Below are positions 1 to 15,467 of a stretch of DNA of 15,467 bases, piece after piece. This DNA is from a virus (Duplodnaviria > Heunggongvirae > Uroviricota > Caudoviricetes), in IMG/VR virus record IMGVR_UViG_2695420714_000022; one strand, given 5' to 3'. How positions within the stretch are numbered: the first letter of the stretch is position 1; each line of letters opens with the position of its first letter. Below the pieces are notes generated by a model. It was not told the DNA's origin. It ran no database searches and saw only the letters and a list, made by a program, of their open reading frames with translations. The translations under genes and the position numbers were made by a program.

Positions 1-221
1 ACCCGCAAACCACACTTCCCTTTAAAACGCGTAACATACATTGCCTGCGTTTAACTTTCTTTGAACTCTTGCAGAAAAATGAGAATTCGTGAGTACGATC
101 ACTCAAAATCGCCTGGCAAAAATAAAATCACCCTATAGATGCACAAAAAACGGGCAAAACTACCTGGTTCGCAAAACTGCGTCTAAAGTTAAACCGGGAC
201 CTCGCGAGCAAGGGTGAGACG

Positions 222-290
222 ATGGCGCTTTACACAATTGGTGAAGTGGCGTTGCTTTGTGATATTAACCCTGTCACGTTACGCGCGTGA
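222..290 (+). pseudogene. mlrA: 5' fragment of a MerR-family regulator gene, cut off after 22 codons; probable prophage integration target
   Basis: ATG at 222 with upstream GGGTGAG translates to MALYTIGEVALLCDINPVTLRA then TGA at 288-290. This is a canonical MerR N-terminal helix-turn-helix, and from memory it matches the start of E. coli MlrA (YehV). The listed ORF 214..399 is in a different frame and has no such similarity. Confidence 0.55.
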
Positions 291-307
291 CGCAACATTT
301 TTAAAAA

Positions 308-387
308 TCGACGAAGATCGTCCAGGAGCGCCGTTTTTCAAGGGTTGGATAGATGATTCGTTTACCATGTCGACGAACTTCGACGAA
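308..387. repeat. Three direct copies of TCGACGAA next to the putative junction; candidate arm-type recombinase/RDF binding sites
   Basis: TCGACGAA at 308-315, 370-377 and 380-387, the last two tandem with a 2-bp spacer, all within 100 bp of the apparent host/prophage breakpoint. Confidence 0.35.
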
Positions 388-413
388 TTTCGCCGATAAA
401 AAGTGTCCCATAC

Positions 414-433
414 ATGCCCCATTGATGCCCCAT
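414..433. repeat. Tandem direct repeat ATGCCCCAT x2; candidate protein-binding site in the att arm
   Basis: ATGCCCCAT at 414-422 and 425-433, separated by TG. Confidence 0.3.
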
Positions 434-448
434 AAACAATATCAGGAA

Positions 449-477
449 TTGACACTGGTTATCCATACAGATAAAAA
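449..477 (+). promoter_or_regulatory. Candidate sigma70 promoter of the DinI-family gene
   Basis: Perfect TTGACA at 449-454; A/T-rich -10-like TAAAAA at 472-477 after a 17-bp spacer. The -10 is a weak match. Confidence 0.4.
455..470. promoter_or_regulatory. Weaker LexA-like box (CTG-N10-CAG) inside the promoter spacer
   Basis: CTGGTTATCCATACAG matches the LexA consensus CTGTATATATATACAG at about 12 of 16 positions; the left half-site is CTGG rather than CTGT. Confidence 0.35.
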
Positions 478-483
478 TAACAC

Positions 484-499
484 CTGTACATAACTACAG
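484..499. promoter_or_regulatory. LexA (SOS) box
   Basis: CTGTACATAACTACAG has the CTGT-N8-ACAG architecture, about 13 of 16 matches to consensus, sits downstream of the candidate -10 and 5 bp upstream of the AGGAGG RBS (504-509). Confidence 0.7.
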
Positions 500-514
500 T
501 TACAGGAGGGTGTT

Positions 515-763
515 ATGCGTGTTGAGATCTGTATCGCTAAAGAAAAAATCACTAAAATGCCAAACGGTGCTGTGGATGCGTTAAAGGAAGAATTAACCCG
601 ACGCATCAGTAAACGTTATGACGATGTAGAGGTGATCGTAAAAGCCACCAGCAACGATGGCCTTTCTGTTACGCGCACCGCCGATAAAGATTCAGCTAAA
701 ACTTTTGTTCAGGAGACTCTGAAAGATACCTGGAAGTCTGCTGACGAGTGGTTTTTTCACTAA
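515..763 (+). CDS. DinI-family DNA-damage-inducible protein (RecA modulator)
   Basis: 82 aa. MRVEICIAK...GAVDAL..ELTRRI...LSV...[15 protein letters not shown] is colinear with E. coli DinI as I remember it (MRIEV.IAK..GAIDAL..ELSRRI..LSV..QETWESADDWF). Strong AGGAGG RBS and a LexA box upstream. Confidence 0.85.
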
Positions 764-1035
764 TTAACACGTAAAATCGGTAACGGCTGGAAATCATTCA
801 ATACTCGCACTATCGAAAGTTCGCCAGCCAGCCGTGGCACGTTCTTGCATACGATGTGCTACGGTTTCATTCATCTCCGACCGGAAACTTCTTATACAAA
901 GTCGATACGCCAACATCATAGATGATCACCACCTTCTGGCGAGAAACTCCTGATGCAATTTGTCGTCCGGCCTGTGCCTATTGCTCCGGCGTGAGAGTAA
1001 TACAGTAAACTGTAGAAAAAGCCCATTAAACCTAA

Positions 1036-1041
1036 TATAAT
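1036..1041 (+). promoter_or_regulatory. Candidate -10 hexamer (TATAAT) for the acyltransferase moron
   Basis: Exact TATAAT about 40 bp upstream of the ATG at 1080; no good -35, and a palindrome (1001-1014) overlaps the -35 region. Confidence 0.3.
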
Positions 1042-1079
1042 AATAAGTTACAGAATTATCTTTACTGAATAATAGATAT

Positions 1080-1625
1080 ATGAATATTAGTGAACTTAAA
1101 AAGTGTATACACTATGAAGTAATAGGTTGTAAACGCCCTTTCTCCTGGCGAAAAGCAATTGTTCGCGCAATAAAACACAGAAGATCACGTTATTTATTTT
1201 GGTGGCGCATAGCAAAATATCTTTTTGATAAAGGCGGATACCGGCGAAAGATTGCAGGAAAAATAGAACGCTTCATTCTTGACAAATACAATGTAACCGT
1301 TCCCTTAACTGTAAATATTGGTAAAGGGTTCGACATATCTTATCTCAATGGCGTTGTTATCGGTCACAAAGTTACAATAGGTGAAAATTGTTCAATTAAG
1401 CCTGGGGTAACTATTGGACTTCGCGGTGAATTTAATGATATGGATATTGTCATAGGAAATAATGTAACCATTGGCTGTAACGCCACCATCCTTGGTGGCA
1501 AAGTGCATATAGGGAATAATGTAAAAATAGGAGCTCATGCATTGGTACTGCATGACATTCCTGATGACTCCACATTCATTACCAAATTTCACTCTGAAAT
1601 TATTTATAATTCATCTCACACATAA
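1080..1625 (+). CDS. Hexapeptide-repeat (left-handed beta-helix) acyltransferase; polysaccharide O-acetyltransferase-like
   Basis: 181 aa. Basic N-terminal segment with a WW motif (RRSRYLFWWRIAKYLF), followed by tandem hexapeptide repeats (VVIGHKVTIGENCSIKPGVTIG ... IVIGNNVTIGCNATILGGKVHIGNNVKIGAHALV). Architecture resembles WcaF/NodL/maltose-type acetyltransferases. The gene is AT-rich by eye compared with the flanking phage genes and has no obvious SD. Confidence 0.75.
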   Translation: MNISELKKCIHYEVIGCKRPFSWRKAIVRAIKHRRSRYLFWWRIAKYLFDKGGYRRKIAGKIERFILDKYNVTVPLTVNIGKGFDISYLNGVVIGHKVTIGENCSIKPGVTIGLRGEFNDMDIVIGNNVTIGCNATILGGKVHIGNNVKIGAHALVLHDIPDDSTFITKFHSEIIYNSSHT

Positions 1626-1635
1626 TTCCGTTTAA

Positions 1636-2208
1636 TCACAGCTCAGGCCATACGATATCCGGGGCTGTATTTATATCAATCCGACTCACTAATACCCGGT
1701 ATTTTTTCCAGGAAGATAGCATCGAAACCTCCTCATCAGTTGCCATTTCAAAATTAACAGCATCCTGCAGAATTGTTATGTTATCAGTCGCTTCCTGGAT
1801 TAATCTTGTCTTTTTCTCTTCCGCCTCCCGGATCCGGAAGAGTTTTTCTGCTTCCGTATCCTTCACCCAGGCTGTGCCGTTCCACTTCTGAAACTCCCCT
1901 TCCGGCGATAACCAGGTAACATTTTCCGGTAACGGACCGAGTTCCGAAATAAATAACGCGTCGCCGGAAGCCACGTCATAGACGGTTTTTCCCCGATGGT
2001 CTTCAACGAGATGCCACGATGCCTCATCACTGTTGAAAACAGCCACGAAGCCAGCCGGAATATCTGGCGGTGCAATATCGGTACTGTTTGCTGGCAGACC
2101 TGTATGAGGCGGAATATATGCGTCACCTTCACCAATAAATTCATTAGTTCCGGCCAGCAGATTATAAATTTTTATGGTCCGTGGTTGTTCAGTCATTCTA
2201 AAATCCAT
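1636..2208 (-). CDS. tfa: Tail fibre assembly protein (Tfa chaperone)
   Basis: [48 protein letters not shown]... matches lambda Tfa from memory. ATG at 2208 is preceded by GAGGTG; the ORF track starts two codons earlier at a GTG (2214). Confidence 0.9.
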
Positions 2209-2216
2209 GTTCACCT

Positions 2217-3107
2217 CTACTTAATATCAGAGACAGAATATTGTTTATTGAGCGTATGGGTGGGAGCACCAATAACGATGCTACTTCCGTGGCTATGTGC
2301 GCCAGAGGTGAGATTGCCTACGGGATTTTCTGGATTAAACCGGTGTGTATGCGAATCAGGGCGAGAGCGATTATTAGTCAGCACGTCATCAGCCTGATGC
2401 ACATGGCTAATACAGAACTGCCCGGAACGTGAGCAATACGTCCGATAATCGCCGCATCCAATATATTTAGTATCCGCATAACGGCAAACAGAATTACCCG
2501 GACAGTATGCATATGTGCCAAATACTGCCGACTGGCGGGATTGTGCGTATTCCCAGTTAATTGATTCTGTTTTTTTATTAAAGTTATCCCATGCCTGCTT
2601 CATCTGCCGGGCAACACTTTCAAACGGCACCTGACCACATCCGGCTCCCATTGCAGGGAATACCACAGTTTTTATTTTCCTGTCTGTCGTTGCGTGTTTA
2701 TTGTGCTGAAAGATGGCAAGCAGAGCGGCCCAGGTTGCGTTATATACAGCGTCTGTTCCGTCAATTGTCAGCGGAACACGCATTGTTGGCGCATGTACCA
2801 GCCAGGGGTGATGATTATGCCCCGTTTCAATTACAAATGCAGAACCTACAGGCTGTTCGCCTAAATATTCACGAAGAATATGATTCTGAACGCGGGACTG
2901 TAACTGAGTACCGAAGAATGCGGTAATGGCGGCATCAACGCCGCCATCCATCAGGCCGAAACTATTTGCCGCACTTACCATGCAGTCAAATTCTCTGATT
3001 GTTTCAAATGGCTTTCCGACAATATTCACATTATCTGCGTTTGCAAATACCCGCTTAAATGCTTCCGCCATTTCTGTTACTGGTGCAGAAAGAATGAGCG
3101 TAATCAT
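2217..3107 (-). CDS. Macro-domain (ADP-ribose binding/hydrolase-like) protein with Cys/His-rich C-terminal tail, inserted between stf and tfa
   Basis: 296 aa. Start ATG overlaps the stf stop (ATGA) and is preceded by GAGG; stop TAG at 2217-2219 lies 9 bp upstream of the tfa ATG. The N-terminal ~200 aa carry the MacroD-type signature N-x6-GG-V-D ([17 protein letters not shown]) and a second Gly-rich loop ([14 protein letters not shown]). The C-terminal ~100 aa have five Cys and HxH motifs (SHTH, AHSH). Confidence 0.75.
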
Positions 3108-6079
3108 GCAAGCCTCACAATATAGTTAAATGCGATGTTTTTGACGGTGTTTTCCGCGTTACCAGCAGCGTTAACGGTGATGGTGTGTCCATGTGAACCA
3201 ATCGCAACAGAGTGCGTATGAGCGCCAATACCAACTGTATGTGCATGCGCCCCTGCACTTGCAGCAGTGCCTGATACTGAGTGGGTGTGTGCACCAGAAG
3301 AAGGCACTGTTCCATTCCCCACGATCGTGCCACTTGATGAACCATCAAGCCAGTCGAAATTCATACCGCCACTGTTTGGTCTCCTTAATGGAACGGTATG
3401 AGTATGTGCGCCAGCACTATTTGCAGTACCAGATACATTGTGGGTATGTGCACCAGTGTTATTCGTGGATTTAGTGCCGTAATCAAAAGATGATGTGGTT
3501 TTCGTCCCCAAATCCGTACTGGATGCGCTGGCGCTGTGGGTGTGCGATTTAATGCCGTCCTGTTCCTGAGACAATACGGCCCGGCCACTGGCGGGTTTGC
3601 CCTTGATTGTCCAGCCGCGCATATCTGGAATAACACCTGAAGGATAGGCAATAGCCAGTTTCGGATATGCTGCCTTATCAAACGTCTGCCCCTGCATGAT
3701 TGCATAACCTGCAGGTGGTGTATCTGATGGCCACGGCAGCGGAACACCTGGCGGAAACGCTTCAATATTTGCCGAGCCGTCAAATTTTACGCCGTTAATT
3801 GTCCTTGCAGTTTGCAATTTGGTTGCTGTGCTTGCATTACCCGATAAAGATCCAGTGATACCACCACTCGCGTTTAATTTAGTTGCAATTGTAACATTGC
3901 CAGTATGGTTACTAATTATAAACGGCCTTAAGCTATTGTGCGTACCAAGACTGTTACCCGAATCTGTCAACATAAAATATGTGTTTGATCCATCATTTCG
4001 GATAAAGAATCCATAGTTGCCATAGGCAATACGCAGACCATTTGCTGACCTTGAAATAACCTCACCAGCAGCAGTTAAACCACCTGAAAGAGTCCCTCCA
4101 GTTAATGCCAATGCCCCAATATTTGAAGGGGTCAATGTGATATTTGCACTACCATCAAATGACACACCGTTAATCGTTCTGGCTGCCTGAAGTTTCGTGG
4201 CGGTCGCAGCATTACCTGTAGTGTTTTGATTACCGGTAGCGTTGACTCCAGGCAAGTTGATATCTGCCGATCCATCAAATGCCACGCCCCCAATCTTACG
4301 TGCTGTCTTGATCTTGGTCGCAGTATCTGCGTTTCCGGTCAAATTACCAGTAACACTACCACCAACTTTTAGTCCATTACCGATGGACACCAACCCTGAT
4401 CTTAAGTTTATAGAGAATGGTCTTAATGAACCGATGTCTCCATTTTCCCCCTCCCCTTCATTAGTCGGAATAAGATGAAGATGATCTTCGGAACGCCTAA
4501 AAATAAGGCCAAAGGCTTGGTTGAATATTCGAAGAGCATTTATCGTGCTGATTTTTAACTGCCCTCCCATTGTGTCGCCAGTTTTTTGAACTGAACTATC
4601 TTTAACAGTTTTAACTGCCTTTGGCGTTGCCGCCAGCTTTTCACTGGTGCTGTTTGTTGCACTGCTGAGCTGTACTATCCCCTTTTTCGTCGTGCTCGCA
4701 TCCTCCAGCGCCACGGCGGATGCAATATCCTCTGCCCGTTTTGCTGCTGTCTCGGCGCGCGTTGCCGCGGATTCAGCAGCAACTTTGCTCTGAGATGCAG
4801 CCGTCGCACTGCCTGCTGCCTCTGATGCTTTCGTTGTTGCTGTCGTGGCACTACCTTTCGCTGCTGACGCTTGTCTGGTCGCCTCATCTTTTGAAGCAGA
4901 CGCAGATGATGCCGATGACGCCGCTGAACTGGCTGACGATGCGGCTGCCGCCTTAGAGGAAGCAGCATTGTCTGCTGAAGTCTTTGCATTTGTTTCAGAG
5001 GTTTTTGCTGCAGAAGCAGACCTCGCTGCTGCAGTGGCTTGCTCAGTGGCTTTGCCAGCCTTCGTTGTGGCTGTTGAAGCGGATGATGCGGCGCTTTCTG
5101 CCGATTTTCCGGCGGCGGTGGCACTGGCTGAGGCCTGCCCGGCACTTGTTGACGCGGCACTGGCAGATAATGCAGCCGCTGTTTTTGAACCTGCCGCAGC
5201 TGAGGCGCTCTGTCCCGCTGCTGTTTCAGAAGACTTAGCGTTCGTCTCGGACGTTTTTGCCGCCTTCGCGGAATTTCCTGCCGCCGTTGCCGAGGAAGCT
5301 GCACTACTGGCACTTGATGATGCATTCGTTTCTGAAGATTTCGCTGCCTCTTTTGAGGCCGCCGCACCCCGTGCCGAGGTGGCAGCTTCTGACGCCTTCG
5401 TGGTCGCTGTGGATGCAGAAGTGGCTGCCGATTTTTGTGATGCTGCGGCATTCGTTTCTGACGTTTTCGCGGCACTGGCGCTGGTAGCTGCCGCGCTTTT
5501 TGATGACTCTGCAGCAGCAGCACTTTTTGCTGCTTCACGGGCCTTTGTCGATGCCGTTCCTGCGCTGGAAGACGCTGACTGAGCCGACGACGCGGCCTGT
5601 CCGGCTGACGTGCTGGCGGCACGTGCTGAGGCTGCAGCATCGGTTGCATGAGTTGCCGCCTCGCTGGCTGATGCACTGGCATCGCTGGCTGATTTTTTCG
5701 CGGCTGCCGTATTCTGTGCAACCGCGGAGGCGTTACGTGACACCTCTTCCACCATCTGCTCAAAGCGGCGCAGTGCCTCCGGTCGGACATCATCCTCCGT
5801 CATGGCACCGAGAAAATCATTCAGCGTACCTGGTCTGGAACCTTCATAGACGGTAATGGTCCCGGCATGTGAAGGCGGAAAACCTTCAACCAGCAGGGTG
5901 ACGCTGTACTGGCCATGCTCAACATCCATGCTGTAACGTCCGGCTTCATCCGGATTTTCAGAGGCCACCGTGTTCACCACCACCGTGCTGCTGGTTCGTC
6001 TGGCCTTCAGCACAATGGTGCAGTTCTGTACTGGTTTTCCTGTGCCATCTTTAAGCACGCCAGAAATTTTTACTGTCAT
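3104..6079 (-). CDS. stf: Side tail fibre protein (Stf), mosaic
   Basis: 991 aa. N-terminus [22 protein letters not shown]... and C-terminus ...[40 protein letters not shown] match lambda Stf from memory. Contains a long Ala/Ser-rich low-complexity segment and a central module with three ~30-aa tail-fibre repeats. Confidence 0.9.
3779..4345 (-). repeat. Three in-frame coding repeats (~90 bp each) inside stf
   Basis: Protein repeats [29 protein letters not shown] / [29 protein letters not shown] / [29 protein letters not shown]; the corresponding DNA repeats are visible near 4255-4345, 4138-4216 and 3779-3850. Confidence 0.7.
4760..5720 (-). repeat. Ala/Ser/Thr-rich low-complexity coding region of stf (approximate bounds)
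   Basis: Roughly 320 aa dominated by A, S, T and K with recurring AAKTSETNA / SASSAASSA units. The GC-rich repetitive DNA generates long spurious ORFs in other frames on both strands. Confidence 0.8.
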
Positions 6080-6092
6080 ACTTTTCCACCAA

Positions 6093-6125
6093 TAAAAAAA
6101 GCCCGCAGCAGTGACGCCACGGGCT
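6093..6125 (-). terminator. Candidate rho-independent terminator after lom
   Basis: Stem AGCCCG (6100-6105) / CGGGCT (6120-6125) with a 14-nt loop; on the minus strand it is followed by a run of seven T (complement of 6093-6099). Confidence 0.45.
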
Positions 6126-6230
6126 TCAGGACAGTGTAACTTTACGTTTCCTCAAACGCAGTTCACCCCATAAGGTGGATGAACCTGCGTATCATAACAA
6201 TATTTACAGAAGATAAATCGGCGTCTGTTG

Positions 6231-6830
6231 TCAGAAACGGTATCCGATACCAACAATAAATGCATCCGTTCGCCAGTCGCCACTACCGGAACCTTCATAA
6301 GCAAGGTCAATGGCCACGGATTCTGTCGGGTTAAACTGCACGCCAGCCCCCCACGCCAGAGACGTGTTGCTGTGGCGACCGTCATCACTTCCGGTCAGCA
6401 CGTCGTGCGTTTTCCCCTTGTTGTCAGTTACGCGGAGATAATCCCCGGAGAAAGTCGACACACGGCTGTAAGCCATACCCGCCATCACATACGCGCTGAA
6501 CCATTCATTCACGCGCACAGACGGCCCCGCCATCACGCTGAACCAGCGGTTACGCACGGAATCTTCATGCCAGCGGGTATCGCTGTAGTGCGTTTTTTGC
6601 TCATCCTCAGCATTGGCATAACTGAAGGACGTAATCAGCCCCAGCGCGTCCGTAAACTCATAACGGTATTTCACGTTAATCCCGTTCAGATTATCGCTGC
6701 CGGGAGCGTTCGTACGGGCATGAAGATACCCCGCGCTCAGTGTGGACTGATATTCAGACGCCCATGCAGGCGCACCGGATACGGACAGACAGATGGCTGC
6801 GGACAAAATGGCTGCACAAACTTTACGCAT
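6231..6830 (-). CDS. lom: Ail/Lom-family outer membrane beta-barrel protein
   Basis: 199 aa. Signal peptide MRKVCAAILSAAICLSVSGAPAWA and C-terminal ...GIGYRF; near-identical to lambda Lom from memory. GAGG RBS 7 nt upstream. Confidence 0.9.
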   Translation of the reverse strand: MRKVCAAILSAAICLSVSGAPAWASEYQSTLSAGYLHARTNAPGSDNLNGINVKYRYEFTDALGLITSFSYANAEDEQKTHYSDTRWHEDSVRNRWFSVMAGPSVRVNEWFSAYVMAGMAYSRVSTFSGDYLRVTDNKGKTHDVLTGSDDGRHSNTSLAWGAGVQFNPTESVAIDLAYEGSGSGDWRTDAFIVGIGYRF

Positions 6831-6851
6831 AATTACCTCTCGCTTTTCTGC

Positions 6852-6878
6852 AATAAAAAAGGCGCCATTTCTGGCGCC
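6852..6878 (-). terminator. Candidate rho-independent terminator between J and lom
   Basis: Stem GGCGCCA (6861-6867) / TGGCGCC (6872-6878) with 4-nt loop; on the minus strand followed by TTTTTTATTG. Confidence 0.55.
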
Positions 6879-6897
6879 CGTATATGGGTTATAAAAT

Positions 6898-9800
6898 TCA
6901 GCTGATACTGATGCCTGCGGTGGCTTTCTTCATCACCACAACCAGCAAATCGCTGATACATGCTGTGGGATACCAGTTATTCACCAGCCATGCTGACACC
7001 GAAAACTCCAGCGTCATGTGACCGTGACCGGCAGGCATATCAATAACACCACTGTAAATCAGCGTATTATCCAGCGCGGTACGGTTATAAATTTCAGCAC
7101 CGTTTTTCCGCACTATCAGACGGCATGAGGAGTAAATATCAGTATGCTCTTTCTCATGTTTAGCGCCGCTGAATGCCACCGCCGGAATAACAATCTGCCG
7201 GTCAAACGGCTGATCGTCATAAACCCTGACGGTAATGGTCCCTGATGGCCACCGCTCCGGTGCACGGGAGTCCCGGGGGAAAGCTTTGCCCACTGTTTTA
7301 ACGAGATCGCCTTCAATCTGGTTGGCGGACAATTTTCCCAGAACCCGACAGTTCTCGTTAATCGTGACGTTGTTGAGCGTCCCGGAGTTCGCATTCACGT
7401 TACCGCTGATATCGGCATTTTTCGCCGTCAGCCGCCCGTCCGGTGTCAGGGAAAATGCCGGAGGATTACCGCCGCTGGTAATGGTCGGAGCTGTCAGGCG
7501 TTTCAGGAACACGTCGTTCATGAATATCTGATCGCCCTGACCAACAAACATCGGCTTTGTGTTGCCATTCGCAGGATTAATCATCGCAATCCGGTCAGCA
7601 GCCAGAAGCACCTGACTCTGCATACCTGCTGGCGTATTCCCAATACCGGCTCCGATACCCGCAATATAAAGGCGTCCGTCCTTCATCTGCTGCAGTTTCA
7701 CGGCCCACATGCTGTTCAGGTTATTATTTGTATCAACCTGAACTTTCTGTATCTGCTGGATTGCCGCACTCTGGTCTTCCAGTTTTTTATTGACGGTCTG
7801 CGTGATTTCATTGCTGACATTCGTAATGGACGTCCTGATTTCAGCCAGGTCCGGCGCAAGCTGACCGTTATCAATCTGCGTCCACAACTCCTGGGCCAGA
7901 TGTGTTTTCCCGATTTCTCCTTTGAAAAAATCCAGGTAACCTTCCGCATCATCGCTCGCCCGACCGACAGCCTCCACGAATGCCGATTTGCCAACGGTGT
8001 TCACACTGCGAACGTAAAAATAATAATCATGGCCCGGTTTGATATTGATACTGGCGGCTATCCAGTACAGCGCCGTACCAAGATAGCGGGCTGTGGTTTC
8101 AACCTGCCTGATATCGGTAATCCGCTTTTCCGAGAACCAGAACTCAAACTGTACCGTCGGGTCATAAACAGCAAGATGCGGCGTGGCGGTTATCTGAAAA
8201 TAGCCCGGCGTCAGCTCAATCCTCGACGGTGCTGCCGGTGCGGCAATCCGGAACGATACCGACGCCGGATCGCCCTGCTGCCCCCGGGCATTTACCGCCC
8301 GGACTGTCAGCCTGTAGTTCCCCAGCGCCAGTTGCGTGAAGCGGTATGTGGTTTCCGTCGTCCGGGCCGTGCTGACCAGTCGCTCACTGCCGTCGTCCGC
8401 TGTTACGGTCAGACGGAGCAGGAAGCTCACGCCCTTCACCACCTTCGGTGTGTCCCATCGCGCCAGCACCTGATATTCCCCGCTGTCTGCAGTGACTTCG
8501 GCGGTCAGGTGCTGCACTGCTGGCGGCGTGACACCATTCACCGTGCCGCTCTGGTCACCGTCAAAGTGCGCCCCGTTATCCACGATGGCTTCTTTCTCCG
8601 GTACATGCTGCACGGCGGTGATGGCATACGTGCCGTCATCGTTCTCACGGATACTCACGCAGCGGAACAGGCGCTGGCGCAGCGTCGGCAGCTTCAGCCC
8701 CCACACGCTGTATTCTGCAACGCCGTCAGGAACACGGCTCACTTTCACCTTCACGCCGTCGGTGACGGACTGGACCTCCACGCTGACCGGATTACCCTGA
8801 CCGTCAACCAGGCTTATCAGCGTGGTACCGGAGGATGGCAGCGTGATTTCACGGTCGAGCGTCAGCGTCCGGGTCTGGCTGTTCACCGCCAGCACGCGCC
8901 CGCCGGTGCTGATACCCGCATAGTCATCATCGCAGATTTCAATGACATCCCCCGGTACATGGCGAAGCCCTTCCGCACCCACGCTGAAGTCCACGGTCTG
9001 CGTTTCCAGCAGTTCCGTTTTAATCAGCCACAGCCCGGCGCGGTGCGCCTGCCCCCGGCTGGTACAGCCAAAGGCATCCATCTTCGTGACGTTACGACCG
9101 TAACGGGCAATGGCCTGCGTATCTTCAACAAGCTCTGTCGCCGTCTCCCAGCCGTTATCCGGGTCAATCCAGTTCACCTCAACGGCATTATGACGGTCCT
9201 TCAGGGCACTGAAGCTGTAGCGGAACGGCGCGCCATCATCCGGCATCACCACATTACTGCGGTTATAGGTCCACACCTTATCCGACGGTCGGTCCTGCAC
9301 GAACGTCAGCGTCTGCCCGTTCCATACCGGCATACAGCGCATCGCCGAGCAGAAATCACTGAGAACATCCCACGCCTTGCGCTGTGTGGTCAGGTAGGCA
9401 TTACAGGTGATGCGCGGCTCCGTGCCACCAAAGCCATCCGGCACCGACTGGTCGCAATTCTGGCCGATGACATACAGCGCCCATTTGTCCACATCCGCCG
9501 CACCGAGACGCTTCCCCATGCCGTAGCGCGGATGGGTCAGCATATCCCACAGACACCAGGCCATGTTGTTGCTGTATGCTGGCTTAAACGTTCCGTCCCA
9601 GATACCGCTGTATTGCCGCGTCTGCGGGTTATAGTTCGACGGCACCTGCAGAATGCGCCCGCGAAGATGATAATTACGGCTCACCTGCTGGCTGCCGAAC
9701 TGTTCCGAGTCCACCTGCACGCCGACCAGTGCCGTGTTCGGGTAGCCCTGTTTCACATCGATGATTTCGGTGTATGACGACCAGAGCGTTTTGTTCTGCA

Positions 9801-10377
9801 GCTGGTCTGTGGTGCTGTCCGGCGTCATTCTGCGCATCCGGATATTAAACGGGCGCGGCGGCAGGTTATCCACCACCACCGAGGCCAGATACTGCGAGGT
9901 GGTTTTGCCCTTAATGGTGATGTCTTTTTCCGTCACCCAGCCACCGTTACGCTGGATCTGAACCAGCAGGCGGACTTCCGACGGATTCCTGTCCCCCTTT
10001 GAGGTGGTTTCCACCAGTGCCTGCACACCGAAGGTAAAGCGCAGACGGTCGATGTTTGCCGACGTGATGGTCCGGGTGATCGGCGTGTCATATTTCACTT
10101 CCGTACCCAGCACCGTCTCGGAGCCGGAGGATTCAAATCCCTCCGGCGGTGTCTGCTCCTGCTCACCTGCCCGGAACACCACCGTGACACCGGATATATT
10201 GGTATTCCCCTCACTGTCCAGCACCGGCGTACTGTTCAGCAGCACGCTTTTTAATCCGTCCACCGGACCTTCAACCGGCCCTTCGCTGATGGCATCGATC
10301 ACACTCAGCAGCTGCGTGGACTTCAGGTTGTCCCTCGCTTCGCGCGGGGTATGCCCCTTACTGCTTCCTTTACCCAT
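6898..10377 (-). CDS. J: Tail tip / host specificity protein J (central tail fibre)
   Basis: 1159 aa, lambda J-like throughout, with C-terminus ...[45 protein letters not shown] resembling the LamB-binding end of lambda J from memory. GAGGA RBS immediately upstream. Confidence 0.95.
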
Positions 10378-10400
10378 TCCTCACACTCCATAAACAACAA

Positions 10401-10419
10401 AGCCGCCCAAAAGGCGGCT
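10401..10419 (-). terminator. Candidate terminator downstream of the lipoprotein moron
   Basis: Stem AGCCGCC / GGCGGCT with 5-nt loop; on the minus strand followed by TTGTTGTTTAT. Confidence 0.45.
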
Positions 10420-10443
10420 CATGAGTTACGACAGGATTAACTA

Positions 10444-10782
10444 TTATTTACATGCATTAACACTATCAGCAAAAATTTTTGGCGTTAATGCTGGTACACG
10501 TTCATAAAGAGTAAAACTACTGCCATTTCCTGCTTTTTTGATATCAAGCACAACATCATATCCCCCCATAGCCTGTGGAACTAAAAGGCTTACCCCATTC
10601 TCAATAGGAAGGGATGTTATAGGTGTTCCATTACCAGCCCATTGTCTGGATATGCAGCCTGACAATTCATCAATATTTTTTAATGAATTACCTTCCATTA
10701 CAGGTTTTCCGGATTTTACGTAATCCAAAGATTTACATCCTGTTAAGGCAATAATCGTGCAGAATAAAATCGTTTTGTTCAT
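10444..10782 (-). CDS. Small secreted lipoprotein; moron inserted between I and J
   Basis: The second Met of the ORF gives MNKTILFCTIIALTGC, a textbook signal peptide with lipobox L-T-G-C. Mature protein is about 95 aa with two more Cys. The ~480-bp I-J gap is AT-rich by eye, unlike the flanking tail genes; RBS is weak. Confidence 0.6.
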   Translation of the reverse strand: MNKTILFCTIIALTGCKSLDYVKSGKPVMEGNSLKNIDELSGCISRQWAGNGTPITSLPIENGVSLLVPQAMGGYDVVLDIKKAGNGSSFTLYERVPALTPKIFADSVNACK

Positions 10783-10855
10783 ATAGCTAACCAATAGAAT
10801 AATTATCAGTGTTCGATATAAATATTAAATTAGTTAGAACATGAGTAAAATAATA

Positions 10856-11497
10856 TTACCGCCCAATTACCACAACCTGACCACCATCCCCTTCATCTGC
10901 CGTGCTAATCTCCTGAGATGCCACACGTGACCCCACGCGCATTTCACCGTACAGAACAGGCAGGACATTGCCCTGGGCAACCATGTTATCCAGTGAGGAG
11001 AAATAGGTGTTCTGTTTGCCGTTATCCGTTGTCTGTGTACGGGGAGTTCTGGCTTTCGGTGCCAGCATCTGCGCCACACCACCAAGCGTCATCGCCGCAC
11101 CCATTGAAAAGAGAATGTCACTGAAAGCGATACTGATCCCCGGCATCCAGATTGCCGTAGCAATCAACGCCGCACCCAGCACCGCCTGAAACACACCGCC
11201 ACTTTTTGCTCCCGCAAGACGCGGCACGATGTGGATCACGGCACCATTTGCCAGCGGCTCATTAAGACGGGATGATAATTCGGTTTCTCCTGCATCCCGC
11301 CCGGCAATCCGTACCTGATACCAGCCATCGCTCAGTTTCTGACGAAACGCCGGGAGCTGTGTGGCCAGTGCCCGGATGGCTTCAGCCCCCGTTTTCACAC
11401 GAAGGTCGATGCGGCGGCCAAATCGTTGCAAATCCCCGTAAAGGCAGATGCGTGCCATTCCCGGTGACGCCAGAGGGAGTGTGTGCGTCGCTGCCAT
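10856..11497 (-). CDS. I: Tail assembly protein I
   Basis: 213 aa. MAATHTLPLASPGMARICLYGDLQRFGRRIDLRVKTGAEAIRALATQLPAF... and C-terminus ...ISTADEGDGGQVVVIGR are lambda I-like from memory. Overlaps the 3' end of K. Confidence 0.85.
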   Translation of the reverse strand: MAATHTLPLASPGMARICLYGDLQRFGRRIDLRVKTGAEAIRALATQLPAFRQKLSDGWYQVRIAGRDAGETELSSRLNEPLANGAVIHIVPRLAGAKSGGVFQAVLGAALIATAIWMPGISIAFSDILFSMGAAMTLGGVAQMLAPKARTPRTQTTDNGKQNTYFSSLDNMVAQGNVLPVLYGEMRVGSRVASQEISTADEGDGGQVVVIGR

Positions 11498-12138
11498 TTG
11501 TCGGTATACCTCTCTCGTTTACTCAGTTGTTCAGGAATATGGTGCAGCAGCTCACCGTCGCCGCAGTAAATGGCGGCGTGATTCGGCACCGATGAACCAA
11601 AACAGCACAGCAGCACATCGCCCGGCTGCGCCTCTGTCAGTGCGACACGGTAAAAACCAGTAGCCTCCATATTGTCAAGATAGAGATTCTGACCGTGACG
11701 CCACCAGTCATCCCCGCGATGAAAATCCGGCATCTCAATCCCCGCCAGATGGTAAGCATCCCGGAACAGTGTGTAACAGTCCGTCACCCCGTACTCAAAG
11801 CGCCGCCCGGTGAGATGCGGCACACAGCGGAACTTGTGAATCGCCCCCCGGCAGACCAGCCACCACGGCAAATCGCTCTGCACCTGCAGCCGCCGGTCAG
11901 CCTCACTCAGCCAGGGCAGACCACCGGGGTGGCTGTGGACCAGCGCCACAATCTCACCCTGCATCTCTGCCTGCAGCCAGTCCTCCGGAGCCATCCGGAA
12001 ATACGCCTCCGGCTCACCGGAGATATTCACGCAGGGGAAATATCTTTCCCCCTCCGGTGTTCTCACCACGAAGCCGCACGACTCCGCTGGCGCACATCGC
12101 CGGGCGTGCGCCAGAATCGCTGATTCTGTCTCTGTCAT
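11395..12138 (-). CDS. K: Tail assembly protein K (JAB/MPN metalloprotease plus NlpC/P60-like domain)
   Basis: Starts at MTETESAILAHARRCAPAESCGF..., with the ATG 5 bp after the L stop. JAMM motif HSHPGGLPWLSEAD (H-x-H-x7-S-x2-D). The 3' end overlaps I by about 100 bp, so the exact stop used is uncertain. Confidence 0.85.
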   Translation of the reverse strand: MTETESAILAHARRCAPAESCGFVVRTPEGERYFPCVNISGEPEAYFRMAPEDWLQAEMQGEIVALVHSHPGGLPWLSEADRRLQVQSDLPWWLVCRGAIHKFRCVPHLTGRRFEYGVTDCYTLFRDAYHLAGIEMPDFHRGDDWWRHGQNLYLDNMEATGFYRVALTEAQPGDVLLCCFGSSVPNHAAIYCGDGELLHHIPEQLSKRERYTDKWQRRTHSLWRHREWHASAFTGICNDLAAASTFV

Positions 12139-12142
12139 GGGA

Positions 12143-12841
12143 TTACTGCGAAAGTTTGTTAATGGAAAGGAAGCCGCCAAAGTTGCCGACGTTATTGCGA
12201 AACTTACAGCCGCTCAGGCATTTGCTGCATTTATCCTTCGTGATATCGGACGTCGGCTGGTCATATTCATCCGCGACTGCCGGACCGTGATAACCGCACT
12301 CATCACCGCGATAGGTCCAGGTGCAGGTGTTGGCCAGCATGATACGCCCCGGAAAAACAGCGCCATCCGTTTCTGTCGGCGTGGACAGTACAAAGGAGGC
12401 ACTCACCGCGCTCAGTTCGCTGCACTGCTCGATGCGCCAGCGGCTGATCACCTCCTGCTCCGGATCGGCGTCTCTGTTTCCGTTGACGAAGTTCACCGCA
12501 TCCAGAAAACGGGCGTAAACCTTACGCCGGACCACCGTTCCGCCGACCAGACTCTGCATATCTTCCACCATACCGGTGACCATGCCGTACAGGTTAGAGA
12601 CTGCCAGCGTGGGCCGCGTACTGGTGCCTTTGCCATTCAGTTCAAAACCGCTCCCCTGAATGGGATACGCCTGATACTGCCTCCCCTGCCAGGTGACCGG
12701 CTCACCTTTTTCGTTCTGCTCATTACAGAAAAAATAACGTTCTCCACCGACCTCTGTCAGATCGATTTCCCAGAGCACCACGCTGGCCGACTGCTCCGCA
12801 CGGGTGCATTCATTCAGTGTTTCCTGCCGGATATCCTGCAT
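12143..12841 (-). CDS. L: Tail tip protein L
   Basis: 232 aa, same length as lambda L. MQDIRQETLNECTRAEQSASVVLWEIDLTEVGGERYFF... with a C-terminal Cys cluster (C-x-x-C-x-x-x-C). Start ATG overlaps the M stop (ATGA). Confidence 0.9.
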   Translation of the reverse strand: MQDIRQETLNECTRAEQSASVVLWEIDLTEVGGERYFFCNEQNEKGEPVTWQGRQYQAYPIQGSGFELNGKGTSTRPTLAVSNLYGMVTGMVEDMQSLVGGTVVRRKVYARFLDAVNFVNGNRDADPEQEVISRWRIEQCSELSAVSASFVLSTPTETDGAVFPGRIMLANTCTWTYRGDECGYHGPAVADEYDQPTSDITKDKCSKCLSGCKFRNNVGNFGGFLSINKLSQ

Positions 12842-13170
12842 CAGTTCACCACCTGTTTAAACTCTGCGCTGAACCCAACACGCAACATACTGACCTGCGA
12901 CGACCATTTTGCGCAGGTCACCTTTATCTGCCTGTAACCATAAGGCGGCGTCCACAGAAAGGCCTTCCAGCCCCCGTGCTCAGCCAGAAACGACTCCAGC
13001 GCCGTGGCCTCCTCACGGGAGACAGACAGCGTCACGCTGTACGTTTTCAGGTCAGCGTTCAGCCCGGCAGGCGCACGCTGGGAATAGCCATCACCAAAGC
13101 GCACCTCCCTGACGGAAGGAGCCGATGTCACATCCATCCCGGGTTTCACTTTCCAGCGGAAGGTCTTCAT
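12841..13170 (-). CDS. M: Tail tip protein M
   Basis: 109 aa, same length as lambda M. MKTFRWKVKPGMDVTSAPSVREVRFGDGYSQRAPAGLN... Start ATG overlaps the H stop (ATGA). Confidence 0.9.
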   Translation of the reverse strand: MKTFRWKVKPGMDVTSAPSVREVRFGDGYSQRAPAGLNADLKTYSVTLSVSREEATALESFLAEHGGWKAFLWTPPYGYRQIKVTCAKWSSQVSMLRVGFSAEFKQVVN

Positions 13171-15467
13171 CGTCCACCTCCGGAGAACAGTCCACCATCA
13201 CGCATCTGTGTCTGAATTTCATCACGGGCACCCTTGCGGGCCATGTCATACACCGCCTTCAGAGCAGCCGGACCTATCTGCCCGTTCGTGCCGTCGTTGT
13301 TAATCACCACATGGTTATTCTGCTCAAACGTCCCGGACGCCTGCGACCGGCTGTCAGCCAGACTGCCCGGTGTACCGACATAACCACCGGTGGCATAGCC
13401 GCGCATCAGCCGGTAGAGATTCCCCACGCCAATCCGGCTGGTTGCCTCCTTTGTGAAGACAAATTCACCACGGTGAACAATCCCCGCTGGCTCATATTTG
13501 CCGCCGGTTCCCGTAAATCCTCCGGTTGCAAAATGGAATTTCGCCGCAGCGGCCTGAATGGCTGTACCGCCTGACGCGGATGCGCCGCCACCAACAGCCC
13601 CGCCAATGGCGCTGCCGATACTCCCGACAATCCCCACCATTGCCTGCTTAAGCAGAATTTCTGTCATCATGGACAGCACGGAACGGGTGAATCCCCGCCA
13701 GTTCTGTTCGCTGCCGGTCAGCATCGCCGCCATATTCTGTGCAATACCGTCAAAGGTCTGCGTGGCCACACTTTTAACCTGCGAAAAACTGTCCGTCGCA
13801 CTTTCCGCCCACTCTCCCCAGCCGGACTTCATCCCGGCCATCCAGCTTCCACGAAGCTGCTCCTCCGCAGACCAGGTGTTCTTCAGTGCCGATGTGGCCT
13901 TCGCCAGCGCAGCCGGATTATCACCGTACACCTCACGAAGGCGCTGCTCTTCCGACTCCCGCTGCGCCTGACGGTCGGTGAGGCCGCGGGCTTTTGCGCT
14001 GATTGCCGCCTGCTTCGCGCTTTGCTGCTGTTCAAACCGCGCCGCCTGCTGTGCCAGCTCATTCAGCCGCTTCTGGTGTTCAATCTTGTCTCCCAGCTCA
14101 GCCAGCTGGCGTTTGTACTCCAGCGTCTCTTTCTCATGAGCCAGCAGGGATTTTTCCTGCTCAGATAACTGCCGTTTCGTGGCGGCCTCTTTCAGGACCA
14201 CATACTGACTTTCCGCTTCCCATAAATCCCGGCGCTGCTGGCTGATTTTCTCATTCACACCGCTGTGTTTTTCCAGCGTCCTGAGCTCGGTTTCAAGCGC
14301 CAGCAGGGCTGCATGCGCCCGGTCTTCCTGGCGCTCACCGGCAGACACCTTCACACCTGACGGCTTTTTCAGCGTCGATTCATAATCCTTTTTTGCCGAC
14401 GCCATCAGCGTGTTGTAATCCGCCTGCAGGATTTTTCCGTCTTTCAGGGCCTTATTCAGCTCTTTCTGACGGGCGGTATATTTATCCAGCGGCGTCTGCA
14501 GGCGCTCATACGCCTTCTGCGCCTCTCCGGTATACTTCAGCTGTGACGACTCACGCTCAGCCCTGTCCCTTGCCGCCAGTTCACCGGCTTTTTCCATATC
14601 CGACTGCAGCGTGGCCGCTGCCAGACCCAGACGGGCATTTTCCCGGTCATCCCATGCCCCCTGAAGGTTCGCACGAAAAGAGGAGGTCTTTCCCCGGCGC
14701 TGGCTCCGGCTCTGGTACCACTGCCATTTTTTATCCGCCTCATCAAATGCCTTCTGCGCACTGGCGAGCATATCCGCTGAGGATTCCGGACGACCGATAT
14801 CCAGAATGGCATCCCACATCGATTTGAATGCCTTCCCTGTTTTATCCGCCCAGGTCTCCAGTGTTCCCATGTTTTCTTTCAGGCGACGGGTCTGCTCATC
14901 AAAGCCTTTCGTGGCGATATCGTTCGCCGCCTGCAATGCCCCGGCCTCGTCTCCGGAACGCTGCAGCTGTGCAACATACGCAATCTGCTCTGCCGTCACG
15001 TTACGGAACTGGCGCGCCATCGCCATCAGTCCCGACGTCGGGTCAGTGGTCAGCTTCCCGAAGGCTTCAGCGACTTTATCCACCTCCACACCGGATGCAG
15101 ACGCAAAACGCGCGACACTCTGGTTGATGGCATCAAACTGTTCACCACCACGCACACCGGCATTCACCAGGGCTGCCAGTGACTCTCTCGCCTGGTTAAA
15201 CGTCAGCCCTGCTGCCTGCCCGGCTCTTGAGAGCGTCAGCATACGATCGGCAGTCAGTCCGGCCTGATTGCCGGAAAGGACCAGCGTTTTATTAAATTCT
15301 GAAAGCGTGGCGTCGCCCTGGTACCAGGCGTACGCCAGCGCACCTGTCGCCACCGCCAGCGAGGTGACCCCGACCATCGGCAGGGTGATCGCACCGGCAA
15401 GCCCCCTGAACATGGGGATCATCCCGCCGAAGGAGTCCTTCACCTGACCGCCCTGTTGCAGCAGGAT
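13167..15467 (-). CDS. H: Tail tape measure protein H, 5'-truncated by the window edge
   Basis: The frame is open to the last base of the window; the listed start at 15443 is an internal GTG. C-terminus ...NNDGTNGQIGPAALKAVYDMARKGARDEIQTQMRDGGLFSGGGR and the coiled-coil-rich middle are lambda H-like from memory. Confidence 0.9.
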   Translation of the reverse strand: MLLQQGGQVKDSFGGMIPMFRGLAGAITLPMVGVTSLAVATGALAYAWYQGDATLSEFNKTLVLSGNQAGLTADRMLTLSRAGQAAGLTFNQARESLAALVNAGVRGGEQFDAINQSVARFASASGVEVDKVAEAFGKLTTDPTSGLMAMARQFRNVTAEQIAYVAQLQRSGDEAGALQAANDIATKGFDEQTRRLKENMGTLETWADKTGKAFKSMWDAILDIGRPESSADMLASAQKAFDEADKKWQWYQSRSQRRGKTSSFRANLQGAWDDRENARLGLAAATLQSDMEKAGELAARDRAERESSQLKYTGEAQKAYERLQTPLDKYTARQKELNKALKDGKILQADYNTLMASAKKDYESTLKKPSGVKVSAGERQEDRAHAALLALETELRTLEKHSGVNEKISQQRRDLWEAESQYVVLKEAATKRQLSEQEKSLLAHEKETLEYKRQLAELGDKIEHQKRLNELAQQAARFEQQQSAKQAAISAKARGLTDRQAQRESEEQRLREVYGDNPAALAKATSALKNTWSAEEQLRGSWMAGMKSGWGEWAESATDSFSQVKSVATQTFDGIAQNMAAMLTGSEQNWRGFTRSVLSMMTEILLKQAMVGIVGSIGSAIGGAVGGGASASGGTAIQAAAAKFHFATGGFTGTGGKYEPAGIVHRGEFVFTKEATSRIGVGNLYRLMRGYATGGYVGTPGSLADSRSQASGTFEQNNHVVINNDGTNGQIGPAALKAVYDMARKGARDEIQTQMRDGGLFSGGGR

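Follow-up and report, generated by a model that had tools for sequence, protein, structure and literature searches.

The window (the whole stretch of 15,467 nucleotides analysed here) opens with chromosomal DNA of the btsS–mlrA region and passes, within the 5′ end of mlrA (yehV), into a phage attachment arm followed by dinI, accessory genes and a block of lambdoid tail genes (Table 1). Its first base is the first base past the btsS coding sequence in the K-12 annotation. Positions 1–289 consist of the intergenic region and the first 68 nt of mlrA, and their identity to the intact-mlrA genomes among the matches listed is 99.3–100%. The original prediction, made from the sequence alone, had noticed a MerR-type helix-turn-helix (HTH) start that is stopped after 22 codons, and this is what translation gives: MALYTIGEVALLCDINPVTLRA is a 22-codon ORF that begins at the ATG at 222 and ends with the TGA at 288–290. 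Its assignment to the N-terminus of MlrA (YehV) was also correct, as the peptide is identical to residues 1–22 of K-12 MlrA at 22 of 22 positions (tblastn, E = 3e-10) and the region upstream is 99–100% identical.

Table 1 Features of the window, with the evidence for each.
Position	Strand	Feature	Evidence or remark
1–221	+	btsS(yehU)–mlrA intergenic region, complete, chromosomal	K-12 annotation; identity to intact-mlrA genomes
222–290	+	Truncated mlrA (yehV'), 22 native codons and TGA	Alignment, tblastn
270–289	+	att core (common sequence) CCTGTCACGTTACGCGCGTG, 20 bp	Matches AP000400 annotation, both prophage ends
272–292	.	Imperfect inverted repeat TGTCACG-N7-CGTGACG, spacer TTACGCG, across core/arm boundary	Repeat search
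290–447	+	Phage att arm, tail/dinI side (lambda P-arm position)	One mismatch to VT1-Sakai; phi330 contiguity
308–315, 370–377, 380–387	+	TCGACGAA repeats, three copies in arm	Repeat search
403–433	+	GTGTCCCAT / ATGCCCCAT / ATGCCCCAT direct repeats	Repeat search
449–478	+	Promoter-like sigma-70 site TTGACA-18-AAAAAT	Motif, ahead of dinI
484–499	+	LexA SOS box CTGTACATAACTACAG	Motif, ahead of dinI; same elements annotated in VT1-Sakai
515–763	+	Phage dinI, 82 aa, RecA-filament-binding DinI-like	Pfam DinI 1e-18; PHROG 189
1080–1625	+	Hexapeptide-repeat acetyltransferase, accessory/moron	Pfam, PHROG 2154; 35% GC
1636–2214	-	Tail fibre assembly protein	Pfam Caudo_TAP 6e-38
2217–3107	-	Macro-domain protein, 296 aa	Pfam Macro 9e-19; PHROG 2613 (function unknown)
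3104–6079	-	Side tail fibre, 991 aa	Pfam phage_tail_N, Gp34_trimer, Collar
6231–6830	-	Lom/Ail outer-membrane protein	Pfam Ail_Lom 1e-124
6898–10377	-	Tail tip attachment protein J, 1159 aa, single uninterrupted ORF	Pfam GpJ domains
10444–10794	-	Small ORF between I and J, 116 aa	PHROG 914 (function unknown), 8e-33; GC 0.40
10856–11497	-	Tail assembly I	Pfam Lambda_tail_I
11395–12180 (ORF limits)	-	Tail assembly K	Pfam Prok-JAB and NLPC_P60
12143–12841	-	Tail assembly L	Pfam Phage_tail_L
12841–13170	-	Tail assembly M	Pfam Phage_min_tail
13167–15467	-	Tape measure H, 5′ end past window edge	Pfam TMP_2 (from profile position 48), Tape_meas_lam_C

The breakpoint is sharp. In the pairwise alignment with K-12, a single silent difference (AAC in the window, AAT in K-12) is present up to 289, and similarity is absent afterwards, where K-12 reads TGG CAG AGG and the window reads TGA CGC AAC ATT TTT. 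The first phage base is the final A of the TGA (position 290), at a codon that is TGG (Trp23) in intact mlrA. Because the divergence begins after 289 and the first phage base completes the TGA, the stop codon is made by the junction itself. The MerR HTH of MlrA spans residues 4–72 (MerR_1) or 5–42 (MerR) according to Pfam, and the stub therefore retains only the first portion of the DNA-binding domain. Full-length MlrA searched against the window by tblastn in any frame matched nothing besides the stub at 222–290, and 2.5 kb of K-12 DNA from beyond the breakpoint gave no blastn match to the window. Thus, in place of a full-length MlrA with its complete HTH and its helical and C-terminal domains, the window holds a 22-codon fragment and lacks 221 codons. 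Neither of the two outcomes that would have contradicted the original prediction, a failure of 222–290 to align with mlrA or an intact MerR gene in a corrected frame, was found by alignment, tblastn or blastn, and alignment to the uninterrupted gene, the check it had proposed, placed the breakpoint after 289 and the core at 270–289.

The distribution of the junction was assessed in 5,426 complete E. coli genomes, every one of which matches the window when positions 1–800 are used as the query. With probes scored as present at 80% coverage or more, a 241-nt probe with the junction at its centre was found in 475 genomes (approximately 9%), and an empty-site probe for the uninterrupted mlrA site was covered in 4,944. 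Published oligonucleotides for this integration site map where they are expected: primer A (AAGTGGCGTTGCTTTGTGAT; primer sequence via PMC3874044) at 244–263, a deletion primer at 306–325, and the dinI-based primer yehV-inR (ACAGCACCGTTTGGCATTTTAG) at 552–573. The positions of these junction-PCR primers were counted for the reading of a prophage in mlrA. Primer E of Shaikh and Tarr, from the classic right-junction assay (sequence via PMC3874044), has no match in the window, a consequence of the divergence from Sp15 that sets in after dinI.

The window has a single copy of the 20-bp core CCTGTCACGTTACGCGCGTG, the stretch common to attB and attP, where 0.01 copies would be expected, and its match is therefore not due to chance. 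In AP000400 (VT1-Sakai, O157:H7 Sakai), yehV', 'yehV and a 20-bp "attachment site of VT1-Sakai" are annotated at both ends of the prophage. The core of the window is that attachment site, which bears out the original statement that mlrA is an integration site of lambdoid prophages, including the Stx1 phage of O157. The AAC allele lengthens the identity with the integrase-side copy (...TTAATCCCTGTCACGTTACGCGCGTGGCAG) to position 269, giving 21 bp (269–289). The inverted repeat at 272–292 is probably a pair of candidate core-type integrase half-sites rather than a terminator; a hairpin at the core showed no significant gain in stability over shuffled sequence (z = -1.6). The yecE-integrating and ompW-prophage relatives also have the phage-side half-site TGACGCAACA and all of the tail-side arm in conserved form. 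Two more copies of the GTGTCCCAT/ATGCCCCAT motifs are present in the opposite arm, within the 3′ end of int, and we regard these repeats as candidate arm-type integrase sites. That they are a relic of another att site was considered and rejected, since the arm is shared over its full length with the yecE and ompW phages, whose cores lie at the corresponding position.

An attP rebuilt from the integrase-side and tail-side arms finds a contiguous match in phi330 (100% coverage, 95.7% identity), and int, core and tail-side arm are contiguous in that phage record. In the same record (vB_EcoS_phi330, PV189401.1; L005, 3418–3457), which is described as a "complete phage genome", the 20-bp core is perfectly duplicated in tandem. 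The record was likely circularised from prophage ends with both flanking copies of the core, and the tandem arrangement is then not a true attP form.

Downstream of the arm, Pfam matches to DinI, tail fibre assembly, tail fibre, Lom, J, I, K, L, M and tape measure proteins are in accord with the original description of this DNA as phage-like. As dinI, the side tail fibre, J and the tape measure gene follow the break, the junction is also the tail-proximal one, as proposed. Short gene remnants lie at 760–1000 on the minus strand, where close relatives are annotated with a 31-aa "capsid protein" fragment and an HTH pseudogene with an internal stop; they are debris at a mosaic joint, where the match to VT1-Sakai ends (~860). 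The acetyltransferase gene (1080–1625) is opposed in direction to the tail genes, as is typical of a moron. PGAP names its product "serine acetyltransferase" in relatives, and no function is known for PHROG 2154. The macro-domain gene separates the side tail fibre gene from the fibre assembly gene and has a 4-nt overlap with the fibre stop. The exact macro-domain protein was found in 412 blocks of a public collection, where the prophages that carry it occupy various chromosomal locations; candidate roles are ADP-ribose removal, counter-defence or a fibre-associated enzyme. Positions 10409–10859, around the PHROG-914 ORF, were unaligned in every locus compared, and in one locus (L013) the place of this ORF is occupied by an 84-aa gene. 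The tape measure gene is not interrupted, although the ORF list gives it a GTG start at 15443: its frame is open to the window edge, and the gene is cut by the window.

None of the 5,426 complete E. coli genomes contains the whole window (megablast with the full window and with positions 1–3200); the best covers 83% of it, at another locus. The closest mlrA-integrated relative (L015) matches 1–10408 at 99.0% and the remainder at 92%. Window positions 6271–13377 recur at 99.5% in L013, where the chromosomal surroundings are different (potB/potA-like transporter, pepT, phoQ/phoP side).

The window is the tail-side 15.5 kb of the element; int/xis, the second core, the immunity region and the late-regulatory region with any stx genes lie outside it, and the context is inferred from mosaic relatives. 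The original prediction had advised looking for the 3′ part of mlrA and an integrase at the other prophage end, and both were found in related genomes. NZ_CM136152.1 carries window positions 1–834 at 100% identity and, approximately 43 kb further on, an excisionase, a 428-aa tyrosine recombinase, the core, mlrA from codon 17, yohO and yehW. No annotated stx is present between Q and the lysis genes in this relative. The mlrA prophage of PRO_A-1504 (L002, L003) has the att core at both ends. A deleted remnant (L012, CM127658.1) retains two cores, directly repeated at a distance of 10.8 kb, and over its tail-side 3.7 kb it shares 99% identity with the window; an IS transposase adjoins its macro-domain gene. 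The integrases of the mlrA prophages are 98–100% identical to that of VT1-Sakai. In these relatives, where the integrase gene can be seen, its product has the Pfam domains Arm-DNA-bind_2 (2e-24) and Phage_integrase (5e-18), and Xis belongs to DUF1233.

The distal part of mlrA, 221 codons, is located just downstream of int, at a distance of 10.8 kb in the deleted remnant and approximately 43 kb in the full-length prophage. It has neither a promoter of its own nor an ATG, GTG or TTG start before Met68. In NZ_CM136152.1 (L003, 22799–23500), PGAP calls this fragment a 233-aa non-pseudogene MlrA (WP_032300430.1) with an ATT start, and it labels the 5′ mlrA stub "hypothetical protein". The ATT lies five codons after an in-frame TAA, and the first six residues, ISLPLI, are phage-derived. 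WP_032300430.1 lacks MlrA residues 1–16, to which ISLPLI is unrelated, and so its MerR HTH is without its beginning.

The closest known system is VT1-Sakai (Sp15; CP-933V of EDL933), which has the same target, yehV = mlrA, the same attachment site and the same breakpoint. As in prophages of the Sp15/933V type, the break falls at mlrA codon 23, at the 20-bp core, and positions 290–520 are one base off VT1-Sakai. Over 200–520 the two sequences are likewise one base apart, and over 1–859 they are 98.1% identical. The gene order dinI, side fibre, lom, J, I, K, L, M and H is also shared. Past ~860, however, the place of the acetyltransferase gene is taken in VT1-Sakai by a ykgJ-like gene, the macro-domain gene is missing from that phage, and its tail genes are only 82–85% identical to those of the window. 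Its J is split into two CDSs by mutation, whereas J of the window is intact, which indicates that at least the tail-tip gene of the window prophage is not degraded. Given this divergence after dinI, the window prophage is a mosaic relative of Sp15/VT1-Sakai and not that phage itself. The same junction and integrase type are found in PRO_A-1504-6M-A, B19374, GCA_037641125.1, JLK-2012, YYZ-2008, BP-4795 and Stx2a_1447. The non-Stx and other mlrA prophages are each a different mosaic past att/dinI, and none of those searched contains the whole window.

The arrangement resembles that of phage lambda in its tyrosine integrase with an N-terminal arm-binding domain, in the short core found as direct repeats at the prophage ends, in the 2 + 3 arm repeats across the two arms, and in the position of int beside attP with xis upstream, the integrase sites here being predicted ones. 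It differs from lambda in core sequence and target. Lambda attB lies in the gal–bio intergenic region, whereas the mlrA prophage sits inside a protein-coding gene. The yecE and ompW-prophage phages (LC567829, LC567834) share the tail-side arm and dinI at 85–98% identity and have a similar core that ends in ...TG followed by ACGCAACATTTTT. Their cores differ from the mlrA core in the left half (GCCCGTCACTTTAACTGCATG against CCCTGTCACGTTACGCGCGTG), and this difference accounts for the different chromosomal target. When window positions 290–447 are compared with L017 (340–460) and L018 (1820–2000), the cores of these yecE and ompW-prophage phages prove to be related, with the form ...GTCACnTTAAC.GCATG followed by ACGCAACA. 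The comparison suggests an integrase family with a shared arm architecture, in which target specificity may have shifted through the left half of the core.

We conclude that the window almost certainly represents the integrase-distal, tail-side junction (the equivalent of lambda attR) of a lambdoid prophage of the Sp15/VT1-Sakai (CP-933V) integration type, which entered mlrA by site-specific recombination mediated by a tyrosine integrase. The integration site and the junction are already known, and this is a textbook case. Two refinements to the original prediction are that non-Stx prophages share the site and that the window prophage is a mosaic relative of VT1-Sakai. Judging from the repeats, the integrase would bind the GTGTCCCAT/ATGCCCCAT repeats in both arms and TGTCACG...CGTGACG at the core, and strand exchange would take place within or near the ACGCGCGT segment. 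Insertion leaves the 22-codon mlrA stub, ended by TGA, behind the native promoter, and excision with Xis would be expected to rejoin mlrA exactly. As long as the prophage is integrated, the cell would lack the MlrA DNA-binding domain, and according to the literature the expression of csgD, curli and biofilm would be reduced.

Among the other explanations, the one that survives best accepts the junction as real and takes the element to be a decayed remnant, unable to excise or to form particles, with the disruption of mlrA fixed. Remnants with exactly this end do exist, such as L012, which keeps approximately 10.8 kb between its cores and has the IS transposase beside the macro-domain gene, and a 20-kb non-Stx prophage in yehV has been described (PMC8309913). 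In the window, however, the tail genes from the tape measure to fibre assembly are all uninterrupted ORFs with full-length Pfam matches, J is intact at 1159 aa compared with the split J of VT1-Sakai, and full-length prophages of ~43 kb with this junction are found. Decay is unlikely, though it is still an explanation to be taken seriously. A more elaborate proposal is that the window derives from an uncharacterised non-Stx mosaic, in which an Sp15-type mlrA att/int module is combined with a different tail-fibre and accessory set (macro-domain protein, acetyltransferase, PHROG-914 ORF), and that its SOS-linked excision and reintegration would act as a reversible curli/biofilm switch in a non-O157 background. 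We consider this improbable.

It has also to be asked whether, at the integrase side, mlrA is given a new 5′ end by the prophage and MlrA function is thereby retained. The 233-aa non-pseudogene mlrA CDS called by RefSeq/PGAP directly after int in NZ_CM136152.1 (WP_032300430.1) would fit such an arrangement; int is transcribed toward the distal mlrA, so that read-through transcripts are plausible, and distal mlrA fragments are expressed after induction (PMC5931665). Against this, the distal CDS has an ATT start and the phage-derived ISLPLI in place of MlrA residues 1–16, the first part of the HTH, and on these sequence grounds we rejected a functional mlrA rebuilt at the integrase side. In addition, distal fragments produced via read-through restored some Congo-red binding but neither biofilm formation nor csgD expression (PMC5931665). 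Retention of MlrA function by this route is accordingly very doubtful. A reading with no insertion at all, by a nonsense point mutation (the TGA differs from TGG at the break by a single base) or by an assembly misjoin of mlrA to unrelated phage DNA, is scarcely credible and is refuted by the end of mlrA similarity at 289 with no more mlrA in the window, by the identical junction in 475 complete genomes, and by the expected direct repeat flanking the junction in relatives.

With the prophage in mlrA as the preferred reading, what the junction means for the host follows from documented cases. The original prediction held that a curli/biofilm regulator is disrupted, and such insertions are on record: prophages in mlrA abolish curli and biofilm (PMC3874044, PMC5931665), and a small proportion of cells regain an intact mlrA by excision (PMC5931665). 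Lambdoid prophages without Stx also occupy yehV (PMC8309913). The promoter-proximal stub of 22 codons is predicted to be incapable of binding DNA.

The value of these data is in annotation and strain typing, not in discovery. Automatic annotation can mask the disruption, with the stub called "hypothetical protein" and the distal fragment called an intact MlrA in at least one genome. For typing, the classic yehV right-junction primer E would miss the mosaic of the window, whereas a primer placed in dinI would pick it up. Strains that carry this junction are expected to be deficient in MlrA, and so to form little curli and csgD-dependent biofilm, except where the prophage excises.

Follow-up and report, generated by a model that had tools for sequence, protein, structure and literature searches.

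The window, that is, the whole stretch of 15,467 nucleotides analysed here, starts with the 5' end of the chromosomal gene mlrA (yehV), annotated at positions 1–289 on the plus strand and cut by prophage integration. The truncated mlrA ORF reads MALYTIGEVALLCDINPVTLRA, followed by a stop. Positions 1–289 match all 5426 complete E. coli genomes (5426/5426) at 99–100%, and 475 of those genomes continue into the prophage side beyond 289. The junction between mlrA and the prophage is at 289/290, and the acetyltransferase ORF described below starts 790 bp away. A prfC-side integration site, as in H10407, was initially assumed for this prophage, and was abandoned because the prophage is integrated in mlrA.

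The 3' remnant of a Pin-type tail-fibre DNA invertase lies at 868–995 on the minus strand. It is recognised by its similarity to pinE and represents the HTH part (about 39–42 codons). PGAP labels it an HTH pseudogene interrupted by an internal stop. Positions 766–995 share 88% identity with DNA of strain WS0115A that covers the 3' end of pinE and the sequence downstream of it. This remnant marks the former site of an invertible tail-fibre segment. A palindrome, TACAGTAAACTGTA, at 989–1002 was considered as an operator or as a Pin crossover site; it is outside the exchanged block (1006–2208) described below.

The acetyltransferase-fold ORF occupies 1080–1625 on the plus strand, from ATG to TAA, and encodes a protein of 181 aa with the C-terminus NSSHT. 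Upstream is the AT-rich leader of the cassette (1006–1079, plus strand). Downstream, a 10-bp spacer without assigned strand (1626–1635) separates the ORF from the tail fibre assembly (chaperone) gene tfa at 1636–2214 on the minus strand (Caudo_TAP 130 bits, PHROG 105). The earlier note had placed the acetyltransferase gene at 1001–1635. A gene is indeed there, but this extent adds a 79-bp leader and the 10-bp spacer to the ORF itself. The convergence with tfa was described correctly, the two stops being exactly 10 nt apart. The leader contains a putative sigma-70-like promoter, TAGAAA-17-TATAAT, at 1013–1041, which is a consensus match at 10 of 12 positions in a promoter scan. No clear Shine-Dalgarno sequence was seen ahead of the ATG at 1080, and no convincing bidirectional terminator was found in the spacer. 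The terminator scan returned a weak hairpin within tfa, at z −1.9; on the minus strand, a terminator-like site lies within the acetyltransferase ORF.

The GC content of the ORF is 36.3% (GC3 28.6%), and that of the leader (987–1079) is 28%. By comparison, tfa has 46.6%, stf 51.8%, J 56.8%, and the window 52.7%. The markedly low GC relative to the tail genes, the position at the prophage end and the independent orientation agree with the earlier description of this gene as a moron. ORF 1080–1625 is a real gene under constraint, because it scores 50.6 bits against Pfam Hexapep PF00132 (cut-off 27), carries nine [LIV]-G-x4 repeats at residues 80–155, matches PHROG 2154 over its full length (259.4 bits, E 2.8e-77, residues 1–180 on profile positions 4–184 of 185), and shows low dN/dS: 0.12 when compared with the P1-like allele, 0.07 with that of phage 613R2.

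By this profile match, the 181-aa protein belongs to PHROG 2154, an uncharacterised phage-specific family. Of the 5426 complete E. coli genomes, 91 have the gene; among its carriers are ETEC H10407 and about 27 P1-like phage-plasmids. All members of the family examined occupy a moron slot at the phage edge. At 57 of 78 viral loci the gene converges on tfa, and these loci represent at least eight acetyltransferase lineages (36–100% identity) and several types of tfa. The 10-bp convergent gap is repeated in 12 close viral loci and also in two loci (L062 and L063) whose homologue is only 52% identical. The leader, the acetyltransferase gene and tfa (1006–2208) show about 85% nucleotide identity to two P1-like phage-plasmids (L003 and L034) and to phage 613R2 (L008). 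The homology to these copies begins at 1006–1012, just upstream of the -35 hexamer. Judging from the nucleotide comparison, the three move as a single block between lambdoid prophages and P1-like phage-plasmids.

In P2-like prophages the PHROG 2154 gene comes after the integrase, and in JL22 it is inside the P1-type invertible C segment. A Salmonella homologue is 750 bp from a GtrC-family gene. Two homologues (L010 and L068) come after an integrase and adjoin an HNH gene, and another (L012) adjoins DUF4760. Among the loci examined, no conserved partner gene was seen beside the acetyltransferase. A link through O-acetyl-ADP-ribose with the neighbouring macro-domain gene was rejected, because most of the listed records containing the acetyltransferase–tfa block have no adjacent annotated macro gene, H1 and H2 being the exceptions. 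Another candidate considered was gipd474, a Gifsy defence gene; it encodes an ATPase-domain protein and is unrelated. Our literature search on the family returned annotation-level mentions only and no experiment on surface-glycan acetylation. Two papers record the gene at this level (PMC6456863, PMC9603915), one of which calls its presence unexplained; PMC9603915 puzzles over a role in cysteine synthesis.

The structure was predicted with AF2. An alignment of 24 sequences gave a pLDDT of 64 with an unreliable beta-helix, and was replaced by an alignment of 66 sequences, from which the monomer model reached a pLDDT of 91.3. The predicted architecture is a four-helix basic N-domain (residues 3–69) followed by a left-handed beta-helix (about 71–165). 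Foldseek against PDB gave 85 matches at E ≤ 1e-3, and the best 50 are all CysE serine acetyltransferases (TMq 0.61–0.77). In the BFVD viral fold search, every TM-score was below 0.42. The Hexapep score and the PDB fold matches bear out the earlier proposal of a left-handed beta-helix acyltransferase.

The subfamily proposed in the earlier note, WcaF/NodL/maltose, has to be replaced. The best NCBIfam models are EpsC (85.1 bits, cut-off 150), CysE TIGR01172 (76.9 bits, cut-off 210.65) and WcaB (two models, 60.4 bits against 196 and 59.4 against 194.65); PRK11132 scored 52.9 bits (cut-off 397). In BLASTP, WcaB of K-12 was 31% identical over 150 aa (E 4e-17). HMMs, BLASTP and fold all mark the 181-aa protein as CysE/WcaB-like, not WcaF/NodL-like. 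The basic segment with W41-W42 is real, although its resemblance to the LWW of WcaF, with which it aligns, is superficial. A WcaF/NodL/LacA/maltose-type O-acetyltransferase is scarcely credible against the low scores of WcaF (24.3 bits, cut-off 192), Maa, the maltose O-acetyltransferase (29.6, cut-off 314), and LacA (34.2, cut-off 347), the 18% identity to K-12 WcaF (E 3e-4), and the absence of any WcaF/NodL/LacA/maltose-type chain from the best 50 PDB fold matches.

RefSeq and GenBank name the gene 'serine acetyltransferase'. The resemblance to CysE (EC 2.3.1.30) includes the helical N-domain packed on the left-handed beta-helix, and the helix with W41-W42-R43 corresponds to the YRIGHWLW helix of CysE. 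The nearest non-phage relatives (33–38% identity) are short serine acetyltransferases encoded beside cysK. Two true short serine acetyltransferases, P0044 and P0059, are encoded downstream of a PALP (cysK-type) gene. These facts could be read as pointing to a genuine serine O-acetyltransferase, an auxiliary metabolic gene that raises cysteine synthesis. The roles of the catalytic and serine-site residues of CysE are described in PMC8786284. Aligned to CysE, the prophage protein has Arg19 for D92, Thr73 for D143, Ser87 for D157, Tyr88 for H158, Met121 for R192 and Asp122 for H193. All six are replaced, and with them the dyad and all serine/cysteine-site residues. Of 80 more distant homologues, 60 retain D143, D157, H158, R192 and H193, and these five, the ones checked, are also kept in the short serine acetyltransferases adjoining cysK. 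The prophage protein lacks about 90 N-terminal residues of CysE, and the SATase_N domain, the CysK-binding C-terminal Ile tail and linkage to cysK are all absent. It is not a true serine acetyltransferase, because it falls far below every curated cut-off (77–85 bits against 150–210 for the best two models) and its serine-site residues are replaced. We regard the metabolic role as very improbable. A housekeeping enzyme in intact chromosomal synteny, which the earlier note had set against its own proposal, was not what we found: the nearest fold is CysE, but synteny is absent and the serine-site residues are missing.

O-acetyl transfer by beta-helix acyltransferases normally needs a catalytic His as a general base. 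The norm in PHROG 2154 is an Asp/Glu73-His88 dyad, and His is present at position 88 in 122 of 126 representatives. The prophage gene belongs to a monophyletic subclade with Thr, Lys or Val at 73 and Tyr at 88, nested inside the family with D/E-His. This contrast between the Asp/Glu-His dyad of the family and Thr/Lys/Val73-Tyr88 of the subclade, under dN/dS of 0.07–0.12, is to our reading of the alignments new here. With Tyr in place of the general-base His, O-acetyl transfer may be impaired or altered. At position 122, most members of the Tyr88 subclade carry Asp and one carries His; the His88 sister clade shows Met, Leu, Gln, Lys or Asn there. In Hafnia phage yong2 residue 122 is Asn, so the idea of a relocated base is not universal.

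It can be speculated that the Tyr88 subclade comprises pseudoenzymes that no longer transfer acyl groups and are kept for binding or regulation, for example the sequestration of acetyl-CoA or a glycan precursor, or interference with a host beta-helix enzyme. A single monophyletic subclade lost both residues of the dyad together, and strong purifying selection persists all the same. On the other hand, the coils of the beta-helix are conserved, as are the small residues lining the predicted CoA site (G101, G109, G113, G132, G140, G145, G151 and A152), and most members have a potential base, Asp or His, at 122. The C-terminal Ile tail that CysE uses for CysK binding is absent. Moreover, beta-helix N-acetyltransferases without a general-base His do exist, namely the QdtC/WlbB class, which act on an amine acceptor. 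PDB 3fs8 and 3mqg, which we take to be chains of this class, are weak sequence matches to the prophage protein (E 2e-5 to 4e-4); the similarity is marginal and their N-terminal domains are unlike that of the prophage protein. Altogether, we consider a pseudoenzyme improbable.

An active acyltransferase may use an acceptor other than a glycan. In such a case, the acceptor could be a small metabolite, an antibiotic or other xenobiotic, a protein or a nucleic acid, and the gene could act as a lysogen fitness, anti-phage or counter-defence factor instead of changing the surface. The family occurs in P2-like and lambdoid hot spots for defence genes (L010, L068 and L012), its distribution is independent of serotype, and the loss of the His base is compatible with an amine or other acceptor. 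The N-terminal segment is also very basic, with 20 K/R in residues 1–70 and a pI of 10.6. However, the PADLOC 2.0 defence-protein models gave 0 families at E ≤ 0.01, the xenobiotic and streptogramin acetyltransferase models scored 22–29 bits against cut-offs of 300–475, and the absence of a conserved neighbouring partner also speaks against this explanation. The closest characterised relative other than CysE is WcaB, a glycan enzyme. We judge a non-glycan acceptor rather unlikely.

WcaB (b2058), the colanic-acid O-acetyltransferase of K-12, is a short CysE-like beta-helix protein of 160–180 aa without SATase_N. Like the phage family, it lacks the serine-binding Asp157, Arg192 and His193. It shares the active-site make-up of the His88 sister clade, in which the dyad is kept, so that the prophage protein differs from it in having Thr73-Tyr88 instead of Glu-His. 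The gene for WcaB is in the wca polysaccharide operon, whereas the prophage gene is a phage moron, and the N-terminal motif C9/E13/F21-S-W23-R-K is specific to the phage family. As the closest characterised glycan enzyme by sequence, WcaB suggests a glycan target. In the N-domain of the prophage protein, F21, W23, W41, W42, R24, K25 and R29 are conserved. The protein has no membrane segment (maximum 19-residue Kyte-Doolittle mean 1.04), which, together with the basic N-domain, fits a sugar-phosphate or membrane-proximal acceptor.

Prophage NeuO (from CUS-3) is a soluble beta-helix O-acetyltransferase that modifies a surface glycan, the K1 polysialic acid (PMC3046976). It offers a precedent for an E. 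coli prophage beta-helix acetyltransferase acting on the surface. NeuO differs from the prophage protein in having a catalytic His. The phase-variable repeat tract of NeuO is also absent here, no tandem repeats being present at 900–1700. No NeuO chain was retrieved in the PDB sequence search (E ≤ 0.01), in which the sole polysialate O-acetyltransferase listed was 2wlc (residues 119–167, E 1e-3). Oac, OafA and GtrC of serotype-converting phages have the same ecological role as that proposed here and a similar position at the prophage edge. These membrane acyltransferase-3 enzymes are polytopic membrane proteins acting on the periplasmic side. Since the prophage protein lacks any hydrophobic segment, its site of action must be the cytoplasm; it also has no Pfam Acyl_transf_3 match.

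Based on these comparisons, we tentatively prefer, at somewhat less than an even chance, a cytoplasmic acyltransferase expressed in the lysogen, whose rewired active site modifies a precursor of an envelope glycan. The gene is a prophage moron, a low-GC cassette complete in itself that borders the tail-fibre module on its outer side. In the lysogen it is probably transcribed from its own promoter, the late genes being on the other strand. The product is a soluble, strongly basic protein of the CysE/WcaB fold. Proteins of this fold are usually trimeric. It would bind acetyl-CoA or another acyl-CoA, and O-acetylserine would not be the product. The target might be a conserved envelope glycan at the stage of a precursor that faces the cytoplasm, with a nucleotide sugar, an undecaprenyl-PP-linked repeat unit or core-lipid A as candidate acceptors. 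With the Asp/Glu-His dyad changed to Thr73-Tyr88, catalysis, if retained, would proceed via a rewired site or on an amine-type acceptor needing no strong base. A candidate base is Asp122, which aligns with CysE His193 across the acceptor nucleophile. The outcome could be a surface altered toward phages or the host, that is, lysogenic conversion or receptor masking.

Context makes the O-acetylation of surface polysaccharide by this protein plausible. In line with a surface role are the precedent of NeuO and the phage phiNP, which carries a homologue and whose tail fibre uses GlcII of the LPS core as a receptor (PMC6456863). The gene is carried by strains of many serotypes and by broad-host-range P1-like plasmids, which argues against a single O-antigen or capsule as the target. 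Against a glycan role stands the distribution of the family, in which no PHROG 2154 gene was inside a polysaccharide biosynthesis cluster among the contexts examined. The adjacency to tfa may simply mean that the end of the late operon tolerates insertions.

A more specific possibility, which we hold doubtful, is that the Tyr88 subclade is a working enzyme without the His base. The base may have moved to Asp122, or the enzyme may now use another acceptor, such as an amino sugar or an LPS-core precursor. The linkage with tfa would then be a host-range cassette, in which a fibre chaperone is combined with an enzyme that masks the fibre receptor in the lysogen.

The finding corrects the misleading name 'serine acetyltransferase', which the gene bears everywhere although its family is confined to phages and linked with tail-fibre cassettes. 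If a conserved envelope glycan is modified, this protein would add a new factor for lysogenic conversion or receptor masking, with a bearing on serotyping, the host range of phages in therapy, and the ecology of P1 plasmids. That the Asp/Glu-His dyad was lost in concert while purifying selection stayed strong is also a natural experiment on catalysis by beta-helix acyltransferases.

The acetyltransferase ORF (1080–1625, +) runs from ATG to TAA and encodes 181 aa. It is a real gene, because it matches Pfam Hexapep at 50.6 bits (cut-off 27) and the phage protein family PHROG 2154 over its full length at 259 bits, has 758 homologues at E ≤ 1e-5 in a set of 5.8 billion proteins, and shows low Nei-Gojobori dN/dS when compared with the P1-like allele (0.12) and the phage 613R2 allele (0.07). 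The ORF is 36.3% GC (GC3 28.6%) and its leader 28%, whereas the window as a whole is at 52.7% and the values for J, stf and the tail fibre assembly gene tfa are 56.8%, 51.8% and 46.6%. The stop codons of the acetyltransferase gene and the convergent tfa (1636–2214, −; Caudo_TAP 130 bits) are exactly 10 nt apart. Nucleotides 1–289 belong to the host chromosome: they are the 5′ end of mlrA, a sequence that every one of the 5426 complete E. coli genomes contains. Prophage DNA starts at 290, which puts the start of the gene 790 bp from the prophage end. All descriptive elements of the earlier note are thus confirmed: a 181-aa beta-helix ORF (Hexapep score and predicted fold), of lower GC than the tail genes, at the prophage end and 10 bp from the opposing tfa stop.

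The insertion target, mlrA (yehV), encodes a MerR-type activator of csgD and curli. Its ORF is interrupted after 22 codons at the 289/290 junction (MALYTIGEVALLCDINPVTLRA), and the same occupied junction is seen in 475 of the 5426 genomes. Near copies of the acetyltransferase and tfa block are found in prophages at another site, beside prfC, in ETEC H10407 and strain GDSC2239PM. The prophage gene nearest the junction is DinI-like (515–763, +; Pfam DinI 67.7 bits). Further inward lies what is left of a Pin/Cin-type DNA invertase gene, its 3′ part (868–995, −; internal stop according to PGAP), and then an AT-rich leader with the acetyltransferase gene. Next come tfa, the gene for a macro-domain protein and that for the side tail fibre (991 aa), with Lom, J and the other lambda-like tail genes beyond. 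In phage phiNP, the outermost gene is also DinI-like, followed by hicAB and an acetyltransferase homologue.

The canonical order is fibre, tfa, inverted tfa′ with fibre tip, and pin. The window lacks the alternative fibre cassette as well as the 5′ two-thirds of pin, and has the acetyltransferase gene in their place. The missing cassette was once under invertase control; therefore the fibre is no longer able to switch. A perfect 14-bp palindrome, TACAGTAAACTGTA (989–1002), is located exactly at the join of the pin remnant (ending at 995) and the acetyltransferase block (starting at 1006), and could have arisen by chance, mark a past recombination or serve as an operator. TAGAAA-17-TATAAT (1013–1041) is promoter-like by consensus match only. 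Neither a Shine-Dalgarno sequence nor an intrinsic terminator is evident.

Between the side tail fibre gene and tfa, a 296-aa macro-domain protein (PHROG 2613) is encoded at 2217–3107 (−), with a Pfam Macro match of 68 bits at residues 44–169 and a weak DarG-like match. The ATGA at 3104–3107 contains both its start codon and the fibre stop, which makes the gene a member of the tail-fibre operon. Of the 5426 E. coli genomes, 128 carry it, and a tail-fibre or tail gene adjoins or overlaps it in each of the 12 records listed. An ADP-ribose-binding or hydrolase domain is thus placed within the tail-fibre module. A second low-GC island (10444–10794, −; GC 0.375–0.40) lies between J and a tail-assembly gene (10856–11497). 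It contains an ORF of 112–116 aa with a lipoprotein-like signal, MNKTILFCTIIALTGC, and no Pfam match; possibly this is another moron, such as a superinfection-exclusion lipoprotein.

The acetyltransferase belongs to a phage-only family, occupies a moron slot and is co-transferred with tfa. Leader, acetyltransferase gene and tfa (1006–2208) form a contiguous block that shares about 85% identity with P1-like phage-plasmids and with phage 613R2, homology starting 1–7 bp upstream of the promoter-like site. Relatives at 43–100% identity are seen in Escherichia, Citrobacter, Salmonella, Kosakonia, Pseudocitrobacter, Enterobacter, Hafnia and others, at a phage edge in each context examined. The homologue is convergent with tfa in ETEC H10407, P1-like plasmids, yong2 (Hafnia), phiNP (Citrobacter), 613R2, JL22 and a Salmonella prophage; it directly follows the integrase in P2-like phages, and lies at the outer end of a P2-like prophage. 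Among 78 IMG/VR loci with an intact ORF, many of them near-duplicates of one another, 57 have an opposite-strand tfa at a distance of −37 to +29 bp. At least eight acetyltransferase lineages (36–100% identity) and several tfa types are represented among these 57. The gene is lower in GC than its surroundings in all loci measured except L005, from a P2-like phage. It is present in 91 of the 5426 E. coli genomes; 65 of its locations are chromosomal and 27 are on plasmids of ~90–370 kb.

In the P1-like phage-plasmid JL22, a 37%-identical homologue is flanked by the two convergent chaperone genes at the centre of the C segment (773–8140 of its locus, L009), which cin inverts; host-range switching would therefore also reverse the homologue. 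In Salmonella enterica strain s1 (loci L011/L103), the gene for a 512-aa GtrC-family membrane protein (PF19528, STM0557-type; 5710–7248 in L103) stands amid tail-fibre fragments. It has the orientation of the acetyltransferase homologue and lies 750 bp upstream of it. The two genes may constitute a composite surface-modification module.

The earlier note proposed a WcaF/NodL-like protein and pointed to an N-terminal WW. W41-W42 is instead the counterpart of the CysE "HWLW" helix, the top NCBIfam models are EpsC (85 bits), CysE (77) and WcaB (60), against 30 for maltose O-acetyltransferase and 24 for WcaF (all far under cut-offs), and identity is 31% to K-12 WcaB (E 4e-17) against 18% to K-12 WcaF (E 3e-4), so that this assignment is scarcely credible. 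Serine acetyltransferases top the PDB sequence search (E 1.5e-13). The AF2 model (pLDDT 91.3, 66-sequence alignment) shows a predicted CysE/WcaB fold, its best 50 PDB matches all being CysE (TMq 0.61–0.77).

In RefSeq, the product goes by the name "serine acetyltransferase" (WP_001026781.1, which differs from the window's protein at one residue). The closest non-phage relatives (33–38% identity) are indeed short serine acetyltransferases encoded directly after a cysK-type gene, and 60 of 80 of these have E-D-H-R-H at the five positions checked (D143, D157, H158, R192, H193). In E. coli CysE, the catalytic dyad is Asp143-His158, the substrate is held by Asp92, Asp157, Arg192 and His193, and His193, across from His158, makes a hydrogen bond to the acceptor hydroxyl (PMC8786284). 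In the alignment, the dyad corresponds to Thr73 and Tyr88, and Asp92, Asp157, Arg192 and His193 to Arg19, Ser87, Met121 and Asp122. Unlike CysE, the phage protein has neither the SATase_N region nor the CysK-binding tail. The serine site is thus absent and the dyad replaced, and a true serine acetyltransferase is rejected as very unlikely.

The His158 position is His in 122 of 126 cluster representatives of the wider family, and the Asp143 position is Asp or Glu in 87. Among 34 near relatives, 19 have D/E73 with His88, and 15, including the window's gene, have Thr/Lys/Val73 with Tyr88. The Tyr88 group also contains Hafnia phage yong2 relatives and metagenomic sequences down to 53% identity. 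In a neighbour-joining tree, Tyr88 sequences form one clade nested in the His-bearing family, which suggests that both dyad residues were lost together, in one event. Such a loss might produce a pseudoenzyme. This is unlikely: the subclade is under strong purifying selection with intact beta-helix coil glycines, and position 122 is Asp in 13 of its 15 sequences (His in one, a gap in one), where the His88 sister clade has Met, Leu, Gln, Lys or Asn; Hafnia phage yong2 itself has Asn at 122. These facts suggest an active site that is rewired, not dead.

It can be tentatively speculated, somewhat short of probable, that the target is an envelope glycan. The protein, soluble without a hydrophobic segment and with a basic N-domain, would be expressed in the lysogen from its own promoter, use an acyl-CoA and act on a conserved envelope glycan at the stage of a cytoplasm-facing precursor, altering the surface. 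This is supported by WcaB, the closest characterised non-CysE relative, whose active-site composition is that of the His88 sister clade, by the N-domain motif rich in conserved aromatic and basic residues, by the GtrC-family neighbour in Salmonella and by the precedent of NeuO, the prophage K1 polysialic-acid O-acetyltransferase. LPS core is the receptor of Tfa-dependent fibres of this class, and phiNP uses core GlcII (PMC6456863). The serotype-independent distribution counts against this reading, and adjacency to tfa could be mere insertion-site preference. A non-glycan acceptor or a defence role is conceivable, if doubtful.

The gene is already present in RefSeq, GenBank phage records and PHROGs, is listed without explanation in two papers (PMC6456863, PMC9603915), and is of a familiar kind, a prophage-borne beta-helix acyltransferase moron. 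What is new is the correction of the "serine acetyltransferase" annotation, the placement of the gene in a phage-restricted family travelling with tail-fibre chaperone cassettes, and the Tyr88 subclade, whose catalytic dyad is replaced, yet whose sequence is still constrained.

Follow-up and report, generated by a model that had tools for sequence, protein, structure and literature searches.

What does a macro-domain gene do between the side tail fiber gene and the fiber chaperone gene of a temperate phage? The question is raised by a stretch of 15,467 nucleotides from a Caudoviricetes virus record (IMGVR_UViG_2695420714_000022), hereafter called the window. A previous reading of its letters, referred to below as the original prediction, had placed a 296-aa ORF at positions 2217-3107, in the slot between stf and tfa. 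This ORF is real and lies on the minus strand. The reading that we favor, to which we give somewhat less than an even chance, is that it is a functional accessory late gene traveling in the fiber-tip/chaperone cassette of enterobacterial temperate phages and that its product is an ADP-ribose-directed enzyme of intracellular counter-defense.

Organization of the locus

The window corresponds to late tail genes of a lambdoid prophage, which are encoded on the minus strand. The tape measure gene H (13167-15443) is followed on this strand by M, L, K, and I, by a small phrog_914 ORF between I and J, by J (6898-10377), and by lom (6231-6830). Between lom and stf lies a strong, terminator-like hairpin (6127-6098). 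The stf gene (3104..6079, minus strand) encodes a 991-aa side tail fiber with matches to the Pfam families phage_tail_N, Gp34_trimer, Collar, and Phage_fiber. The macro-domain gene comes next (2217..3107, minus strand; 296 aa plus stop) and belongs to phrog_2613 and to the orthologous group of Gifsy-1 STM2588.1n; its product matches Pfam Macro. It is followed by tfa (1636..2208, minus strand), which encodes a chaperone of 190 aa when read from the ATG at 2208 (Caudo_TAP, E 5.7e-38; phrog_105); when the longest start is taken, this ORF extends to a GTG at 2214. Beyond tfa are a convergent gene for a hexapeptide acetyltransferase (1080-1625, plus strand) and a dinI-like gene (515-763).

Both junctions of the macro-domain gene are tight. 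The end of stf reads GTG AGG CTT GCA TGA, and the ATG of the macro-domain gene lies within it, giving the translationally coupled ATGA overlap of stop and start (3104..3107, minus strand) that the original prediction had noticed. In cassettes that lack the macro-domain gene, the place of this overlap is taken by a TAATG that couples stf to tfa. At the downstream end, the TAG stop of the macro-domain gene (2217-2219) and the tfa ATG at 2208 are separated by AGGTGAAC; the spacer measures 8 nt, not the 9 bp given previously, and contains the Shine-Dalgarno-like GAGGTG. Scans for a promoter or terminator of the macro-domain gene itself gave results at chance level, with no above-chance promoter upstream. 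Translational coupling makes the late co-expression with the fiber genes that had been proposed plausible.

Two further possibilities were considered for this gene. A Stf-macro fusion produced by frameshifting is ruled out by a stop codon located 6 codons 5' of the macro ATG in the same frame, and compositional foreignness was not borne out, the GC content of the gene (0.44-0.50) being in line with that of its neighbors.

The N-terminal macro domain and its ligand-site motifs

Residues 1-190 (2538..3107, minus strand) were identified as a macro domain by Pfam, AF2, Foldseek, and a profile search against the PDB. The Pfam Macro model (PF01661) matched with 68.1 bits against a cutoff of 22 (E 8.6e-19), and residues 44-169 covered model positions 1-118 of 118. 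An AF2 model built on a 56-sequence alignment had a pLDDT of >95 across residues 1-190, compared with a pLDDT of 50 when the alignment was shallow. Foldseek matched the domain to solved macro domains with a probability of 1.0, and the best 50 of the 207 PDB matches at E≤0.001 were all solved or redesigned macro domains. These data establish the identity of the domain far beyond chance, as the original prediction had it, and the model allows us to assign it with confidence a predicted three-layer α/β/α fold.

The nearest solved relative is the yeast ADP-ribose-1''-monophosphatase Ymx7 (YMR087W; PDB 1njr, 1txz, and 1ty8), with 1njr matched at an E of 1.9e-11 by Foldseek and 2.2e-16 by hmmsearch with a profile against the PDB; TTHA0132 and macroH2A rank behind it. 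The alignment to 1njr includes VSPGNSYGYLGGGFD, and the two proteins have in common the signature NS[FY]G...GG.D and a G-rich second loop. Ymx7 differs in being a stand-alone cytoplasmic housekeeping enzyme of ∼20% identity to the window protein, without a Cys knuckle, an HxH tail, or a phage or fiber context. By profile and by predicted fold, the macro domain is a member of the Ymx7-like Appr-1''-pase clade.

The ligand-site motifs of this domain are intact. It contains Asp-41, the N-x6-GGVD motif (N48...G55 G56 V57 D58), and the second loop G154-A-G-C-G158. Asp-41, the N-x6-GGVD motif, and the GAGxG loop are retained by 51-53 of 53 unique homologs, and in the family alignment (34-69% identity) Asn-48, Gly-56, Asp-58, and Gly-158 are ≥90% conserved. 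The domain has a dN/dS of 0.10. Based on the intact motifs, it is predicted to bind an ADP-ribose derivative and probably to hydrolyze it. A structural role with mutated catalytic residues had been named as the outcome that would speak against such an enzyme; the motifs proved to be invariant.

The N-x6-GGVD signature reported previously is thus present (N48...D58), but the MacroD-type label attached to it is not retained. MacroD-type proteins (E. coli YmdB, human MacroD1/2, and Af1521) share with the window protein the fold, N-x6-GG-V-D, and the adenine-binding Asp. The window protein differs from them in having GG for GGG, Thr-62 where GGVDxxIH has its His (GGVDAAIT), and a second loop, GAGCG, that lacks the aromatic residue of G[VI][YF]G. 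It scored far below the cutoff of every YmdB/MacroD equivalog in NCBIfam, the best match reaching 51.9 bits where 246 are required. A DarG-type assignment was also rejected, as the PADLOC DarG model matched residues 139-176 only (38 residues, E 0.0047), DarG (5m3i) came only at rank 19 in Foldseek, and the T4 Tk.4 type came at rank 20 in BFVD. There is consequently no specific indication of the reversal of DarT activity that had been suggested, in the form known from the AdfM factors. The macro protein has no Caudo_TAP (PF02413) match; the downstream gene product does.

A cysteine-rich knuckle and a fiber-like tail

The C-terminal ∼100 residues, on which the original prediction had not commented, are not part of the macro domain and consist of a Cys-rich knuckle (residues ∼196-241; 2385..2522, minus strand) and a variable, fiber-like tail with HxH repeats (residues ∼242-296; 2220..2384, minus strand). 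The knuckle has the pattern AYCP-x4-C ... C-x6-C-IS..HQ, and its four cysteines are invariant in two alignments and in all 53 unique proteins, across Escherichia, Salmonella, Erwinia, Citrobacter, and Enterobacter. It was modeled by AF2 with a pLDDT of 67-78 and has a dN/dS of 0.16-0.18. These four cysteines probably form a Zn site.

The tail of the window protein contains the motifs SHTH and GAHSH and a degenerate APTHT, with GAHTH in relatives, and the number of HxH motifs varies from 1 to 3 among homologs. Its dN/dS is 0.41, and AF2 models it as disordered in the monomer. Neither knuckle nor tail matched a family in Pfam or the PDB, the tail having no Pfam match even at E≤10. When alignments of the tails and of the neighboring fiber tips were compared by hhalign, a match was obtained with a probability of 80%, an E of 1.5e-5, and a score of 36.7, where reversed and 20 column-shuffled controls scored 8-16. 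In this match, the HxH motifs of the tail fall opposite the final three of the adjoining fiber tips. The tails, with their 1-3 GAHxH-type motifs, resemble the HxH repeats at the tips of T4 gp37 and lambda Stf; they differ from these in being too short and divergent for PF03335, in lacking the fiber terminus, and in being joined to an enzyme instead of a fiber shaft. In T4 gp37, motifs of the HxH type bind metal ions within a trimeric needle, and it is for this reason a reasonable inference, by analogy, that the tail may trimerize, possibly in a Tfa-dependent manner.

The knuckle and tail were not found on other proteins in a word-indexed search, which gave truncated fragments alone. When each species was represented by one genome, 5 loci carrying the tail were detected, and none had another N-terminal domain (4 with the macro domain, 1 remnant). 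A match in SEN34 was ruled out as an independent occurrence of the tail and represents a pseudogene remnant. Among the matches listed, the tail occurs only in Escherichia, Salmonella, Erwinia, Citrobacter, and Enterobacter.

A fixed slot in phages of four body plans

The gene is a member of a family that is already represented in databases. The phrog_2613 profile matched residues 1-266 at profile positions 1-271 of 274 (E 5.6e-142), and the Gifsy-1 copy in Salmonella enterica serovar Typhimurium LT2, located between Stf and Tfa, carries a Macro-domain protein annotation. Gifsy-1 STM2588.1n and phrog_2613 have the same architecture and slot as the window gene at ∼70% identity; Salmonella members of phrog_2613 are 269-274 aa in length, differ in HxH count, and overlap tfa, with nothing of substance otherwise different. 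The gene was found in 128 of 5426 complete E. coli genomes (2.4%), at 109 chromosomal and 22 plasmid places, and is common in Salmonella. With these records, the gene is not unprecedented, where the original prediction had known of no described macro-domain gene in a tail-fiber operon. A paper on the macro-domain gene of the stf/tfa slot, or a published function for it, was not found in the literature, and no description was found of the architecture of macro domain, knuckle, and HxH tail at a fiber/chaperone junction.

A family search returned 1720 clusters at E≤1e-5. The best 120 of these come exclusively from enterobacteria, and some contain hundreds of members. The carriers belong to four unrelated phage body plans: lambdoid, N15-like (a protelomerase plasmid-prophage), P1-like (a plasmid), and P2-like (Chuche and SEN4/SEN5). 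Among 86 loci examined, all 84 intact copies of the gene lie between a fiber gene and tfa. In these copies, the fiber ends in ...NYIVRLA and its stop overlaps the macro start in an ATGA (GTGA in five loci), and tfa begins ∼0-35 nt after the macro-domain gene or overlaps it. These data demonstrate that the slot, together with its translational coupling, is fixed across the four body plans.

The macro-domain gene is an accessory insertion under purifying selection

Related stf 3' ends with tfa but without the macro-domain gene are present in ∼3900-4400 E. coli genomes and include stfQ/tfaQ and stfR/tfaR of K-12; the related stf 3' end alone is found in ∼3900 E. coli genomes, as against 128 for the macro-domain gene. 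The closest comparison is a P2-like prophage (L087) in which the fiber tip is 94% identical at the protein level and Tfa 85% identical to those of the window, and in which the acetyltransferase gene is present and the macro-domain gene is absent. There, stf is coupled straight to tfa (GCATAATGG), where the window has GCATGATTACG..., and the two loci differ by a clean indel of ∼0.9 kb. The absence of the gene from K-12 stfQ/tfaQ and from this prophage bears out the view that it is an insertion not found in lambda-type cassettes.

Macro proteins that are 100% identical to that of the window adjoin fiber tips that are only 67-75% identical and Tfa proteins that are 84-86% identical to its own. 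This combination indicates that the gene recombines independently of the variable tip, with no sign of co-variation between the two. Decayed remnants in SEN34 and S. diarizonae show that the gene can also be lost. From these results, we conclude that the macro-domain gene is an accessory insertion that is dispensable for the fiber/chaperone pair. The dN/dS values across its parts (0.10 to 0.41) demonstrate that it is under purifying selection and point to a functional gene.

A functional pairing of the macro domain with the LbH acetyltransferase, as deacetylase and acetylase, was also considered and is weak. Among 91 genomes with the acetyltransferase lineage, a contiguous macro-tfa-acetyltransferase block (counted at ≥80% of the query in one place) was present in 7, and the other 84 have the acetyltransferase without the macro-domain gene.

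Genomic contexts of relatives

An exhaustive HMMER search of the clade yielded 2369 clusters at 50% identity. Most members are stand-alone proteins of ∼200 aa from environmental bacteria, and some eukaryotic members are fused to WD40, RRM, or rhodanese/dual-specificity phosphatase domains. Giant viruses and jumbo phages likewise have proteins of related fold. The cellular homologs showed no conserved neighborhood and no defense-island context. The nearest homolog without the tail (P0124, 63% identity) is on a phage contig, upstream of terminase and amid accessory genes for ParB-like and methyltransferase proteins. The homolog in a Rhizobium phage is among small early genes, and that in a Microcystis phage is between genes for virion structural and ejection proteins. 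Jumbo-phage homologs (phrog_14717) carry "tail protein" labels that look like propagated annotation.

Possible functions of the macro protein

Iyer et al. 2022 (PMC9503650) report that the Macro, NADAR, and Nudix genes of phages are located either in early regions or amid genes for morphogenesis. They argue that such proteins mainly counter soluble ADPr derivatives and put the share of siphoviruses with a macro domain at only ∼1%. DarG-type phage macrodomains (AdfM) have been proven to neutralize DarTG2 (PMC13309987; 10.1101/2025.11.20.689424), and in Pseudomonas phages the side tail fiber and its chaperone set sensitivity to type II Thoeris, which signals through His-ADPR (10.64898/2026.06.04.730250). 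The AdfM proteins (PhiKZ gp104, PhiPA3 gp108, and T4 Tk.4) are, like the window protein, phage macro domains, and they act in counter-defense by removing ADP-ribose; they differ from it in being DarG2-like, ALC1-type, tail-less proteins with a catalytic Lys that are early or nuclear-localized. The PhiPA3 relative of the window gene is gp271, which is distinct from AdfM gp108. Because the window protein is not DarG-like, the proven AdfM mechanism cannot be transferred to it directly.

In the counter-defense reading, the macro protein would be made late, with Stf and Tfa, and would act inside the infected cell on ADP-ribose-based chemistry, blunting NAD+- or ADP-ribose-dependent defense while late structural proteins, known triggers of such defense, accumulate. 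Its fiber-like tail may serve oligomerization, use of Tfa, or association with the fiber tip and Tfa. In addition to the phage precedents cited above, this reading is supported by the otherwise cytoplasmic nature of the clade in bacteria and eukaryotes and by the ParB/methyltransferase surroundings of the tail-less homolog. Several observations count against it. Cellular homologs lack a defense-island context, there is no obvious reason for a purely cytoplasmic enzyme to have a conserved fiber-like tail or this exact slot, and the strict stf/tfa linkage could reflect hitch-hiking in a cassette. In addition, late expression is read from the gene overlap alone, promoter and terminator scans being at chance.

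The same tail and slot can be read as those of a virion component, an alternative that we regard as unlikely. In it, a Tfa-aided trimeric mini-needle would decorate or cap the side fiber, and the macro domain would be an extracellular adhesin or an esterase or phosphatase that modifies a receptor on a surface glycan. The likeness of the tail to the last HxH segment of a fiber tip, the invariant and translationally coupled place between fiber and chaperone, the tail's failure to occur with any other N-terminal domain, and the location of the tail-less homolog outside a fiber locus are all consistent with such a role, as are the virion structural and ejection genes around the Microcystis phage homolog and the O-acetyltransferase of surface-polysaccharide type often found just downstream. 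These points are offset by the invariance of the adenine-contacting Asp and of both phosphate loops in a clade that is otherwise cytoplasmic; we know of no ADP-ribose-like ligand on the enterobacterial surface. Near-identical fiber/Tfa pairs work without the macro protein, identical macro proteins accompany tips of 67-75% identity without co-variation, the acetyltransferase mostly occurs without the macro-domain gene (84 of 91 genomes), and the name "phage tail protein" given to homologs is propagated annotation rather than data. A virion-delivered effector, also raised in the original prediction, is mechanistically unlikely for a siphovirus protein linked to the side fiber, because side fibers stay outside the cell. 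The gene might also be a moron that hitch-hikes in the cassette, with an ADP-ribose enzyme that aids the lysogen or element apart from the fibers, for example by antitoxin-like protection or the exclusion of other phages, and an HxH tail that is a relic of insertion. The gene would then stay in its slot only by virtue of the block-wise exchange of the stf-tip/tfa cassette, which the conserved flanks (the last ∼25 aa of stf and the 5' end of tfa) favor. This account fits the clean insertion at the junction, the patchy presence of the gene in 2.4% of E. coli genomes, and its decay to remnants in SEN34 and S. diarizonae. We consider it rather improbable, since purifying selection acts on both knuckle and tail (dN/dS of 0.17 and 0.41), the knuckle does not vary among five genera, no above-chance promoter for expression in a lysogen lies upstream, and translation of the gene starts in coupling with that of a late gene.

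Two other proposals give the tail a targeting role, and we assign a low probability to each. In one, the tail would bring the macro domain to nascent Stf and Tfa, from which it would remove ADP-ribose or an adduct placed by ADP-ribosyltransferases of the host or of a competing phage. Macro domains do remove protein ADP-ribosylation (PMC9503650). The tail mimics a fiber tip, and the junctions imply co-translation with Stf and Tfa, but the clade is nearest to a small-molecule phosphatase (Ymx7) and not to protein de-MARylases, and the macro protein does not co-vary with the tip. To our knowledge, ADP-ribosylation of tail fibers has no example. In the other, which we likewise hold to be a long shot, the HxH tail would mimic the tip, or the tip/Tfa trigger, that is recognized by TIR/NAD sensors and would so bring a macro domain that destroys ADP-ribose signals straight to the sensor during synthesis of the trigger; if true, such a tethered decoy would account for the confinement of the gene to the stf/tfa slot in four unrelated body plans.

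The counter-defense reading remains the one that we prefer, and it would extend what is known of phage macro domains. Counter-defense by these domains was shown only recently and for the DarG-like AdfM type alone, and the window protein belongs to a different, Ymx7-like clade, for which it would provide the first physiological context in bacteria and viruses. The macro-domain gene moves among lambdoid, N15-like, P1-like, and P2-like phages together with determinants of host range, so that, if it is a counter-defense factor, host range and immune evasion would be swapped as one module. Gifsy-1 of S. Typhimurium LT2, E. coli prophages, Chuche, and SEN4/SEN5 are tractable carriers of the gene.

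Conservation and loss of the macro gene in other loci

The macro gene of the window is found with 100% identity in a prophage of E. coli Z1323PEC0011 (locus L001, NZ_CP148277.1). In this locus, the macro ORF is intact despite the degraded state of the prophage around it, which has a frameshifted stf and a truncated lom and lacks the tail genes.

Microcystis phage Mae-JY35 (PP438426.1) is an independent example of the macro clade embedded in virion genes. The phrog_2613 member in this phage (positions 3935-4492 of locus L091) is a tail-less protein of 185 aa that is encoded inside the structural module. The start of its gene has a 4-nt overlap with a virion structural protein gene, and a "DNA ejection protein" gene is present two genes after it.

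Degenerate fragments of the knuckle region, which have neither a start codon nor a macro domain, were identified in Salmonella phage SEN34 (locus L005, 5001-5177) and in S. enterica diarizonae (locus L096, 4001-4063). In SEN34, the fragment lies just downstream of a fibre-chaperone-acyltransferase block, and the one in S. enterica diarizonae is flanked by the fibre end on one side and tfa on the other. We conclude that both fragments are leftovers of lost macro genes. In P0020, a protein of 463 aa from an 8.4-kb Logan contig, a ParM/StbA-like N-terminus is fused in-frame to residues ~60-300 of the macro protein. P0020 is probably a chimera from a plasmid-prophage, produced by either recombination or assembly.

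An acetyltransferase gene beyond tfa

The plus strand of the window contains a gene (1080-1625, GC 0.34-0.39, low) for an EpsC/WcaB-like hexapeptide-repeat O-acetyltransferase (phrog_2154, annotated "serine acetyltransferase"). This gene and tfa are convergent, with stops just ~10 nt apart. It looks like a lysogenic-conversion gene whose product acetylates surface polysaccharide, and it is comparable to neuO, which adjoins the CUS-3 tailspike.

The same acetyltransferase lineage is present in 91 genomes of E. coli, with many of its copies located on P1-like plasmids, where they overlap the end of tfa. It also follows the P2-like prophage cassette without a macro gene (L087). In ~13 macro loci from IMG/VR, this position is taken by a second acetyltransferase lineage (38% identical). 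Because a contiguous macro-tfa-acetyltransferase block is found in only 7 of the 91 genomes, the link between the acetyltransferase and macro genes is weak. Past the acetyltransferase gene, at the prophage end, is a plus-strand DinI-like gene (515-763, 82 aa; PF06183, E 1e-18).

Other features of the tail region

A strong terminator-like hairpin on the minus strand (6098-6127; 13 bp stem with 7 GC pairs, and a T-run) separates lom from stf, raising the question of whether transcription of stf, the macro gene, and tfa depends on antiterminated late read-through or on a promoter of their own. A minus-strand ORF of 116 aa (10444-10794), located between tail genes I and J, matches phrog_914 (E 8e-33, function unknown) but no Pfam domain; lambda is not known to have a gene at this position.

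Residues ~110-480 of Stf (~4500-5800, minus strand) form a long Ala/Ser/Thr-rich low-complexity stretch, with a GC content of 0.57-0.61 and an AT skew reaching -0.42. This stretch differs in length among homologues, and in related loci the fibre ORFs are between ~400 and ~1200 aa long.

Follow-up and report, generated by a model that had tools for sequence, protein, structure and literature searches.

What kind of element is the cysteine- and HxH-containing C-terminal tail of a macro-domain protein whose gene lies within the tail fibre operon of a prophage? A sequence-only reading of the window (the whole stretch of DNA that was analysed, 15,467 nucleotides) had proposed that this tail is a fibre-like trimerisation or attachment module, or else a relic left by duplication of the stf 3′ end. 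The window comes from a lambdoid E. coli prophage and covers its late/tail region, where homologues of M, L, K and I are found on its minus strand in addition to the features given here.

13167-15443, minus strand: homologue of the tape-measure gene H
6898-10377, minus strand: J
6231-6830, minus strand: lom
3104-6079, minus strand: stf, side tail fibre of 991 amino acids (ORF table; Pfam phage_tail_N, Gp34_trimer, Collar and Phage_fiber)
3107-3850, minus strand: Stf tip of the T4 gp37 type (collar, HxH iron needle and small head) with seven HxH motifs (phmmer match to 2XGF)
2217-3107, minus strand: macro-domain ORF of 296 amino acids (phrog_2613, E=5.6e-142)
1636-2208, minus strand: tfa, tail fibre assembly chaperone of the lambda Tfa / T4 gp38 type (PF02413, E=5.7e-38)
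1080-1625, plus strand: hexapeptide (serine/sugar) O-acetyltransferase gene, convergent with tfa (Pfam Hexapep)

The coordinates assigned to the tail, 2217-2519, are correct. On the minus strand they encode amino acids 197-296 and the stop codon of the 296 amino acid ORF. The ATG start codon of this ORF overlaps the stop codon of stf (ATGA), and the junction sequence at its other end places the tfa ATG at positions 2206-2208 with AGGTGA located five nucleotides upstream. Frameshifting at the ATGA overlap might have fused Stf to the macro protein, but the sequence contains no slippery heptamer and this idea was therefore discarded.

The macro ORF belongs to a narrow family from Enterobacteriaceae prophages that corresponds to phrog_2613 and that PHROGs lists as having unknown function. 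Its members come from Escherichia, Salmonella, Citrobacter, Enterobacter and Erwinia, and hundreds of clusters from the five genera retain an open reading frame. They are named either ‘macro domain-containing protein’ or ‘phage tail protein’ by NCBI. The protein has no Pfam or PHROG matches beyond macro-containing families, and neither PADLOC nor NCBIfam supplies a specific family for it. In all 128 of the 128 complete E. coli genomes that carry the tail DNA (2217-2519), this DNA is located inside the macro gene and never in a fibre gene. A prophage identical to the window is present in E. coli strain BEC1-S17-ESBL-09.

The macro fold starts at residue 1, and the N-terminal part of the protein has the characteristics of a MacroD-type domain.

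2553-3107, minus strand: macro domain proper, amino acids 1-185, MacroD type (PF01661, E=8.6e-19)
2934-2966, minus strand: N48-x6-G55-G56-V57-D58 motif, invariant in 50 homologues
2634-2648, minus strand: GAGCG loop (G154-A-G-C-G158), the glycine-rich second phosphate loop

The PF01661 match covers amino acids 44-169 with 68.1 bits (cut-off 22) and is shared by 50 of 50 homologues, among which N48, G55, G56, V57, D58, G154, A155, G156 and G158 are invariant. Most 10-residue blocks of amino acids 1-180 are modelled by AF2 with a mean pLDDT of 63-91, the exceptions being three loop blocks at 44-53. When this fold is submitted to Foldseek, the structure 1njr is recovered at 1.3e-8, and 2dx6, MacroD2 and YmdB are also recovered (E values from 1e-8 to 1e-5). 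Within the gene, purifying selection is strongest in this domain (dN/dS 0.06-0.20), and the closest pair differs there by no non-synonymous change at all. The domain looks catalytically intact and is a putative binder or hydrolase of ADP-ribose.

The extension that follows the macro domain has a bipartite architecture, wherein a conserved cysteine module precedes a variable region of HxH repeats.

2382-2552, minus strand: linker helix and Cys module, amino acids 186-242 (alignments, dN/dS and AF2 on the tail alone)
2502-2504, 2484-2486, 2433-2435 and 2412-2414, minus strand: conserved cysteines C202, C208, C225 and C232, respectively
2454-2456, minus strand: non-conserved cysteine C218

Five cysteines had been counted in the tail and all five are present (202, 208, 218, 225 and 232). 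All of 50 non-redundant homologues have C202, C225 and C232, and at least 90% have C208, whereas position 218 is C, F, S, L or Q. The four conserved cysteines form two pairs, C202-x5-C208 ... C225-x6-C232, and they are embedded in the fixed part of the extension, which in the same 50 homologues reads A200-Y-C202-P...C208...Y215-I-G217-x-G219...T223-x-C225...G229...C232-I233...H237-Q238. This module is also under purifying selection (dN/dS 0.14-0.46). AF2 applied to the full protein with the family alignment gives a folded macro domain and an unfolded tail. With the tail alone, the Cys module becomes a small beta domain with a pLDDT of 62-74.

Foldseek returned no significant match for the tail model. 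The best PDB match has an E value of 0.93, and the top of the list includes small beta domains such as Hfq, PWWP and HIV intasome chains. Thus, a confident monomeric zinc ribbon, which the sequence-only reading had set against a fibre-like fold, was not obtained, and neither was a confident fibre fold. There is no Pfam match to a Cys module or zinc-finger family, and phmmer with the tail against the PDB yields nothing at E<=10. A phmmer search of 1.84 billion representatives with the tail recovered only the family and one spurious repetitive protein, P0124. Similarly, a profile of 14 tails searched against 5.8 billion proteins recovered only family members and truncated fragments, and the Cys module appears there in no other architecture. 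In particular, no fibre carries a counterpart of it.

The second part of the extension invites comparison with the neighbouring fibre. Over its final 248 residues, Stf matches the receptor-binding tip of T4 gp37 (2XGF, phmmer E=1.2e-84), and it also matches Pfam Phage_fiber PF03335 with 25.8 bits against a cut-off of 20. Repeated GAH(T/A)H motifs had been noted in this C-terminus, and indeed five of its seven HxH motifs have the form GAH[T/A]H. Because the Stf C-terminus matches the gp37 tip structure, we regard all seven as iron-binding needle motifs. The gp37 needle holds seven iron atoms along its length, and its iron-binding histidines are essential for fibre function (PMC6957217).

A direct BLASTP comparison of the macro tail with Stf gives only short alignments centred on HxH, with E values of about 0.02-0.04 for this single comparison. 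Since this is too weak by itself, profile and motif tests were undertaken. When 47 distinct HxH regions from the family are aligned with the Stf tip by hhalign, a score of 38 is obtained (P=4.5e-6, probability 87-89%) over 37 columns. The alignment falls on Stf residues 926-967, which is the needle segment returning from the tip. In 150 column shuffles that served as a control, the score was 9.5 +/- 2.1 with a maximum of 19.8, and none of the 150 reached the real score. A position-specific scoring matrix built solely from the residues flanking 40 Stf-tip HxH motifs gives a mean of +3.5 for 52 distinct macro-tail motifs and -6.1 for 45 background HxH motifs (Mann-Whitney p=3e-12). Moreover, the modal HxH spacing is 9 both in Stf tips (20 of 40) and in macro tails (17 of 44). 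Both the motif and its period are therefore those of fibre needles. Pfam Phage_fiber PF03335 does not match this protein, and it matches 7 of 50 homologues only at E>=0.76.

This likeness to fibre C-termini is found at the profile and motif level only, and the check at the DNA level was negative. Neither blastn nor tblastx detects anything significant between 2217-2519 and the window or stf. The same holds for eight loci in which the tail was compared with the co-resident stf DNA, where the best matches are 12-18 nucleotides long and are located at the GAHTH codons. Recent duplication or gene conversion from stf is therefore rejected. Furthermore, Tandem Repeats Finder reports no DNA tandem repeat between positions 2000 and 6200, and thus the repeats exist at the protein level only. 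The GC and GC3 contents of the tail match those of the macro part.

The representative of this array in the window is partly degenerate, with one canonical, one family-type and one decayed repeat. Scores given here are from the flank-only matrix.

2220-2381, minus strand: variable HxH-repeat region, amino acids 243-296 (family array, hhalign and dN/dS)
2397-2405, minus strand: HVH 235-237, allele-specific and not a family repeat (flank score -5.2, like background)
2343-2351, minus strand: HTH 253-255, conserved family repeat G[AS]HxH[QR](I/F)NP with flanks that are not fibre-like (score -6.5)
2289-2297, minus strand: HSH 271-273, inside an 11-residue stretch, the sole canonical fibre-type repeat of the allele
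2253-2270, minus strand: GAPTHT 280-285, decayed repeat that is GAHTHT in close alleles, with His changed to Pro here

HxH motifs are thus present in the tail as had been claimed, but there are three literal ones rather than two (HVH 235-237, HTH 253-255 and HSH 271-273). The first lies within the fixed part of the extension, and relatives read NPEHQ or SPRHQ at this site, so only H237 is conserved. Only one of the three motifs has fibre-like flanks. This is HSH 271-273, whose flank score of 4.78 is attained by 2% of the HxH motifs in the background set; the decayed repeat lies at a spacing of 11 from it. Three or more HxH motifs occur in 0.3% of 100,000 shuffles of the tail, which is a moderate result for one sequence, and conservation across the family is the stronger argument.

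Throughout the family, the array has between one and four repeat units of the form [I/T]-G-[A/S/T]-H-x-H, and the consensus including the flanks is [I/T]-G-[A/S]-H-x-H-[T/A/G]-[I/V]. It is hypervariable, and the alignment reveals indels in repeat units. Repeats occasionally decay by His-to-Tyr (GAYAY, GVYTY) or His-to-Pro changes, and common E. coli alleles lack individual histidines (GAPTHT, GTPIHT, GAYNH). The dN/dS ratio of the region is 0.26-0.83, with the highest value coming from the two closest alleles. The histidine losses and these ratios indicate weak constraint on individual repeats, and this, the decayed repeat included, counts against a strictly required needle. As a monomer, the HxH part is modelled by AF2 with a pLDDT of about 30, which would be expected if partners or metal are needed and is equally compatible with intrinsic disorder.

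The genomic context provides a further line of evidence. Phage vB_EcoM-613R2 lacks the macro gene, and its stf 3′ end, which is 94% identical to that of the window, directly abuts tfa and is accompanied by the same acetyltransferase gene. Comparison with this phage defines the inserted segment precisely.

2209-3102, minus strand: 894-nucleotide segment comprising the macro gene and the Shine-Dalgarno spacer for tfa (blastn break points against vB_EcoM-613R2)

The ends of this insertion share nothing with stf or tfa. In lambda, stf is likewise followed directly by tfa and the macro gene is absent. The existence of a cassette with a 94%-identical stf tip and tfa that lacks the macro gene indicates that this gene is not a fixed part of the fibre cassette.

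Eight loci from five lineages were compared: lambdoid (this window and Gifsy-1), P2-like (Chuche and SEN5), a P1-like plasmid prophage, a Mu-like Enterobacter prophage, and Citrobacter and Erwinia myovirus prophages. The order in all eight is gp37-type tip, macro gene and Caudo_TAP chaperone gene, and the fibre that precedes the macro gene always ends in ...NTVKNIA(F/Y/L)NY(I/L)VRLA. The ATGA overlap between stf and the macro gene was read directly in four loci and is implied by a 4-nucleotide CDS overlap in the other four, while the junction between the macro gene and tfa is also an ATGA overlap in three. This synteny could reflect a functional link with the gp37-type tip and Tfa, and the block transfer of one cassette would account for it equally well.

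The acetyltransferase gene is a separate matter. Its product (1080-1625) has EpsC/CysE/WcaB-like NCBIfam matches that are below the cut-off. It occupies the same position in the P1-like plasmid, vB_EcoM-613R2 and the Mu-like Enterobacter prophage, and it accompanies the cassette with or without the macro gene. In the Gifsy-1, SEN5, Citrobacter and Erwinia loci, none of the genes listed beside tfa is a hexapeptide acetyltransferase, and the Chuche record ends at tfa. A functional pairing of a macro ‘deacetylase’ with the neighbouring acetyltransferase was not adopted because the latter is also found in the cassette that lacks the macro gene and is not listed in those four loci.

These findings lead us to consider the region as a genuine C-terminal module that is specific to this family and under selection, in an accessory MacroD-type protein whose gene is inserted as a one-gene cassette, and to propose that it acts as a metal-binding oligomerisation or docking element of the fibre type, an interpretation that we judge to have roughly even prospects of being right. 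The four conserved cysteines C202, C208, C225 and C232 would hold a small beta-rich knot, most likely as a structural metal (Zn) site. The fast-evolving [I/T]-G-[A/S]-H-x-H array is of the same kind as the iron binders arranged on the three-fold axis of the gp37/Stf needle. Such an array would be unable to fold as a monomer and might instead serve as a metal-stapled element for oligomerisation, probably trimerisation, or for docking. Synthesis of the macro protein would take place late, with its translation coupled to that of Stf and Tfa, and Tfa might fold it. The outcome could be a multimeric macro enzyme that is perhaps held near the fibre-assembly complex. Metal binding, the oligomeric state, the involvement of Tfa and any contact of the macro tail with the fibre are what we infer from these likenesses. 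The gp37 needle is six-stranded and is built from two segments per chain, and the macro tails, being short, may offer only one, which counts against this interpretation.

The likeness to fibre needles resides in a short repeat and could be convergent, which makes room for a serious rival. Perhaps the tail is unrelated to fibres, and the protein is a cytoplasmic accessory or anti-defence macro enzyme (stripping off ADP-ribose marks or signals, for example) whose gene hitch-hikes in the most mobile tail cassette. In that case, the Cys/His tail would be an appendage that binds metal as a monomer or has a regulatory role. The precise accessory insertion agrees with this proposal, as do the invariant MacroD catalytic motifs in the domain under the strongest purifying selection, the absence of relatives of the Cys module outside the family, and the dispensability of single His repeats in alleles. 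There is also a precedent, since the phage macrodomain T4 AdfM is reported to be an anti-DarTG2 factor (bioRxiv 10.1101/2025.11.20.689424). Among the PADLOC models for defence-system proteins, only DarG matches the macro protein (E=0.0047), and the matches to DarG models are marginal overall (E values of about 0.005-0.07 over 38 amino acids). However, convergence would have to recreate the flanking residues and the 9-residue period in addition to the pairs of histidines. The gene is also inserted at the same site in five lineages, always beside a gp37-type tip, although block transfer could explain this. On balance, we regard this alternative as unlikely.

Another possibility, which was the main idea of the sequence-only reading, is that the HxH/Cys tail docks the macro enzyme on the Stf tip or on a complex of Stf and Tfa, such that the enzyme rides on the side fibres of the virion. 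In every locus examined, the gene keeps its place strictly between those for a gp37-type tip and Tfa and is translationally coupled to them, and the tail carries fibre-type repeats according to hhalign and the flank matrix. In addition, the protein has no recognisable targeting domain other than its Cys/HxH tail. These observations must be weighed against the nearly identical tip and tfa cassette of vB_EcoM-613R2, and against lambda, which both do without the gene. The structure of the T4 gp37 tip (2XGF), a homologue of this Stf tip, was determined with gp37 chains and no other protein. Moreover, ADP-ribose substrates are intracellular and are not found at the cell surface, which also speaks against an enzyme carried on the virion. 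Our literature search found no virion proteomics. The name ‘phage tail protein’ offers no help, because it is a mere annotation label that is also applied to apparently stand-alone macro domains of unrelated jumbo phages, and we rejected these labels as a sign of virion location. We consider location on the virion to be quite improbable.

The idea that the tail is a relic, in which a stf 3′ end was duplicated or recombined, became joined to the macro gene and now decays without a function, is already largely refuted and receives almost no credence from us: the repeats are fibre-like, one is decayed in this allele, Tyr replaces His in some relatives and dN/dS reaches 0.83 in the HxH region of the two closest alleles, but similarity to stf does not exceed 12-18 nucleotides at GAHTH codons in the eight loci, the conserved Cys module is foreign to fibres, the base composition of the tail is that of the macro part, the insertion is clean, the DNA resides in the macro gene of all 128 genomes, and dN/dS is well below 1 in most comparisons with a frame that is open across five genera. 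Thus, of the two proposals in the sequence-only reading, that of a fibre-like module is supported in part, by the HxH repeats, their flanks and their 9-residue period, as in the gp37/Stf needle, while its ‘relic’ alternative has fallen away.

Under the interpretation of the tail as a fibre-type oligomerisation or docking element, more far-reaching roles can be imagined. Should it work as a device for trimerisation or docking that depends on Tfa, it would represent a portable tag for fixing cargo enzymes to tail fibres, which would be useful in phage engineering, and it would hint at an ADP-ribose step linked to fibre production or defence evasion. A bolder version, which we offer as a long shot, is that the Cys4 and HxH tail is a new adaptor, wherein the tail fibre folding pathway (Tfa and a metal-stapled trimer) couples an ADP-ribose enzyme to the side-fibre/chaperone complex and thereby places the enzyme where ADP-ribose-based immunity acts. 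If so, the phage would carry an antidote that is physically or genetically welded to the trigger. Should the tail prove to be just a metal-binding appendage on a hitch-hiking anti-defence gene, the gain would be a modest one in annotation, in that a C-terminal domain is defined for the family and the name ‘phage tail protein’ is unsupported.

Macro domains and HxH needles are each well known, but we found no description of their combination with a private Cys4 module, encoded between a gp37-type tip and its chaperone, in Pfam, PHROGs, NCBIfam, PADLOC or the full-text literature. With the MacroD-type domains of E. coli YmdB, human MacroD2, T. thermophilus TTHA0132 and yeast Poa1p (1njr), the protein shares the Pfam Macro match, the N-x6-GG-V-D motif, the glycine-rich second loop and the fold. 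It differs from them in having only about 20-28% identity, in carrying a 110 amino acid Cys/HxH extension, and in being encoded inside a tail fibre operon, and its activity is a predicted one.

The phage anti-defence macrodomains, exemplified by T4 AdfM/Tk.4 acting against DarTG2, provide a second comparison. Both are phage-encoded macro domains that are dispensable for the particle, and a counter-defence role is plausible. However, no sequence relationship between the two was detected, and AdfM is reported as a stand-alone domain that has neither a fibre-like tail nor a position in a fibre operon.

The T2/S16-type gp38 adhesins, which are separate proteins seated on the gp37 tip, resemble the macro protein in that their gene is likewise a separate one immediately behind the fibre gene and in having a hypervariable C-terminal part. 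Unlike these adhesins, the macro protein has no visible glycine-rich motifs, and a gene for a Tfa/gp38-type chaperone is present in addition.

The closest parallel to the tail itself is the needle of gp37 and lambda Stf (2XGF; PF03335). They share the pattern [I/V]-G-x-H-x-H-[T/S]-[V/I], the modal period of 9 and the profile alignment, and the macro tail is encoded in an operon together with such a tip and its chaperone. In contrast to the needle, the macro tail lacks DNA homology to it, scores below the Pfam threshold and has no collar or head domain. It also carries only one to four repeats instead of the seven in this Stf tip, and these repeats follow a Cys4 module that is unknown in fibres, in a protein whose N-terminus is an enzyme rather than a shaft.

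There are only 128 genomes among the 5426 complete E. coli genomes that carry DNA matching positions 2217-2519, which encode the Cys module and HxH repeats at the C terminus of the macro-domain protein. By contrast, a wider query (1500-3600) that includes this DNA together with the stf tip and tfa yields matches in 4448 genomes. Identity to the tail DNA reaches 100% in two complete genomes, those of strains BEC1-S17-ESBL-09 and Z1323PEC0013. The matches to 2217-2519 occupy 131 places, 22 of which are plasmid-borne, and at least one of these plasmids is P1-like.

Truncated ORFs of 100-190 amino acids (P0125-P0145) are found in numerous Salmonella genomes and in Salmonella phage SEN34, whose representative adjoins an O-acetyltransferase:

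L005 (comparison locus) 5001-5156, truncated ORF of SEN34

What these ORFs retain is the Cys/HxH tail, either alone or with a stump of the macro domain still attached, and certain of these fragments are present in more than 100 contigs each. They look like deletion remnants. One homologue (P0020, 463 amino acids, from an 8.4-kb Logan contig) carries an annotation as the macro-tail protein fused to an actin-like ParM/StbA segregation protein. This fusion probably reflects a deletion in a P1-like plasmid or a chimera from assembly of such a plasmid.

The shaft of the side tail fibre includes a very long low-complexity region:

~4700-5750, minus strand, Ala/Ser/Thr-rich stretch (…[12 protein letters not shown]…-like), Stf residues ~110-470

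This stretch gives rise to long spurious ORFs in other frames (e.g. 4675-5793 and 4845-5582), and Tandem Repeats Finder detected no DNA repeat within it.

Two further small genes are present in the window:

10444-10794, minus strand, 116-amino-acid ORF between the I and J homologues, with signal peptide and lipobox (…IIALTGC)
515-763, plus strand, DinI-like protein gene (PF06183, E=1e-18)

The first has no match in Pfam or PADLOC. This ORF might represent a lipoprotein moron of the prophage that serves, perhaps, in superinfection exclusion. The DinI-like gene lies beyond the downstream end of the tail module, and its strand is opposite to that of the tail genes.

A hexapeptide (serine/sugar O-) acetyltransferase gene is convergent to tfa, and counterparts occur in three comparison loci:

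1080-1625, plus strand, window gene
L007 6467-7045, minus strand, counterpart
L001 5581-6126, counterpart
L010 3478-4041, counterpart

This gene may be a lysogenic-conversion moron, acetylating surface polysaccharide, that is tied to the receptor-binding module. The acetyltransferase accompanies the gp37-type tip/tfa cassette in the lambdoid prophage and in a P1-like plasmid. It does so too in phage vB_EcoM-613R2, where the macro gene is absent, and in an Enterobacter Mu-like prophage, whose protein shows 40% identity.

Follow-up and report, generated by a model that had tools for sequence, protein, structure and literature searches.

The space between the tail genes I and J of this lambda-like prophage (positions 10378-10855, exactly 478 bp) carries an AT-rich insertion that encodes a small lipoprotein of the PHROG 914 family, and the gene is best explained as a horizontally acquired, moron-type accessory gene, newly located at the I-J junction in a prophage of ExPEC. 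At present it stands as a well-defined, uncharacterised and fairly ordinary accessory gene whose product probably acts at the cell envelope. By analogy with known exclusion lipoproteins, the product may serve as an envelope-level factor for phage exclusion or progeny protection, independent of the receptor chosen by the phage's own J protein, a reading that is preferred tentatively and falls somewhat short of probable.

The window, which is the whole stretch of 15,467 nucleotides analysed here, covers the tail region of the prophage, and Pfam matches place every tail gene on the minus strand (Table 1). The upstream neighbour of the insertion is the tail tip assembly gene I, labelled by PGAP in UTI89 as a "tail assembly protein", and the downstream neighbour is J, whose Pfam domains include the C-terminal receptor-binding domain PF12421. 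The lipoprotein ORF itself is named "hypothetical protein" by PGAP (WP_001332187.1). In E. coli genomes, the prophage with the 100%-identical segment adjoins a truncated ompW near trpA. The segment is present in 337 of 5426 complete E. coli genomes (approximately 6%), and the 100%-identical copies include, among the matches listed, UTI89, S88, APEC O1, IHE3034, NU14, UM146 and ATCC 11775. The first six of these are taken here to be ExPEC or APEC strains.

Table 1. Positions of the tail genes, the insertion and the lipoprotein features within the window.
Feature	Position	Strand	Basis
H (tape-measure)	13167-15443	-	Pfam
M	12841-13170	-	Pfam
L	12143-12841	-	Pfam
K	11395-12180	-	Pfam; carries PF00877 NlpC/P60
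I, tail tip assembly, upstream neighbour	10856-11497	-	PF06805 Lambda_tail_I, E 4.4e-24; stop codon TAA 10856-10858
AT-rich leader, 73 nt, from I stop to lipoprotein ATG	10783-10855	-	weak ribosome-binding site
Inserted unit, 420 bp, GC 0.343	10427-10846	-	alignment with the empty junctions of mEp460, Lambda_ev203 and PhiR49_2
Lipoprotein gene, 112 codons plus stop	10444-10782	-	translation; PHROG 914; homologues; lipobox; AF2; dN/dS
Predicted signal peptide, residues 1-15	10738-10782	-	translation
Lipobox L13-T14-G15-C16	10735-10746	-	PROSITE PS51257
Predicted mature protein C16-K112, 97 aa; 10.3 kDa, pI 7.9		-	computed
Conserved cysteine C43	10654-10656	-	family alignment
Conserved cysteine C111	10450-10452	-	family alignment
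GC-rich hairpin GAGCCGCC-TTTT-GGGCGGCTT plus T-rich tract, upstream of the J ribosome-binding site	10390-10420	-	terminator-like site 10400-10420, 9 pairs
J, tip attachment and host specificity, downstream neighbour	6898-10377	-	six dedicated J/tail-tip Pfam domains
lom	6231-6830	-	Pfam
Side tail fibre	3104-6079	-	Pfam
Tail-fibre assembly	1636-2214	-	Pfam

The flanking I and J sequences occur without the insert in 147 phage records at 60-99% identity, with 137 of these at 80% or above. The match across the flanks spans approximately 1280-1310 bp in the records listed versus 1701 bp in the window, a difference of about 410-420 bp. The three empty junctions that were read (PhiR49_2, mEp460 and Lambda_ev203) have an I-J spacer of 60 nt and share one order: I stop codon, 17 nt, hairpin, J ribosome-binding site. 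The I-J space of the window exhibits a GC content of 0.354, compared with 0.568 for J and 0.570 for I; taken separately, the insert and spacer lie at 0.34-0.36 against 0.57 in the flanking genes, and the third codon positions of the lipoprotein gene fall to 0.24. The I-J DNA is an insertion relative to lambda-type relatives, as the original prediction had it from an AT-rich gap between two genes that are adjacent in lambda. By megablast, none of 50,697 phage records matched the insert. A 7-bp direct repeat, CATGAGT, flanks the insert (10420-10426 and 10840-10846), and since a repeat of this length arises by chance in roughly 5% of shuffles, it offers no more than a hint of microhomology. Two plus-strand ORFs inside the insert (10538-10723 and 10623-10754) and a plus-strand promoter-like site (10447-10476) found no support. 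The only Rfam result for positions 10250-11000 was GcvB at 19.6 bits, which is below the threshold of 42 and is regarded as a chance match.

The insertion entered the junction after the I stop codon and ahead of a hairpin that was already there. The insert-free lambda-type phages encode a hairpin at the same place (AAACCGCC-TCC-GGGCGGTTT), and the folding energies of the two are -15.4 kcal/mol in the window and -15.3 in the lambda-type junction. The stem, the T-tract and the downstream sequence TTTATGGAG all align to the I-J hairpin of the insert-free phages, and the window hairpin is therefore the orthologue of lambda's own I-J hairpin and ancestral to the junction. The gene had been proposed to be followed by its own hairpin plus T-tract; the hairpin exists, but because insert-free phages carry its orthologue it does not appear to be a terminator that belongs to the insert. 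The annotation of phiKO2 also features a putative terminator between I and J. A strong terminator lies 3' of the gene in every slot examined, and the terminators in the other slots are distinct.

The coding strand of the I-J space contains a single ORF of at least 60 aa, which encodes a 112-aa product (MNKTILFCTIIALTGC-KSLD...ACK) with the N-terminus MNK-TILFCTIIA-LTGC-K. The PROSITE rule PS51257 asks for positive charge in the n-region, then a hydrophobic core, and for a lipobox of the form [LVI][ASTVI][GAS]C with the cysteine at position 15-35. The product has Lys3 in the n-region, a 9-residue hydrophobic core (TILFCTIIA), the lipobox LTGC and Cys16, which bears out the proposal of a small lipoprotein with an LTGC lipobox. 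Under the Lol-avoidance rule of E. coli, a residue other than Asp at position +2 leads to outer-membrane sorting. The +2 residue of the window protein is Lys, not Asp, and the protein is for this reason predicted to be an outer-membrane lipoprotein delivered by Lol.

The protein matches PHROG 914, a family annotated as "unknown function" that includes phiKO2 gp19, with an E-value of 7.3e-33, and the match extends over residues 1-112 of the protein and positions 1-118 of the profile. Close homologues with 48-62% identity are found in Klebsiella, Enterobacter, Kluyvera and Jejubacter. A search of the family profile against 1.84 billion cluster representatives identified about 125 matching clusters at the level of 50% identity, nearly all of them 105-125 aa in length; two apparent members (P0091 and P0115) are long low-complexity repeat proteins and were set aside as spurious. 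The family ranges over prophages of Klebsiella, Kluyvera, Enterobacter, Serratia and Jejubacter and of high-GC environmental bacteria. The PS51257 lipobox is present in 127 of 139 full-length members, and the residue at +2 is A, S, T, K, V or another amino acid, never Asp. Exactly two further cysteines are present in 121 of the 127, one at +27 from the lipid-bearing cysteine and the other mostly one residue from the C-terminus. Both are kept as the full-length conservation extends down to 23% identity. The best viral-model match was an uncharacterised Pseudomonas phage protein with 25% identity, which is probably a family member as well.

Searches of Pfam, NCBIfam, PADLOC and PDB sequences with the protein and with the family profile identified nothing beyond the lipid-attachment site. 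The window protein matches no Pfam family at an E-value of 0.01 or below; across 27 members at an E-value of up to 1, Pfam provided the generic LPAM_1 and scattered weak matches, each in one or two members. The PADLOC defence HMMs yielded no family at an E-value of up to 1, and the Pfam models for Bor/Iss (PF06291), TraT and known lysozyme-inhibitor lipoproteins gave no match.

The gene is genuine and is maintained by purifying selection. It is intact in 57 of 60 E. coli copies, which are identical or differ by one to two substitutions, while the remaining three are frameshifted or truncated and the gene is therefore dispensable. Pairs with the least saturation give a dN/dS ratio of 0.05-0.10, and pairs of the window gene with a homologue give 0.15-0.31. 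An AF2 model built from a 12-sequence alignment (pLDDT 83.7, pTM 0.76) predicts a beta-alpha-beta4-alpha topology, in which C43 and C111 most probably form a periplasmic disulfide that joins the two main helices. The top-ranked fold match from Foldseek against the PDB was Flpp3 (E-value 5e-3, TM-score 0.52). As modelled, the fold appears to be a common small alpha+beta, helix-grip-like domain that other bacterial lipoproteins also have, and it would indicate no function. The homology and structure searches called for by the original prediction have thus placed the protein in PHROG 914 with a fold that is weakly Flpp3- or BamC-N-like, and have given no kinship with Cor or Llp beyond the signal peptide.

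Relatives of the gene occupy a small number of genomic slots, which were assigned by tblastn with the window tail proteins together with annotation. In E. coli the gene lies between I and J. Between K and I it is found in Kluyvera, in several viral contigs (L066, L067, L075 and L076), in the phages Fraca and LMessi and as gp19 of phiKO2; metagenomic members with 23-24% identity to the window protein also occupy this interval. The K-I interval is a cargo slot, since in L066 and L067 it also holds KilA-N, Bro-N, HTH and Arc-like genes. A third group (L068-L073) carries the gene between the G/T chaperone genes and the tape-measure gene H, where HK97 has its gp15 exclusion moron (PMC3594210). In all of the tail-module contexts seen (approximately 15), the gene runs in the same direction as the tail genes. 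A few distant members lie elsewhere, in a chromosomal island, in a contig that does not look like phage and, in the opposite orientation, in an antirepressor/Arc cluster; four distant family representatives had no loci in IMG/VR. At all enterobacterial loci the gene is AT-rich, with a GC content of 0.36-0.44 compared with 0.44-0.60 in the flanks.

Expression signals in the window are weak. A consensus scan, which can miss weak or non-sigma-70 promoters, identified no sigma-70 match of at least 9/12 with a spacing of 16-18 nt on the coding strand upstream of the ORF. The best relaxed matches in the leader reach 8/12 at 16-18 nt (for example TTTACT-N17-AATATT and TTTAAT-N16-GATAAT), a level expected in AT-rich DNA, and the one 9/12 match has an unfavourable spacer of 15 nt. 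The regions upstream of four homologues (L068, L006, L076 and L002) likewise gave no promoter match of at least 9/12. The leader is near-invariant across the 60 E. coli copies. The window copy has no good Shine-Dalgarno sequence, whereas the homologues have AAGGAG or GGAGGA, and in Kluyvera a gap of just 42 nt separates the gene from K. Literature searches found no transcript or proteome data for the window gene: the study "A window into lysogeny" omits this prophage, and the proteome of a telomere-phage lysogen lists no such protein, though those phages may not encode one. From the co-orientation with the tail genes, transcription is expected at least late, as part of the tail operon. Expression in the lysogen, the hallmark of an exclusion moron, is unsupported because no promoter is detectable and the ribosome-binding site of the window copy is weak.

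These observations bear on the proposal that the locus has the classic layout of a moron. The locus is extra DNA between otherwise adjacent genes, its composition is unlike that of the surroundings, and it sits in an accessory slot of the tail operon, all of which agree with that layout; the terminator appears to be borrowed, and no consensus promoter was found. The label fits in part, by insertion and composition. The family had already been flagged in annotation and in phage genome papers, as a putative moron and as a possible Cor analog. The phiKO2 gp19 entry reads [quoted passage not shown], and a published account of phage OS31 presents the homologue as an outer-membrane lipoprotein and suggests that it "might be an analog of Cor proteins" (PMC7556043). 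Literature searches found no characterised homologue and no experimental test of any family member.

An envelope-acting or exclusion role, as suggested in the original prediction, remains the best guess at function, in a version that does not mask the phage's own receptor. The gene would have been acquired directly after the I stop codon by a lambda-like prophage at ompW in ExPEC. The precursor would leave the cytoplasm through Sec, receive its lipid at Cys16 and lose its signal peptide to signal peptidase II, and Lol would then carry the lipoprotein to the outer membrane. There, or in the periplasm, the 97-aa alpha+beta domain with its predicted C43-C111 disulfide could hinder infection at the envelope and in this way protect the lysogen, or the progeny at lysis. 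The affected step would be independent of the receptor used by the phage's own J, and candidates are the passage of the tail tip or tape measure through the periplasm and an envelope component that is used by other phages. The exclusion reading draws support from the precedents of Cor, Llp and Lpp021/Lpp010, which are encoded in or beside tail genes (PMC11893012), as well as from the recurrent location in tail modules, the selective constraint on the gene, its independence of the J receptor type and the presence of cor beside a family member in Fraca. Counting against it are the missing promoter match and weak ribosome-binding site, the want of any sequence or fold relation to a characterised exclusion lipoprotein, the negative PADLOC search, the distant members outside tail modules and the frameshifted E. 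coli copies.

The product might instead aid the bacterium as a lysogenic-conversion factor in the manner of Bor/Iss or TraT, with a role in serum or complement resistance, envelope-stress tolerance or host colonisation and none in phage competition. Such a role would suit the identical copies in strains that are presumably ExPEC or APEC. It would also suit the neighbouring lom, a known host-interaction moron (PMC3594210), and the best fold match, Flpp3, which is described as a virulence determinant of Francisella. However, the Lambda_Bor and TraT Pfam models match none of the 27 family members searched, no promoter is evident, and the spread of the family over many genera, in tail modules save for some distant members, favours a phage-centred role. 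Conversion is considered unlikely.

A helper that works in the periplasm late in the lytic cycle is also conceivable, for instance one that neutralises the NlpC/P60 domain of K in the way of T4 Spackle or the periplasmic immunity proteins of T6SS amidase effectors. The constant orientation in the tail-module contexts, the lack of a separate detectable promoter and the short gap to K in Kluyvera are consistent with this, as is its location in most lineages between K and I, where it follows K immediately or with one or two other accessory genes in between. Adjacency to K is, however, not obligatory, as the gene follows I in the window and precedes H in another group; the majority of lambda-type phages do without it, one distant member is oriented against its neighbouring genes, and a periplasmic action of K is without support in this analysis. 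A late helper is accordingly rated as distinctly unlikely. A bolder form of the exclusion reading, and one that is quite doubtful, would make the PHROG 914 lipoproteins a new and widespread class of tail-module exclusion proteins that act in the periplasm on a component of the incoming tail tip and mask no receptor. They might inhibit the NlpC/P60-JAB protein K or stop insertion of the tape measure, as an "immunity protein" of the Spackle or Ltp style encoded beside its target. Such an action would account for the gene travelling with K, I or H and not with the receptor-binding end of J.

A mask of the Cor/Llp type would bind and inactivate the outer-membrane receptor of the phage's own J, exclude phages that use the same receptor and shield the progeny from cell debris. 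Cor (of phi80, N15, HK022, T1 and others) and Llp of T5 are exclusion lipoproteins that inactivate FhuA. The original prediction named both as models, and they give this explanation its precedents together with Lpp010, the position of a small outer-membrane-type lipoprotein gene beside the host-specificity gene, and the published suggestion for the OS31 homologue (PMC7556043). A mask for the phage's own receptor should be linked to the receptor-binding domain of J, and no such linkage is observed. The C-terminal 200 aa of J are at least 95% identical in 50 phage records, including VT1-Sakai and the PPompW prophages, and the insert is present in none of them. Conversely, IMG/VR E. coli prophages carry near-identical lipoprotein alleles with at least three classes of J C-terminus (92-99%, 65-68% and 51-54% identity). 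The lipoprotein is not tied to the receptor-binding domain of J. In most lineages the gene precedes I or even H, which leaves several kb between it and the receptor-binding end of J. Phage Fraca encodes both a family member and cor.

Profile comparisons also stand against a mask. With hhalign, the family profile aligned to T5 Llp over the signal peptide only, to Cor of phage Fraca over residues 2-32 only (the signal peptide and linker) and to Lpp010 of mEp010 with a probability of 41% over 18 signal-peptide residues. No Llp entry was among the fold matches listed, and tblastn with family members found no match in mEp010. As judged from these profiles, the family does not belong to the Cor, Llp or Lpp groups. 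The receptor-masking proposal is weakened to the point of being very unlikely, while action on other phages, or at a step that does not depend on the receptor, is unaffected.

The idea of a chance or degenerating reading frame in AT-rich junk, to which the weak ribosome-binding site, the lack of a promoter match and the three frameshifted or truncated copies might point, is effectively refuted by the conservation data, namely the full-length conservation to 23% identity with invariant cysteines, the dN/dS values of 0.05-0.3, the confident AF2 fold and the PHROG 914 match (E 7e-33).

If an exclusion or progeny-protection role at the envelope holds for this lipoprotein, it would be a widespread addition to the short list of lipoprotein-based exclusion systems and one that does not depend on the J receptor. 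It would also matter for phage therapy aimed at ExPEC lineages, as approximately 6% of complete E. coli genomes carry the allele, UTI89, S88 and APEC O1 among them.

Several known systems can be separated from the window gene by position or by type of protein. An o-spanin of the Rz1 type is ruled out by the position among tail genes, away from any lysis cassette, and by composition, and the tail-assembly defences Tai and Tab are cytoplasmic and unrelated. Flpp3 (DUF3568, Francisella) and the N-terminal domain of BamC exhibit only 6-10% identity, so that a common fold is shared and the likeness is functionally uninformative; neither Pfam nor PDB sequence searches placed the protein in the DUF3568/Flpp3 profile. 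Bor/Iss of lambda is likewise a prophage-encoded outer-membrane lipoprotein of about 100 aa, but the window protein does not match PF06291, and bor lies in the lysis region whereas the window gene lies among the tail genes. HK97 gp15 also occupies an accessory slot of the tail operon, and the L068-L073 branch of the family is found in exactly the gp15 slot (PMC3594210). The gp15 product is, however, a small inner-membrane protein of the YebO family that is not a lipoprotein and has no homology to PHROG 914.

The exclusion lipoproteins provide a working analogy for action at the envelope. Cor and Llp are small phage lipoproteins with outer-membrane-type signals that are encoded near host-specificity genes, as is the window protein. 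They differ from it in the size of the mature protein (approximately 60 aa, compared with 97 aa in the window) and in gene position, as their genes lie downstream of or divergent to the host-specificity gene while the window gene is upstream of J. The predicted alpha+beta fold is unlike that of Llp, and the window gene is further set apart by its independence of the J receptor-binding type and by the coexistence of a family member with cor in Fraca. The mEpimmI coliphages encode Lpp021 and Lpp010, which have been shown to keep out phages dependent on OmpA or LamB, lambda included (PMC11893012). These two resemble the window protein in being lipoproteins encoded within the structural gene cluster; Lpp010 is 82 aa long, follows J on the opposite strand and aligns over the signal peptide only. 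Full-length homologues in characterised phage genomes are phiKO2 gp19, p54 of Serratia phage OS31, VUF53278 of Fraca (annotated as "Phage protein") and CDS0039 of LMessi; with phiKO2 gp19, hhalign gave a probability of 94% over 110 aligned columns. These phiKO2-type members are only 26-31% identical to the window protein and are encoded between K and I rather than between I and J, but they share with it a length of about 112 aa, the lipobox, the two cysteines, a lambda-like tail module and a terminator downstream of the gene.

The relatives of the lipoprotein gene are found in more than one genomic setting. In two related prophages (L066, positions 2300-5900, and L067, positions 5247-5912), the interval between tail genes K and I is a multi-gene cargo slot, in which genes encoding KilA-N, Bro-N, cI-like HTH and Arc-like proteins lie upstream of the lipoprotein gene. 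In phages Fraca and LMessi, a second small ORF of 89 amino acids directly precedes the family member within the K-I slot, and its product has neither a Pfam match nor a signal peptide. A metagenome contig (L080) encodes a family member (P0143, positions 8001-8357) with 28% identity to the window protein. This gene shares an island with small genes that carry no annotation and with RadC, DUF2971 and a transposase, and the island adjoins alaS-csrA. Since this member lies outside any tail module, the lipoprotein family is not strictly limited to phage tails. The gene is also dispensable in some lineages, as a minority of the E. coli copies, 3 of 60, carry a frameshift or truncation (IMG/VR E. coli prophages L063, L064 and L065; also P0002 and P0018). 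An Rfam match to the GcvB RNA over the 3' part of the lipoprotein ORF (10392-10617, minus strand) was attributed to chance, since its 19.6 bits (E-value 0.059) fall below the gathering score of 42.

Features of the window and of related loci
Feature	Location	Strand	Remarks
DinI-like gene	window 515-763	plus	
Hexapeptide-repeat acetyltransferase	window 1080-1625	plus	PGAP: "serine acetyltransferase"
Macro-domain protein, 296 aa	window 2217-3107	minus	PF01661, E 8.6e-19
I-J junction hairpin	window 10390-10420		terminator-like
CATGAGT direct repeat	window 10420-10426, 10840-10846		
89-aa ORF, K-I slot	L002 (Fraca) 8725-8994; L003 8647-8994		
Hairpin before I	L002 (Fraca) 9354-9373		
Hairpin before J	L089 (phiKO2) 7007-7029		annotated as terminator

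At the tail-fibre end of the window, the Macro-domain gene separates the gene for the side tail fibre from that for tail-fibre assembly (tfa), and the UTI89 version of the prophage does not carry it. The Macro-domain gene may represent anti-defence or ADP-ribose-related cargo. The block of macro, tfa and acetyltransferase genes is also carried by plasmids of approximately 95-100 kb and by a small number of E. coli chromosomes. The acetyltransferase and DinI-like genes follow the tail fibre module on its downstream side and are encoded on the other strand.

The 7-bp direct repeat CATGAGT is located exactly at both ends of the 420-bp insert that carries the lipoprotein gene. It could be a microhomology footprint, but approximately 5% of shuffles also yield a repeat of this length. 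A terminator-like hairpin followed by TTTATGGAG is already present between I and J in the insert-free junctions of lambda-type phages (L077, L078, L090). Comparable units of a hairpin and a ribosome-binding site occur before I in Fraca and before J in phiKO2, and these junction hairpins may mark or favour sites of cargo insertion.
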